From an uncultured Actinomycetes bacterium (GTDB taxonomy: Bacteria > Actinomycetota > Actinomycetes > Nanopelagicales > Nanopelagicaceae), in assembly GCA_903858325.1 (NCBI GenBank), contig CAIOIJ010000049.1, positions 1-58,002 of the forward strand: DNA of 58,002 bases, written 5' to 3'. Under the pieces are notes generated by a model. The model saw only the letters and a program-made list of their open reading frames with translations, was not told the origin of the DNA and did no database searches. Position 1 is the stretch's first letter, and each line of letters begins with the position of its first letter. This document shows positions 1 to 58,002 of this stretch, piece after piece. The position numbers were made by a program, and so were the translations under genes.

Positions 1-697
1 CTCCCGGACCTGCAACAAATACACGCACATCGGGTGCAAAGCGCGCAATGATTGGGAGGGCTTCCAATAGAACTGCAAGACCTTTGCGTGGCTCTTCAAA
101 TCTGCCAATAAATCCAATCGTGTTGCCTTGCCACTTTGCTTGTTGCGTTCCGTTTGCATATTTCTTCGCGTAAATTCCATTGGGAATAACTACTGCATCA
201 GTTTCCAAATGTTCTGTCAACGTTGCGCGAGCAGCTTCGCTGACCGCAATGCGTGCATTGAGTTTCTCGATTGCAGGTTCCAGAATTGGTCCGATAGCAA
301 AAATAATTTTTTGTCGCTTCGCTGCTGCGTGGAAAGTTCCTACGAGTGGACCCTCTGCAGCCCAACATGCAAGAAGGGATAGTGAAGGAATTGCAGGTTC
401 ATGAAGATGCAGTAAATCGAATTCGCCTTGTGTAATCCATTGACGCACGCGGGCAAAAGCGATTGGACCAAAAAGAACGCGAGCAACTGCGCCGTTATAA
501 GGGATTGCGATTGGTTTTCCTGCATTGACTACATAATCGGGAAGTGCATCCTCATCTATTGCGGGAGCCAAAACCGAGACGGAATGCCCCGATGCAATCA
601 AGAATTCGGCTAGATCTCGGATATGTGCTTGCACTCCCCCGGGTGTATCCCAACTGTATGGACAAACTATTCCAATTTTTAGTTTCTGAGTAAGCAT
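1..697 (-). CDS. pimA: Phosphatidyl-myo-inositol alpha-mannosyltransferase (GT4), runs off window start
   Basis: Manual translation from ATG at 697: MLTQKLKIGIVCPYSWDTPGGVQAH; also contains GRFEEPRKG; start overlaps the patA stop (TAATG); pgsA-patA-pimA synteny. Missing from the ORF track because it is truncated. Confidence 0.93.
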   Translation of the reverse strand, partial: MLTQKLKIGIVCPYSWDTPGGVQAHIRDLAEFLIASGHSVSVLAPAIDEDALPDYVVNAGKPIAIPYNGAVARVLFGPIAFARVRQWITQGEFDLLHLHEPAIPSLSLLACWAAEGPLVGTFHAAAKRQKIIFAIGPILEPAIEKLNARIAVSEAARATLTEHLETDAVVIPNGIYAKKYANGTQQAKWQGNTIGFIGRFEEPRKGLAVLLEALPIIARFAPDVRVFVAGPG

Positions 698-1584
698 TAT
701 TCGCGCTCCTCAAAATCGCCATCAATCCAAATTCGTTGCATCATGTGCCAATCCTGCGGAAAGCGTGCAATTCCTTGTGCAAAAAGATTAGCGCTCATCT
801 GAACTGTTGCGGCAACGCGTTCGCTTTCACTGCCTACGGAAGAAATAGGAACAAGTTCAAAATCAATATGAATTCCATTGTCGGTATAAGAAATACAAGC
901 ATAAATAAGTGGAACACCAGAGCGAATAGCTAGCAGTGCAGGTCCTGCGGGCATGCGTGCAGGTGCGCCAAAGAAAGTAACGTTGATACCAGAGCGCGAA
1001 AGATCGCGATCTGCCGCAAGTGCAACTACACCCCCTTGCCGAACTCTTTGCAGCAGTGTTGGAATCACACGTCCATCTATTGGGAGTGATTCCATTCCAA
1101 AAGCTTCTCGATAAGCCATAAATTTCTTGAAGAGCGCTTCTGGTTTCAGTCTTTCAGCAACTGTGACTATACGAGCCCCTTTGCTACAAAAATATGCTGC
1201 TGCATGATCGTAATTACCCGCATGTGGAAGCGTGACTACTGCACCGGTATTTGCCGCAATAGCATCGAGCAAAATGTGTTCATCAGTGGTTGTAACACTC
1301 TTTTGAATTCGCTCAATAGACCAATCAGGTAAGCGAAAAGTGTCACACCAATATCTGGCACTTGAACGCATTGCTTTGTAGAGCAGTAATTCCAAATCCA
1401 ATTCTGTAATGCCATTTTGTGTGCGTGCTAAATTCGAACGTAACCTCTGGACACTCTTGCCATTCTTCTTAGTTGCATAATCTGCCAAACGGTAAGCATT
1501 GCTATACACAAAATTTTCTGGCAACCACCGCAAAATTCGCCATGCAGCAAAATAGAACCACGCGGTTATTCTCTGGCTCATCAT
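697..1584 (-). CDS. patA: Phosphatidylinositol mannoside acyltransferase (lipid A acyltransferase family)
   Basis: LPHAGNYD, VAERLKPE, ADRDLSRSG, PQDWHMMQRIW motifs; start placed at the ATG overlapping the pgsA stop (ATGA). Confidence 0.9.
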   Translation of the reverse strand: MMSQRITAWFYFAAWRILRWLPENFVYSNAYRLADYATKKNGKSVQRLRSNLARTQNGITELDLELLLYKAMRSSARYWCDTFRLPDWSIERIQKSVTTTDEHILLDAIAANTGAVVTLPHAGNYDHAAAYFCSKGARIVTVAERLKPEALFKKFMAYREAFGMESLPIDGRVIPTLLQRVRQGGVVALAADRDLSRSGINVTFFGAPARMPAGPALLAIRSGVPLIYACISYTDNGIHIDFELVPISSVGSESERVAATVQMSANLFAQGIARFPQDWHMMQRIWIDGDFEERE

Positions 1585-2177
1585 TGGCTGGCGCGCCATA
1601 CAATCAAAATTCTCTGCATCACTGTCACAAAACCAAGTATTGCTAATATCCACATTCCACCAGCTAATACATATGGAATTCCTAAACCATCAAAACCAAT
1701 GGCGGTCAGTGCGAGGATTAATCTCTCAGTGCGTTCGGCTATTCCACCTGAACAATCAATGCCCATGGATTCGGCGCGAGCTCGTATATATGGCACCAAC
1801 ATTCCCGTCACTAATGTGGCGAGGATGATGGGAACAAGTGGATCATTTCTATCTAAAAGAAAAAGTGTGACTCCGATGAGAACCGAGGAATCCGTAATGC
1901 GATCAATGGTGGAATCTAGGAATCCACCCCACTTGCTACTTCCGACTTGAGAGATGCGTGCCATCGTGCCATCGAAAAGATCACTGAGTGCAAATATGCA
2001 GATAATGATTGTGCCCCAGAAAAAATTGCCACGGGGATAGAAATAAAAGGATGATGCGACAACGCCGATAGCGCCTGCCCATGTAACTCCATTGGGTGTA
2101 ATCCCGATACGCAAGGCAGTGGATGCGATAGGCGTAATCACCTTCGTCACTGCGGGTTTGAGAATTGCGCTAATCAT
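1581..2177 (-). CDS. pgsA: Phosphatidylinositol phosphate synthase (CDP-alcohol phosphatidyltransferase)
   Basis: DLFDGTMAR...GGFLDSTIDRITD signature; leaderless ATG at 2177 after a TACGAT -10. Confidence 0.93.
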   Translation of the reverse strand: MISAILKPAVTKVITPIASTALRIGITPNGVTWAGAIGVVASSFYFYPRGNFFWGTIIICIFALSDLFDGTMARISQVGSSKWGGFLDSTIDRITDSSVLIGVTLFLLDRNDPLVPIILATLVTGMLVPYIRARAESMGIDCSGGIAERTERLILALTAIGFDGLGIPYVLAGGMWILAILGFVTVMQRILIVWRASQ

Positions 2178-2201
2178 CGAGACCCATCGTAGGCTGAGCG
2201 C

Positions 2202-2804
2202 GTGCCAACTCCTAGTTCTCGCGTGAGAATCCATATCTATGGTCACGAAAGCGGCGACCCGCATGCGGTCGCGCATTTCTTTGGCGCCAGCGTGAGTGCC
2301 GTTGCCAATCCCGAATCAGAATTAGCAATCTTTGTCATCGATCCTTCGGCAGGCATATCCCCCGAAACCATTTCGCTATGGCAAGAATTGGATGATTATC
2401 AAATTCCTCGCATGGTTGTTGTGACACATCTAGAGAATCAGATCGCAGATTTTGATGATGCAGTCATGCTTGCAACTCGAGTCTTTGATCAAATTGTTAC
2501 CCCATATTTAGTATTACATGACGATGCTGGTTTACCGTGTGCGCTCATCAGTTTAGAAACACACGAAATCACCGACTACACACATAAAGAGCACACAGTA
2601 AGTATGAGTACCGAAGAACATCAAACTTTAGTAAGTGAATTCAGGAGCGAGTATCTGGAACAAATCGAGGCAGCTGGCCCCGATGCATTCGTAGCTGGCT
2701 TGCTCTTCCCTGCAATTCCTTTATGGATTGAAAGAGAACTTGGCGTAAATATCATCGCGAAATATATTCAAGATATCGAACAGGCTCTACCAAGCAGCAG
2801 CTAG
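2202..2804 (+). CDS. Truncated EF-G-like (EF-G2) G-domain-derived protein, no P-loop
   Basis: LAIFVIDPSAGISPETISLWQ...IPRMVVVTHLENQIADFD resembles the EF-G G domain; divergent between pgsA and HIT where actinobacterial EF-G2 lies; TAGGCT -10 just upstream of GTG. Confidence 0.6.
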   Translation: MPTPSSRVRIHIYGHESGDPHAVAHFFGASVSAVANPESELAIFVIDPSAGISPETISLWQELDDYQIPRMVVVTHLENQIADFDDAVMLATRVFDQIVTPYLVLHDDAGLPCALISLETHEITDYTHKEHTVSMSTEEHQTLVSEFRSEYLEQIEAAGPDAFVAGLLFPAIPLWIERELGVNIIAKYIQDIEQALPSSS

Positions 2805-3308
2805 ATCATCCCTGGTTTGTGATAAAAGTTGTGGCATTACTTTTGTCTTTCCGATAATTGGCATGAAATTTGCATCGCCACCCCAGCGCGGAACTACATG
2901 TTGGTGAATATGGTCGGCAACTCCTGCACCAGAAATTGCGCCTTGATTCATTCCAAGGTTGAAACCATGCGCACCTGATACTTTTCGAATTGTTGTCATG
3001 GCATGCGCAGTAAAAGCGCTCATCTCATTGCGTTCTATCTCAGTGAGATCGGTTAAATCTGCAACATGGCGAAAAGCACAGATTAGAAGATGTCCTGGGT
3101 TATAGGGATAGAGATTCATAACCGCGTAGACGTGTGAACCACGCGCAACTATCAAACCTTCTTCATCGCTAAGTTTTGGAATTCTGCAGAATGGACATTC
3201 AACATCATTGCCATCGAGTGGTCTGTTTTCTCCGCGCAAATAATCTAAACGATGAGGTGCCCATAGCCGTTGCCATCCATCAGGCATTCCAACGCCATCA
3301 TTACTCAT
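2787..3308 (-). CDS. HIT family protein (Ap4A phosphorylase/hydrolase-like)
   Basis: RLWAPHR, CPFC, NLYPYNPGH, HIHQHVVPRW; directly downstream of thrS. Confidence 0.9.
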   Translation of the reverse strand: MSNDGVGMPDGWQRLWAPHRLDYLRGENRPLDGNDVECPFCRIPKLSDEEGLIVARGSHVYAVMNLYPYNPGHLLICAFRHVADLTDLTEIERNEMSAFTAHAMTTIRKVSGAHGFNLGMNQGAISGAGVADHIHQHVVPRWGGDANFMPIIGKTKVMPQLLSQTRDDLAAAW

Positions 3309-3310
3309 TT

Positions 3311-5299
3311 TCAAACCTGGATTCGCTCTTGCACCGCTTTTTGAATTTCAAGAATGGCTTGAGCAACAGGTATTCCATTCTTCTGCTCGCCATTGCGATA
3401 ACGGAATGAGACTGCGCCAGCCTTTTGATCTTCCTCACCGGCAATGACCATAAAAGGAATCTTCTGCATCTGCGCATTGCGCACTTTCTTCTGCATGCGA
3501 TCATCAGATGTATCAAGGTCTACGCGAATTCCTGCTGCGCGCATCTGCTTCATCACGCCATCCAAATAATCAGTGAATGATTCAGCAACTGGAATTCCAA
3601 TTGCTTGTACCGGTGCTAGCCATGGTGGGAATGCTCCTGAGTAGTGCTCTGTGAGAACGCCAAAGAATCTTTCAATTGAGCCAAAGAGTGCACGGTGAAT
3701 CATCACTGGGCGCTGACGTGAAGAATCATTAGCAACATATTCGAGTTCAAAACGTTGCGGCAATTGGAAATCAACTTGGATTGTAGACATCTGCCAGGTG
3801 CGACCGATTGCATCTTTTGCTTGTACGGAAATCTTTGGTCCGTAGAACGCTGCGCCACCTTCATCGAGAACTAGTTCCAAGTTTTGTTTAGTCGCTGCAC
3901 GACGAAGCGCTTCAGTTGCTTCGCTCCATTCGCCATCCTCGCCCACTGATTTTTCAGGATTGCGAGTAGAGAGTTCTAGATAGAAATCATTGAGTCCGTA
4001 ATCGCGTAGCAAATTCAAAACGAATGTAAGCAAAGAATCTAACTCGTCAGGCATCTGCTCTTTTGTGCAATAAATGTGCGCATCGTCTTGAGTAAAGCCA
4101 CGCGCGCGAGTTATTCCGTGCAAAACACCAGATTTTTCGTAACGGTAAACTGTTCCGAATTCAAAGAGTCGAAGCGGTAGTTCGCGATATGAACGTTGGC
4201 GAGATCTGTAAATCAAATTATGGAAAGGGCAATTCATTGGCTTCATGTAGTACTGCTGACCAGCGCGCTTGATAGTACCGTCGGCATGATGCTCTTCATC
4301 CAAAATCATTGGTGGGTACATCCCTTCGGAGTACCAATCCAAGTGCCCTGAAGTTTCGAATAGAGCTGCTTTAGTTATGTGAGGTGAGTAAACAAATTCA
4401 TAACCTTCATCTTCGTGGCGCTTGCGCGAATAATCTTCCATCGCACGACGAACGATTCCACCCTTAGGGTGAAATACCGCAAGACCCGAACCGATCTCTT
4501 CAGGAAATGAAAAGAGATCCAACTCTGTTCCTAAACGGCGATGATCACGCTTTTCGGCTTCAGCTAATAGCTCAAGGTATGCATTGAGTTCATCTTGTGA
4601 TGGCCATGCAGTTCCATAAATACGTTGCAACATTGGATTCTTTTCAGAACCACGCCAATACGCGCCAGCACTTCGCATAAGTTTGAATGCAGGAATATGT
4701 TTTGTTGAAGGCAAGTGCGGACCACGACATAAATCGCTCCACACAGGTTGCCCGTCACGACCTAAGTTGTCGTAAATAGTGAGTTCGCTTCCACCAACTT
4801 CAACACTTGCTTCATCGCCAGCGCCAGATTTCAATGCGATGAGTTCGCACTTGTAAGGCTCGGCTTTGAGCTCTTCTAACGCATCCTTTTCATTTGTAAC
4901 ACGACGTTTGAAACGCTGACCTTCTTTAACAATCTTGCGCATTGCGCTTTCAATCTTTTCCAAATCATCAGGATTGAAAGGTTTCTGCGGATCGAAGTCA
5001 TAGTAAAAACCATCGGTAATTGGTGGACCGATTCCAAGTTTTGTATCAGCAAAAACATTCTGTACAGCTTGTGCCATCACGTGCGCAGTTGAGTGGCGCA
5101 AAACTGACAAACCTTGAGGCGATGAAATCGAAATACCAACTACGACATCGCCTTCTGTGAGGTCGGTCCAAAGATCTTTGAGCTCGCCATTGATTGTGCA
5201 GACGACAATCTCTTTATTTTCGGCGAAGAGATGGGTCGGGCGTTGCTCAGAATCTATCGAGAGGGGTGCACCATCGACGGTGACTGATATCAATGCCAT
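3311..5299 (-). CDS. thrS: Threonine--tRNA ligase
   Basis: [50 protein letters not shown]. Confidence 0.98.
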
Positions 5300-5366
5300 G
5301 TGCCTAACCTATCGAATGAGCGCACTTTGGCGCTTATGGCCATCCTGCGATAGATTTCACTTCCTC

Positions 5367-5439
5367 GCGGACGTAGCGCAGTTGGTAGCGCGGAACCTTG
5401 CCAAGGTTCAGGTCGCCGGTTCGAACCCGGTCGTCCGCT
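5367..5439 (+). tRNA. tRNA-Gly (GCC)
   Basis: GCGGACG/CGTCCGC acceptor stem, anticodon loop TTGCCAA, GGTTCGAACCC T-arm; CCA not encoded. Confidence 0.96.
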
Positions 5440-5500
5440 CTGAATAAGCGCCGCTGTACCCGATATGAATTTCATGTCGAGACAGTGGCGCTCTTTCTAT

Positions 5501-5571
5501 GGTCGGGTGGCCGAGAGGCGAGGCTCAGGACTGCAAATCCTGCTACACGGGTTCAAATCCCGTCCCGACCT
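5501..5571 (+). tRNA. tRNA-Cys (GCA)
   Basis: GGTCGGG/CCCGACC acceptor stem, CAGGA-CTGCAAA-TCCTG anticodon arm, GGTTCAAATCC T-arm. Confidence 0.96.
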
Positions 5572-5608
5572 CTCGTAAGAAAACGACACAAGAAATTGTG
5601 AGGGTGCA

Positions 5609-5953
5609 ATGGAGCTAGAGAAATCAGAGCGACCTTGGGGTCGTTATGAAGTTCTGCAAGAAGGTGCACACCACAAAACAAAATGCATCTGGGTTTATCC
5701 GGGTAAACGACTTTCATATCAACGCCATCAAAAGCGCGCGGAACATTGGTTCATTGTTTCTGGAAATGCGGAAATAACTTTGAATGGAAAAGTTTCACAA
5801 CACGGTGCAGGCGATTCAGTAACAATTGGTATTGGCGATCTGCATCGCATTGGAAATATCGGCAGCGACGATGTTGTCTTTATTGAAGTGCAAACCGGAA
5901 CATACTTCGGAGAAGATGATATTGAGCGTATCGAGGACGATTTCGGACGCTAA
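5609..5953 (+). CDS. Cupin, phosphomannose isomerase type II C-terminal domain protein
   Basis: RPWGRY, LSYQRHQKRAEHW, HRIGN, IEVQTGTYFGEDDIERIEDDFGR. Confidence 0.9.
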   Translation: MELEKSERPWGRYEVLQEGAHHKTKCIWVYPGKRLSYQRHQKRAEHWFIVSGNAEITLNGKVSQHGAGDSVTIGIGDLHRIGNIGSDDVVFIEVQTGTYFGEDDIERIEDDFGR

Positions 5954-5992
5954 ATAAATAGAAATAACGTGGGGTATGATTTCCCACAGCAA

Positions 5993-6064
5993 GGATCGTT
6001 GGCTCAGCGGTAGAGCACCACATTGACATTGTGGGGGTCACTGGTTCGATCCCAGTACGGTCCA
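5993..6064 (+). tRNA. tRNA-Val (GAC)
   Basis: GGATCGT/ACGGTCC acceptor stem, CCACA-TTGACAT-TGTGG anticodon arm, GGTTCGATCCC T-arm; own TATGAT -10 upstream. Confidence 0.96.
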
Positions 6065-6090
6065 CTTAGAAATAATTCAAATCTATTTAT

Positions 6091-7401
6091 TTAGCCAGTT
6101 ACCGCCTTGAAACCTAATTCGAGGTCGCTTTTGATATCTTCAAAATCTTCGATACCTATACTCAATCGAATCATTCCTGGCGTAATTCCTGCTTTCAACA
6201 AACCCTGTGCGCCTAACTGCGAATGTGTTGTTGAAGCGGGATGAATTACTAGAGAACGTACATCGCCAATATTTGCTACATGGCTAAACATCTTTAGCCC
6301 TTCAACAAATTTCTTGCCTGCTTCTAATCCACCTTTGATATCAAAAGACATCACCGCTCCGCCACCTTTAGGTGCATATTTCAATTGATTCGCATGCCAC
6401 TTTGATGAGGGCAAACCTCCATACGCAACCGATGAAACTTGTGGATGACCCGATAACCATTCTGCAATTTTTTGGGAATTTTCAAGGTGACTACGCATGC
6501 GCATACTCAATGTTTCTAATCCTTGCGCCAAAATCCAAGCATTGAACGGGGTCACTGATGAACCAAAATCACGTAGCAACTGAACGCGACATTTGATGAT
6601 GAAAGCTAAGTTGCCAAATTGCGAACCAACTCCAAAATCACGTGCGTATACGAGTTCGTTGTAACTTGGATCTGGCTGATTGAAACCTGGAAATTTATTT
6701 GGCTCTTTTGCATAATCAAAGTTTCCGGAATCAATAATTGCACCCACCATTGCGCTGCCATGTCCTGACAAGTATTTCGTTGCCGCATGAGTAACAACGT
6801 CGACTCCATAATCGATCGGCTTAGTTACATATGGTGTGGCAATTGTGTTATCTAATATCCAAGGAACTCCTGCATCGTGGGCGATATCTGCAATCCCCTC
6901 AATATCGAGTACAACTCCCAAGGGATTAGAGATTCCCTCGCCAAAAAAAGCCTTTGTATTAGGTCTGATTGCCGCTTTCCATGCATCTAGATTGTTTGAG
7001 TCCTCAACGAAAGTTGTTTCAACTCCCCACTTAGGTAATGTGAAGTTGAGGAGGTTATAAATTCCGCCATAAACATTGCGGCTTGCAACTATATGGTCAC
7101 CTTGCTCTGCAACATTCATGAGCGCCATAGCAGTGGCGGCCATTCCTGAGGAGAAAAGTAATGAGCCAACTCCACCTTCTAGGGTCGTTAATCTATTTTC
7201 GACAGCTTCTTGAGTTGGATTAGAAATTCTTGTATAGGAATGGCCAAACTCAGTGAGTGCGAATAAACCCGCGGCATGGTCTGTGTCTCTGAATTGATAT
7301 GCAGTGGTCTGATAAATAGGAAGTGAAATGGCGCCAGTTGCTGAATCTGGATCTTGACCTGCATGTATTTGGTTAGTTGAAAAAGACCATTCTTGAGACA
7401 T
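6091..7401 (-). CDS. metY: O-acetylhomoserine aminocarboxypropyltransferase / sulfhydrylase (PLP)
   Basis: PIYQTTAY, YTRISNPT, SSGMAA, HAATKYLSGH, ANIGDVRSLVIHPASTTHSQL; GGAGG Shine-Dalgarno before ATG 7401. Confidence 0.9.
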   Translation of the reverse strand: MSQEWSFSTNQIHAGQDPDSATGAISLPIYQTTAYQFRDTDHAAGLFALTEFGHSYTRISNPTQEAVENRLTTLEGGVGSLLFSSGMAATAMALMNVAEQGDHIVASRNVYGGIYNLLNFTLPKWGVETTFVEDSNNLDAWKAAIRPNTKAFFGEGISNPLGVVLDIEGIADIAHDAGVPWILDNTIATPYVTKPIDYGVDVVTHAATKYLSGHGSAMVGAIIDSGNFDYAKEPNKFPGFNQPDPSYNELVYARDFGVGSQFGNLAFIIKCRVQLLRDFGSSVTPFNAWILAQGLETLSMRMRSHLENSQKIAEWLSGHPQVSSVAYGGLPSSKWHANQLKYAPKGGGAVMSFDIKGGLEAGKKFVEGLKMFSHVANIGDVRSLVIHPASTTHSQLGAQGLLKAGITPGMIRLSIGIEDFEDIKSDLELGFKAVTG

Positions 7402-7465
7402 TGAAACCTCCACGTTGAGTTCTCACCACCATAGACCTTTATTTATGCAAAAGGTAGATGCGGCG

Positions 7466-8440
7466 CTAACTCGCTTGTAGAAAAGTCTTCACTCGGCGAA
7501 GTGTCTCTTCTAAATATGTTGGAATCATCGCTTGATGCTCTTGATTGCTTGTTTCGTAGAGATAGTTGAGCAACATTAATCTGCGATGGAGCAGCAACAT
7601 GTCTAAGTCGCCTTGCGTGTGCGCAGGTAATGCAATGACGGATTTATAGCCACTTAGCAATGCTTCATCTTGTTCTGGTGTATCGAGATAGTACAAAGCC
7701 GTAGCAATATCTTGGATGGGTAAACCGATCCCGCAATCATCAAAATCAAAAATTGAGAGTTGACCTTGGTGCCACATCATGTTCCAGCCATGTAAATCTG
7801 CATGAATTACTTGAGGCGTACTAGCGACGTACAAAGCATTCGTTTGAGTGATAATTCTTGCAAATGCAGCCGCAATCAATTCTTTATCAACTAATGTTAG
7901 TTTGCTTGTATCACTGAGTAATAAGTCTTCTGTCTCCCAAAATGGATCTTGAAAAGATGGCAATTGCGAATCTGTAGGTAAGACAAAATCTTTCGATGAG
8001 ATATGCAACTTTGCCATTGTTTGCCCGAGAACAAACAACTGTTCTGTAGTTGGTTCATCTCCTACTTCTTCGCCCTCTAACCATGAATAGAGGATGCAAT
8101 GAAGTTCTCTACCGCTTTGCGGATGCAAGAGGCTAGTTATGTACTCTCCAACTAAATTGGCGATAGGTAGCGCGGTATGTATTCCTTCTATAGTGATCAG
8201 GTTTCTAACCCAGGCAACTTCAGCCCGAATATTCTGCGCGCTTCGAGGTGAGTTGATATTGATTCGTAGCGCAAAGTTTTGCGCATTTACATCAGTTACT
8301 TTGAAGGTTGCGTTGTATTCATAGTTGATGGATTCAATGGCCTCTACTTGTAACTTGTACTTACCTAATACAAGATGAGCAAATTCGCTCAGTCGGGCAA
8401 TCTGCTCATTTTCTGGCATTGCGAAGAAGTCTGCGCTCAT
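7466..8440 (-). CDS. Phosphotransferase, APH / type II homoserine kinase family
   Basis: NATFKV, ALRI, IHADLHGWN and FDFDDCG kinase motifs; leaderless ATG 8440 after TATTAT. Confidence 0.82.
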   Translation of the reverse strand: MSADFFAMPENEQIARLSEFAHLVLGKYKLQVEAIESINYEYNATFKVTDVNAQNFALRININSPRSAQNIRAEVAWVRNLITIEGIHTALPIANLVGEYITSLLHPQSGRELHCILYSWLEGEEVGDEPTTEQLFVLGQTMAKLHISSKDFVLPTDSQLPSFQDPFWETEDLLLSDTSKLTLVDKELIAAAFARIITQTNALYVASTPQVIHADLHGWNMMWHQGQLSIFDFDDCGIGLPIQDIATALYYLDTPEQDEALLSGYKSVIALPAHTQGDLDMLLLHRRLMLLNYLYETSNQEHQAMIPTYLEETLRRVKTFLQAS

Positions 8441-8479
8441 CGCGTGATAATAATCGACTCCTTCGGGTATCGTGCGCAA

Positions 8480-9082
8480 GTGATTGCTTTCATCCCAGGA
8501 TTACTAGCGGGCTTATCGCTGATCATTGCTATCGGTGCACAAAATGCATTTGTCATAAAGCAAGGACTGACAAAAGAGCATGTCTTTCTCACTGTTGCAA
8601 TCTGTAGCGCAGCCGATGCACTTCTTATTGCGCTGGGAGCAGCCGGGCTTGGTCGAATTCTTCAATCTCACCCAACACTGCTCGAAATTATTCGCTGGTT
8701 TGGTGTTATCTACTTGATTTGGTTTGGCATCAAGAGTGCGCGCGCAATCTTTCGCAATGAATCAATGCCGACTTCAACTGGTCAATCTCCTAATGCCAAG
8801 AAAGTCGCTACGACGATTCTTGGTTTTACTTTCCTGAATCCACACGTGTATCTCGACACTGTAATCTTGCTTGGAAGTATTTCTAATCAATTCAAGTCAG
8901 ATCGTTGGTTTTTCAGTTTCGGTGCCATGCTCGCAAGTCTTATCTGGTTTACATCAATTGGATATGGCGCAAAGGCGGCGGCGCGCTTCATGTCTAAACC
9001 CATATTTTGGAAGATCTTGGATTCCATAATCGCTTGCGTAATGTTTTCCATAGCCGGCTATTTAGCTTTTGCGCAGTTATGA
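8480..9082 (+). CDS. LysE/ArgO family amino acid exporter
   Basis: LIIAIGAQNAFV and TFLNPHVYLDTVILLGS signatures; GTG start at 8480. Confidence 0.9.
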   Translation: MIAFIPGLLAGLSLIIAIGAQNAFVIKQGLTKEHVFLTVAICSAADALLIALGAAGLGRILQSHPTLLEIIRWFGVIYLIWFGIKSARAIFRNESMPTSTGQSPNAKKVATTILGFTFLNPHVYLDTVILLGSISNQFKSDRWFFSFGAMLASLIWFTSIGYGAKAAARFMSKPIFWKILDSIIACVMFSIAGYLAFAQL

Positions 9083-9982
9083 AATCTTGACTGCGCGTCC
9101 CCCTAAATACCATTCTGTAAAATAGATATCACCATCAGGAGAAACTGTTATCCCGTGAGGGCTATTGAGCTCCCCCTGGCTCACATTGGGAGCCACTGAA
9201 TCTGCTCCTACAATGCGATTTGGCCAACCTTCACGGCCGTTGACATTAGATGTAGGAATCAATGCACTTACAACATCCTTTTCATCAACTTCCAAAATCG
9301 CTCCATACAAATCGGTAACGAAAAGCGAATTTCCACGTACTGCAATCGATGAAGGGCTTGTCAAAATTGGTGAAACAATACTGCGAATATATTCGCCCGT
9401 GTGAGTTAGGAAAACGATTCTCTTATTGCTTCGGTCTGCAACAACAATTGAGCCATTTGAATCTCGAGAATCAATTGCAACTCCGTGCGCGCAAGCAAAA
9501 GTAGTTCCGCTGGAAATGCCATCAAAGGATTCGATAGTGCCATTACTACGTATGACATGTACCAAACTCAAACCATAACCATCGCCAATCCAAATATCGC
9601 CGTTAGCGGCGAGTGCAACAGATGTCGGTCTCCACTTTCCCGCTTCATCCTTGTTTCGCAGTGGTTGTTCGATCCGACGAAGAATTTTTCCATCAAGGTC
9701 AATCTGAACAACTTGGCCCGGCGCTTGTGCACCTGGATCGCAAATCCAAATTGAGTCATCGTGAGCAACTGCAATTCCATGAGAAACGGCAACGTCGACA
9801 GTAATTCTTTCAACCGCGTGGCTACGTGGATCTACGAAAAGTAGCGCTGCTCCCCCTGGCGCTTCAAAGACAACTCGCCCATCGCGTAGCACTCCAATAC
9901 CAGAATGCATCCAGCCATCTTTGGAATCGCCATCGAAGAGCGTCTCCCACTGAATTGGCTTTGCTAATGCTTTCAATTCCAT
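9077..9982 (-). CDS. NHL-repeat beta-propeller, peptidyl-alpha-hydroxyglycine amidating lyase (PAL)-like
   Basis: Repeats SHGIAV / PTSVAL / AHGVAI / PHGITV; IWIGDGYG and VADRSNKRI motifs; no signal peptide. Confidence 0.75.
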   Translation of the reverse strand: MELKALAKPIQWETLFDGDSKDGWMHSGIGVLRDGRVVFEAPGGAALLFVDPRSHAVERITVDVAVSHGIAVAHDDSIWICDPGAQAPGQVVQIDLDGKILRRIEQPLRNKDEAGKWRPTSVALAANGDIWIGDGYGLSLVHVIRSNGTIESFDGISSGTTFACAHGVAIDSRDSNGSIVVADRSNKRIVFLTHTGEYIRSIVSPILTSPSSIAVRGNSLFVTDLYGAILEVDEKDVVSALIPTSNVNGREGWPNRIVGADSVAPNVSQGELNSPHGITVSPDGDIYFTEWYLGGRAVKIS

Positions 9983-11175
9983 CCGACAATAACCTCGCCA
10001 GCTTCGTATGTTGCAACGGGATGCGCAAAGGGACCAGGTTCATTTTGTTCAGCATGCACTAAATAAATGTCAGGAATTCCATTGATCAATTGCATAACAG
10101 CTTCACGAATTTCAACGCGCGCAACTTGTTGCCCCACGCAACCGTGAATTCCATGACCAAAACCGACATGACCAAATGCATCACGTGATAAATCAAAACG
10201 ATCAGGGTCGGGAAACTGTGCGGGATCATGATTTGCCGCAACTGGTGAAACCGAAACAGACTGTCCAGCATTGATATGCACGCCCGCTAATTCAAGATCT
10301 TCGGTGGCTGTACGCGGGAATAGAGTGAGAAACATTGCGCCAACGCGCATGAACTCTTCCATTCCACCCATGATCAGCGTTGGATCATCGCGAAGCGCTT
10401 TGAGTTGATCTGGGTTATTGAGCAAAGCTGTCATGCATGTAGCAATCATGTAAGCAACAGAGTCACGTCCTGAAACAAATAACGAGAGCGATAATCCCTC
10501 GATCTCGGGAACAATCAAATCTGTTCGAAGCAAGTCGCTTAGAACATCTTCTGCGAGCAAATTTTTCTTGACATCTAGTACACGCCTAATGAATTCTATT
10601 TTCTTATCTGTCGTCGAATCGCCCACAAAAAGTTTTGAGTACTCATCGCGAAATTGTTCCGGTATTCCTAAGACGCGGATATGACCAGCGGCAGAAATAG
10701 GTTGCGCATAATGTTTTGTGAGATCGACTGGAGTGGGTTGAGATCGTAAATGTTCTAATTGCTTAGCAACTATCGCTTTGATATCACTTTCATAACCACG
10801 GGCTGACCTAACAGAAAAACGATTCAAAATTGTGCGGCGTATACGAGCATGCTGTTCACCATCGAGACCTAAAACGTTTCCCAGGTCGAGTTCGCTTCCC
10901 GAGCTCAATCCATATTGGGCGCTGAGTTCTTCGCCATGATGTGCTGGCATGCGCGCAGGAGATTGACTAAAACGCTTATCTTCTAGAACTAATTTTGCGA
11001 GTTCGTAGCGATTGATAATAAGACCTTCATGTCCATCTGAATAGTCCAAAGGTGTTGCTGCGCCTTCTTCGCGCCAAATTGCAAATGTTGGGGATGGACA
11101 TAGCGGTGTTCCATCGTTGGGTATACGACGCACTTCGTGCATCGGACACTTTGCCTCGTTCTTGATTTCATCCAT
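9973..11175 (-). CDS. Cytochrome P450
   Basis: Heme motif FGHGIHGCVG, EEFMR (ExxR), AANHDP...FPDPDRFD, I-helix SGRDS. Confidence 0.96.
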   Translation of the reverse strand: MDEIKNEAKCPMHEVRRIPNDGTPLCPSPTFAIWREEGAATPLDYSDGHEGLIINRYELAKLVLEDKRFSQSPARMPAHHGEELSAQYGLSSGSELDLGNVLGLDGEQHARIRRTILNRFSVRSARGYESDIKAIVAKQLEHLRSQPTPVDLTKHYAQPISAAGHIRVLGIPEQFRDEYSKLFVGDSTTDKKIEFIRRVLDVKKNLLAEDVLSDLLRTDLIVPEIEGLSLSLFVSGRDSVAYMIATCMTALLNNPDQLKALRDDPTLIMGGMEEFMRVGAMFLTLFPRTATEDLELAGVHINAGQSVSVSPVAANHDPAQFPDPDRFDLSRDAFGHVGFGHGIHGCVGQQVARVEIREAVMQLINGIPDIYLVHAEQNEPGPFAHPVATYEAGEVIVGWN

Positions 11176-11179
11176 TGAA

Positions 11180-12340
11180 CTATTTCTCCATCATTGATCT
11201 AGTTTGGCGAAACTCTCTCGGCATATTCCATCCTACGATTCCAGTTGTTACTCCATCGCGAATCGTAGCGGCGACGAATCGGTTCTCGCTAGTACTTCCT
11301 TGCACAATTGTTAGGGGTAGTTGCGAATCCAAATTGCCTAACATCAGAATCTTATTTCCAAATATTTCAGACCAAAAGAATGGGTGTGACGCTGGAGTAA
11401 TATCTCCAGTTGCAATGAATTTGGCCACTGCCAATCCCTGCTCGATTGCTGAAGTTTGATTTTCCAGACGCATGGCTTTGCCTGAGGCGACATCTGTCCA
11501 ACGTGCAACATCGCCAATTGCAAATATATGTGGCGTTGCTAAACCTTTGGAATCGCACAAAATCCCATTGGATACATCAATTCCAGAGTCTCTAAGCCAA
11601 TCTGTATTGGGATAGCAACCAATAGCTACGACCGCAATATCGCCGTCAATAGTTGAACCATCTGACAAAGTGAACGTTATCTTCGACTCATCTTCACTTA
11701 CCGCTACTACATCAACGCCAAATTTAGTTTTCACATGATTTTCTTCTAATAGAGCATTGATGCGCGATGAGAAGTGTCCACCTGTAAGAGGCAGTTGAGG
11801 CTCTGGCATCCGATCTATAAGAACAGTTTCAATTCCGCGTTCTCTCAAGTTCGAGACAACCTCTGAACCTAGAACGCCAGCACCAATGACAACAGCACTT
11901 TTTGCTTTATCTAATGACTGGCGCAAAGATAAGGCATCATCAATATTGCGCAGTACGTGTACACGTTTGAAATTTGCAGTATTAGGCAAACTGCGAGCAG
12001 ATGCCCCCGTTGCAATAATGAGTTCATCGAAGCGCAATTTTCTTGAATCTGTCCGTACTTCTTGTGCTGCGACATCCACTGAAAGTGCGCTCTCCTCTAG
12101 GTAGAACTGAAAACCTAATTCATCAAACTTTTCCTGCGAATCGATAAATGTTTGATTTTCATTCCACTTACCTGCAAGCACCTGCTTGGAAAGTGGAGGT
12201 CTGTTATATGGCAGATGTTTCTCTGCACCAACAAGAGTTATTCTCTTGTCATACCCTTCAGAACGTAACGCTTGCGCACAAGTAATTCCCGCAATTGAAG
12301 CACCGACTATTACAACACCAGATTCTTCAGGTGCAGACAT
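11180..12340 (-). CDS. NAD(P)H:ferredoxin reductase (putidaredoxin-reductase type)
   Basis: VIVGASIAG, PYNRPPLSK, IATGA, VIGAGVLGSE, FAIGDVA, PFFWSE. Confidence 0.92.
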   Translation of the reverse strand: MSAPEESGVVIVGASIAGITCAQALRSEGYDKRITLVGAEKHLPYNRPPLSKQVLAGKWNENQTFIDSQEKFDELGFQFYLEESALSVDVAAQEVRTDSRKLRFDELIIATGASARSLPNTANFKRVHVLRNIDDALSLRQSLDKAKSAVVIGAGVLGSEVVSNLRERGIETVLIDRMPEPQLPLTGGHFSSRINALLEENHVKTKFGVDVVAVSEDESKITFTLSDGSTIDGDIAVVAIGCYPNTDWLRDSGIDVSNGILCDSKGLATPHIFAIGDVARWTDVASGKAMRLENQTSAIEQGLAVAKFIATGDITPASHPFFWSEIFGNKILMLGNLDSQLPLTIVQGSTSENRFVAATIRDGVTTGIVGWNMPREFRQTRSMMEK

Positions 12341-12342
12341 CG

Positions 12343-12537
12343 CTATTCGTCCAGTGCAATCGCCTTTGCTGGGCATAGTGTCGCCGCTTTGCGCGCGAAT
12401 GCTACAAAATCATCACTTGGATTTTCATCGAGTAATACAACTAAACCTTCGTCATCTTGATCAAAAATTGAACCAGCAACTAAGGCACATTGACCTGCAC
12501 CAATACATGCTTCGCGATCCACTCTGATTTTCATCAT
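12343..12537 (-). CDS. [3Fe-4S] ferredoxin, P450 partner type
   Basis: CIGAGQC...CP motif in a 64-aa acidic protein; GGAGAG Shine-Dalgarno. Confidence 0.93.
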   Translation of the reverse strand: MMKIRVDREACIGAGQCALVAGSIFDQDDEGLVVLLDENPSDDFVAFARKAATLCPAKAIALDE

Positions 12538-12641
12538 CTCTCCATCAATCTCAAGGGTGACTCAGTTGCTAAAAAATACCCTATCGAAAAGGAATATGTG
12601 TAAATATTGGAGAGAATTTCGCCAGTGGTTACACTCGGAAA

Positions 12642-13051
12642 ATGTCAGCACTAGTCGCCAATATTCCAGCATTCTTCCTGACGACATTTTTGTTGGCGAT
12701 GGTGCCCGGTCAGGGTGTTGCAATGGTTCTTCGTCAATCGATTCTTGGTGGATCCAAAGCTGCCATGTACTTGGTCTCATAACAAATCTCACGAACGTAA
12801 AAGCTGCCGTTTTCGCAGTCGCGTTCCTGCCTCAATTTGTCCCCGACAACTTTTCGTTGCGACTGGGTATCTTCATCTTTGGCGCACTTTGGCCTTTAGT
12901 TTCGATGAGTTGGTACTTGATACTTGTTTGGACTGTAGATAAATCAGCAACTTTCATACAGAGAGCTCCAGTACATCGCGCTCTCACTGCAATCTCGGCT
13001 ATAGGTATTGCCGCACTTGCAATCGGACTGGCTCTCTCGACTTCGCGCTAG
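12642..13051 (+). pseudogene. LysE/RhtB translocator with internal deletion and frameshift
   Basis: Frame from ATG 12642 reads MSALVANIPAFFLTTFLLAMVPGQGVAMVLRQSILGGSKAAMY (stop 12780-12782); another frame from about 12770 reads LGLITNLTNVKAAVF to the C-terminus; central helices missing. Confidence 0.8.
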
Positions 13052-13074
13052 AGATAGTCCATATTTACTAGCTA

Positions 13075-13560
13075 CTAGTCGCCGAGACCCTCGTGATTTG
13101 CAAACTCCCACAGATCTATTGCATCCAAATCAATGATTTTCAAACCATGGCTAGCAAAAATCCCAGCTATTTGCGCGCGGTGTTCTGTAGCGTGATGAAT
13201 AGATTGCGTCAGAAAAGTTTCGCGAGAACGTCGAATCAAACGTTCACCGTTAGAAAATTCGATGAAGCCAACAGGTTCCTTTGCAGACTCGCGAAGTCGG
13301 GCATCAAAAGTTGCAGATAATTTGCCCAACGCAATCACTTCTTGCGATGTCGTAGGTGGCGCTGTTTCTACTTCACCCAAGCCATCTAGTTCGTGGGCAT
13401 ATCGTGAGGCAGTGAGATGCTCCAGAATTTCGGCAGCACTCCAATTGTCATTGGGTGCACAGAGCGTGAGTTGCTCCGGGGTGCAGTGGGACATTTTTTC
13501 GAAAACATATGAATTCGCCCATGCTAAGTGACGAAAAAGTCGGTCTGTAACTAGATCCAT
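13075..13560 (-). CDS. DinB family protein
   Basis: RLFRHLAWAN, ILEHL, IHHATEHRAQI. Confidence 0.85.
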   Translation of the reverse strand: MDLVTDRLFRHLAWANSYVFEKMSHCTPEQLTLCAPNDNWSAAEILEHLTASRYAHELDGLGEVETAPPTTSQEVIALGKLSATFDARLRESAKEPVGFIEFSNGERLIRRSRETFLTQSIHHATEHRAQIAGIFASHGLKIIDLDAIDLWEFANHEGLGD

Positions 13561-13616
13561 GGCGCAACCATATAACAGTGTGGGATATCGGCAATGTAAT
13601 ACGACATACTCTCCCC

Positions 13617-14474
13617 ATGACTACATGGGGTACACCAGATATGTTTTCCAACCTTGCACGAGTGATGGTTAGAACGCCGACAACAATCGGAAAATTTGTT
13701 GAAGAAGGTCATTGGAGAATGCCTGACACTGTGGCACTGCTTGAGGAACACAAATCTTTTACGCAATTACTGCAATCACTAGGTTGCACAGTCGATGTTG
13801 CGTCATCAATTGATGGTCTTGTCGATTCTGTCTACATGCATGATCCGATGATTATGACTCCGCACGGAGCAATTCTCTTGCGCATGGCAAAGCCAGTTCG
13901 CTCCCCTGAACCCGGATTTTTCCGCAAAGATTTAGAAGCAATCGGCGTTCCCATTCTCGGAGAACTTACGGCCCCTGCGTATGCCGATGGCGGCGATAAA
14001 GTTTGGCTAGATGAAAAAACTTTACTCATAGGACATAGTTATAGAACCAATACCGTGGGCATCGAACAAATTAGAGAAATGCTTACTCCGTTTGGCGTCG
14101 ATGTTCTTTCATTTGATTTACCGCACTATGAAGGCCCAGGAGCGGTACTGCATTTGATGAGCGTTCTATCCCCTATTGCTCATGACAAAGCTGTTGTTTA
14201 TGAACCTCTTGCCCCAGCACGTTTATTGCAATATTTGGAATCTCGCGGAATCACTTGGTTTACCGTCAGTGAAAAAGAGATGCTCACTCAAGGTAGCAAT
14301 ATTTTGGCAATTCGCCCCAACGTTGTTGTTTTAGCCGCAGGCAATCCCGAAATCGAAAGTAAATTGAAAAACGCGGGTGTTGAAGTTCATCTCTTTACTG
14401 GCAATAACGTAGCTGTCAAAGGCGATGGTGGGCCAACTTGCATGACGGCACCATTGCTGCGAATCCCTAACTAA
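13617..14474 (+). CDS. Amidinotransferase superfamily (dimethylarginine dimethylaminohydrolase / arginine deiminase-like)
   Basis: DSVYMHDP, DGGD, RTN, LHLMS, GDGGPTCMT catalytic Cys; leaderless ATG 13617 after CATACT. Confidence 0.85.
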   Translation: MTTWGTPDMFSNLARVMVRTPTTIGKFVEEGHWRMPDTVALLEEHKSFTQLLQSLGCTVDVASSIDGLVDSVYMHDPMIMTPHGAILLRMAKPVRSPEPGFFRKDLEAIGVPILGELTAPAYADGGDKVWLDEKTLLIGHSYRTNTVGIEQIREMLTPFGVDVLSFDLPHYEGPGAVLHLMSVLSPIAHDKAVVYEPLAPARLLQYLESRGITWFTVSEKEMLTQGSNILAIRPNVVVLAAGNPEIESKLKNAGVEVHLFTGNNVAVKGDGGPTCMTAPLLRIPN

Positions 14475-14573
14475 ACTTATTTATATCCTTTAGGACATAG
14501 GAGTTTAGTTCCAGAAACTTTCTTGCGGAATTCTTGCCCGCGCCAAAGTTGAGATCATAAGAAATAGCCGAAC

Positions 14574-16193
14574 CTAAACCTCTGAAATCATCGTTATTGC
14601 ACTGGCTGGACATTCAGAGACACAGATTCCACAACCTTTGCAGTAATCCATATTGATTTCGAAACCTTTGCCAGGGCCGAGTTTGATGATTGCATTATCT
14701 GGGCAAACCCCAAAGCAGTTATCGCATTCAAAGCAATTTCCACACGACATACAACGACGTGCTTCGTAGAGTGCGGTTGATTCATCAAGACCTTTGACGA
14801 CCTCTGAAAAATCTTGCACACGACGCGATGCTTCTAGACGTTCACGCACAGCATGTGGTGCATCGGTGTAATACCAAGTGTTGAGATCTTCAAATGCAAC
14901 TACAGGCTTATCGCTCTCTTTTTCATATGTTGTCATACGTAGCCAAGCATCAATATTGCGAGCAGCTTTTTTGCCATGACCAATACTTGTCGTCACTGTG
15001 CGATCTGCAGGGATCATGTCACCACCAGCAAAAATACCCGGATGCGTAGTCATCATCGTGTGATCAACTGGCATCACACCATCTTTAGTATCGATATCTG
15101 CGCTGTTACCAAGTAAGGAGAAATCTACTTCTTGACCAAGTGCCAAAATTAGTGAATCGGCTTCTAGGTATTCGATTTCACCTGTTGGTTGCGGAAATCC
15201 AGATTCATCTAGTTCCATTTTTTCAATTTGAAGAGATCCACCTTCGGCATGCTTGACGGTGGATAGCCACTTCATCAAAATACCTTCTTCGAGGGCCTCT
15301 TCGATTTCCATGTCATTTGCCGGTGCTTTGTCGCGAGTTCGTCGGTAAACAATGATCGCTTCTTCTGCACCTAAACGCTTTGCAGAACGCGCAACATCCA
15401 TTGCAGTATTTCCACCACCATAGACAACAACTTTGCGACCTAACAACGGTTGATTTCCATCTTCAACATCGTGCAAAACCTTTATTGCATCGAGTATGCG
15501 CGCAGATTCACTGGCTGGAATATATGCACGTTTTGAAAGTTGAGCACCAATTGCTAGAAAGACTGCATTGAAACCTTCATTGAGTGCATCGTGAACATCA
15601 TCTACCCGTGTATCGAATTCGAATTTCACGCCCATCTCTTTGATTCGATTTACTTCAGCATCGAGAATGTTGCGTGGTAAGCGGTATTGAGGGATTCCGT
15701 AGCGCATCATTCCGCCCGGTGCATGGGTTGCATCGCGAACTACAACGGTGTGTCCCATTCTTCGCAAATGATATGCAGCCGATAAACCAGCAGGTCCTGC
15801 ACCAATGACCAGAACGCTAAATCCAGTTTCATGATCAGGAGGATCTATCTTCCAGCCCTTTTCAATTGCATGATCTCCCAAGAAGCGTTCCACTGAGTTG
15901 ATTCCCACTGCTTCATCGAGCTCTGCGCGATTGCATGCAACTTGGCAGGGGTGATAACAGACGCGTCCCATGATTGCTGGGAATGGGTTTTCTTTTATCA
16001 GTTCTCGCCATGCAGCTTCGTAGGAACCATCTTCTGCGATGTAGAGCCAATTCTGAATATTTTCTCCTGCGGGACAAGCGTTATTACATGGTGGCATGCG
16101 GTGAACATATTCAGGATGTTCTACACGCCAAGTACCAGTGTGATTAGCCAAACTAGAACCAACATTGAGAGTGATTGCATATGGTTTTTCCAC
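14574..16193 (-). CDS. GltD/DsrL-like Fe-S flavoprotein fused with a 2-oxoacid oxidoreductase delta (ferredoxin) subunit
   Basis: PCNNACP, GRVCYHPCQVACNR, GAGPAG, GGGNTAMDVAR, FAGGD; C-terminal CFECDNCFGVCP and YCKGCGICVSECP; N-terminal GSSLANHTGTWR. Confidence 0.85.
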   Translation of the reverse strand: MEKPYAITLNVGSSLANHTGTWRVEHPEYVHRMPPCNNACPAGENIQNWLYIAEDGSYEAAWRELIKENPFPAIMGRVCYHPCQVACNRAELDEAVGINSVERFLGDHAIEKGWKIDPPDHETGFSVLVIGAGPAGLSAAYHLRRMGHTVVVRDATHAPGGMMRYGIPQYRLPRNILDAEVNRIKEMGVKFEFDTRVDDVHDALNEGFNAVFLAIGAQLSKRAYIPASESARILDAIKVLHDVEDGNQPLLGRKVVVYGGGNTAMDVARSAKRLGAEEAIIVYRRTRDKAPANDMEIEEALEEGILMKWLSTVKHAEGGSLQIEKMELDESGFPQPTGEIEYLEADSLILALGQEVDFSLLGNSADIDTKDGVMPVDHTMMTTHPGIFAGGDMIPADRTVTTSIGHGKKAARNIDAWLRMTTYEKESDKPVVAFEDLNTWYYTDAPHAVRERLEASRRVQDFSEVVKGLDESTALYEARRCMSCGNCFECDNCFGVCPDNAIIKLGPGKGFEINMDYCKGCGICVSECPASAITMISEV

Positions 16194-16195
16194 GG

Positions 16196-17188
16196 TTACT
16201 CCCCCATCAATTCATAACGCGCAATATTTTTATCTGCCATTCGACGCAAGTGTGAAATTACATCCTCACGACGAGTTGGTGAGAAGAGATGTGCATATCG
16301 AGACTGTAATTTCAAATACTCTTCGACATCGACTTTATGGCGAATTTTTGTAGATGCAACAACTTCTCCATTGACCGCTTCAAATACTGGGAAGAGACCA
16401 CTTTGCGTTGCAAGGCGCGCAATTTTTATCGTGTCACACGATGCCGAACCCCAACCGAGTGGGCATGGAACGAGAACGTGCAAATAACGGGCGCCGCGAA
16501 ATTCCATTGCGCGAGTAACTTTTGCTTCTAGATCGCGAAGGTCGGCAATTGTCGCAGTAGCTACATAAGGAATTTCGTGAGCCATTGCGATGCGCGGCAA
16601 AAACTTTCCTTGACCAAAAGTATTTCCTGGCTCTTCTCCAACTGCTTGTGTTGTTGCAGTTCGCGCAGCGGGAGGTGTTGCACCAGAGCGTTGAACTCCC
16701 GTATTCATATATGCCTCATTGTCGTAACAGATGTAGAGAACATCATCATTGCGCTCGAACATTCCACTGAGTGCGCCGAATCCGATATCAACTGTTGCGC
16801 CATCTCCCCCTTGGCCAACGACGCGGATATCGGTGCGTCCTTGAGCTTTGAGGGCAGCAGCCACACCTGTTGCAACTGCTGGCGCATTTCCAAAGAGTGA
16901 ATGCAACCAAGCAATGCGCCATGAACTTTCTGGGTATGGAGTTGAAAATACTTCGAGGCATCCTGTTGCATTGACTGCAATGATTTGATCATTGGCCGCA
17001 CGCATCGCGGCATCGAGTGCGTAGCGAGCACCTAGTGCTTCACCGCAACCCTGACATGCACGATGTCCTGATGTAAGCGCATTAGCTCGATCTGGATTTG
17101 ATTGCCCAGATCTTTCTTCTTCGGTAAGTAAGCGGTTACCTACAGCAAAACTACCTACTTGATAAAACTTCACCGGCGTTGTTGTCAT
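16196..17188 (-). CDS. porB: Pyruvate/2-oxoacid:ferredoxin oxidoreductase beta subunit (TPP)
   Basis: GHRACQGCG, TGCLEV, GGDG...YDNEAYMNTG, PCPLGW. Confidence 0.92.
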   Translation of the reverse strand: MTTTPVKFYQVGSFAVGNRLLTEEERSGQSNPDRANALTSGHRACQGCGEALGARYALDAAMRAANDQIIAVNATGCLEVFSTPYPESSWRIAWLHSLFGNAPAVATGVAAALKAQGRTDIRVVGQGGDGATVDIGFGALSGMFERNDDVLYICYDNEAYMNTGVQRSGATPPAARTATTQAVGEEPGNTFGQGKFLPRIAMAHEIPYVATATIADLRDLEAKVTRAMEFRGARYLHVLVPCPLGWGSASCDTIKIARLATQSGLFPVFEAVNGEVVASTKIRHKVDVEEYLKLQSRYAHLFSPTRREDVISHLRRMADKNIARYELMGE

Positions 17189-18384
17189 CGCAGTGCCCTC
17201 TCCTTGGCAAGTTCACTTTCAACAATATTTACATCCAGGTCAAGGAAAGTAAGTTCGGCGACCGAATCATTCATCGCACGAAGTACATATTCCTTGAGAG
17301 ATTTCATTGTGATCGAGCGCCCACCCAAACCTGCGATGAGAGTGAAATCCTTGATTTGAGTTCCACGAAGTGATGTACGGACATCAGCCGTGACGATTCC
17401 ACCGACACCTGTAGAAAGTGCTTTCTCTAGTACAACAACACGTTTGGCACCAGTTACTGCTTGCCGCAGTTGATCGAATGGAAATGGTCTAAATGAAGTG
17501 AGTCCAACTAATCCAATGCTGTGACCTTGTACCTGCATCTCATCAACTAAATCTTTGAGCGTGCCAATAATTGAACCTAAAGCAATAATAATTGTTTCAG
17601 CGCCATCACACTTGTATGACTTGAGCAGTCCACCTGAATCACGGCCAAACTGCGATTCGAACTCGACGCCAACTTCTTGAATGGTCTCTAAGGAATCAAT
17701 CATTCTTTGATGGGCTAAATACTTTACTTCCAAGAAAGTTTCAGGACCTACCATCGCTCCAATTGAAACAGGCTCAGCTGGATCCAATACTTGACGTGGA
17801 ACAAATGGTTTCAAGAACTTACTTACTTCAGGCTCTTCAGGGATATCAACTTGTTCATATGCATGAGTGAGAATGAATCCATCCATACAAACCATCACTG
17901 GAAGTGACATCTCTTCTGCGATTCTAAAAGCTTGAATATGTAAATCAGTTGCCTCTTGATTGTTTTCTGCGTAGAGCTGAATCCAACCTGAATCTCGTTG
18001 TGACATGGAATCGCTGTGATCATTCCAAATATTGATAGGAGCACCAATTGCGCGATTAGCAACAGTCATAACAATAGGTAGCCCTAAACCAGATGCGTTA
18101 TAAACAGCTTCAACCATATAAAGCAATCCCTGACTTGCAGTAGCTGTGTATGTACGTGCACCAGTTGCACTCGAACCGATTGCTACCGACATTGCAGAAA
18201 ACTCTGATTCAACATTGATAAATTCGCAGCCTGTTAGCGTTCCGTTCTTTACCAATTGACTCAAACCTTCAACAATGTGTGTTTGTGGCGAGATTGGGTA
18301 GGCACAAATAACTTGCGGCTTGCATGCAGCCACAACATCGGCAATCGCTTTTGAACCTTCAACTTGTCTAAGCATGTGCGGCAA
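17185..18384 (-). CDS. porA: Pyruvate/2-oxoacid:ferredoxin oxidoreductase alpha subunit
   Basis: AYPISPQT, VESEFSA, TATASQGL, ANRAIGAPINIWNDHSD, DGFILTH; true start may be the second Met (18375). Confidence 0.92.
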   Translation of the reverse strand: MPHMLRQVEGSKAIADVVAACKPQVICAYPISPQTHIVEGLSQLVKNGTLTGCEFINVESEFSAMSVAIGSSATGARTYTATASQGLLYMVEAVYNASGLGLPIVMTVANRAIGAPINIWNDHSDSMSQRDSGWIQLYAENNQEATDLHIQAFRIAEEMSLPVMVCMDGFILTHAYEQVDIPEEPEVSKFLKPFVPRQVLDPAEPVSIGAMVGPETFLEVKYLAHQRMIDSLETIQEVGVEFESQFGRDSGGLLKSYKCDGAETIIIALGSIIGTLKDLVDEMQVQGHSIGLVGLTSFRPFPFDQLRQAVTGAKRVVVLEKALSTGVGGIVTADVRTSLRGTQIKDFTLIAGLGGRSITMKSLKEYVLRAMNDSVAELTFLDLDVNIVESELAKERALR

Positions 18385-18937
18385 CCATTTTCTCTACATA
18401 AGCAAAAGCTGCGGTAGCGGCGGCGCAGTTACCAGCAGCGATCTTTGGCTTGAATTTTTCATTGATTGCATCAGTAACAGAATGCAACGAAACAACGCCT
18501 GTATAAGCTGCGAACGCGCCTAGCAACACGGCATTAGGGACCGGGCGTCCAAGATGTTCCATTGCCAATTCGGTTGCTGGAACAATAATGATGCGATTAT
18601 GCTCCATCAGTTCTTCGGAAAGTTCGAGTTCTTGAGCGTTCATTTTCGAATTTATGATGACAAAGCCATCTTTTTTCAAACCTGAGAAGACATCAACCTG
18701 CTTGAGCAAACTTGCATCTTGAATAATGAGTGAATCTGGCTCCATGATTGGTTCACGAATACGAATTGGTTTCTCTGAAATTCTGCAAAATGCAACAACT
18801 GGAGCGCCTGTGCGTTCTGAACCAAAACTTGGAAATGCTTGCGCATGTTTCTTTTCGTCGAATACGGCCTGCGCTAATAATTCAGCAGCGGTAACAACTC
18901 CTTGTCCACCTCTCCCGTGGATACGGACTTGAAACAT
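18368..18937 (-). CDS. porC: Pyruvate/2-oxoacid:ferredoxin oxidoreductase gamma subunit
   Basis: RIHGRGGQGVVT, FPSFGSERTGAPV, PNAVLLGA. Confidence 0.92.
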   Translation of the reverse strand: MFQVRIHGRGGQGVVTAAELLAQAVFDEKKHAQAFPSFGSERTGAPVVAFCRISEKPIRIREPIMEPDSLIIQDASLLKQVDVFSGLKKDGFVIINSKMNAQELELSEELMEHNRIIIVPATELAMEHLGRPVPNAVLLGAFAAYTGVVSLHSVTDAINEKFKPKIAAGNCAAATAAFAYVEKMVAAHA

Positions 18938-19023
18938 CGATAACGCCTCATTCCTTTTGAGGCAATTCTCGTACTATTGAAAAATTCTAAATCCGCTTTT
19001 AGCAGGGCTGGCACTCATAGAAA

Positions 19024-19476
19024 TTATTCGTGCAACTCACTCAGTATTATCTTCGTCATACTTCGCATTGCATTCCATGCATACGCAGATTTTACGGGAT
19101 CGGGATTCTGCAAGTGATCACGCATTTGAATTGGATTTATTTGCCATGAAACGCCAAATTTATCCTTGCACCAACCGCATTGACCAGCGCTTCCATCTTT
19201 AGTTACTGCATCCCACAAACGATCTACTTCGTCTTGACCATCACATGAGATAGATAACGAAATTGAATCGTTGAATACGGGGCCGCCTGGCCAACCCATC
19301 CCGATAAATTCGTGACCAAATATTGAGAAATCTGCCGTCATTAACTTTCCATCTTCTTCAGGGCGTCCCGAAGAGTGCACGAGAACATCTCTGAAAGTTT
19401 CTTTATAAAAATCTAGCGCCTCTTCGAGGGTTTCGTTGAACCAAAGAAATGTTTTGAGTGTTGATTTCTGCGTCAT
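19024..19476 (-). CDS. VOC family protein (PhnB / 3-demethylubiquinone-9 3-methyltransferase-like)
   Basis: TFLWF, FNDSIS, QDEVDRLWD, QCGWCKDKFGVSWQI. Confidence 0.88.
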   Translation of the reverse strand: MTQKSTLKTFLWFNETLEEALDFYKETFRDVLVHSSGRPEEDGKLMTADFSIFGHEFIGMGWPGGPVFNDSISLSISCDGQDEVDRLWDAVTKDGSAGQCGWCKDKFGVSWQINPIQMRDHLQNPDPVKSAYAWNAMRSMTKIILSELHE

Positions 19477-19488
19477 GCCCGCATTCTA

Positions 19489-20862
19489 CTAGAGCGGCGA
19501 AAAGGTCGATGTGAAGTGGCGCAGTGCGGCAGGTTCGTGCGATATTCGATAGCCACGCAAATTTTTCGCGTTCTTCACAACTTCTAAACAGACCTCTATA
19601 ACATAATCAATATGGCTTTGCGTATACGTGCGACGAGGAATAGCTAAGCGCACCAATTCCATTGCGGCTGGGACTTCACTGCCATCTGGTTTACGACCAA
19701 ACATCACAGTTCCAATTTCGCAGCCACGAATCCCACCGACTTTGTAGAGTTCAATTGCAAGTGATTGACCGGGGTAATTCAATGGATCAATATGTGGCAA
19801 GAGCGCTTTCGCATCAATGTAGACGGCATGTCCACCAATTGGTAGAACACATGGCATTCCACCTTTGACTAATGCATTCCCGAGATATGCCGTGGACTGA
19901 ATTCGATATTTCAAATAATCATGCGATACGACTTCAGTAAGACCTACAGCGAGTGCTTCTAAATCTCGTCCCGCTAATCCGCCATACGTTGGAAATCCTT
20001 CAGTGAGAATCAATAGGTTTCGACAGATTTCGGCGAGTGCATCATCATTGAGAGCGAGCCAGCCACCGATATTTCCAAGTGGATCTTTCTTTGCGCTCAT
20101 AGTCATGCCATCGGCTAAGCCCGCAATTTCACGAACGATCTCCACGACATCACGTTGGGATTGTCCCGCTTCTCGTTCGCGTATGAACCAAGCATTTTCT
20201 GCAAAACGACAAGCATCTAGAAAAAATGGAAGTGAATACTTCTTACAAATTGCACTTACGCCCTTGAGGTTTTCTAATGAGACAGGTTGACCACCACCAG
20301 AATTGTTTGTAATTGTCATCATCACTAAAGGAATGTTTTCAACACCTGTAGAAAGAATGAATTTTTCTAGTGCGGCCAAATCCATATTTCCTTTGAAAGG
20401 ATGCAGGCTGGATGGATCTTTACCTTCAGGAATTACTAAGTCGACAGCTTCGGCTCCGCTATATTCGATATTAGCTCGCGTTGTATCAAAATGAGTATTA
20501 CTCGGTATGGATTTACCTGCTCCCCCAATTGCAGTAAACAGGATTTTCTCAGCAGCTCTTCCTTGGTGTGTAGGAATAACATGTTTGTAGGGAAATAGAT
20601 TCTGCACTGCATCTTTGAATAACAACCACGATGGAGAACCAGCGTATGACTCGTCTCCGTGTTGAATTGCTGCCCATTGATTTCGGCTCATTGCGCCAGT
20701 ACCAGAATCCGTCAAAAGATCAATCAAAACATTATCTGAATGCAGTGAAAAGAGATTGAAACCTGCTTCTTCAATAAATCTATTTCGCTCTTTCTCTGTT
20801 GTCATAGCAATGGGTGCAACTGAATGGATTTTGAAAGGTTCGATAATTGTTTTGAATGTCAT
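19489..20862 (-). CDS. tnaA: Tryptophanase (tryptophan indole-lyase)
   Basis: IDLLTDSGT, HQGRAAE, FDTT, MSAKKD (PLP Lys), LRHFT; the Asp and His residues distinguish it from tyrosine phenol-lyase (FTTT / LRFFT). Confidence 0.9.
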   Translation of the reverse strand: MTFKTIIEPFKIHSVAPIAMTTEKERNRFIEEAGFNLFSLHSDNVLIDLLTDSGTGAMSRNQWAAIQHGDESYAGSPSWLLFKDAVQNLFPYKHVIPTHQGRAAEKILFTAIGGAGKSIPSNTHFDTTRANIEYSGAEAVDLVIPEGKDPSSLHPFKGNMDLAALEKFILSTGVENIPLVMMTITNNSGGGQPVSLENLKGVSAICKKYSLPFFLDACRFAENAWFIREREAGQSQRDVVEIVREIAGLADGMTMSAKKDPLGNIGGWLALNDDALAEICRNLLILTEGFPTYGGLAGRDLEALAVGLTEVVSHDYLKYRIQSTAYLGNALVKGGMPCVLPIGGHAVYIDAKALLPHIDPLNYPGQSLAIELYKVGGIRGCEIGTVMFGRKPDGSEVPAAMELVRLAIPRRTYTQSHIDYVIEVCLEVVKNAKNLRGYRISHEPAALRHFTSTFSPL

Positions 20863-20982
20863 ACATAAAGACTATGGAATATGTTTTTTCTATGACACAA
20901 ATTCAATTCATAATATTTTCTTTGAGTGCTACCCCTAGCAATAGAAAAAGTACTCGCAAGTACCGTTCCTAGAATTACTCTC

Positions 20983-22425
20983 ATGGAGAGAGAAGTTTAT
21001 CCGCGCATTATTCAAGGCGGAATGGGTATAGCTATTTCGTCGTGGAAGTTAGCGCGCGAAGTAGCAATGGCGGGAGAACTTGGAGTTGTCTCTGGAACTT
21101 CCATTGATGCAGTTATTACTAGACGACTTCAAGATGGTGATCTAGATGGCTCCGTGCGTAGAGCACTTTCGCATTTTCCTGACCAAGTGATAGCGGATGA
21201 AGTTCTCAAACGTTTTTATGTTGATGGTGGAATCGAACCGAGTGCAACGTATCTACCCGTTCCGAAACTAAGTTTGCATCCGAGCGATTTCGCTGCTCAG
21301 CTATTAGTGGTTTCAAATTTCGTAGAAGTGTGGTTAGCCAAAGAAAATCACGATGGTCTAATCGGAATCAATTTTCTTGAAAAGATTCAGTTGGCGACCC
21401 CTGCATCAATTTATGGCGCGCTGTTGGCAGATGTTGATTACATCCTCATGGGCGCTGGTATTCCTAGCGAAATTCCACGGATGATTCGTGACTTAGTAGA
21501 AAATCAGAAAACGGATATGCCAATTTCCGTTGAAAACGCAACTCAAAAATATCGATTACGTTTTGACCCAAAACTCATTTCCCGCTCGCAACCACACCAA
21601 TTGAAGAAACCGATATTTCTCGCAATTGTTTCCTCGCATATTCTCGCCGCGTATCTCAATAAAGATGATGCAACGCGTCCAGATGGATTTGTTATCGAAG
21701 GCACAAGCGCGGGAGGCCACAACGCACCACCTCGAGGAAAGACTCCTATTGGCCAAGATGGTCAATCCCTCTTTAGCGAAAAAGATGATGCCGATATCGA
21801 AAAAGTAAAAGCTATCGGATTGCCCTTTTGGCTTGCAGGTGGTTATTCAACTCCTGAAAAAGTCCTTGAAGCAATCGAAGCTGGCGCACAAGGCGCACAA
21901 GTTGGATCACTTTTTGCGCTATCGCAAGAATCGGGACTTCTTGATTCTCTGCGCACAGAAATTCTTGAAAAGATTAAAAATGATTCTTTGAATGTAATCA
22001 CCGACCCACTTGGTTCACCGACTTCTTTCCCATTTAAATATATAGAACTGAATCAAACTATTTCAGATCACGAACTCTTCGAAGAACGTCGCCGATTGTG
22101 CGATCTTGGATACTTGCGAACTGTCGTTGAAAAAGCCGATCACCGCATTGCCTACCGTTGCGCCGGCGAACCTGAAAAGACTTTCCTTTTCAAAGAGGGT
22201 GAACCTGGTGGAACACATGAAAAGAAATGTCTGTGCAATGCCCTCATGGCAAATATTGGAATGCCACAGCATCGAATTGATGGATATGAAGAATTGCCTC
22301 TCATCACTTTAGGTTCAGATCAAAAAGGAGAAAAAGAACTCCTCGGACAGTATCCCGAAGGATGGAGTGCGCGCGAAGCGCTGGGCTATTTAGTCAAGGA
22401 CTCGATAAAGGTCAACGAATTCTGA
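20983..22425 (+). CDS. Nitronate monooxygenase / FabK-like FMN enzyme with Cys-rich C-terminus
   Basis: IIQGGMG, MGAGIP, EGTSAGGHNAP, LAGG, QVGSLF; leaderless ATG 20983 after TAGAAT. Confidence 0.8.
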   Translation: MEREVYPRIIQGGMGIAISSWKLAREVAMAGELGVVSGTSIDAVITRRLQDGDLDGSVRRALSHFPDQVIADEVLKRFYVDGGIEPSATYLPVPKLSLHPSDFAAQLLVVSNFVEVWLAKENHDGLIGINFLEKIQLATPASIYGALLADVDYILMGAGIPSEIPRMIRDLVENQKTDMPISVENATQKYRLRFDPKLISRSQPHQLKKPIFLAIVSSHILAAYLNKDDATRPDGFVIEGTSAGGHNAPPRGKTPIGQDGQSLFSEKDDADIEKVKAIGLPFWLAGGYSTPEKVLEAIEAGAQGAQVGSLFALSQESGLLDSLRTEILEKIKNDSLNVITDPLGSPTSFPFKYIELNQTISDHELFEERRRLCDLGYLRTVVEKADHRIAYRCAGEPEKTFLFKEGEPGGTHEKKCLCNALMANIGMPQHRIDGYEELPLITLGSDQKGEKELLGQYPEGWSAREALGYLVKDSIKVNEF

Positions 22426-23156
22426 TAAATAAGATCTGCATCGTAATCAAGTGTTGCCACGTGATAACTATTGGTGAGTTCGATTCGATTCTTATTAGTT
22501 GATGCAATGCCCTTCATAATTATCTCTGTATTCGACACCGGCAAAGTGTGGTCATCAACGCTATGAAAAAGTTGTACAGGCAAAGTGATTTGACCCAGTT
22601 TCTCGCGTGTAATTTTGAGCATCTTCAGAAGTTCTACAACACCTAGCGCTGGAAGTGCGTCATATCCCCATTCGGTTATTCCAGGACGCTTAATGTCATC
22701 ACCAACTGACTTACGCATTTTTTGGAGTCTAGAAAGAACCCAGGCAAGCGGAACCGGAACTAAAGGAACATGAATCATGGGATTGACGAGAATAATTCCG
22801 CGCAACCGTGATCCATGTTTTTGCGCGACATGAAGTGTTGTTCCCCCGCCCATCGATAAACCGCAAATAAATATTGATTCACACTTTTGTGATAATTCAT
22901 CAAGTATTTCTTCAACACATGCTGGCCATTCCTGCCATTTCACTTTATTGAGATCACCAGGTTGTGTGCCATGGCCAGGCAATAATGGAACTCGAACTGT
23001 GTATCCATGGCCATTGAGGAATTCGGCCCAAGGTCGCATCGATGCTGGCGATCCCGTGAAACCATGAACGAGGATGATTCCTATTTTTTCATTTGTGCCA
23101 TTACCTTGTGCAGCAAAATATTCGAGTAATCCCGCTGGTGCGCCATGTGTGCTCAT
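22386..23156 (-). CDS. Carboxylesterase / monoacylglycerol lipase (alpha/beta hydrolase)
   Basis: HGFTGSP, LPGHGT, GLSMGG nucleophile elbow, DH, SYHVATLD. Confidence 0.9.
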   Translation of the reverse strand: MSTHGAPAGLLEYFAAQGNGTNEKIGIILVHGFTGSPASMRPWAEFLNGHGYTVRVPLLPGHGTQPGDLNKVKWQEWPACVEEILDELSQKCESIFICGLSMGGGTTLHVAQKHGSRLRGIILVNPMIHVPLVPVPLAWVLSRLQKMRKSVGDDIKRPGITEWGYDALPALGVVELLKMLKITREKLGQITLPVQLFHSVDDHTLPVSNTEIIMKGIASTNKNRIELTNSYHVATLDYDADLIYQNSLTFIESLTK

Positions 23157-23211
23157 GAGATAAAGGTACGCCTACCACCATTGTCAGTTCAATCACCTAC
23201 CATCTGTCTAT

Positions 23212-23871
23212 ATGAATGTTAGGAAAATTCTGCCGGACGAGGTCGAACGCTCACTGAGCCAGACAACTTTCGTGGTTCTAGATCTGGAAACGACTGGAGC
23301 ATCACCCAAGGTCGGCGCTGGAATTACAGAGATTGGCGCGCTCAAAGTACGCGGTGGTGAAATCATTGGAATCTTTCAAAGTTTTATCAATCCGCAAGAA
23401 TCAATTCCATCATTTATAACAACGCTTACTGGAATCACTGATGCAATGGTTTCTGGCGCTCCAACGATTGGTGAAGCCCTGCCAACTCTTTTTGAATTTT
23501 TGGGTCACGAAAAAGATACCGTCATCGTTGCCCATAATGCTCCCTTTGATTTAGGTTTTCTCAAAGCCGCTTCATCGACTCACGATTATTCATGGCCGCC
23601 ATATCAAGTCTTAGATACCGTCAAGCTAGCGCGACATTTACTCACTCGCGATGAAGTCAGTGATTGCCGACTTTCTACTCTCGCCAAATTCTTTGATACA
23701 CCTATTCAACCTTCACATCGCGCACTCGATGATGCACATTCCACGGTTGCGGTTCTGCACGCACTCATTGAAAGACTTGGCTCTTTTGAAGTCGATACCC
23801 TTGAAAAACTCTTTGCATTCATTGCCGATAAGAAAAAGCGATTACGGGAAAAACTGCCTCAAGAATTCTAG
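23212..23871 (+). CDS. DEDDh 3'-5' exonuclease (DnaQ-like)
   Basis: VLDLETTG, VAHNAPFD, HRALDDA. Confidence 0.9.
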   Translation: MNVRKILPDEVERSLSQTTFVVLDLETTGASPKVGAGITEIGALKVRGGEIIGIFQSFINPQESIPSFITTLTGITDAMVSGAPTIGEALPTLFEFLGHEKDTVIVAHNAPFDLGFLKAASSTHDYSWPPYQVLDTVKLARHLLTRDEVSDCRLSTLAKFFDTPIQPSHRALDDAHSTVAVLHALIERLGSFEVDTLEKLFAFIADKKKRLREKLPQEF

Positions 23872-24902
23872 GCAGATAGTTTCTGACTCAGTTCAGCCCA
23901 ACGCACGACTAATGCAGATGCAGCTCCAGAATCAATCGCAGCAATTGCTTTCTCTACGCCAATTTTCATTCGATCATGAAGTGATAATTCGAAATTGCCT
24001 AAGTAAGCCGCGATTGCCGCACCGGCATTGAGTACAACTGCATCACGTGGTGCACCTCGCTCCCCCGCAAATATTGCATGTGTAATTCGCGCGTTTTCTG
24101 CGCCATCGCCACCTACGAGCGCGCTTACTGGCGCACGATCAATTCCAAAATCCAATGGGTCCAGTAAGTCACTTGAAATACTTCCATTACCAAGAGTCAG
24201 CACCGACGTAGTAGTGGCTAGTGTTATTTCGTCGAGTCCATCATCGCCTCGGAATACAAAACCGTCGACGCCTCTGTCACCTAATACTTGCGCCATTACT
24301 AAATGCATTCGATCATTTGCAACACCTATTGCCGCCGCTTTTGGTTGCGCAGGATTAGCAAGTGGTCCCAAAATATTAAAAACTGTTGGCACGCCAAGTT
24401 CTTTGCGAGCAGGGGCGGCGAAGCGCATCGCTGGATGAAATTTTGGAGCAAAACAGAAACCGATGCCTAGCTCTGCAAAAGTTCTCTCAACTCCATGGCC
24501 GTCGAGTGCTATGAAAATTCCCAGCGCTTCGAGAAGATCAGCAGAACCAGATTTTGACGATGCTGCACGATTGCCATGTTTGAGAACTTTTGCACCTGCG
24601 GCCGCAGCGATAATTGCAGAAGTAGTTGAAATGTTGATCGTATGTGCGCCATCTCCACCAGTGCCAACAGTGTCTACAGCTCTTTCTGTAATTGAAATTG
24701 GCGCACTGTGCTGATACATCTGAGCAACTAATGCACCAACCTCTTCAGAAGTTTCGCCCTTAGCTTTGAGTGCAAGAAGAAATTCTTTGATTATTTCGAT
24801 ATCCGCACGATCTTCTAGTATTTCGCGCATGCACCACTGAACATCAACTGTTTCTAAATCAAGGCCACGGTTGAGGCGATCAATATGAGTACGCCAGCTC
24901 AT
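23868..24902 (-). CDS. trpD: Anthranilate phosphoribosyltransferase
   Basis: DTVGTGGDG, NISTT, KHGNRAASSKSGSAD, FNILGPLANP, DGLDE. Confidence 0.96.
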   Translation of the reverse strand: MSWRTHIDRLNRGLDLETVDVQWCMREILEDRADIEIIKEFLLALKAKGETSEEVGALVAQMYQHSAPISITERAVDTVGTGGDGAHTINISTTSAIIAAAAGAKVLKHGNRAASSKSGSADLLEALGIFIALDGHGVERTFAELGIGFCFAPKFHPAMRFAAPARKELGVPTVFNILGPLANPAQPKAAAIGVANDRMHLVMAQVLGDRGVDGFVFRGDDGLDEITLATTTSVLTLGNGSISSDLLDPLDFGIDRAPVSALVGGDGAENARITHAIFAGERGAPRDAVVLNAGAAIAAYLGNFELSLHDRMKIGVEKAIAAIDSGAASALVVRWAELSQKLSA

Positions 24903-24914
24903 CTCAAAAAGAAC

Positions 24915-25346
24915 TTACGCAGAAGTCAGAGTTGCGCCACGCAAAAGATTTGCTGCGGTATGCGCAAGAGTAAAGGGATCAATTGGATGCATGATTGATG
25001 CCTCTGCCATCGACCACGCAGCAAGCCACGCATCTTCTTTTCGGCCAGTGATTACTAATACCGGTGGGCATTCAAAAAGTTCATCCTTGAGTTGGCGTGC
25101 GATTCCCATTCCGCCTTCGGGAACTGCTTCGCCATCTAGGATAAATAGATCGACGTGATTATTTGCAGTTGCACCTTTGCGATCGATGAAAAGTCGAAGC
25201 GCTGCACCTGTTGCAAATTCAACAATCTCATGGGCAGGAAGGTCAGCTGCAACACGACTTCCAAGGGCACCAGTAATGGCTGCCCGCACTGAAGAATCGT
25301 CGGAATAAAGAAGGATTCGCAACGTGGAGCCAGCATTCAATGACAT
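24915..25346 (-). CDS. Stand-alone receiver-domain-like protein
   Basis: ILLYSDD, ILDGEAVPEGGMGIARQLKDE; conserved actinobacterial position between trpD and ctaE. Confidence 0.75.
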   Translation of the reverse strand: MSLNAGSTLRILLYSDDSSVRAAITGALGSRVAADLPAHEIVEFATGAALRLFIDRKGATANNHVDLFILDGEAVPEGGMGIARQLKDELFECPPVLVITGRKEDAWLAAWSMAEASIMHPIDPFTLAHTAANLLRGATLTSA

Positions 25347-25482
25347 GGCTCAAGTCTAATCTCGAAAGTTGAAAAGTCGGCACAATCGCGAGTGACCTGT
25401 TTCACCCATACAAGCCCGAAATCCTCTTCGCTTTTAGTGCCTGCGAGGAGACTCAGCGCGCCTTTTCGGGAATAATCGCCTC

Positions 25483-26112
25483 ATGTCATCGACCACAGCG
25501 CCAGACCATCACAAGATCACTCGTCCTAACGCAGTCGCTGTAGGAACAATTGTTTGGCTCTCGAGCGAACTCATGTTCTTTGCAGGGCTCTTTGCAATTT
25601 ACTTCACGACACGTGCGGTGCAAGGACCGAGTATCTGGATCAAATCAACTGACCTACTCAACATTCCTTTTGCTGCTCTCAATACAACTGTTCTGGTTTT
25701 ATCGTCAGTGACATGCCAATTCGGCGTCTTTGCTGCAGAGCGTTTTCAAAATAAGCGCACCGGTTCCTTTTTTCAAATAAATAAATGGGGAATGCGCGAA
25801 TGGTTTTCACTCACATTTCTTATGGGAGCATTCTTTATCGGCGGACAGATTTATGAGTATGCATCACTTGTAACTGAAAGCTTGACGCTTTCTTCCAATG
25901 CCTACGGTTCTGTTTTCTACATTGCAACTGGTTTCCACGGGCTTCACGTGACAGGTGGTCTCATCGCCTTCCTCATCGTGATGATTCGTGTTGCTAAAGC
26001 ACGCAGATTTACACACAAGCAAGCAACAACTGCAATCGTTGTTTCGTATTACTGGCACTTCGTCGACGTCGTGTGGATCGCACTCTTCTCTGCGATCTAC
26101 CTCATCAAGTGA
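25483..26112 (+). CDS. ctaE: Cytochrome c oxidase subunit III
   Basis: [30 protein letters not shown]. Confidence 0.96.
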
Positions 26113-26127
26113 TCTGAAAGGTACCTC

Positions 26128-26919
26128 GTGAAATATCTATCTCGATATCGCAGACATAAAGCAGTGGCTCCGCTACTTCTTTTATTTGCGCTATTTGCTA
26201 TCGGTACAACTTTCTCTGTAGCAAGTGCGACGACAACTCCGTCCCAAAGTGCTTTGTCACGATCTGCAGCAATTGATGAAGGTCGTCAACTATTTCTCAA
26301 AGGTTGCTCTTCATGTCACGGACTCAATGCTGAAGGAGGAGCAATTGCTCCATCTCTCATTGGTGTTGGTGCGGCATCAGTAGATTTTCAAGTAGGAACT
26401 GGCCGTATGCCAATGGCCGATATGAGCACACAAGCAATGCGTAAACCGCCGGTTTATGATGCAAATCAAGTAGCTGCATTAGCAGAATATGTTGCTTCAT
26501 TAGCGCCAGGGCCTGCGATTCCAACTGATGCAGTCTTGAATTACGAACGTGATGGAAGCACTGCTCAAGGTGGAGAACTTTTCCGCACTAACTGCGCAAT
26601 GTGCCACAACTTTGCAGCACAAGGTGGCGCGCTGACCCAAGGAAAATATGCACCAACTCTGATGGGCGTGCAACCAAAACAGATGTATGAAGCAATGATT
26701 ACTGGTCCGCAATCAATGCCAGTGTTTAGCGATAAAACAATTACTCCTGCTGAAAAACTTTCCATCATCAAATGGGTAAAGGCTGCAGAAGCAGAACCAG
26801 CACTAGGTGGAGCAGCTCTCGGACGCGTAGGCCCTGTAACAGAAGGTTTGCTTGTCTGGACTTTAGGAATTGGTCTACTCATCGGAGTAGCTGTATGGCT
26901 TGCAATGAAGGCGAGATAA
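26128..26919 (+). CDS. qcrC: Cytochrome bcc complex diheme cytochrome c subunit
   Basis: Two CxxCH motifs (CSSCH, CAMCH), FQVGTGRMP, TGPQSMP. Confidence 0.96.
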   Translation: MKYLSRYRRHKAVAPLLLLFALFAIGTTFSVASATTTPSQSALSRSAAIDEGRQLFLKGCSSCHGLNAEGGAIAPSLIGVGAASVDFQVGTGRMPMADMSTQAMRKPPVYDANQVAALAEYVASLAPGPAIPTDAVLNYERDGSTAQGGELFRTNCAMCHNFAAQGGALTQGKYAPTLMGVQPKQMYEAMITGPQSMPVFSDKTITPAEKLSIIKWVKAAEAEPALGGAALGRVGPVTEGLLVWTLGIGLLIGVAVWLAMKAR

Positions 26920-26923
26920 CTAC

Positions 26924-27919
26924 ATGTCACATGAAATAGAAGCAATCAAAGATCCTGGAGTTCCAGCGCACGTACATCGCCAAGCCGATTCCGATCCAAA
27001 GGCTGAAAAGAAAGCTGAGCGCCAAGTTGCGATCCTCTTTGGGCTATCTGCAGTTGGAACGCTTCTCTTTATTTATTCTTACATCTGGTTACCAGAAGAT
27101 GTATTTATTTACCTTCCTGTTCTCGGTACAACAAATGCAAAACAATTGTTCTTAGGCCTTGGCTTAGCACTCTCCCTGTTCTTTATTGGTGCTGGTGCAA
27201 TTCACTGGGCAAAGACTTTGATGCCCGATGAAGAAGTTATTGCAATGCGTCACGAGATGCGATCAGAGGATTCAGATCGCAAAGATTTCGTTGCATCAGC
27301 AAAAGAAGGTGCAGCTGCTGCAGGTCTTGGCCGCCGTTCACTCATCAAGCGCTCACTCGGTTTATCTCTTGGTTTAGTTGGACTATCACCGCTATTGCTA
27401 CTGCGTGACTTAGGTCCATTGCCTGGAAAAGATCTAGAAACAACGAGCTGGAAATCAGGTACTCGCTTAGTAACTGATCCAGGTGATCGACCAATCAAGC
27501 CATCAGATCTTGAAGTAGGTGCAGTTGCTCAAGTACTTCCAGCTCTAGCTCCAGGTGAAGAACGCACACTCAACAATATTGGAAAAGATGCAGTTCTTTT
27601 GATTCGTCTGCGTCCGGAAGAGTTCCAATTAGATGCAGAAAAACTTGCAATGACGCATGAAGGAATTATCGCCTTCTCTAAAATTTGTTCACATATGGGT
27701 TGCGCAGTTGCACTCTACGAACAACAGACAAAGCACCTTTTGTGCCCATGTCACCAATCAACATTTGATGTTCCGCGCGGAGCAAAAGTTATTTTTGGAC
27801 CTGCTGCACGCCCGCTTCCCCAATTAGCAATTAGCGTTGACCAAGAGGGATATCTCGTGGCTCAACGTCCATTTAGCGAACCTGTCGGACCTAGCTACTG
27901 GGAGAGAAACTCACAATGA
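26924..27919 (+). CDS. qcrA: Cytochrome bcc complex Rieske Fe-S subunit
   Basis: CSHMGC and CPCHQS, GPAARPLPQL; internal RR twin-arginine motif. Confidence 0.96.
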   Translation: MSHEIEAIKDPGVPAHVHRQADSDPKAEKKAERQVAILFGLSAVGTLLFIYSYIWLPEDVFIYLPVLGTTNAKQLFLGLGLALSLFFIGAGAIHWAKTLMPDEEVIAMRHEMRSEDSDRKDFVASAKEGAAAAGLGRRSLIKRSLGLSLGLVGLSPLLLLRDLGPLPGKDLETTSWKSGTRLVTDPGDRPIKPSDLEVGAVAQVLPALAPGEERTLNNIGKDAVLLIRLRPEEFQLDAEKLAMTHEGIIAFSKICSHMGCAVALYEQQTKHLLCPCHQSTFDVPRGAKVIFGPAARPLPQLAISVDQEGYLVAQRPFSEPVGPSYWERNSQ

Positions 27920-29502
27920 CCGCACGCGAAAGAATTGCCGGCACAGTAGCCAGTTATGTAGATGAGCGCACAGGCGCCGCTGCATGGATGAAGAAGAATC
28001 TCAACAAAGTATTTCCAGACCACTGGTCATTTCTTCTTGGAGAGATTGCGCTTTACTCTTTTATTATTTTGTTGCTCTCTGGAACTTTCCTAACCTTCTG
28101 GTTTGATCCTTCACAGCGTGAAGTTATTTATGATGGAAATTACGAACCACTCTCTGGTTTAAAGATGTCAGCTGCATATGCCTCAACGCTGCATATTTCA
28201 TTTGAGGTGCGCGGCGGATTATTGATGCGCCAAATTCACCACTGGGCGGCACTTCTATTTATGGTTGCAATTGTTGTGCACTTGCTGCGCGTGTACTTCA
28301 CAGGTGCTTTCCGCAAGCCTCGCGAATTCAACTGGATTATCGGTGTAGGCCTTCTCACTCTTGGAATCGTTGAAGGCTTCCTCGGATATTCATTACCTGA
28401 TGATCTTTTATCAGGAACTGGTATTCGAATTGCTGAAGCCATTATTCAAGCGCTGCCAGTTGTAGGTTCCTACATTTCATTCTTTGCCTTCGGTGGAGCT
28501 TTCCCGGGTGAGGCATTTATTCCACGAATCTTTACTGTCCACGTTCTGCTTCTGCCTGGAATTTTCTTAGCGCTCATTACAGTGCACTTGATGTTGGTCT
28601 GGTACCAGAAGCACACGCAATATCCAGGCCCAGGACGCACAGAGAAAAATGTTGTCGGCTTCCCATTACTTCCTGTTTATATGGCAAAAGCTGGCGGATT
28701 CTTCTTCATTGTTTTTGGTGTTACTGCTTTTCTATCTGCAGTCGCATCAATCAACCCAATTTGGCTCTATGGTCCTTACACACCAGGACAAATTTCTGCA
28801 GGCTCACAACCTGACTGGTACATGGGTTGGCTCGATGGATTAGTTCGTATGGCTCCCCCGCTGGAAACTCACGCATTTGGTCACACAATCTCCTGGAACA
28901 TTCTTATTCCAGGTTTGATTCTTCCAGGAATTATGTTCACAGGTCTTGCTCTCTATCCATTTATTGAATCATGGATATCTGGCGACAAACGCGAACATCA
29001 CATTCTGGATCGTCCACGTAACGTTCCTAACCGCACTGCAATCGGTGCAATGGCACTGACATTTACAATCGTCGGTCTTCTCAATGGTGGTAACGATATT
29101 ATTGCGACAACTTTCAATCTCACAATCAATCAAATGATGTGGTTTAGCCGAATTGGTATTTTGGTATTGCCTCCAATCGCCTTTGTTGTAACAAAGCGTC
29201 TCTGTCTTTCATTGCAACGTGCCGATCGCGATCTAGTTCTTCATGGTCGCGAAACAGGTACTTTGCTTCGTATGCCAAGTGGTGAATTCGTGGAAGTTCA
29301 CGAGCCAATCTCAGCAGAGAAGGCTTGGACACTCACACAACACGAGCAACCTGTTCCGCTAGAGCTCAGTGATACTGATACGCGTGGGCTCAAGCGTCCA
29401 GGTGCAATCAAGAATAAATTACGTAATCGAATGAGCCGTGCTAACGCAGTCGCTGTTCCAAAAGTTACTGCCCAAGATCTCAAAGAGATTGAGCATCACT
29501 AG
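27916..29502 (+). CDS. qcrB: Cytochrome bcc complex cytochrome b
   Basis: FPDHWSFLLGE, RQIHHWAA, GSQPDWY. Confidence 0.96.
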   Translation: MTARERIAGTVASYVDERTGAAAWMKKNLNKVFPDHWSFLLGEIALYSFIILLLSGTFLTFWFDPSQREVIYDGNYEPLSGLKMSAAYASTLHISFEVRGGLLMRQIHHWAALLFMVAIVVHLLRVYFTGAFRKPREFNWIIGVGLLTLGIVEGFLGYSLPDDLLSGTGIRIAEAIIQALPVVGSYISFFAFGGAFPGEAFIPRIFTVHVLLLPGIFLALITVHLMLVWYQKHTQYPGPGRTEKNVVGFPLLPVYMAKAGGFFFIVFGVTAFLSAVASINPIWLYGPYTPGQISAGSQPDWYMGWLDGLVRMAPPLETHAFGHTISWNILIPGLILPGIMFTGLALYPFIESWISGDKREHHILDRPRNVPNRTAIGAMALTFTIVGLLNGGNDIIATTFNLTINQMMWFSRIGILVLPPIAFVVTKRLCLSLQRADRDLVLHGRETGTLLRMPSGEFVEVHEPISAEKAWTLTQHEQPVPLELSDTDTRGLKRPGAIKNKLRNRMSRANAVAVPKVTAQDLKEIEHH

Positions 29503-30370
29503 TTCGCTTCGCAACTACTAACCACACACCCACAACGGTGATGGCGGTTCCTATAAAGCCGTAGACGCTAACTTTCTCACCAAAGAGGAAGTACGCCTCT
29601 ACCGCCGTCACTGGTGGGACTAAGTAATAGTAGGAAGAAACACTTGCCGCACTTCCAACTCGTAGTAAGTAGAAGAGCAACAAGATTGCACCCACAGAGA
29701 GCACAACAATGAGCCACACAAGAGAGAAAATGAAGTGTGGATCCCACGTCACTTCAATCTTCTCTGTTGATATAGCGAGTACTCCCACAAAAAAAGCAGT
29801 CATTGCATACTGAATTGAAGTCGATACAAGCACAGGTAATTGCCCGCCGTAGCGCTTCTGCAACAAAGTTCCACTAGTTCCACCCATGAGTGCCACAACG
29901 CACGCACCCAAAGCGATCCATGAGATATCGGATGCGGTTCTAATGCGTGGAGTAAGAACAATGATCAGACCTAGAAGACCCAGGATCAGCCCTGAAATTT
30001 TGCGAAAACTGAGCTCTTCCTTGAGGAATATCGCGGCAAAGACAGAGACCAGTACTGGTTGCAAACTCACAATAAGTGCCACGATGCCTGCAGGCAGGCC
30101 TTTGCTGACGGCGTAGAAGCATCCAGCAAGGTATGCGCCATGCAAAGTAACTCCTATTGCACTTGATTGCAGAAATATTGCTCGCGTTATTTCAAAACGC
30201 TTCGTGACTACGACTGCAATGAGTGCCAAAAGTGGAGCTGCAATGAGCATTCGCAGTGCCACAAAAGTAAAGGGCGGTGAATATGGAATTCCGTACTTCA
30301 CACCAATAAAGCCGGTACTCCATAAGAGAACGAAGAGGAATGGCGCAATGCGCCCGAATACCTTCTGCAA
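29480..30370 (-). CDS. DMT/EamA family transporter
   Basis: LWSTGFIG, about 10 hydrophobic segments, YLVPPVTA...LFGE. Confidence 0.88.
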   Translation of the reverse strand: MQKVFGRIAPFLFVLLWSTGFIGVKYGIPYSPPFTFVALRMLIAAPLLALIAVVVTKRFEITRAIFLQSSAIGVTLHGAYLAGCFYAVSKGLPAGIVALIVSLQPVLVSVFAAIFLKEELSFRKISGLILGLLGLIIVLTPRIRTASDISWIALGACVVALMGGTSGTLLQKRYGGQLPVLVSTSIQYAMTAFFVGVLAISTEKIEVTWDPHFIFSLVWLIVVLSVGAILLLFYLLRVGSAASVSSYYYLVPPVTAVEAYFLFGEKVSVYGFIGTAITVVGVWLVVAKRTSDAQSL

Positions 30371-30378
30371 GTTATGTG

Positions 30379-30783
30379 TTAGTGAGAAGAAGTAGAAAGT
30401 GGCTTCTCGTATTCAGTAACCATGCCAATAATGCTGATTACTAAAACTGAAATACCTATCAAAGTTAGCCACCAACCGATAAGTAAACCGGTTCCCGCAA
30501 CACACATGCTCAGCGCTACAGGAAGTGGCCACCATGAGTGAGGGCTATAGAAGCCAAGTTCACCTGCGCCATCGGCGATCTCTGCCGTGGAATTATCTTC
30601 AGGCAAAGTTGTACCGATTCGACGCTGGGTGAACCAAACATAAAAACCAACCATTGCGGCAAGAAATGATGAGAGAAGCATGGCAGTGATACCAACAGCT
30701 TCACCATTGACCTGCCAATAGATGATCGTCATGATCACATAGAAAATTGCAAGACCTGCAAAGAGGCGCCAATTAGTTTTCAT
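30379..30783 (-). CDS. ctaF: Cytochrome c oxidase subunit 4 (actinobacterial)
   Basis: PED...AEIADGAGELGFYSPHSWWP. Confidence 0.93.
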   Translation of the reverse strand: MKTNWRLFAGLAIFYVIMTIIYWQVNGEAVGITAMLLSSFLAAMVGFYVWFTQRRIGTTLPEDNSTAEIADGAGELGFYSPHSWWPLPVALSMCVAGTGLLIGWWLTLIGISVLVISIIGMVTEYEKPLSTSSH

Positions 30784-30786
30784 GAA

Positions 30787-32439
30787 TTAGTGCCCTTCGG
30801 TTTTGATATGTGGATGGTGCAGATCAAATGCTGGGCGTTCACTGCTTATGCGTGGCATTGTCAAGAAGTTATGTCGCGGAGGTGGACATGATGTTGCCCA
30901 TTCCAAAGATGCTCCATAACCCCAAGGGTCATCACAATTTACAAGCGGTGAGTTACGTGTGATCCAAACATTTACTAAGAATGGAATCATCGAGAAAGCT
31001 AACAAGAATGCACCGATTGTCGAAACGGTATTCATAAATGTGAAGCCATCTGTTGGCAGGTAATCGGCATATCGACGTGGGAAGCCTTTGATACCTAACC
31101 AGTGCTGAATTAGGAATGTGAGGTGGAAACCGAAGAAAGTTGTCCAGAAGTGAATCTTTCCAAGGCGCTCATTGAGCATGCGTCCTGTCATCTTTGGCCA
31201 CCAGAAATAGAAGCCTGCGAACATCGCAAAGACCACAGTTCCAAAGAGAACGTAGTGGAAGTGAGCGACGACAAAGTAAGAAGCAGAGACTGTGAAGTCA
31301 AGTGGTGGCGATGCAAGAATAATTCCAGTGAGTCCACCCATAAGGAATGTCACTAAGAATCCCATTACCCACAACATCGGAGTTTCGAAAGAAACGTGAC
31401 CGCGCCACATTGTGCCGATCCAGTTGAAGAATTTCACACCAGTAGGAATACCGATAAGGAAAGTCATAAAGGAGAAGAACGGTAGTAAAACCTGACCGCT
31501 TGCAAACATATGGTGCGCCCATACTGAAACGGAGAGCGCGGAGATTGCAATCGTTGCAGCAATCAAACCTTTGTAACCAAAGATTGGCTTGCGGCTAAAT
31601 ACCGGAAGAATTTCGGTTGCGATTCCAAAGAATGGCAAAGCAAGAATGTAAACCTCTGGGTGACCAAAGAACCAGAAAAGATGTTGCCAGAGCATTGCGC
31701 CACCATTGGCTGGATCAAATAGATGAGAGCCAAAGAGTCTGTCTGATTCCAAACCAAGAAGTGCAACCGCTAGAGGTGGGAATGCAAGAAGAACCAGGAT
31801 TGAAGTAAGTAGAACGTTCCAAGAGAAAATAGACATTCTAAACATCGTCATACCCGGTGCACGCATTGTGAAAATAGTTGTAATGAAGTTAACGCCACCA
31901 AGAATTGTTCCGATACCGCCAAGTGCAAGACCCATTACCCACAGATCTCCACCGATACCTGGTGAATATGTTGAGTTAGCAAGAGGTGCGTAAGCAGTCC
32001 AGCCAAAGGATGCTGCTCCCCCAGGACTTAGGAATCCGCCAAATGCCATAAGACCACCGAAGAGGTAGAGCCAATACGACAACATGTTCAGACGTGGGAA
32101 TGCAACATCTGCTGCGCCAATTTGCAAAGGCATAATCACATTTGCAAAACCAACGAAGAGTGGAGTTGCAAACATCAAAAGCATGATGGTTCCGTGCATT
32201 GTAAAAATTTGGTTGTACTGCTCGTTGCTCAAGAATTGCATTCCTGGGCGAGCTAATTCGGAGCGAAGAACTAGCGCCAAAATTCCACCGATGAGGAACC
32301 ACGCGAAAGTAGTTACTAAGTACATGTAGCCGATTGACTTATGGTCAGTAGTTGTTAGGTACTTTACGAAGCGATTGCCTTTGTGCGTTGGCACTAGACC
32401 ACCTGAAGCGACACTTGGACGTTGTGCATACGTTGTCAT
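30787..32439 (-). CDS. ctaD: Cytochrome c oxidase subunit I (aa3, A1 type)
   Basis: [32 protein letters not shown]. Confidence 0.98.
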
Positions 32440-33200
32440 ACGGTGGCCGCCTTTAGGTTTTCAAGATAAGTCTGATATTCGGTTGGTGTTACAACTTTGA
32501 GAGTGAAAATCATCTGTGTGTGATTACGTCCGCAAAGAATGTTGCATCGACCAGGAAAATTTCCTAGCTTGTTGGCGGTGAACTCAATGTGGTTAGTAAC
32601 ACCAGGAAGATTCTGAATTTGAATCATGAATGCTGGAATCCAGAAACCGTGCACTACATCATTTGATGTAATCGTGTAACGAACGCGCTCCCCCATGGGG
32701 ACAACGAGTGTGGGTGGTTGATCAGGCGTGCCTGTAACAATCGCTTTTGGTCCTGCTTCAGGATATGTAAATTGCCATGACCATTGAATTCCTTCAACGC
32801 CAATTTCGTGGGCAACTGTTGTCGGTGACTTCTCGACAATCTTGCTCTCCTTCGTTGCAGTGAAATAAAAGAGAACTGCAACGATGAGAAATGGAATTAA
32901 TGTGTAAGCAACTTCAACGGGAACGTTGTATTGAGTCTGCTTTGGAAATTCTGGTCCGCCAACTTTAGTACGGTGAAAAATTGCTGGCCACACAATTAGA
33001 ATTAAAGTTATAAGTCCAACGACACCTGCAGTAATCCATGCACCCTGCCACAATGAGAGTGTGATGTCATTGACGCTCGACAAACCTTCTTCATGTCCAA
33101 GTCCTGAAACTTTGGAACAACCAGTGAGCGCAAGAACTACAGGCGCTAGAAGGAGAAGTCTGCGAATTCGAGAAGGCGCCTGCGGCCGCTGTTTGAACAT
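32436..33200 (-). CDS. ctaC: Cytochrome c oxidase subunit II (CuA, lipoprotein)
   Basis: LALTGC lipobox, [29 protein letters not shown]. Confidence 0.95.
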
Positions 33201-33259
33201 AGGGGTAAGAATAGTGGCGTATTTACGCCTATCGCCTAATCGCTAGTAATCTCTCGTGG

Positions 33260-34333
33260 GTGGTTCGTGTCACAGGAAATTTCCAAAAAGAGAGTCCGTT
33301 GCACCCTAAGGCGCAGGCGGCGCTTTTGGCTGCCTTCGATGCCGGTTGGGCAGATCCGCGCAAACTTTCTACTGCCTCAACTACTGCCAGGCGAATGCGC
33401 CAAGAAGCCCTCGAATCTATCGCAGCACAATTATCGCTTCGAAGTGATGAGATTGAAATTCTCGGGGAGCCCTTATTGGGCCATCACTTAGCAATTGCGG
33501 GCTTGGCAACATCGCGCGAGAGCAAAATTTTTTATCCAGCAACTGCGCGAAGTGAAGTAATAGCTACCGCCAGGGCGCATGTACCTGTTGAACTAGCCGT
33601 TGATTTATTTGGAGATATTGAGAGCTCGCCTATGAGCGATAAAGGTGTTTTAGCCCTTCAGATTGCCAATGGCGAAACAGGAGTTATTCCTAAGGCTGAC
33701 CAGATTTGCAAATCTTTTCCAGATGCATTTATTGCTTGTGATGCAACATCTACTCCCGATTCAAATTTGCTGCCAGAGCGTTGGGATAGCGCGCTCTTCG
33801 ATTCACAATCATGGGCAGGTCCTGAAGGTATTGGCATTCTTGCAATTAGAAATTCGCCAGCTTGGAAAAATCCATTGCCACATATTGGAATTGCACGGGC
33901 ACCGCACAGTTATTCACTTCCGCTACTTCTGGCATCGGTTGTAGCGCTAGAAGCGTGGAAAACGCAGACTGGCGAGGATTCACGCTTGCGTGGGTTGAAT
34001 GCACAATTGCGATCTCGTATTGAGTCTTCCATTCTCGATTGCGATATTGCCGGGCAACTCGATTCTTCATTGCCACACATCGCATCGTTCTCATTTCTAT
34101 ATTGTCATGGCGAAGAACTTGTGCGTGCACTTTCTACCAAAGGCTTTGATGTTGACTCTGGCTCAGCATGTACTTCCGAAGATTTAGCTCCCAGCCATGT
34201 ATTGGCCGCGATGGGAGTTCTCACGCATGGCAATATTCGCATTACTTTGCATCGTGATTGCTCCGATGAAGATGTAGAAAAATTGGGTGATGCCATTATT
34301 GAAAGTGTTGCAGAGTTGCGAGCTAGAAATTGA
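33260..34333 (+). CDS. Cysteine desulfurase-like (class V aminotransferase fold), degenerate PLP site
   Basis: PLHP, GWADP, ANGETG, SGSACTS...PSHVLAAMG retained; the HK motif is replaced by QS. Confidence 0.8.
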   Translation: MVRVTGNFQKESPLHPKAQAALLAAFDAGWADPRKLSTASTTARRMRQEALESIAAQLSLRSDEIEILGEPLLGHHLAIAGLATSRESKIFYPATARSEVIATARAHVPVELAVDLFGDIESSPMSDKGVLALQIANGETGVIPKADQICKSFPDAFIACDATSTPDSNLLPERWDSALFDSQSWAGPEGIGILAIRNSPAWKNPLPHIGIARAPHSYSLPLLLASVVALEAWKTQTGEDSRLRGLNAQLRSRIESSILDCDIAGQLDSSLPHIASFSFLYCHGEELVRALSTKGFDVDSGSACTSEDLAPSHVLAAMGVLTHGNIRITLHRDCSDEDVEKLGDAIIESVAELRARN

Positions 34334-34536
34334 AAGTTGTCGATAGTCGCGGCAAACGTTGTCCTGCACCAATAATCGATTGCGCCAAAGAACTGGCGCA
34401 AACCGCACATGGTGAATCCATCACTTTGCTCAGCGACGATCCTGCAACATTGCCTGATTTGCTGGCATGGGCACGCATGAGCGGGAACGTGGCGGAACAA
34501 ATTGAAAAAGAAAGTTTTCGCGTAACTAAGAAGTAA
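34330..34536 (+). CDS. tusA: Sulfurtransferase TusA family
   Basis: VDSRGKRCPAP, LLSDDPA; start overlaps the desulfurase stop. Confidence 0.88.
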   Translation: MKVVDSRGKRCPAPIIDCAKELAQTAHGESITLLSDDPATLPDLLAWARMSGNVAEQIEKESFRVTKK

Positions 34537-35520
34537 TTAGTTGGGGCTTCCAATGTGAGAAGCAATCTCTGCAGCCGCAGCTTCGCCATATGCCTCTTTG
34601 AAACGCGCGACAAACTCTTCATTTGTAAATCGATATTCCTGTGTTCCCAAAGTTTCAATAACGTAGGTCGCAATCATTGAACCCAACTGTGCGCAACGTT
34701 CGTGACCTAGGCCCCAAGCAAGACCGGCAATAAAACCTGATCTAAATGAATCACCAACGCCGGTGGGATCAATCTTGGCCTTCTCTTTAGGAACTCCAAC
34801 GCGAATTGCTTGCGCGCCAGCGCCTTCAACGACTGCGCCTTGAGAACCATGAGTCACAACGCGATATTTCACGCGAGACAAAATCTCGGCATCGCTCCAA
34901 CCAGTTTTTTGCATAGCAAGTGCAAGTTCATATTCATTGAGAAATAGATATGTAGCGCCTTCAATGAGCAATTTGATTTCATCACCATTCATGCGCGCCA
35001 TCTGCTGTGAAGGATCTGCAGCAAAAGCAATTCCTTGTTCGCGACAGACTTCTGAATGGCGAAGCATCGCCTCTGGGTCATCGGGAGAGATAACAACCAT
35101 GTCGAAGCGCCCTGTTTTTTCCATGATTGGCGCTAACTCGATATTTCGCGCTTCACTCATTGCCCCTGGAAAAAACGATGCAATTTGATTCAACTCGGTA
35201 TCAGTTGTCACCATGAAGCGCGATGTGTAAAGCTCTTTTGATTTGTAAACATGGGCCGTATCAACGCCATGGCGAATAAGCCATGCATCGTAATCTGCCC
35301 AATCGACTCCTACTGCGGCAATGAGAATTGGGTTTAGGCCAAGTACGCCCATGCCATAAACAATATTGGCCGCACAACCACCACGACGAATATCTAAACT
35401 ATCGACTAGAAATGAGAGCGAAACTTTTTCGAGTGAGCCCTCAACAAGGGAATCAGTAAATTTCCCCGAGAAGGTCATGAGATGGTCGATACCAACAGAA
35501 CCCGCAACGCCTATTTTCAT
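34537..35520 (-). CDS. adoK: Adenosine kinase (PfkB family, actinobacterial)
   Basis: SLSFLVD, RRGGCAANI, ADPSQQ, NEYE, DPTGVGDSFRSG; synteny. Confidence 0.88.
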   Translation of the reverse strand: MKIGVAGSVGIDHLMTFSGKFTDSLVEGSLEKVSLSFLVDSLDIRRGGCAANIVYGMGVLGLNPILIAAVGVDWADYDAWLIRHGVDTAHVYKSKELYTSRFMVTTDTELNQIASFFPGAMSEARNIELAPIMEKTGRFDMVVISPDDPEAMLRHSEVCREQGIAFAADPSQQMARMNGDEIKLLIEGATYLFLNEYELALAMQKTGWSDAEILSRVKYRVVTHGSQGAVVEGAGAQAIRVGVPKEKAKIDPTGVGDSFRSGFIAGLAWGLGHERCAQLGSMIATYVIETLGTQEYRFTNEEFVARFKEAYGEAAAAEIASHIGSPN

Positions 35521-35551
35521 GTGGCGATACTAGGGTGTAACGAAGTAAAAG

Positions 35552-35911
35552 TTAGTTGAATGAATCGCCGCAAGCACAAGATCCTTGTGCATTGGGATTA
35601 TCAATCGTGAAACCTTGCTTCTCGATAGTGTCAACGAAATCGATTGTTGCACCGGAAAGGTACGGGTCACTCATCTTGTCAGTAATAACTTTGACTGCGC
35701 CGAATTCGCGAACGATATCGCCATCCATATTGCGATCATCAAAATAGAGTTGGTAACGAAGACCAGAGCAACCACCAGGCTGTACAGCAACACGAAGGTT
35801 GAGGTCATCGCGACCTTCTTGAGCTAGAAGCGCTGCTACTTTGGTTGCAGCTACATCTGTGAGAGCGATACCTGTCGTTGTGCTTGTTGTGCTTGTTGTC
35901 TCAGTTGTCAT
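35552..35911 (-). CDS. A-type Fe-S cluster carrier (HesB/IscA/ErpA)
   Basis: PGGCSGLRY, NPNAQGSCACGDSF; GGAG Shine-Dalgarno before ATG 35911. Confidence 0.94.
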   Translation of the reverse strand: MTTETTSTTSTTTGIALTDVAATKVAALLAQEGRDDLNLRVAVQPGGCSGLRYQLYFDDRNMDGDIVREFGAVKVITDKMSDPYLSGATIDFVDTIEKQGFTIDNPNAQGSCACGDSFN

Positions 35912-35996
35912 TTTTTCTCCCCGTTTCAAGAGGCAACTCTACATCCAACGCCTTGTCGAGGCGACATAAACACAAATTCTGAGAGAGAATGCGCCT

Positions 35997-37136
35997 ATGG
36001 CATTGAGTGACCTTCTTCTCCTTGGGCAAGGCAGCGACCTATCTAGCCAACGCGGCGTCTCATGTACCGGAGAACTTCCCGCCCAGAGTGATCCATCACT
36101 TGTAGAGCGCGCAAAGAAAGCACGGGTCGCTTTAGGTTCGCGAGCAATTGTTTTGGGTCATCACTATCAACGCGATGAAGTAATCGACTTTGCAGATATC
36201 ACGGGCGACTCCTTCAAACTTGCTCAAGCAGCTGCTGCGCAAAGTAGCGCTGAATATGTAATTTTCTGTGGCGTTCACTTTATGGCAGAGAGCGCCGACA
36301 TTCTCACATCAAAGGAACAGAAAGTAATTCTTCCAGACCTTGCTGCCGGATGTTCTATGGCAGATATGGCAACGGCAAATCAAGTCAATCAATGTTGGAA
36401 ATCTTTAGAAGAAGTTGGCGTTGCATCCAAGACTATTCCAGTCACATATATGAATTCATCTGCAGCAATCAAAAGTTTTACTGGCGAACATGGTGGAACT
36501 ATTTGCACATCTTCCAATGCCGAAAAGACAATGCGTTGGGCGCTAGATCAGGGCGAGAAAATTCTCTTTCTTCCAGATCAACACTTAGGTAGAAATACCG
36601 CAGTCCTTTCCCTTGGTTTATCTCTTGAGGATTGCGTGCTTTGGAATCCTTGGAAACCAATGGGTGGACTTACACGTGAAGAGATCGGGAAAGCGAAAGT
36701 AATTTTGTGGCGTGGCCATTGCTCAGTTCATGGACGATTCACTCTTGATTCAGTCAATGAGATTCGCTCGCGCGTGCAAGGTGTTCAAGTATTAGTGCAC
36801 CCTGAATGCCAGCATGAAGTTGTTTCGGCTGCCGATGCCGTTGGCTCCACTGAAAAAATTATCCGAACCGTGAGCGACTCAGCTGCTGGCAGCAAATGGG
36901 CAATCGGTACTGAACTCAATTTAGTATCGCGCCTTGCAAAAAATAATCCAGATAAAGAGATTTATTTTCTCGATAAAGCCATCTGTTATTGCTCAACTAT
37001 GAATCGAATTGACCTGCCGCACTTGGTATGGGCGATGGAATCCCTCGTGGCCGACCATGTCGTCAACCGCATTTCGGTACCTGATTATGTGGCCCGCTTC
37101 TCCAAACTCTCGCTGGAAAGAATGCTGGCTCTATAG
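35997..37136 (+). CDS. nadA: Quinolinate synthase
   Basis: LGHHYQR, GDSFKL, FCGVHFMAE, AGCSMA, YMNSSA, CTSSNA, HPEC, CYCSTM. Confidence 0.96.
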   Translation: MALSDLLLLGQGSDLSSQRGVSCTGELPAQSDPSLVERAKKARVALGSRAIVLGHHYQRDEVIDFADITGDSFKLAQAAAAQSSAEYVIFCGVHFMAESADILTSKEQKVILPDLAAGCSMADMATANQVNQCWKSLEEVGVASKTIPVTYMNSSAAIKSFTGEHGGTICTSSNAEKTMRWALDQGEKILFLPDQHLGRNTAVLSLGLSLEDCVLWNPWKPMGGLTREEIGKAKVILWRGHCSVHGRFTLDSVNEIRSRVQGVQVLVHPECQHEVVSAADAVGSTEKIIRTVSDSAAGSKWAIGTELNLVSRLAKNNPDKEIYFLDKAICYCSTMNRIDLPHLVWAMESLVADHVVNRISVPDYVARFSKLSLERMLAL

Positions 37137-37144
37137 TTACCGCC

Positions 37145-37684
37145 ATGACAAGTACAGATAATGGATCAGATAAAAAAGGTCGCCCAACACCAAAGCGTAA
37201 AGATTCGCAATCAAAGCGCATCGTTTCCTCTCTTTCTCCAGTAACTACTAAAGAAGAGAAGAAGCGCGCTAAGGCCAATGCTCTCGCTGCACGTCAAGCA
37301 ACTCGTACTGCCTACTTACGTGGCGATGAGAATGCACTACCTGCGCGTGACCGTGGATCTGCTCGTCGCTTCGTTCGTAACTATGTCGATTCACGCAGAT
37401 CCATTGGCGAATATTTTCTGCCAATTATCTTTGTCGTACTTGTGCTCACACTTATTCCAATCGCCGCCGTTCAACTTGGCTCGATTGCCTTGATGTATTC
37501 GGTTCTCATGGTTGCAGCAATTGATGGCGTATTTCTTTCACGCAAAATAAAGAAATTGGTAGCCGAGAAATTCCCTAATGAAATAGTTAGGGGAATAGGA
37601 ATGTATGCATGGCTGCGATCGACTCAGATGCGCCGTTTACGCGCACCTAAGCCAATGCACAAAGTTGGAGATACTAACTTCTAA
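37145..37684 (+). CDS. DUF3043 family membrane protein
   Basis: KGRPTPKRK, LPARDRG...RNYVDSRR, RSTQMRRLRAPKP. Confidence 0.88.
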   Translation: MTSTDNGSDKKGRPTPKRKDSQSKRIVSSLSPVTTKEEKKRAKANALAARQATRTAYLRGDENALPARDRGSARRFVRNYVDSRRSIGEYFLPIIFVVLVLTLIPIAAVQLGSIALMYSVLMVAAIDGVFLSRKIKKLVAEKFPNEIVRGIGMYAWLRSTQMRRLRAPKPMHKVGDTNF

Positions 37685-38686
37685 TTAGGCGCGAGGATTT
37701 GGGCTTTCATTCTTCTTAGGATCCTTCTCTGGAAGATTTCCGAGCGCCTTATCAATTGCCTTCATTGTGTCGGCTGAGAGTTTGATTCCTGAAGCCTTTA
37801 CATTCTCCTTTACTTGCTTTGGAGTAGTTGCTCCCATAATTGCACTTGAAACATTTGGGTTTTGAAGAACCCATGCAATTGCCAACTGTGACATTGAGAT
37901 TCCTGCTTCATCTGCAATTGGCTTGAGTTTTTGAACTGCAGTGAGAACTTCATCGCGCATCCAGCCAGAGATCATTCCAGCACCACTCTTCTTATCTGTA
38001 GCACGTGAACCTGCAGGTGCTTTCTTGCCTGGCAAATATTTACCAGTCAAAACACCTTGCGCCATTGGAGACCAAACAATTTGGCCAATTCCTTCTTTGA
38101 TTGAAAGCGGCACAACTTCGGTCTCAATTACTCGCCATAGAGCTGAATATTGTGGCTGGCTAGAAACAAAGCGGTTGTATCCGCGTTCATCTTGAATTTT
38201 TAGTGCACTTGAAATTTGCTGTGCATCCCATTCTGAGAAACCGATGTAGTGAACTTTTCCTGCACGGATAAGGTCATCAAATGCACTTAGTGATTCTTCT
38301 AGCGGTGTCTCGTAATCGAAACGGTGCATTTGGTAGAGATCGATGTGGTCAGTTTGCAAGCGCTTCAATGATGCGTTACACGATTCAATAATGTGCTTAC
38401 GTGAAAGTCCACGATCGTTCTTACCTGTACCTGTTGGCCAGTAAACCTTTGTGAAAAGTTCGTATGACTCGCGGCGAATACCTTTGAGTGCTTTTCCTAG
38501 AACGGTCTCAGCTTTTGTTCCTGCGTAAACATCAGCAGTATCAAAGGTAGTAATTCCAAGGTCATAAGCAGTCTTAACACATTTGATTGCAGCATCAGAT
38601 TCAACTTGCGAACCGTGAGTAATCCAGTTTCCGTAGGAAATCTCTGAAACATACATTCCGGTACTGCCTAAGCGACGATATTCCAT
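37685..38686 (-). CDS. Aldo/keto reductase (Kv-beta/Tas-like)
   Basis: FDTADVY, GLSRKHI, SLKRLQTDHIDLY, WSPMAQGVLTGKY; GAGGGA Shine-Dalgarno before ATG 38686. Confidence 0.92.
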   Translation of the reverse strand: MEYRRLGSTGMYVSEISYGNWITHGSQVESDAAIKCVKTAYDLGITTFDTADVYAGTKAETVLGKALKGIRRESYELFTKVYWPTGTGKNDRGLSRKHIIESCNASLKRLQTDHIDLYQMHRFDYETPLEESLSAFDDLIRAGKVHYIGFSEWDAQQISSALKIQDERGYNRFVSSQPQYSALWRVIETEVVPLSIKEGIGQIVWSPMAQGVLTGKYLPGKKAPAGSRATDKKSGAGMISGWMRDEVLTAVQKLKPIADEAGISMSQLAIAWVLQNPNVSSAIMGATTPKQVKENVKASGIKLSADTMKAIDKALGNLPEKDPKKNESPNPRA

Positions 38687-38792
38687 GACGTACTCCCTCA
38701 CGATTGGCTCTGATGAACGCTAAAACTCTAAAGCGTGCGCGCCCTGTTGCCAAGTTGAATCTCCTGTGGTTTGGTTACGCCACAACTTCATA

Positions 38793-38935
38793 GGTCGCTC
38801 TTTAGGGGAAGTTCGGTGAAATTCCGACGCTGACCCGCAACCGTAAGGCATATCGAAATCGATAGCGCTAAGTCGGATTACCTAAAGATGATGACCCAGT
38901 AATTGAGCGACACCCGCCGAGGTTTGCGGGGTGTA
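38793..38935 (+). ncRNA. Cobalamin riboswitch
   Basis: AGGGGAAGTTCGGTGAAATTCCGACGCTGACCCGCAACCGTAA...AAGTCGGATTACCT core closed by TCTTTAGG/CCTAAAGA; downstream GGTTTGCGGG complementary to CCCGCAACC; precedes an ECF transporter. Confidence 0.9.
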
Positions 38936-39016
38936 GTCCACATGCATATGAGTTTTCTTCATATGATGAGGATCTGCCCCTGTGAGACTCCCGATTTTTT
39001 GAGAGGCTCCACAGTA

Positions 39017-39562
39017 ATGAAAAAATTTCTTTACATACTTTCAACTTTTACCCTTCTTGCAACTTCCGTAATAACTATGCCTGCTGCACATGCAACCGAT
39101 AAGGGTTACCGCTATTGGGGTTACTTCCAAAGCGCCCCGAATAAATCCGAGTGGGCTTATGCCATGACAGGTCCAACTACTAACGTCGCTGATGGTTCAG
39201 TTGAAGGGTGGGCATTTACTTTTTCCAGTGACAGTGTTCCCGATGCAGCAAAACCTCGCGTGACACCTTCTTTTCAATATTTGTGTGGGAAAACCAAAGC
39301 TGTTGCAGGCAAGAAGAGAATTGCATTGGTAATCGATTTCGGTTCTGCATTCTTGCGCCCCACTGATGAAAAAACTCCGAAAATAATCAAGACATGCGTT
39401 CTTGTTGATTCCAAAGCCCTTGGCGCGGACGTTTTAGCTGCAGGAGCGAAAATTCGCGCAACTGCTTCGGGAATGATCTGTGGAATCAATGCCTATCCCG
39501 CTAAAGAATGCGGCGTTGAAATAGAAACACCTAAAGCGCTGATTCCTAAGAAGAAGCAATAG
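39017..39562 (+). CDS. Secreted SCO2322-family putative cobalamin-binding protein
   Basis: Signal peptide ending PAAHA, GYRYWGYF, DGSVEGW, IALVIDFG, ICGINAYP...C; first gene after the B12 riboswitch. Confidence 0.7.
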   Translation: MKKFLYILSTFTLLATSVITMPAAHATDKGYRYWGYFQSAPNKSEWAYAMTGPTTNVADGSVEGWAFTFSSDSVPDAAKPRVTPSFQYLCGKTKAVAGKKRIALVIDFGSAFLRPTDEKTPKIIKTCVLVDSKALGADVLAAGAKIRATASGMICGINAYPAKECGVEIETPKALIPKKKQ

Positions 39563-39566
39563 CTTT

Positions 39567-40367
39567 GTGACAAGTTTGCGACACCCACTCACGTGGTGGA
39601 TCTGGTCCATCACCTTAGCTATCGCAGTAGCACGCGCCAATAATCCTTGGCTGGCTGCTGTAATTGTGGGTGTTGCATATCTTGTCGTGCGCACTGCACG
39701 CGATAACGCTCCTTGGTCTAGAAGTTTTGAATCAGCCTTCAAACTTGGCATTTTCATAGTTCTAGTTCGTACCTTGTTTGGAGTTCTCATCGGCACACCG
39801 ATTCCCGGAACAATCATTGTCCAACTTCCCGTACTTCCTCTGCCTGATTGGATGGCAGGAATAAGAGTTGGTGGAGCGATAACACAGGAGCGACTCTTTG
39901 GGACTTTGCACGAAGGCATCATCATGGCAAGCATTGTGATTCTCTTTGGAGCGGGCGCATCGTTGACAAGTCCACACAGATTATTGCGAGTCCTCCCCTT
40001 TGCCATTTATCAATTTGGTTTAGCAATCACAATCGCAACGTCATTAGTTCCACAATTTATCGCCAGTATTGCGCGAATTAGAGAAGCGCAATTCTTACGA
40101 GGTCAAAAAAAGTCTTTCAAGCGGACGCTGATTCCACTGATGGAAGAATCCCTTGCGCGCTCACTTGACCTTGCCGCTTCCATGGATTCTCGCGGCTATG
40201 GAACGCATCGAATTCGTTCGCGTTATCGCGCAGTCACTTTCGACGCGATCGATCTAACAATTACTGCCTTCTGTCTCCTTGCAATCATCTCTCCATATTT
40301 CTCTTTCGCCGCGGTTGCCGCACCACTTCTATTTATTGGTAGAAAAAGAATTGCGGCTATGGCCTAG
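39567..40367 (+). CDS. ECF transporter transmembrane T component
   Basis: HPLTWW, AQFLRG, LAASMDSRGYG. Confidence 0.87.
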   Translation: MTSLRHPLTWWIWSITLAIAVARANNPWLAAVIVGVAYLVVRTARDNAPWSRSFESAFKLGIFIVLVRTLFGVLIGTPIPGTIIVQLPVLPLPDWMAGIRVGGAITQERLFGTLHEGIIMASIVILFGAGASLTSPHRLLRVLPFAIYQFGLAITIATSLVPQFIASIARIREAQFLRGQKKSFKRTLIPLMEESLARSLDLAASMDSRGYGTHRIRSRYRAVTFDAIDLTITAFCLLAIISPYFSFAAVAAPLLFIGRKRIAAMA

Positions 40368-41972
40368 ATGATTACTTTCTCCGATGTTTCACTTATATAT
40401 CCAAATTCGACTAGAACCGTTCTCGAAAATCTGACACTAACAATCGAGGAAGGTGAACTTGTATTAGTTATCGGCCCAACTGGTTCTGGTAAATCATCGC
40501 TGCTTCGCCTCATCAATGGCCTCGTGCCGCATCACACTGGCGGAATTTTGGCTGGCGATATCAGCGTCGATGGAATTTCAACTCAATTGGTAAAGCCAGG
40601 TGGGCTTGCGCACATCATTGGAATTGTTGGACAAAATCCAATTCATGGTTTTGTCACAGATACAGTCGAGGAAGAACTAGCTTTCGGAATGGAAACTCTC
40701 AATATTGCGCCAGAGATTATGCGCAAGCGAGTTGAAGAAATTCTTGACCTCTTGAGTTTGGCACCACTGCGTAATCGTTCACTTTCTACCTTGAGCGGTG
40801 GCGAGCAACAGAGAGTTGCAATTGGCAGCGCACTTGTTATGCATCCCAAAGTTCTAGTACTCGACGAACCAACGAGTGCACTCGATCCTATTGCCGCCGA
40901 AGAAGTTCTATCTATTCTGCATCGATTAGTGCATGACTTAGGGCTCACCGTTGTTATTGCTGAACACAAATTGGAGCGCGTAATTCAATTTGCAGATCGA
41001 ATCGTTCATATCGATGGTCTTGGAAATGCTCGAGTTGGTACACCTGCACAAATTATGAGTGACTCAGATATTGCTCCTCCAATTGTGCATTTAGCGCGCG
41101 CACTCGGGATGAAAGAGATTGCACTCTCGGTTCGTGACATGCGACGACTCAGCGAAGATTTGCGCAACGCCCAATACTTGCCGCACGCAGCAGAGGAGTT
41201 CGAGATTGGTAATCAAATAATTTCTTGCGCAAAGCTGACACTTAATTACGGCGAGAAAGAAGTTTTGCGCAATATCAATCTGGCCTTTCATGAAGGTGAA
41301 GTCATTGCAATAATGGGACGCAATGGAGCAGGTAAAAGTTCTTTGCTAAAAACTATTGTCGGACTCAACACTGCCCACAGCGGAAAAGTGCAGATCCGTG
41401 AAATCAACCCTGCAACTCTGAGCGGGGGCGCCCGTCGCCAGACAATAGGTTTTATTCCTCAAGAGCCAAGTGATTTGCTCTACGGACAAAGCGTGCTCAT
41501 GGAATGCCAGCAAGGCGACCGTGATAATGAAATAGCTAGCGGCACAACCTTTGCATTGTTATCAGAGTTAGTGCCCGGGATTTCACCTCATACACATCCG
41601 CGTGATTTGTCAGAAGGGCAACGTTTGGCCTTAGCGCTCTCTGTTGTGCTTTCGGCCCAACCCGAAATACTTATTTTAGATGAACCCACTCGAGGCTTGG
41701 ATTATCAAGCTAAGAGCCATTTGATTGCCACGCTTTTGCGCTGTGCGCGAGTTTTCAAACGCACTGTCATCCTTGCAACACATGATGTTGAACTTGTTGC
41801 AGAGCTGGCATCTCGAGTCATCTTTTTGGCAGATGGTGATCTCGTTGCCGACGGTGCAACTATTGATGTTTTGCTCTCTTCGCCCGCTTTCGCGCCGCAG
41901 GTAGCAAAAATAATGTCTCCACAACCATGGCTCACCGTCAAAGATGTTGTTAGCGCAATGGAGTCACGATGA
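40368..41972 (+). CDS. ECF transporter duplicated ATPase
   Basis: GPTGSGKS / GRNGAGKS, LSGGE / LSEGQ, two LDEPT motifs. Confidence 0.93.
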   Translation: MITFSDVSLIYPNSTRTVLENLTLTIEEGELVLVIGPTGSGKSSLLRLINGLVPHHTGGILAGDISVDGISTQLVKPGGLAHIIGIVGQNPIHGFVTDTVEEELAFGMETLNIAPEIMRKRVEEILDLLSLAPLRNRSLSTLSGGEQQRVAIGSALVMHPKVLVLDEPTSALDPIAAEEVLSILHRLVHDLGLTVVIAEHKLERVIQFADRIVHIDGLGNARVGTPAQIMSDSDIAPPIVHLARALGMKEIALSVRDMRRLSEDLRNAQYLPHAAEEFEIGNQIISCAKLTLNYGEKEVLRNINLAFHEGEVIAIMGRNGAGKSSLLKTIVGLNTAHSGKVQIREINPATLSGGARRQTIGFIPQEPSDLLYGQSVLMECQQGDRDNEIASGTTFALLSELVPGISPHTHPRDLSEGQRLALALSVVLSAQPEILILDEPTRGLDYQAKSHLIATLLRCARVFKRTVILATHDVELVAELASRVIFLADGDLVADGATIDVLLSSPAFAPQVAKIMSPQPWLTVKDVVSAMESR

Positions 41973-42799
41973 ATACTGCCTCAATTGTAACTTTGCGAAG
42001 GCGCACTCATGTAGTTCTTGTCGCTACATCGCTAGTTAGTTTGGTTGGTTTCTTATGGCCATTCTTTTACGACTCGCACGCCATTGCAAAGACAACGATT
42101 TTTTTCTGGATTGCTACAGCTTTAGCAATTTTCTTGATTATTGTGGAAATTAGTAATGAGACTCTAGATGCGAAATCGATCGCATTATTAGGCGTGCTCA
42201 CGGCCATTATCGCTGCGCTTCGACCACTAGGCGCGGGGGCTGTAGGTATTGAACCGATGTGGTTTGTACTCATACTCTCAGCGCGCGTTTTCGGAGCCTC
42301 ATTTGGCTTCATTCTCGGTCTTACTTCCATCTTTACTTCTGCACTTCTTACAGGTGGTTTAGGTCCATGGCTTGGTTATCAACTTTTTGCAGCAGCGTGG
42401 ATTGGTCTATTTGCAGGAATGTTGCCGGCTCGTTTACGCGGCAAGAAAGAAATTGCATTGCTTGTTATCTATTCAATTGGCGCATCTTTTATCTTTGGAT
42501 TAATGATGGATCTGCAATTTTGGCCATGGGCACTTGGTTTAGATACACAACTCTCATTTGTTCCGGGTGGTGAACTTCTTGTAAATCTTCATAGATTTAT
42601 TCTTTTTCATTTTGCAACATCGATGGCTTGGGATCTTCCGCGTGCCATTCTTACAAGTTCACTCATTCTCATTGGCGCACCTGCAATTCTTACTGCATTA
42701 CGCCGCACCAAGTTTCGCGCTGCATTTGTAACACCTATCGAATTCGCTGCAAGTAAAGATGACGCTATCGAACGTGCGAAGGGACTAAAGGCGCTTTAG
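41969..42799 (+). CDS. ECF transporter S component (cobalamin, CbrT-like)
   Basis: IALLGVL...LRPLGAG...GIEP, SALLTGGLGPW, WDLPRA; located in the B12 riboswitch operon. Confidence 0.83.
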   Translation: MNTASIVTLRRRTHVVLVATSLVSLVGFLWPFFYDSHAIAKTTIFFWIATALAIFLIIVEISNETLDAKSIALLGVLTAIIAALRPLGAGAVGIEPMWFVLILSARVFGASFGFILGLTSIFTSALLTGGLGPWLGYQLFAAAWIGLFAGMLPARLRGKKEIALLVIYSIGASFIFGLMMDLQFWPWALGLDTQLSFVPGGELLVNLHRFILFHFATSMAWDLPRAILTSSLILIGAPAILTALRRTKFRAAFVTPIEFAASKDDAIERAKGLKAL

Positions 42800-43853
42800 T
42801 TACTTGCGCCAATGAATCACGTCCTCGTACATCGATAATTACTTGATCTCCCACTGCAACATCGGGTGAAAGCAGAGCCAAGGCAATTCCCTTTTTGAGT
42901 GTCGGTGAAAAAGTTCCAGAGGTAACTTCTCCGATGACATTGCCGTTCTGGTCTTTGACGCTCATATGTGCGCGAGGAATCCCTCGATCAAGTGATACGA
43001 GCGCATGGAGAACACGTGCTGCTCCATTTTCTTTCTGAGCGCGCAGCACATCGCTGCCAATGAATTTTTCTTTCTTCCAACCAACTGCCCACGGAGCGCC
43101 ACCTTCAATAGGTGAAATCTCCACACTCAATTCGTGTCCATGTAGCGGATAACCCATTTCAGTGCGCAACGTGTCACGCGCTCCCAAGCCACATATTTGT
43201 CCACCCAATGGCGTAATAATTTCTACGAGTGCATCCCAGACGGCAGGTGCATCACTCCATGTAGGAAGTAATTCGTAACCGTATTCTCCCGTGTATCCAG
43301 TGCGGCACAAGATGACATCTTTATTTCCAATTGTGACATGAGAGAAACTCATGTAATCAATATCGGATTCAATACCAAGTGCTGCTAGAACTTGTGCAGA
43401 TTTCGGACCTTGCACAGCAATGACTGCAAAAGATTCGTGCAGGTTTTCGATAGTTATTCCTTGTGGCGCATTAGCTTTGAGAACATCAACAACTGCAGAA
43501 GTGTTGGATGCATTAGGAACAAGAAATAAGTCTTCGGAACTATTTCGATAAACAATGAGATCGTCGATGACTCCACCTTGTGGGGTGCACAGCATTGTGT
43601 ATTGCGCCATGCCATCGGTAATGCGATTCAAATCATTTGTAAAAGTTACGTTCAAGAACTCGAGTGCACCATGACCTTTTACCGATGCTTTGCCTAAATG
43701 TGAAACATCAAAGATTCCAACGCTTTCGCGAACTGCAGTGTGTTCGGCTAAGACTCCCGCTCCTGGATATTCGATCGGCATGAGCCACCCACCAAAATCC
43801 GCCATCTTGGCGCCTAGGGCTACATGCTTATCGTGAAGGGGTGAGTTTTTCAT
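42765..43853 (-). CDS. gcvT: Glycine cleavage system aminomethyltransferase T
   Basis: FGGWLMPIEY, FDVSHLG, RTGYTGEYGYE, GLGARDTLRTEMGYPLHG. Confidence 0.96.
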   Translation of the reverse strand: MKNSPLHDKHVALGAKMADFGGWLMPIEYPGAGVLAEHTAVRESVGIFDVSHLGKASVKGHGALEFLNVTFTNDLNRITDGMAQYTMLCTPQGGVIDDLIVYRNSSEDLFLVPNASNTSAVVDVLKANAPQGITIENLHESFAVIAVQGPKSAQVLAALGIESDIDYMSFSHVTIGNKDVILCRTGYTGEYGYELLPTWSDAPAVWDALVEIITPLGGQICGLGARDTLRTEMGYPLHGHELSVEISPIEGGAPWAVGWKKEKFIGSDVLRAQKENGAARVLHALVSLDRGIPRAHMSVKDQNGNVIGEVTSGTFSPTLKKGIALALLSPDVAVGDQVIIDVRGRDSLAQVTKAPLVPSHVR

Positions 43854-43905
43854 GCCCCCAATCTAGCAATGTGAAATCTTCCGAGCTCTCTATTAGGCTC
43901 TCCTC

Positions 43906-45399
43906 ATGTCTAAAATTCGCCTTTCTGATGGAATCGTAAAAGATGAAGTACTCGTAATCGGTTTTGCAAAGAACGCTAAGGGCGGTCTAGCAATTGAAGC
44001 GGGAGATTTATCTCTTGATACAAAAGCGCTTCTATCAATTTTGAGCGATATGGGTGCATCGGGAAAAGCTGATGAAGTCATCAAGATGCCGAGCTCCTTT
44101 GTGCGTCTACTTGTTTTTACCGGACTAGGGACTAAGAGCGCCTCGTATAGCCATGAAATTCTTCGTCGCGCAGCAGGTGCGGCTTCTCGCGCACTCGATG
44201 GAACTACAAATGCAACTTTCGCACTACCGACACCTAATCACGCATCACTCGCAGCTGTAGCCGAAGGTGCAGCCCTTGGCGCATATGCCTTTACAGAGTT
44301 TCGCGGAACGTCAAAGAGTGAATACAAGGCACCTGTTTCGCATATAACAATTCATACTGCGCTGGCATCAAAGAAAGAATCCAAAGAGGCAGCACATCGC
44401 GCGGAAGTAATTGCAAAATACACACACCTTGTTCGCGATCTCATCAACACTCCCCCAAGTCACTTGACGCCTGATTCATTTACTAAAAAATTGAATGCCG
44501 CAGTAAAGAGTGCTGGTGGCGCGAAAATGAAACTCAAAGTCACTATCTGGGATGAAAAACAACTCAAATCTCAAGGCTTTGGTGGAATTATTGGCGTCGG
44601 GCAAGGTTCGGCTAATCCTCCACGCCTCATGCATATTTCATATTCACCTCTAAAACCTAAGAAGCGTTATGCCTTTGTTGGTAAAGGAATTACTTTCGAT
44701 ACAGGTGGCCTTGCACTCAAACCTGCACAAGGTATGGAAGCCATGAAATCAGATATGAGTGGAGCTGCAGCGGTGTGCGCCGCAGTACTTGCAATTGCGA
44801 CTTTGAAATTACCAATCGCAATTGATGCATGGGCACCACTTGCCGAAAACATGGTTAGCGACACGGCAACTCGTCCAAGTGACATCATCACAATATTTGG
44901 TGGCAAGACTGTTGAAGTTCTCAATCCAGATGCAGAAGGTCGACTCGTACTTGCAGATGCATTGATGAAAGCACAGAAAGTGAATCCACAACTCGATGGA
45001 ATTATCGATGTTGCAACTCTTACTGGCGCTCAAGTCATTGCCCTTGGCACACGTACAAGTGCAGCCATGACAAATAACGAATCGTTTAGAGAAGAATTCC
45101 TGAAAGCATCTGCTCTCAGTGGCGAAGCATTCTGGCCAATGCCTCTTCCTGAAGAGTTACGTGCATCACTTGATTCACCTGTTGCAGATATTGCAAACTT
45201 AGGTGATCGCATGGGTGGAATGTTGGTTGCGGGTCTGTTCCTCAAGGATTTCATCAATCCTGAACTCCCATGGCTGCATTTAGATATCGCTGGGCCAGCA
45301 TTCAATGATGCAAAGGCCCACGGCTACACACCAGTAGGGGGAACTGGAGTGGCGATGCGTTCACTTCTCGTGCTCGCCGAAGAGGCCTCAGTTCGTTAA
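43906..45399 (+). CDS. pepA: Leucyl aminopeptidase (M17)
   Basis: VGKGITFDTGG, MKSDM, NPDAEGRL, ATLTGA, HLDIAG. Confidence 0.95.
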   Translation: MSKIRLSDGIVKDEVLVIGFAKNAKGGLAIEAGDLSLDTKALLSILSDMGASGKADEVIKMPSSFVRLLVFTGLGTKSASYSHEILRRAAGAASRALDGTTNATFALPTPNHASLAAVAEGAALGAYAFTEFRGTSKSEYKAPVSHITIHTALASKKESKEAAHRAEVIAKYTHLVRDLINTPPSHLTPDSFTKKLNAAVKSAGGAKMKLKVTIWDEKQLKSQGFGGIIGVGQGSANPPRLMHISYSPLKPKKRYAFVGKGITFDTGGLALKPAQGMEAMKSDMSGAAAVCAAVLAIATLKLPIAIDAWAPLAENMVSDTATRPSDIITIFGGKTVEVLNPDAEGRLVLADALMKAQKVNPQLDGIIDVATLTGAQVIALGTRTSAAMTNNESFREEFLKASALSGEAFWPMPLPEELRASLDSPVADIANLGDRMGGMLVAGLFLKDFINPELPWLHLDIAGPAFNDAKAHGYTPVGGTGVAMRSLLVLAEEASVR

Positions 45400-45456
45400 T
45401 TTGAGCGAAGGCTGGCAGGATAGGCAGGTAGCACTCGATGGTGATGGGAGTTTGAT

Positions 45457-46824
45457 GTGTCGGTTTTCGATCTAGTAATCCTTGGTGGCGGCAGCGGTGG
45501 TTATGCATGCGCTCTTCGTAGCGCACAACTCGGTCTCAACGTCGCTTTGATCGAAGCAGATAAATTAGGCGGCACATGTCTTCACCGCGGATGTATTCCA
45601 ACCAAGGCCCTTCTTCACTCTGGAGAAATTGCCGATGGCGCGCGCGATGCGAGCCACTTTGGCGTCAATGCACAATTTCTTTCCATGGATATGCCAGCAG
45701 TCAATGGTTATAAAGATGGCGTCATTACAAAATTGCACAAAGGTCTACAAGGTCTCGTAAAGTCTAGAAACATTACCTATATCGAAGGCCACGGAAAGCT
45801 CGTCGCTAAAGACACAATTGAAGTCAATGGTGAGCGAATCACTGGCAAGAACATTATTTTGGCTACTGGTTCATATGCGCGATCACTGCCTGGACTAGAT
45901 ATTGATGGCGTGAAAGTAATTACTTCTGACCATGCGACAAAACTAGATTACGTTCCAAAGAGCGTCATTGTCCTTGGCGGCGGAGTTATTGGTTCTGAAT
46001 TCGCATCAGTATGGAAATCTTTTGGTAGCGATGTAACAATTATTGAAGGTCTGCCACATCTAGTTCCACTCGAAGATGAATCATCAAGTAAGCAACTCGA
46101 GCGCGCATTTAGAAAGCGCGGAATCAATTTCGAACTTGGAACACGTTTCAAGTCACATGTAGTTACCGCCGACGGAGTTACCGTAACTCTTGAAGATGGC
46201 AAGACATTTACTGCCGAGATTCTCCTCGTTGCAGTTGGTCGCGGACCAGTATCTGCAAACCTCGGTTATGAAGCACAAGGCATCACCATGGATCGTGGCT
46301 TTGTATTAGTTGATGACAAATGCCGCACAAATATCCCAGGAATATGGGCTGTCGGAGATTTGATTCCAACTCTGCAATTAGCACACGTTGGTTTTGCTGA
46401 AGGAATTCTCGTTGCTGAAGAGATTGCAGGTTTGAATCCGCGGGCAATCAATTACGACGGTATCCCCCGCGTGACATATTCAGATCCTGAAGTTGCATCT
46501 GTTGGCCTTACAACCGCAGTTGCTAAAGAGCGCGGTTACGATGTTGTTGAACTCAATTACGATCTTGCCGGAAATGGCAAGGCACAAATTTTGCGCACTG
46601 CAGGCTCTATCAAACTTGTTGCGCAAAAAGATGGACCGGTTCTAGGAATTCATATGGTCGGTGCACGAGTTGGCGAGTTACTTGCCGAAGCAGAACTTAT
46701 TTTCAATTGGGAAGCATCGGCTGCCGATGTCGCTCCATTGATACATGCACACCCAACGCTCTCTGAAGCAATGGGTGAAGCACATATGGCACTTGCAGGT
46801 AAACCGCTTCATGCACACGGATAA
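45457..46824 (+). CDS. lpdA: Dihydrolipoamide dehydrogenase
   Basis: GGGSGG, GGTCLHRGCIPTK, HAHPTLSE. Confidence 0.96.
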   Translation: MSVFDLVILGGGSGGYACALRSAQLGLNVALIEADKLGGTCLHRGCIPTKALLHSGEIADGARDASHFGVNAQFLSMDMPAVNGYKDGVITKLHKGLQGLVKSRNITYIEGHGKLVAKDTIEVNGERITGKNIILATGSYARSLPGLDIDGVKVITSDHATKLDYVPKSVIVLGGGVIGSEFASVWKSFGSDVTIIEGLPHLVPLEDESSSKQLERAFRKRGINFELGTRFKSHVVTADGVTVTLEDGKTFTAEILLVAVGRGPVSANLGYEAQGITMDRGFVLVDDKCRTNIPGIWAVGDLIPTLQLAHVGFAEGILVAEEIAGLNPRAINYDGIPRVTYSDPEVASVGLTTAVAKERGYDVVELNYDLAGNGKAQILRTAGSIKLVAQKDGPVLGIHMVGARVGELLAEAELIFNWEASAADVAPLIHAHPTLSEAMGEAHMALAGKPLHAHG

Positions 46825-46839
46825 CGGGGAGAAATAACA

Positions 46840-48516
46840 ATGACATTCTCAGTCACTATGCCAGCACTCGGCGAGAGCGTGAGTGAAGGAACAGTTACAC
46901 GTTGGCTCAAAGCCGAAGGCGATCATGTCAATGTTGATGAACCACTCCTTGAAGTTTCAACCGACAAAGTAGATACAGAGATTCCATCACCTGTTGCAGG
47001 AATTCTTACAAAGATTGTTGTTGCTATCGATCAAACTGTTGCCGTTGGCGCAGAGCTTGCGATCATTGCAGATAGCGCCGGCGCATCAGCGTCGGCTGCA
47101 CCCGTTGCAGCTCCTACTCCTGCACCTGTAGCACCAGTTGCTCCAGTAGTTGCCGCGCCAGTAGTTACTCCGCCGCCACCCGTTGCTCCAGTTGCTCCTG
47201 CCGCATCAGGTTCAGGCACCGTAATCACTATGCCTGCATTAGGTGAGAGCGTGAGTGAAGGAACTGTTACACGTTGGCTAAAAAATGTTGGTGACTCAGT
47301 TGCAGTTGATGAAGCGCTACTTGAAGTTTCAACCGACAAAGTAGATACAGAGATTCCATCACCAGTTGCAGGAACTCTTCTTGCAATCGATGTTGCAGTA
47401 GATACAACTGTTCCAGTTGGCGCACGTCTTGGTCTCATCGGTGGCGCCGGTGCACCTGTAATTAGCGCACCTGTTGTTAGCGCACCTGCACCAGTTGCAC
47501 CACCAGTAGTTGCTGCTCCAGTAGCAGTTGCTCCACCCGTTGTTGCAGCGCCTGCACCAGTAGTTGCTGCTGCGCCAATAACACAGCCTGCAGATGCTTA
47601 TGTAACGCCACTTGTTCGCAAGCTTGCTAATGAACTTGGCGTCAATCTTGCAACAGTGAAAGGCACCGGAATTGGCGGGCGAATTCGCAAGGAAGATCTT
47701 GTAGCCGCTGCACCTAAGAGCGCGCCAGTTGCACAAGCTGGGCCACAAGTTACTTCAACTCCAACAGCGGCTAAGCCGGCTTCCGTTGCTACATCTCCAT
47801 TGCGCGGAACAACAGTGACAATGTCACGACTTCGTAAAGTGATTGCATCGCGCATGGTCGAATCTCTTCAAGTGAGTGCGCAGCTGACTACAGTTATTGA
47901 AGTTGATGTTACAAAGATTTCTCGTCTGCGAGATCGCTCGAAGGCAACATTTGAAGCACGTGAAGGCGTAAAGCTTTCATTCCTTCCATTCTTTGCCGTT
48001 GCTGTATGTGAAGCGCTTAAGCAACATCCAGTTCTCAACTCATCTGTTGAAGGCGATCAAATTACTTATCACGGTGCAGAACACCTTGGTATCGCAGTTG
48101 ATACAGAGCGCGGATTACTCGTACCTGTAATTCATAATGCTGGTGACTTGAATATGGGTGGCGTTGCTCGCAAAATTGCAGATCTTGCAGCACGTACACG
48201 CGATAACAAAGTAACGCCAGATGAACTCGGTGGTGGAACTTTCACGCTGACAAATACTGGAAGTCGCGGAGCACTCTTTGACACACCAATTATCAATCAA
48301 CCACAAGTTGCAATTCTTGGGCTTGGCGCAGTTGTAAAGCGTCCAATGGTTGTAAAGGGCGAAGATGGCGGCGAAACAATTGCTATTCGCTCCATGGTTT
48401 ATTTGGGTCTTTCATACGATCACCGCGTCGTTGATGGCGCCGATGCTGCCCGTTTCCTTGTAACGCTCAAAGAGCGTCTTGAAGGCGGAGCATTTGAATC
48501 TGATTTGGGTCTCTAA
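46840..48516 (+). CDS. sucB: Dihydrolipoamide acyltransferase E2 with two lipoyl domains (DlaT/SucB)
   Basis: Two [10 protein letters not shown] lipoyl motifs, Ala/Pro linkers, [16 protein letters not shown]. Confidence 0.93.
46948..47363 (+). repeat. Direct repeat between the two lipoyl-domain coding regions
   Basis: 44-nt identical segment CTTGAAGTTTCAACCGACAAAGTAGATACAGAGATTCCATCACC at 46948-46991 and 47320-47363. Confidence 0.9.
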
Positions 48517-48522
48517 CTCCTG

Positions 48523-49413
48523 ATGTCAGTTCCTCAGAGAATTGCGATCACCGGTTCATCGGGATTGATTGGCACAGCACTCGTTGGCCATCTCAAGAGT
48601 GAAGGTCATACCGTTCAACGTTTAGTACGTCGCGCACCTGTTGCACCAGATGAAATTCAGTGGGATCCAGAATCTGGTTATGTCGATACCGCTGCACTTG
48701 CTGGCGTAGATGCAGTAATCCATCTTGCTGGTGTTGGTGTCAGTGACAAGCGATGGAGCAAGAAATTCAAGAGCCAAATTCTCAATTCTCGACTTCTCGG
48801 TACAACGGCAATTGCCAATGCTGTCGCAGTTGTGAAACCTCAAGTATTTATCTCTGCAAGTGCTATCGGTTGGTATGGCGAGAGCGGAAACCGCCCCGTA
48901 ATTGAAAGTGATAAATCAGGTGATGATTTTCTAGCCGCTGTCTGTCGCGAATGGGAAGGTGCTGCCGATCTTGCAGGCGATGTTCGCACTGTAAAGATTC
49001 GTACAGGTTTAGTTCTCGATCCAACTGGTGGTGCACTTGGCCGTATGTTGCCGTTATTTCGTTATGGTTTCGGTGGAAAATTGGGAAATGGAAAACAATG
49101 GTGGTCGTGGATTACTTTGCACGATCAAATCCGCGCAATCATCTTTGCACTAGAAAGTGATATTTCTGGTCCAGTAAACCTCACATCACCTAATCCAGTT
49201 ACTAATCAAGAATTCACAAGCGCGCTTGCGCGTGCACTTCATCGACCAGCCCTTTTTCCAGCGCCAGCAATTGCTCTCAAAATTGCTTTAGGTGGTTTTT
49301 CAAGCGAGATTTTGGGATCTAAGAAAGTTATGCCACAAGCGCTACTCGATGCTGGATTTACTTTTGATTACCCTCATATATCTGAGGCACTCTCTTTACT
49401 TATTGAGGATTAA
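48523..49413 (+). CDS. TIGR01777 family epimerase/oxidoreductase
   Basis: ITGSSGLIG, SASAIGWYG, FLAAVCREWE, GPVNLTSP; synteny after dlaT. Confidence 0.9.
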   Translation: MSVPQRIAITGSSGLIGTALVGHLKSEGHTVQRLVRRAPVAPDEIQWDPESGYVDTAALAGVDAVIHLAGVGVSDKRWSKKFKSQILNSRLLGTTAIANAVAVVKPQVFISASAIGWYGESGNRPVIESDKSGDDFLAAVCREWEGAADLAGDVRTVKIRTGLVLDPTGGALGRMLPLFRYGFGGKLGNGKQWWSWITLHDQIRAIIFALESDISGPVNLTSPNPVTNQEFTSALARALHRPALFPAPAIALKIALGGFSSEILGSKKVMPQALLDAGFTFDYPHISEALSLLIED

Positions 49414-50559
49414 TTCCGCCGCTAATCTGCCAGAAAATAGCGCCCCTTGTTGCGAAGGTGTTGCTCTGTGATCGCCTACGCAATAAATATTCTCACGAAC
49501 TACAACGCTTTGAGAAAGCGTTCTGCCTACCGATTGCAAAGGCAGCGCACTTGGAATTTCATACTTAGCAACTAATTCCCAATCGCGCGTATCTGTGTCC
49601 CATAGAAGCGAGAGATGTCTGCGCGCTTCGCTCTCTGTTACGGAAATCGGCGTTGTTGTAGAAATCAAATCTTTTCCAGAAGGAGCATATGCCGAAGATA
49701 TTTGCGACATCGCTACCGTATTTATGACGGCTCCTCGGGATTGTCCATCGACAATCAGGCGGCCATTTCGCGATGCGCGTTCAACGCTGTGATACCAAGT
49801 AGTGCAGCCAACTAAAGTTGGAATATCACGAAGATCAAGTAGTTGTGAAGCTGTTGTTGCATCGGTTGCAACAACAATTTCACTGGCATCTATGGATCCA
49901 TTATTAGTTTCGACAATGTTTCCGCGAAGTGACTCAACACGATTACCTAAGCGGATATCTCTCAAACGCGATGCCAGAGCTTTACTCAACTCCCCCGCGC
50001 CATTTCGGGGTAATCCTGGAGCGCCATTGATAAAACTTTTGATAACACTTTTGCCATAAATTGCATCAACTTTTTCAGGTGATGCTAGAAATACTCCAGA
50101 AAGAAAAGGTTCCAAGACTCTTGTGTAAAGGTTGCCAGTGCCCGCTGCTCGTAATTCTTCACCAATGGATTTTCCGGAAATGCTCTTGGTGAGTAAGTAG
50201 CGAAGTAGCGCTAATTTTTCGGGCAAAGTTCCCGTTGCTCTATCGAGTGCGCTCCACGGTGAAATACGCGGATCTCCCAAGGGATATCTTGCGTTGCCCA
50301 TTGCAACTTCAATTACTCGTGGCGCAGCCACGAAATCAATTTCGCGAATTACGTCAAGGGCAACGAGAGCTGGATACTTTGAATTTATTAGTTGAAAACC
50401 GCGATCACACAAGTAACCATCGATGCGATCTGTGGCAACTCGACCACCTGCTCGATCGCTGCTTTCAAGTACTACTACTTCCCGGCCATTACTCTCTAAA
50501 TGAAGCGCTGCGGAAATACCTGCAAGACCAGCACCGATAACAACGACAGGTTTAGCCAT
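49396..50559 (-). CDS. FAD-dependent oxidoreductase (amine oxidase / protoporphyrinogen oxidase-like)
   Basis: VIGAGLAG, GGRVATD, DRGFQ, GDHRATPSQQGALFSG. Confidence 0.87.
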   Translation of the reverse strand: MAKPVVVIGAGLAGISAALHLESNGREVVVLESSDRAGGRVATDRIDGYLCDRGFQLINSKYPALVALDVIREIDFVAAPRVIEVAMGNARYPLGDPRISPWSALDRATGTLPEKLALLRYLLTKSISGKSIGEELRAAGTGNLYTRVLEPFLSGVFLASPEKVDAIYGKSVIKSFINGAPGLPRNGAGELSKALASRLRDIRLGNRVESLRGNIVETNNGSIDASEIVVATDATTASQLLDLRDIPTLVGCTTWYHSVERASRNGRLIVDGQSRGAVINTVAMSQISSAYAPSGKDLISTTTPISVTESEARRHLSLLWDTDTRDWELVAKYEIPSALPLQSVGRTLSQSVVVRENIYCVGDHRATPSQQGALFSGRLAAELILNK

Positions 50560-51568
50560 GAATTGATTGTGCTCGTGCTTGATCAATAATTTTGGCAACA
50601 AGTAATGCATCGTCGGTACTTACTGGCCAAGGATTCTTACCTGCAATTGCACCTTCAACGGCTAAGTAGAAATGGGCATAGTTACCGGGCTCTGATGCAA
50701 TCTCTTCAACTTCATCACCGCGATATAGAAAAGTTTGCGACATTGTTGGGAGCTTCCAAGTTCCACCTTCTGGAAACTTTCCAGCGCGCAATAAGTCTTC
50801 TTGCGGATCTAAATCATTGACGACAAGTGCACCCTTTGTACCAAGCAAACGTATGCGCGGACCAGGTGCACCAACAATTGCACTTGCCGATAAATAACCA
50901 ACTGCACCGCCTGAATATTTGATTACTAAAAGAGAATCATCATCTGCACCGCCACGGATAGATCGAACGCTCGAGCTCACAAGCTCTGGAGTACCGAGCC
51001 ATTCCATCGAAGTTGAAATCAAGTGTGGCTGTAAATCAATGAGCTGTCCCCCGCCATCGGCAGGTGACATTGTTTCGCGCCATGAATTGTTATTGAGTTC
51101 TGGGCGAAAACGTTCAAAACGTGAATCGAGGCGGAAAATATCACCGAGGATTCCACTAGCAATTACTTTCTTGATTGTGAGTGCATCGCTATCCCAGCGA
51201 CGATTGAAGAATGTTGTAATAGGCACGCCAGCCTTCTTGGCATATTCCACAATTGCAAGCGTTTCGTCATATGTACGACCCATAGGCTTATCAATGACAA
51301 CAGGGATTCCCGCATCGATAGCTAGATAGGCATCGTGTGCGTGGGCAACATTGGCCGATGCAACAACGACAAGGTCAAGACCAAGTGCTACTAACTCTTC
51401 AACAGTTGCGACAACGCTTGTACTTGGAAAATCAATGAGTGCATGTGATTTACGTTCGTCATTGCTGGTTTGAATTCCAACAATGTCGAAGCCGCAACCT
51501 TTGAGCAATGGCGCGTGGAAATAGCGTCCAGCTAAGCCGTATCCCGCTATTCCTACGCGTAGAGCCAT
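50552..51568 (-). CDS. Gfo/Idh/MocA family oxidoreductase
   Basis: GYGLAGRYFHAP, IDKP, NRRWDSD, GGGQLIDLQPH. Confidence 0.9.
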   Translation of the reverse strand: MALRVGIAGYGLAGRYFHAPLLKGCGFDIVGIQTSNDERKSHALIDFPSTSVVATVEELVALGLDLVVVASANVAHAHDAYLAIDAGIPVVIDKPMGRTYDETLAIVEYAKKAGVPITTFFNRRWDSDALTIKKVIASGILGDIFRLDSRFERFRPELNNNSWRETMSPADGGGQLIDLQPHLISTSMEWLGTPELVSSSVRSIRGGADDDSLLVIKYSGGAVGYLSASAIVGAPGPRIRLLGTKGALVVNDLDPQEDLLRAGKFPEGGTWKLPTMSQTFLYRGDEVEEIASEPGNYAHFYLAVEGAIAGKNPWPVSTDDALLVAKIIDQARAQSIHG

Positions 51569-51571
51569 GAG

Positions 51572-53731
51572 TTACACCTTTTCGTGTTGAAGTTTTGAAG
51601 GCCACCAGATCTTTGGCCCGATTGTATGCACCAATGCAGGCACCAAGATAGAGCGAACAATGATGGTGTCAAGGAGAACACCAAATGCCACAGCAAAACC
51701 GAGTTCGGCAAGTGGCACCAATGGGAGTAAGCCAAGAACTGCAAAAGTTGCAGCGAGCACGATTCCCGCAGATGTAATCACTGAGCCAGTAACTGTTACA
51801 CCTTTGATCACGCCTGCACGTGTTCCAATCTTCATACTCTCTTCGCGCACGCGAGTCATCAAGAAGATGTTGTAGTCAATTCCAAGTGCCACTAAGAAAA
51901 TGAATACAAAGAGTGGGAATGAATTATCACCGCCAGCAAAACCAAATACATGGTTGAACACCAACGCGCACACTCCCAGCGTTGCAAAGTATGAGAGCAC
52001 AACGGTTCCCAATAAGAGAACTGCACTAAGAATGCTTCGCAATAGAAGTCCCAGAATCAAGGTGATGACTATCAAAATAATAGGAATAATTGTCTTGTTA
52101 TCGCGATTATTTGCGCTACGAACATCGAAGTAAACGGCGCTTGTGCCTCCCACCAACGAAGTTGCATCCGCGGCATGTGCTAATCGACGAATCTCTGGAA
52201 CATCATTTCCTGCATCAACGCTATCTGGAGCTTTATCCAACGTTAGATTCAGAATTGCTTTTCCATTGACAATCTTTACTGCCGGCATTGGTTTGCCTGG
52301 CATTGGAATTCCTTCGAGTACAGGAACCACATTTGTTACACCTGGAGCACCTTTGACTGCGGCAGTTACAGCCGCAATCTTGTCGGCGCTAACAACAACC
52401 TGAGTAGGGTCGCCTTCTCCGCCAGGGAAATGCTTAAGCAAGAGTTTTTGGCCAACAACGGATTCTGGATTTCCTGTAAATGTATCTACCGTTCCAATTC
52501 CATCAGCCTTCAATGTTGTAGATGTAAATGCAAAAGCTAGAAGAAATACACCAGTAATTGCCCATGCTCGACGTGGATTGCGCCCAATTGCATTTGCAAC
52601 CTTGGACCATGGACCTGACATCACGTGATCATCACCATCAAAGAGTGGACGGCGTGGCCAGAAAATCCAGCGACCAAATACAAGTAATAGTGCAGGTAAC
52701 AAAGTCAGAATCGTGATCATCGAGGAGACAATTCCGATTGCTCCAATTGGACCAAGGCCAGCAGTATTTGTCAGTTGGCTAAAGAGAAGAACGAGCAGCG
52801 ATATAGAAACCGTTGAACCTGAAGCCAAGATAGGTTCCCATACCCCTTTATATGCTGCGCGCATCGCGTCAAAACGATTTGCATGCAAGTGCAGTTCTTC
52901 TCGGTATCGCGCGATGAGTAAGAGTGCATAGTCAGTTGCAGCACCAATTACTAAAACGGAAAGAATTCCTTGCGACTGACCATCGACATCGATGATGTTG
53001 TTTTTTGCAAGTAAGTAAACAATTCCACCTGCAGTTGAAAGCGCAAAGAGCGCTGAGATCAATGGAATTACCCACAAGATTGGTGAACGGTAAACAACGA
53101 TAAGAATAAGAGCGACAACACCTAGCGTTGTGAGCAGCAAGGATGAATCAAGCGTGCCAAATGCGCCAAAGAGATCGCCTAATAAGCCACCAGGTCCAGT
53201 TACATAATGCGTGTAGCCATTTGCCTCTGCAATTGGTTTTACATCGGCGCGAAGTGCTGCAATAACAGCTGGCAATACTGGCTTATCGTTAGGAAGCGCT
53301 TTGCCAATTGATTGTCCATCCAGTGGAATATTTGCCAAGATTGCTGCGCCATCTTGTGATGGGAAAACAGTTATCTGCTCACCGGGTGCAAGGTAATCAG
53401 AAATCTTTGCAGTAGTTCCATCGAGTTTGAGATTACCAACGGTGAGTAAGTGAGCATTGATTGCCGCAAATGTTTCAGGCGTTGATTTACCTTCAAACAA
53501 AATCAGAGTAGGAAAATTGAAAGAATCTTTGCCAGCAAATGTTTTGATGACATCGGCGGCTTTAGTTGCTTCGGCGCCTTTAGGTAAGAAAGATGAATTG
53601 TTATTCTCTTGAACCGAAGTGAGTTTTCCAAAGAGCGGACCAAATACTCCAGCGATCATGAACCAAATGATTACGACCAGCATGGCTATAGCGAATGGTT
53701 TACGGCTCTTTTGAACGGTATTAGTTGACAC
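51572..53731 (-). CDS. MMPL/RND family transporter
   Basis: GAATDYALLLIARYREE, ALGIDYNIFLMTRVREE, GVLLDTIIVRSILVP. Confidence 0.92.
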   Translation of the reverse strand: MSTNTVQKSRKPFAIAMLVVIIWFMIAGVFGPLFGKLTSVQENNNSSFLPKGAEATKAADVIKTFAGKDSFNFPTLILFEGKSTPETFAAINAHLLTVGNLKLDGTTAKISDYLAPGEQITVFPSQDGAAILANIPLDGQSIGKALPNDKPVLPAVIAALRADVKPIAEANGYTHYVTGPGGLLGDLFGAFGTLDSSLLLTTLGVVALILIVVYRSPILWVIPLISALFALSTAGGIVYLLAKNNIIDVDGQSQGILSVLVIGAATDYALLLIARYREELHLHANRFDAMRAAYKGVWEPILASGSTVSISLLVLLFSQLTNTAGLGPIGAIGIVSSMITILTLLPALLLVFGRWIFWPRRPLFDGDDHVMSGPWSKVANAIGRNPRRAWAITGVFLLAFAFTSTTLKADGIGTVDTFTGNPESVVGQKLLLKHFPGGEGDPTQVVVSADKIAAVTAAVKGAPGVTNVVPVLEGIPMPGKPMPAVKIVNGKAILNLTLDKAPDSVDAGNDVPEIRRLAHAADATSLVGGTSAVYFDVRSANNRDNKTIIPIILIVITLILGLLLRSILSAVLLLGTVVLSYFATLGVCALVFNHVFGFAGGDNSFPLFVFIFLVALGIDYNIFLMTRVREESMKIGTRAGVIKGVTVTGSVITSAGIVLAATFAVLGLLPLVPLAELGFAVAFGVLLDTIIVRSILVPALVHTIGPKIWWPSKLQHEKV

Positions 53732-53787
53732 GATGAAATAGACCTCTCCGATTGGTATGAGCCCAATCTTACCTTTAGGCTGGCTTC

Positions 53788-54444
53788 GTGCCTCTCAGAA
53801 CACCATCGCCTACTGCGCAGATCAGCGTTATTCACGCGGGATTAGTTGAATATCACAGCGCACTTGCAATGCAGCGAGAGATTCACCAGGGCGTAGCCGA
53901 TGGTTCAACTACTAACACTCTCATTCTTTTAGAACACCCCTCTGTATACACCGCAGGACGTCGTACTTTAGATAGCGAAAAACCGATGGATGGAACTCCT
54001 GTCGTTGATGTAGATCGCGGCGGAAAAATTACGTGGCATGGTCCTGGTCAATTAGTTGGTTATCCAATTGTGCGCCTTGCTAATCCTCATGAACTCGTTG
54101 GATTTGTTCGCACTATAGAAGCTGCACTCATTGAAGTGTGTAAAGAATTTGGAATCACAACGCAATGCATCTCTAAGAGATCTGGTGTCTGGGTTGTCGA
54201 TAATCGCGGCGAAAGAAAAATTGCAGCAATCGGAATTCGCGTTGCCAAAGGTGTGACCATGCATGGCTTTGCACTCAATGTGAATCCAGATATGAGCGCT
54301 TTCGGTCAAATCATCCCCTGCGGCATCGCCGATGCCGATGTGACATCACTTTCACAAGAATTAGGTCGGGATATAAGCGTGAGCGAAGTTGCTCCCCTTG
54401 TTGAGCGCCATATGATTGACGCCCTACGAAAGGTAAGTGCATGA
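53788..54444 (+). CDS. lipB: Lipoyl(octanoyl) transferase
   Basis: [43 protein letters not shown]. Confidence 0.96.
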
Positions 54445-55373
54445 CTCTGGCACCAGAAGGTCGCAAATTGCTACGCGTTGAAGCGCGCAACTCACTTGTG
54501 CCTATCGAGCGCAAACCCGAATGGATTAAGACTCGTGCAAATATGGGTCCCGAGTACACACGTCTTCGCACTCTTGTAAAGAGTGAAGGTCTGCACACAG
54601 TCTGCCAAGAAGCTGCTTGTCCAAATATTTTCGAATGTTGGGAAGATAAAGAAGCAACATTTCTTATTGGTGGCGAAAAATGCACACGTCGTTGCGATTT
54701 CTGCAATATCGATACTGGAAAACCAGATGCACTCGATCGTGAAGAGCCACGCAAAGTTGGCGAATCTGTAAAAGCGATGGGTTTGAAGTACGCAACGATT
54801 ACAGGTGTAACTCGCGATGATTTAGAAGATGAAGGCGCATGGCTATATGCCGAAACAATTCGCCAAGTCCACGAACTCAACCCTGGTACAGGCGTTGAAA
54901 TGCTTGCACCAGATTTCCACGCTAAGCCAGAACTTCTCAATCAAATTTTTGAAACTAAACCAGAAGTTTTCGCGCACAACTTAGAGACTGTCCCCCGTAT
55001 TTTCAAACGAATTCGAACTGGTTTCTCCTACGAGAAATCCCTTGAAGTAATTGCAATGGCGCGCGACTTTGGTTTGATCACTAAATCAAATCTGATTCTT
55101 GGACTTGGCGAAACTCATGAAGAAGTAGTGCAAGCGCTGCAAGATTTACGCGATGCCGGATGCGACCTTGTGACTATTACGCAGTACCTGCGCCCAACTA
55201 TTAAGCACCATCCAGTTGAGCGCTGGGTAAAGCCAGAAGAATTCGTAGCGCACGCCAAAGAGGCAGAAGAGATTGGTTTCCTCGGCGTCATGAGCGGTCC
55301 ACTTGTTCGCTCAAGTTATCGCGCTGGCCGACTTTATAAGCAAGCCATGGAAGCAAAAGTTTCTCGTGGCTGA
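54441..55373 (+). CDS. lipA: Lipoyl synthase
   Basis: [25 protein letters not shown]. Confidence 0.97.
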
Positions 55374-56064
55374 TCTTGTCTATCCCCCAGTAATCGGAGT
55401 TATCAAAGCTTTCTGGAAATACTTAGGACTTCAACTCAACTTTTCCGGTGATACAAATATTCCGCGCACAGGTGGCGCAATTCTTGCAATCAATCACGTC
55501 AGCTATTTAGATTTTGCACTCGTTGGTACTGCCGCGCTTCCCGTTGATCGCTACATACGTTTTATGGCAAAGAAAGAAATCTTTGCGCACAAAGTTGCTG
55601 GTCCTCTAATGCGCGGAATGCACCACATCAGCGTTGATCGCGACAATGGTTCAGGTTCATTCGTTGCCGCACTTCGCGCACTCAAAGCTGGCGAAATCAT
55701 TGGAATATTTCCTGAAGGAACAACATCTACAAGTTTTGAAATCAAGCAATTGAAATCAGGCGCTGTGCGTTTAGCGATGGGCGCAGGTGTTCCAGTTATC
55801 CCAACAATTATTTGGGGCAGTCAACGTATTTGGACAAAGGGCTTAAAGAAAGATTTGAGACGCAAAAATTATCCCGTCTCAGTTACTTTCGGAACGCCAA
55901 TGGTTTTTGAGCGCGGCGATGATGTCGATATTGCCGAGGCCAAACTTCGCGAAAATTTGATTGCAATGCTCCATGAAGTTCAAGATCGTTACCCCGATAG
56001 CCACGTGGGCCAACGCTGGGCCCCTGCTCGTCTTGGTGGTACCGCACCCGCTCCACTAAAGTAG
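55366..56064 (+). CDS. 1-acyl-sn-glycerol-3-phosphate acyltransferase family
   Basis: [18 protein letters not shown]; GTG 55366 overlaps the end of lipA. Confidence 0.9.
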
Positions 56065-56069
56065 CGCCC

Positions 56070-56729
56070 ATGAAGAAGCCAAAGTTTAAGATTCCTCGTT
56101 TTCAAACATTTCGTGACGCCTATTCAGTAACCAAAAGCGTCAAGCCATGGATAGGTGCAGCAATTGTTGCCATCTTCCTTCTCACATGGATGATCGGAAT
56201 CGGAATCGGCTTTGCACTCAAGCATCCTGTCTATCTTGGATTTGTAACACTTCCAGTAGCAGTTCTAGCCACAATGTTTTTCTTTACTCGCGTTGCAGGA
56301 AGCGCAGCATATGCATCTATCGAAGGACAAATGGGTGCAGGCGCATCAGTACTTATGGCAATTCGCAAAGGCTGGACAACAACTCCCGCCGTAGCAGTTG
56401 CACGTAATCAAGATATGGTCCATCGCAGTGTTGGCCGCGGCGGAATCGTTCTTACAGCTGAAGGCGGAAATGGTGTTCGCCAAATGTTGCAAGAAGAGCG
56501 TAAGAAGACTGAACGCTTTGCTCCAGGTGTACCCATCATCGAAATTATTGTCGGCGAAGGCGAAGGTCGCGTAGAACTTCGTAAGTTGCAGAAAAAAGTT
56601 ACGAAACTCAAGAAGACTTTATCTGCACATCAAATGCGTGAAGTTCGTGCACGCCTCAAAGCCGTTGGCGGATTATCAATGCCAATTCCAAAGGGTCCAA
56701 TGCCAACTCGTGCACCGAAGGTTCGCTAA
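56070..56729 (+). CDS. DUF4191 family membrane protein
   Basis: Two TM helices, EGQMGA, DMVHRSVGRGG, PIPKGPMP; lipA-DUF4191-RDD-glnA synteny. Confidence 0.87.
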   Translation: MKKPKFKIPRFQTFRDAYSVTKSVKPWIGAAIVAIFLLTWMIGIGIGFALKHPVYLGFVTLPVAVLATMFFFTRVAGSAAYASIEGQMGAGASVLMAIRKGWTTTPAVAVARNQDMVHRSVGRGGIVLTAEGGNGVRQMLQEERKKTERFAPGVPIIEIIVGEGEGRVELRKLQKKVTKLKKTLSAHQMREVRARLKAVGGLSMPIPKGPMPTRAPKVR

Positions 56730-56733
56730 AGTT

Positions 56734-57093
56734 TTATTTACGCACTAAAACGGTATTGCTCAAACGTTCGTGAATTCCGCGTCCATCATCATCGAAAGTA
56801 ATTGCGGTAACGACTAAACATAAAAGTGTGGTTCGGATCAAAGCTTGTAATGGCGTGATTGCACCTTTGTCACTAAATCGCACGATTCTGATTCCAAGTA
56901 GACGGTGTCCAGCCGAAGCTCCCTGCAATGCCGAGAGCACGGCAACTTCAGCAAAGAAAAGCGCCAGAACGGTCAACGGTCTATTGGAGTGCGCTCCCCC
57001 TAGGCCGCCGGTAAGTGCAACCACGATGGCATAGGACATGAGCCAATCCAGGGCAAGGGCGGTAAAGCGACGCCCCAAGGTGACTCTCTTCAT
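56734..57093 (-). CDS. RDD family protein
   Basis: LGRRFTALALDW, GHRLLGIR, DDDGRGIHE; leaderless ATG 57093 after TAGGCT. Confidence 0.87.
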   Translation of the reverse strand: MKRVTLGRRFTALALDWLMSYAIVVALTGGLGGAHSNRPLTVLALFFAEVAVLSALQGASAGHRLLGIRIVRFSDKGAITPLQALIRTTLLCLVVTAITFDDDGRGIHERLSNTVLVRK

Positions 57094-57131
57094 GCGCGCA
57101 AGCCTAATGGGCAGCGCGAGGCTGGCAATTC

Positions 57132-57185
57132 TTAACATAGATGTAACACACGAGTTATGCCTTTTCGCCCTGCGCCTTCTAGTCT
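57132..57185 (+). promoter_or_regulatory. Putative GlnR box and -10 element of glnA
   Basis: TTAAC-n6-GTAAC-n6-GTTAT (57132-57158) matches the GlnR gTnAc-n6-GaAAc spacing; TAGTCT at 57180-57185. Confidence 0.65.
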
Positions 57186-57264
57186 TACCCCTAAGCAGAA
57201 GCGCTCAATGGTGAGGCCGCTGCATCGATACGGTTCTTGTATCTAATGCGAAATTGGGAGAAGC

Positions 57265-58002
57265 ATGTTTAAGAATTCAGCAGAAATTTTTGCTTATATT
57301 AAGAAGGAAGATATCAAGCTCGTCGATGTGCGCTTCACAGATCTTCCAGGAATCCAACATCACTTCAATGTACCTGTTGAGTCATTTGACGAAGCAGTCT
57401 TTACTGAAGGTCTGATGTTCGATGGTTCATCTATTCGTGGATTCCAGTCAATCAATGAATCAGATATGAAATTGTTACCAGTTCCAGAGTCTGCATTTTT
57501 GGATCCATATCGTAAAGAAAAAACTCTTGTAATTATTTTCTCTGTTCACAATCCAGTAGATAACACACCATATAGCCGTGATCCACGTGGTGTTGTTGCA
57601 AAGGCTGTCGAGTACATGCGCTCACTTGGAATTGCAGACACTGCTTTCTTTGCACCTGAAGCTGAGTTCTATGTTTTCGATAGCGTGCGTTTCAAGACTG
57701 GAATTAATTCGGCTGTTCATGAAATAGAATCATATGAAGGCGCATGGAACACTGGCGTTGAATACGATGCCGATGGAACTCCAAACCGTGGTTACCGCAC
57801 TCGCGTCAAGGGCGGTTACTTCCCAGTTTCTCCAACAGATCAATTCGCAGATTTACGCGATGAGATGGTTATGCAACTTGGCAAGGTTGGTCTTCTTGTT
57901 GAGCGCTCACACCACGAAGTTGGAACTGCTGGTCAGATGGAAATCAACTACCGTTTCACTGACATTTTAACTGCAGGCGATGATGTAATGAAGTTCAAGT
58001 AC
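57265..58002 (+). CDS. glnA: Glutamine synthetase type I, runs off window end
   Basis: Manual translation: MFKNSAEIFAYIKKEDIKLVDVRFTDLPGIQHH...FDGSSIRGFQ...APEAEFY...KGGYFP...HHEVGTAGQMEI; GGGAG Shine-Dalgarno. Confidence 0.97.
   Translation, partial: MFKNSAEIFAYIKKEDIKLVDVRFTDLPGIQHHFNVPVESFDEAVFTEGLMFDGSSIRGFQSINESDMKLLPVPESAFLDPYRKEKTLVIIFSVHNPVDNTPYSRDPRGVVAKAVEYMRSLGIADTAFFAPEAEFYVFDSVRFKTGINSAVHEIESYEGAWNTGVEYDADGTPNRGYRTRVKGGYFPVSPTDQFADLRDEMVMQLGKVGLLVERSHHEVGTAGQMEINYRFTDILTAGDDVMKFKY

Follow-up and report, generated by a model that had tools for sequence, protein, structure and literature searches.

The stretch of DNA analyzed here (the window) is the 58,002-nt contig CAIOIJ010000049.1 (GCA_903858325.1) of an uncultured Actinomycetes bacterium in the Nanopelagicaceae. 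Four ORFs on its minus strand encode a ferredoxin, a ferredoxin reductase, a cytochrome P450, and an NHL propeller, in that order:

12343..12537, minus strand: ferredoxin, 64 amino acids (aa), 3Fe-4S type, Pfam match to Fer4_15 (E = 2e-11) / Fer4_13
11180..12340, minus strand: FAD/NADH ferredoxin reductase, 386 aa, Pfam Pyr_redox_2 and Reductase_C
9973..11175, minus strand: cytochrome P450 of "cluster A," 400 aa, Pfam p450
9077..9982, minus strand: PAL-like six-bladed NHL propeller, 301 aa, Pfam NHL and AlphaFold model

The reductase ATG follows the ferredoxin stop after 2 nt, the reductase and P450 genes are separated by 4 nt, and the P450 and propeller reading frames overlap by 10 nt. The coordinates and junctions agree with the tightly packed minus-strand run described in an earlier note on this DNA, and the arrangement is operon-like. 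We took ATG 12340 as the reductase start; the alternative start at 12376 would overlap the ferredoxin. The cysteine motif of the ferredoxin, C-x2-A-x2-C...C, is the pattern of 3Fe-4S ferredoxins, and the P450 motifs with an adjoining Fe-S ferredoxin and FAD reductase place the set among class I (three-component) bacterial P450 systems. Flanking neighbors of the cassette, both here and in close relatives, include a DDAH/amidinotransferase-like gene and a gene for an ArgO/LysE exporter.

The AlphaFold model of the propeller has six blades (pLDDT, 94.5; pTM, 0.92), with H68, H166, and H276 at the inner-strand starts of alternate blades. Rat PAL (3fvz) ranked second in Foldseek (E = 1.9e-12), and residues 5 to 301 aligned to it with a Z score of 27.4 (rmsd, 2.8; 262 residues); 32 other propeller entries scored as high or higher in the structural comparison, so PAL is not identifiable by fold alone. 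Residue correspondence was obtained through a bridge protein, from P0001 to P0104 and from P0104 to 3fvz (offset 491). We surveyed 80 propeller loci, 77 locus proteins, and 107 diverse representatives; the loci share kinship, and the counts overstate their independence. The residues discussed below are as follows:

9779..9781, minus strand: His68 (rat His585), predicted Zn ligand
9575..9577, minus strand: Tyr136 (rat Tyr654), predicted catalytic base
9485..9487, minus strand: His166 (rat His690), predicted Zn ligand
9431..9433, minus strand: Arg184 (rat Arg706), by the bridged alignment
9155..9157, minus strand: His276 (rat His786), predicted Zn ligand, with Gly277 next
9857..9859, minus strand: Pro42, at the rat PAL Arg533 position by alignment, not conserved
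9905..9907, minus strand: His26, family specific (Val in rat PAL), conserved in 96 of 107 representatives and 75 of 77 locus proteins
9218..9226, minus strand: W253-P254-N255 loop, a family signature, with W in 101 of 107 representatives and 77 of 77 locus proteins

The first five, H68/Y136/H166/R184/H276, are the PAL residues, and all five were kept in 104 of the 107 representatives and 76 of the 77 locus proteins. The catalytic roles of the PAL Tyr and Arg follow PMC10900485. Much of what the earlier note had read from the propeller held: every motif that it listed is present (VSHGI at 66, DGY at 134, CAHGV at 164, VADRSNKRI at 181, and SPHGI at 274), the PAL-like His3/Tyr/Arg set is intact, the structural comparison that it proposed gave the six-bladed fold, and its view of a cytoplasmic, catabolic system is supported. 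The propeller had no signal peptide in a crude hydropathy scan. A PAL-derived propeller with an intact His3/Tyr/Arg core is likewise supported.

Other positions depart from PAL. Arg533 (FHR motif), which we take to hold the substrate carboxylate in rat PAL, corresponds to Pro42; Arg occupies this column in 1 of 77 locus proteins and occurs anywhere in columns 40 to 44 in 14 of 77 locus proteins and 15 of 107 representatives. This loss argues against an alpha-hydroxyglycine substrate and a glyoxylate product, one of those that the earlier note had proposed, and, together with the gain of H26 and the WPN loop, it fits a carboxylate-free substrate. The WPN loop is missing from the PAL-type P0104. 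The position of the PAL Ca ligand Asp787 is Gly277, with Asp in 1 of 77 locus proteins and 5 of 107 representatives; the ExiPAL counterparts of the third His and the Ca-site Asp are H309/D310 (PMC10900485). Judged by these residues, the propeller is PAL-like and not a PAL. Two other identities were rejected: virginiamycin B lyase (Vgb), for which the scores fell below the cutoffs (Pfam, 30.4 versus 50 bits; NCBIfam, 23 versus 600), and MgdL, which is a beta-barrel with Asp49/Arg51 and not a propeller fold (PMC12508155).

A P450, FdhA-like, or MocD-like partner was found in 59 of the 80 propeller loci. P450s were present in 29, and in 23 of these the P450 lay within 300 nt of the propeller and was called translationally coupled. 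An FdhA-like formaldehyde dehydrogenase lay within 400 nt in 25 loci, and a MocD-like di-iron oxygenase was present in 7, 2 of them shared with FdhA. The remaining 21 loci had none of the three, which counts against the demethylase reading proposed below. TIGR02819 scored above its cutoff for two of the four FdhA-like proteins tested, as did MocE TIGR02377 in L032. The P450 partners formed six clusters with mutual identities of 22 to 35%, and the best PDB match of one cluster was the 6-O-methylgalactose demethylase 6G5O (E = 6.4e-34). The oxygenase can be swapped while the propeller is kept: L031 has a P450-reductase fusion and L032, L037, and L055 have MocD/E/F, all in a shared LacI, sugar transporter, and inositol-type context. 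Among 400 sampled genomes of the phylum there were two propeller matches, both adjoining an oxygenase; the L224 propeller has a ferredoxin and a P450 alongside, and the L225 propeller has a PhyH dioxygenase and a rhamnosidase.

The P450 and PAL-like pairing suggested by the earlier note is therefore recurrent (29 of 80 loci, six unrelated P450 clusters) but not obligate. The propeller occurred in 14 of 79 P450 loci, and 200 other genomes of the family had the propeller in 8 and the P450 in 3, never together in one genome; all five orphan-propeller genomes tested lacked this P450. We found no account of a P450-propeller system in the literature that we searched, the closest precedent being the nonhomologous MgdH/MgdL pair.

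These neighborhoods bear on whether the propeller could be a general formaldehyde-handling enzyme near formaldehyde sources and sinks, without specificity for the P450 product. It would then remove formaldehyde from hydroxymethyl adducts on O, N, or S, or convert it to its hydrate and back. Such a role would suit the deepest family branches of a quick tree, which are FdhA linked (Chloroflexota and Actinomycetota), the 23 of 25 FdhA-adjoining loci without a P450 or MocD nearby, and an orphan clade of 11 partnerless loci. We consider it unlikely, since the oxygenase-linked clades lie almost entirely within sugar or cyclitol loci, with the close coupling noted above, and since none of 30 sampled FdhA genes had a propeller within ∼1.5 kb, an absence that also counts against the demethylase reading.

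Two segments of the window P450 bear on its relatives:

10459..10473, minus strand: I-helix S-G-R-D-S (residues 235 to 239), with G-R-D also in CYP236A 6G5O (AGGRDT)
10138..10140, minus strand: heme-ligating Cys346, in the heme-Cys motif FGHGIHGCVG

Its ExxR motif is EEFMR, and the acid-alcohol pair is D238/S239. The P450 is CYP105/107-like, and its best match and nearest solved structure is StvP2 (6M4P; 33 to 34% identity, below family level; TM, ∼0.84). StvP2 oxidizes an O-methyl group and is biosynthetic (streptovaricin), whereas the window P450 is probably catabolic. Membership in CYP236A (>40% identity to 6G5O) was rejected: 6G5O was absent from the best 60 PDB matches of the window P450, whereas it was the top match of true CYP236A-like homologues. 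The window P450 is ∼28% identical to the CYP236A-like cluster, which, with its CYP105/107-like character, counts against the demethylase reading.

Rhamnose genes accompanied the cluster A P450 in 32 of 79 loci surveyed, 34 of which were <8 kb, and in 26 of the 45 loci of at least 8 kb; the G-R-D motif was found in 74 of 79. In orthologues at 79 to 80% identity (L008, L009, and L093), the full ferredoxin-reductase-P450-propeller run lies between rhaIDB/lacI and GH78. The window and its closest relatives (L001 to L006 and L024) had no sugar genes within the flanks examined, which counts against the demethylase reading, but the same genome encodes GH78 as well as RhaI, RhaD, and RhaB, the pathway genes lying on contig C108. 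O-Methyl rhamnoses are present in cyanobacterial exopolysaccharides (PMC4500136). GH78 occurred in 16 of 79 P450 loci, often alongside GH3, and the P450 might instead oxidize aglycones that these enzymes free from rhamnosylated glycosides of plants or algae, with a lactonase- or anomerase-like propeller and no C1 chemistry. The nearest P450 structures, CYP105/107 enzymes for large hydrophobic substrates, and the Z scores of ∼27 for lactonase propellers are consistent with this. It is improbable, however: FdhA adjacency, the MocD and CYP236A-like partners, and the PAL residues would be left unexplained, many P450 loci carry genes for a monosaccharide rhamnose ABC transporter and a mutarotase, and the ligands of the SMP-30 lactonases are Glu/Asn/Asp, not His3.

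An aldo-keto reductase and creatininase-family pair was found in 20 of the 79 P450 loci and never together with the propeller (0 of 79), which we counted for the best explanation: the propeller may be one lyase replacing a two-enzyme route of oxidation and then hydrolysis. The pairing is loose, as 45 of 79 loci had neither the propeller nor this pair, and this counts against it. The propeller, found in 14 of 79 loci, is accessory to the P450; each gene also occurs alone. Alternatively, the propeller might be a Zn hydrolase of a formate ester or formamide formed when the P450 or a dehydrogenase oxidizes the hydroxymethyl group further. A His3-Zn site can activate water, as in carbonic anhydrase, the propeller alternates with a creatininase-family hydrolase, and one propeller (P0390) is fused to a Gfo/Idh/MocA dehydrogenase. 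Marine CYP236A clusters include an ADH and an esterase (PMC10033563). We find a hydrolase distinctly improbable, because the aldo-keto reductase is also missing where the propeller is present, so that both steps are replaced, the window cassette has no dehydrogenase, and the Tyr/Arg pair is PAL lyase apparatus.

Our preferred reading, to which we assign a probability of roughly 0.4, is a two-step oxidative O-demethylase, in which the P450 adds a hydroxyl to the O-methyl group of a methyl-L-rhamnose, and the resulting hemiformal is split into rhamnose and formaldehyde by the Zn propeller. Electrons would pass from NADH through the reductase and the 3Fe-4S ferredoxin to the P450, the standard class I chain, and the P450 would convert R-O-CH3 to R-O-CH2OH, a substrate suggested by gene context. 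Zn on H68/H166/H276 would bind the hemiformal hydroxyl, which would lose its proton to Y136, a base tuned by R184; C-O cleavage would follow, in analogy to the C-N bond that PAL breaks. The freed rhamnose could enter the RhaI/RhaB/RhaD pathway. The propeller would speed a reaction that also proceeds uncatalyzed, and for this reason it would be dispensable. We predict it to be a Zn-dependent hydroxymethyl (hemiformal) lyase. The CYP236A study describes the hydroxylated intermediate as short-lived and quick to decompose (PMC6292453); a lyase may thus not be needed, and this counts against the proposal. The host genome (81% complete) also had no FdhA, no formate-THF ligase, and no mycothiol-dependent formaldehyde dehydrogenase above the cutoff, which likewise counts against it.

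The oxygenase-then-lyase logic of the earlier note remains the most likely one. Its N-acylglycine or amide substrates do not: the neighbors are FdhA, MocD/E/F, CYP236A-like P450s, and rhamnose and inositol genes, and this O-methyl sugar, cyclitol, and formaldehyde setting points away from amides. The idea that the P450 replaces PHM thus stands as an analogy but not as an amidation system. More broadly, the P450 might hydroxylate the carbon beside an amide or guanidine N, and the propeller might cleave a stable carbinolamide in the manner of PAL. The five PAL residues are intact, and both carbinolamides and N-hydroxymethylguanidine persist long enough for a lyase to be required (half-life, >1 h; PMC12508155). 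The alternative partner at P450 loci is of the creatininase family, with an amidohydrolase fold, and the substrate could be N-methyl instead; the flanking DDAH/amidinotransferase-like and ArgO/LysE genes point the same way. We nevertheless regard this chemistry as quite unlikely, given the lost Arg533 position, which makes glyoxylate release unlikely, and the prevailing rhamnose, inositol, and methylgalactose contexts. Moreover, the 9 of 200 family genomes with a DDAH-like gene all lacked both the P450 and the propeller, so this gene looks like an insertion-site neighbor.

Oxidative O-demethylation is usually described as hydroxylation followed by spontaneous formaldehyde loss. PAL and MgdL were the only enzymes that the authors of the MgdL study knew to be dedicated to cleaving intermediates of this kind (PMC12508155), and the natural functions of bacterial PALs are called unclear in PMC10900485. 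Tentatively, and somewhat short of an even chance, the locus may represent an undescribed zinc hemiformal lyase family on the PAL scaffold, partnered with at least six P450 lineages, MocD, PhyH, and FdhA, together with the first O-methyl-rhamnose demethylase. If so, the action of a PAL-fold enzyme on O-linked intermediates would be a new activity, provided by a portable module for a step now treated as spontaneous. One branch of the bacterial PAL homologues would gain a natural role, with a hint at where animal amidating chemistry has relatives. Sugar demethylation, described for methylgalactose in marine bacteria, would extend to methyl-rhamnose in the abundant actinobacteria of fresh water. 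These streamlined organisms could then draw on methylated sugars from algae and cyanobacteria, which bears on the turnover of methylated dissolved sugars.

Several known systems resemble the proposed one in part. MocD converts the rhizopine 3-O-methyl-scyllo-inosamine to scyllo-inosamine (PMC2593844), and 7 of the 80 propeller loci, with inositol-type surroundings, pair the propeller with MocD/E/F-like genes; MocDEF, however, is a di-iron desaturase-fold enzyme and not a P450, and the text consulted mentions no lyase for it. The CYP236A 6-O-methyl-D-galactose demethylase of marine Bacteroidota (6G5O; PMC6292453 and PMC10033563) likewise combines a P450, a ferredoxin, and a reductase in a sugar utilization context and shares the G-R-D-T/S I-helix segment, and actinobacterial CYP236A-like homologues occur in propeller-bearing loci. 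The window P450 falls in its own CYP105/107-like subfamily, which is linked to rhamnose, and the marine clusters have an ADH and an esterase, with decay of the intermediate described as spontaneous. In MgdH/MgdL, as in our proposal, an oxygenase makes a hydroxymethyl intermediate and a second protein releases formaldehyde, but the intermediate is N linked, whereas an O-linked one is predicted here. MgdH belongs to the 2-OG dioxygenases; its partner MgdL, encoded beside it in a guanidine riboswitch operon, is a beta-barrel with Asp/Arg catalysis that is stated to be nonhomologous to PAL (PMC12508155). The PAL domain of animal PAM (rat, 3FVZ/3FW0) and the bacterial ExiPAL (PMC10900485) share with the propeller the six blades, the His3 Zn site, and the Tyr and Arg positions, and PAL of PAM acts on a monooxygenase product, as predicted for the propeller. 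Compared with PAL, the propeller has ∼20% structural identity, lacks Arg533 and Asp787, and has the additional H26 and WPN loop; compared with PAM, it is cytoplasmic and without PHM, its partners being a P450, MocD, PhyH, or FdhA.

The four genes of the cassette are tightly packed on one strand.

12537-12343, minus strand: ferredoxin (Pfam)
12340-11180, minus strand: ferredoxin reductase (Pfam), 2 nt from the ferredoxin
11175-9973, minus strand: P450 (Pfam), 4-nt gap to the reductase
9982-9077, minus strand: PAL-like NHL propeller (Pfam), 10-nt overlap with the P450

An earlier note, made from the sequence alone, had described this layout; its gene identities agree with Pfam, and all of the motifs it quoted were found in the window. 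The host genome is a small actinobacterial one (1.40 Mb, 81% complete), with Candidatus Planktophila and lake actinobacterial MAGs as its nearest named relatives; we infer a freshwater Nanopelagicales provenance for the window. Promoter and terminator scans of the region returned nothing above chance (promoter-like sites, 2 versus 8.9 expected), and the cassette region has no listed RNA holder.

Directly upstream of the ferredoxin is a broken LysE/RhtB-family exporter gene (12557-13051, plus strand), whose N-terminal part (about 12642-12782) and remainder are in different frames and of which Pfam matches the C-terminal half only. A DDAH/amidinotransferase-family gene (13617-14474, plus strand), present in 9/200 family genomes and 0/19 same-genus genomes sampled, was dropped as a substrate clue; it is probably a neighbor of the insertion site. 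By translation, four genes at 14574-18937 (minus strand) form a cluster of the pyruvate/2-oxoacid:ferredoxin oxidoreductase type, with gamma, alpha, and beta subunits and a GltD-like 4Fe-4S subunit; this is unexpected for an aerobic streamlined actinobacterium. The translation of 19489-20862 (minus strand) resembles tryptophanase/tyrosine phenol-lyase.

AlphaFold, run with a 95-sequence alignment, predicted a six-bladed propeller (pLDDT, 94.5). Rat PAL ranked second for this model in Foldseek and 33rd in VIA-align (Z, 27.4; top, 29.5), and TRIM NHL domains and designed Pizza proteins matched as strongly as PAL. Because many propellers score alike and rat PAL is only 33rd by VIA-align, the fold is generic, and the fold search cannot by itself identify PAL. 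The top direct PDB alignments covered NHL repeats only, so residues were mapped through P0104, a bacterial bridge protein with a hydrophobic N-terminal segment that aligns over its full length with rat PAL (E, 3.7e-43) and is 31% identical to the window propeller; residue numbers were carried over by counting along the bridged alignments (offset, 491). H68, Y136, H166, R184, and H276 thereby correspond to rat His585, Tyr654, His690, Arg706, and His786. All five are retained in 104 of 107 single-domain representatives (the proteins of 280 to 440 aa among 149 new ones) and in 76/77 near-full-length locus proteins; the match to the PAL histidines, tyrosine, and arginine proposed in the earlier note holds. 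For an Exiguobacterium PAL with the same residue set, the text of PMC10900485 describes three zinc-binding histidines, a catalytic tyrosine and arginine, and calcium binding by the aspartate following the last histidine.

The position of that aspartate in rat PAL, Asp787, is G277 in the window propeller. Rat Arg533 (the FHR arginine), which is said in the 2009 PAL structure paper to hold the substrate carboxylate, falls at P42, and arginine occupies this position in 1/77 locus proteins. The family has also gained residues: H26 (96/107), W253-P-N255, and E290-W291. Judged by these residues, the propeller is a distinct PAL-derived family with an intact lyase core and a remodeled substrate pocket, and it should not be classed as PAL. 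In databases, its members appear as "hypothetical" or "NHL repeat protein," or carry the automatic annotation "peptidylamidoglycolate lyase." The earlier note had the P450 replacing PHM and the lyase cleaving a carbinolamide to a primary amide plus glyoxylate or an aldehyde; we consider N-dealkylation of this kind unlikely. Of 7990 longer candidates that were scored, none joined the propeller to an oxygenase or FdhA, which is weak evidence; the only relevant fusion was P0390, a 660-aa Gfo/Idh/MocA dehydrogenase joined to a family propeller. One family member (L060) lies in a record labeled Thaumarchaeota, with neither an oxygenase nor FdhA adjoining. Carriers that are cultured environmental strains include Salinibacterium (L038), Arthrobacter (L035), Demequina (L029), and Rhodococcus (L032).

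A genome scan confirmed 222 propeller loci, and the best 80 were analyzed with genes called by our own script. Among these 80, 29 had a P450 no more than 4.5 kb from the propeller, and in 23 the distance was at most 300 nt. The propeller had an FdhA-like dehydrogenase within 400 nt in 25 loci; 7 loci carried a MocD-like desaturase-fold oxygenase within 3.5 kb, 2 of them also with FdhA, and 21 had none of these partners. The co-occurrence of P450 and PAL-like propeller noticed in the window is thus recurrent. The TIGR02819 cut-off (glutathione-independent formaldehyde dehydrogenase) was passed by two of four FdhA-like proteins scanned, and the MocE ferredoxin model exceeded its cut-off in L032. 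A PhyH dioxygenase is directly upstream of the propeller in L070 and L225. When 400 evenly sampled phylum genomes were searched, with few candidates scored per genome so that copies may escape, the family turned up twice, once adjoining ferredoxin and P450 and once adjoining PhyH and a rhamnosidase.

The propeller-linked P450s form six clusters with 22 to 35% identity between them: A (16 loci, the window type), B (4 loci; best PDB match 6G5O, the CYP236A 6-O-methylgalactose demethylase), C (4 loci) and D (2 loci), both in inositol/rhizopine-type sugar loci, E (2 loci), and F (1 locus). The oxygenase can also be exchanged: L031 has a fused P450 and reductase in the place taken by MocD/E/F in L032, L037, and L055, all with LacI, sugar transporter, and isomerase neighbors in common and with the propeller kept throughout. 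MocD, the rhizopine oxygenase, is described as turning 3-O-methyl-scyllo-inosamine into scyllo-inosamine (PMC2593844; PMC10107442). IolE, sought in five MocD/P450 genomes, gave matches below cut-off only. On a quick propeller tree, employed like the FastTree P450 tree solely to show interleaved contexts, the deep branches (Chloroflexota, Acidimicrobiia, and Microlunatus) are FdhA-linked and the oxygenase-linked groups interleave. Since FdhA occurs in 73/401 phylum genomes (2 of the 73 being the unpublished genomes G325 and G523), usually as a single copy, its adjacency to the propeller across several clades is far beyond chance. From the FdhA side, a propeller lay within about 1.5 kb in 0/30 best FdhA loci (1/30 from G325). 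What mutually unrelated methylated-sugar oxygenases and a formaldehyde dehydrogenase would have in common is a hydroxymethyl intermediate and formaldehyde.

SAR202/Dehalococcoidia loci (L045, L051, L053, L054, L068, L069, L071, and L074) carry the FdhA-like dehydrogenase with two tandem PAL-like propellers, as well as a divergent third NHL protein with DUF1800, a methyltransferase-like protein, a class III aminotransferase, and an enolase-superfamily enzyme. Five lake MAG records (L003, L005, L006, L011, and L016) are labeled Bifidobacterium breve or Streptomyces griseus; their genes group with Nanopelagicales sequences, and the labels look wrong.

The window P450 is CYP105/107-like (best structure, StvP2; 33 to 34%). 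A metagenome scan confirmed 105 P450 loci, of which the best 80 represent 79 distinct loci; the counts that follow refer to these 79. Rhamnose genes were present in 32 (26/45 where the locus was at least 8 kb): GH78 in 16, mutarotase-like in 12, RhaS-like in 12, RhaI in 9, and RhaB-like in 3, with RhaI and RhaD over their cut-offs and the other matches below. The link extends across the P450 subfamily tree. In three orthologous loci (L008, L009, and L093; 79 to 80% identity), the genes run rhaB-rhaD-rhaI, lacI, the complete Fd-FdR-P450-propeller cassette, and GH78. The window cassette itself lies away from sugar genes, and RhaI, RhaD, RhaB, and GH78 are on contig C108 of the host genome. O-Methylated rhamnoses are reported from cyanobacterial exopolysaccharides (PMC4500136). 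Oxidation of an aglycone by the P450, with the propeller as an unrelated sugar enzyme, could be read from the GH78 neighbors; it seems quite unlikely. The I-helix motif S-G-R-D-S retains G-R-D in 74 loci, and G-R-D also occurs in 6G5O; as a sign of likeness this is a weak hint because the window P450 and the CYP236A-like group are only about 28% identical.

A second P450 of the same genome (G000 contig C1, L085:786-1838, minus strand) is CYP236A-like (best PDB match 6G5O; E, 8.4e-43; AGGRDT motif) and a candidate methylhexose demethylase of a freshwater-type actinobacterium. The cluster A P450s of the L128-L154 clade, L188, and L189 have no adjoining ferredoxin or reductase and lie between pknB and pabA/trpG, with GH3 and GH78 nearby; in G051 and G141, the P450 is about 13 kb from rhaI.

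The two genes are loosely paired. A propeller was beside the P450 in 14/79 loci (one partial), an aldo-keto reductase plus creatininase-family pair in 20, mostly of one clade, both in 0, and neither in 45. Among 200 family genomes, 8 had the propeller, 3 the P450, and 0 both, and 5/5 orphan-propeller genomes tested had distant P450s only. An obligate pair is ruled out, the genes being separable in loci and genomes. The aldo-keto reductase and creatininase-family proteins, conserved with AraC in L115-L150 and L161 (e.g., L121:2269-3977), may provide an alternative route from hydroxymethyl through formyl to hydrolysis, for which one lyase would substitute; such oxidation and deformylation is possibly undescribed. 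That the propeller is itself a formate ester or formamide hydrolase would fit a formyl step and, with its PAL residues retained, appears distinctly improbable. One chromosomal slot, after rarD/yajQ-like genes and before psiE, holds in different Planktophila-like genomes a lone propeller (L014, L016-L018, and L034) or a lone cluster A P450 (L102, L105, and L107).

From the gene content, fold, residues, and neighborhoods observed, we infer a metal, a substrate, and two reactions: the P450 would hydroxylate the O-methyl group of an O-methyl-rhamnose, and the resulting hemiformal would be cleaved through Zn/Tyr/Arg catalysis in the propeller. We give this reading a probability of about 0.4. FdhA, formate-THF ligase, and an over-cut-off mycothiol-dependent dehydrogenase were not found in the host genome at its 81% completeness. 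The demethylation intermediate is described as short-lived (PMC6292453). At neutral pH, the hemiacetals that formaldehyde forms with aliphatic alcohols decay on a timescale of minutes. Separable genes and a short-lived intermediate fit an accessory catalyst of a reaction that also runs uncatalyzed; they fit a general formaldehyde-adduct lyase equally well. The latter we hold to be rather unlikely.

The association of P450 and propeller is real, recurrent, and apparently undescribed: no pairing of a P450, FdhA, or MocD with a PAL-like propeller was found in searches of the Creative Commons PubMed Central and bioRxiv literature. Sugar demethylation by CYP236A is the precedent for the oxygenase, in clusters described as carrying an alcohol dehydrogenase and an esterase (PMC6292453; PMC10033563); further background on PAL is found in PMC10303134 and bioRxiv 10.1101/2025.10.30.685615. 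By analogy, the cassette would work like PHM/PAL, an oxygenase followed by a lyase, and like the methylguanidine demethylase pair MgdH/MgdL, without being a member of either; the authors of PMC12508155 name PAL as the sole similar lyase known to them and state that MgdL is not homologous to it. The cassette would be a variation on this oxygenase-plus-lyase demethylation scheme.
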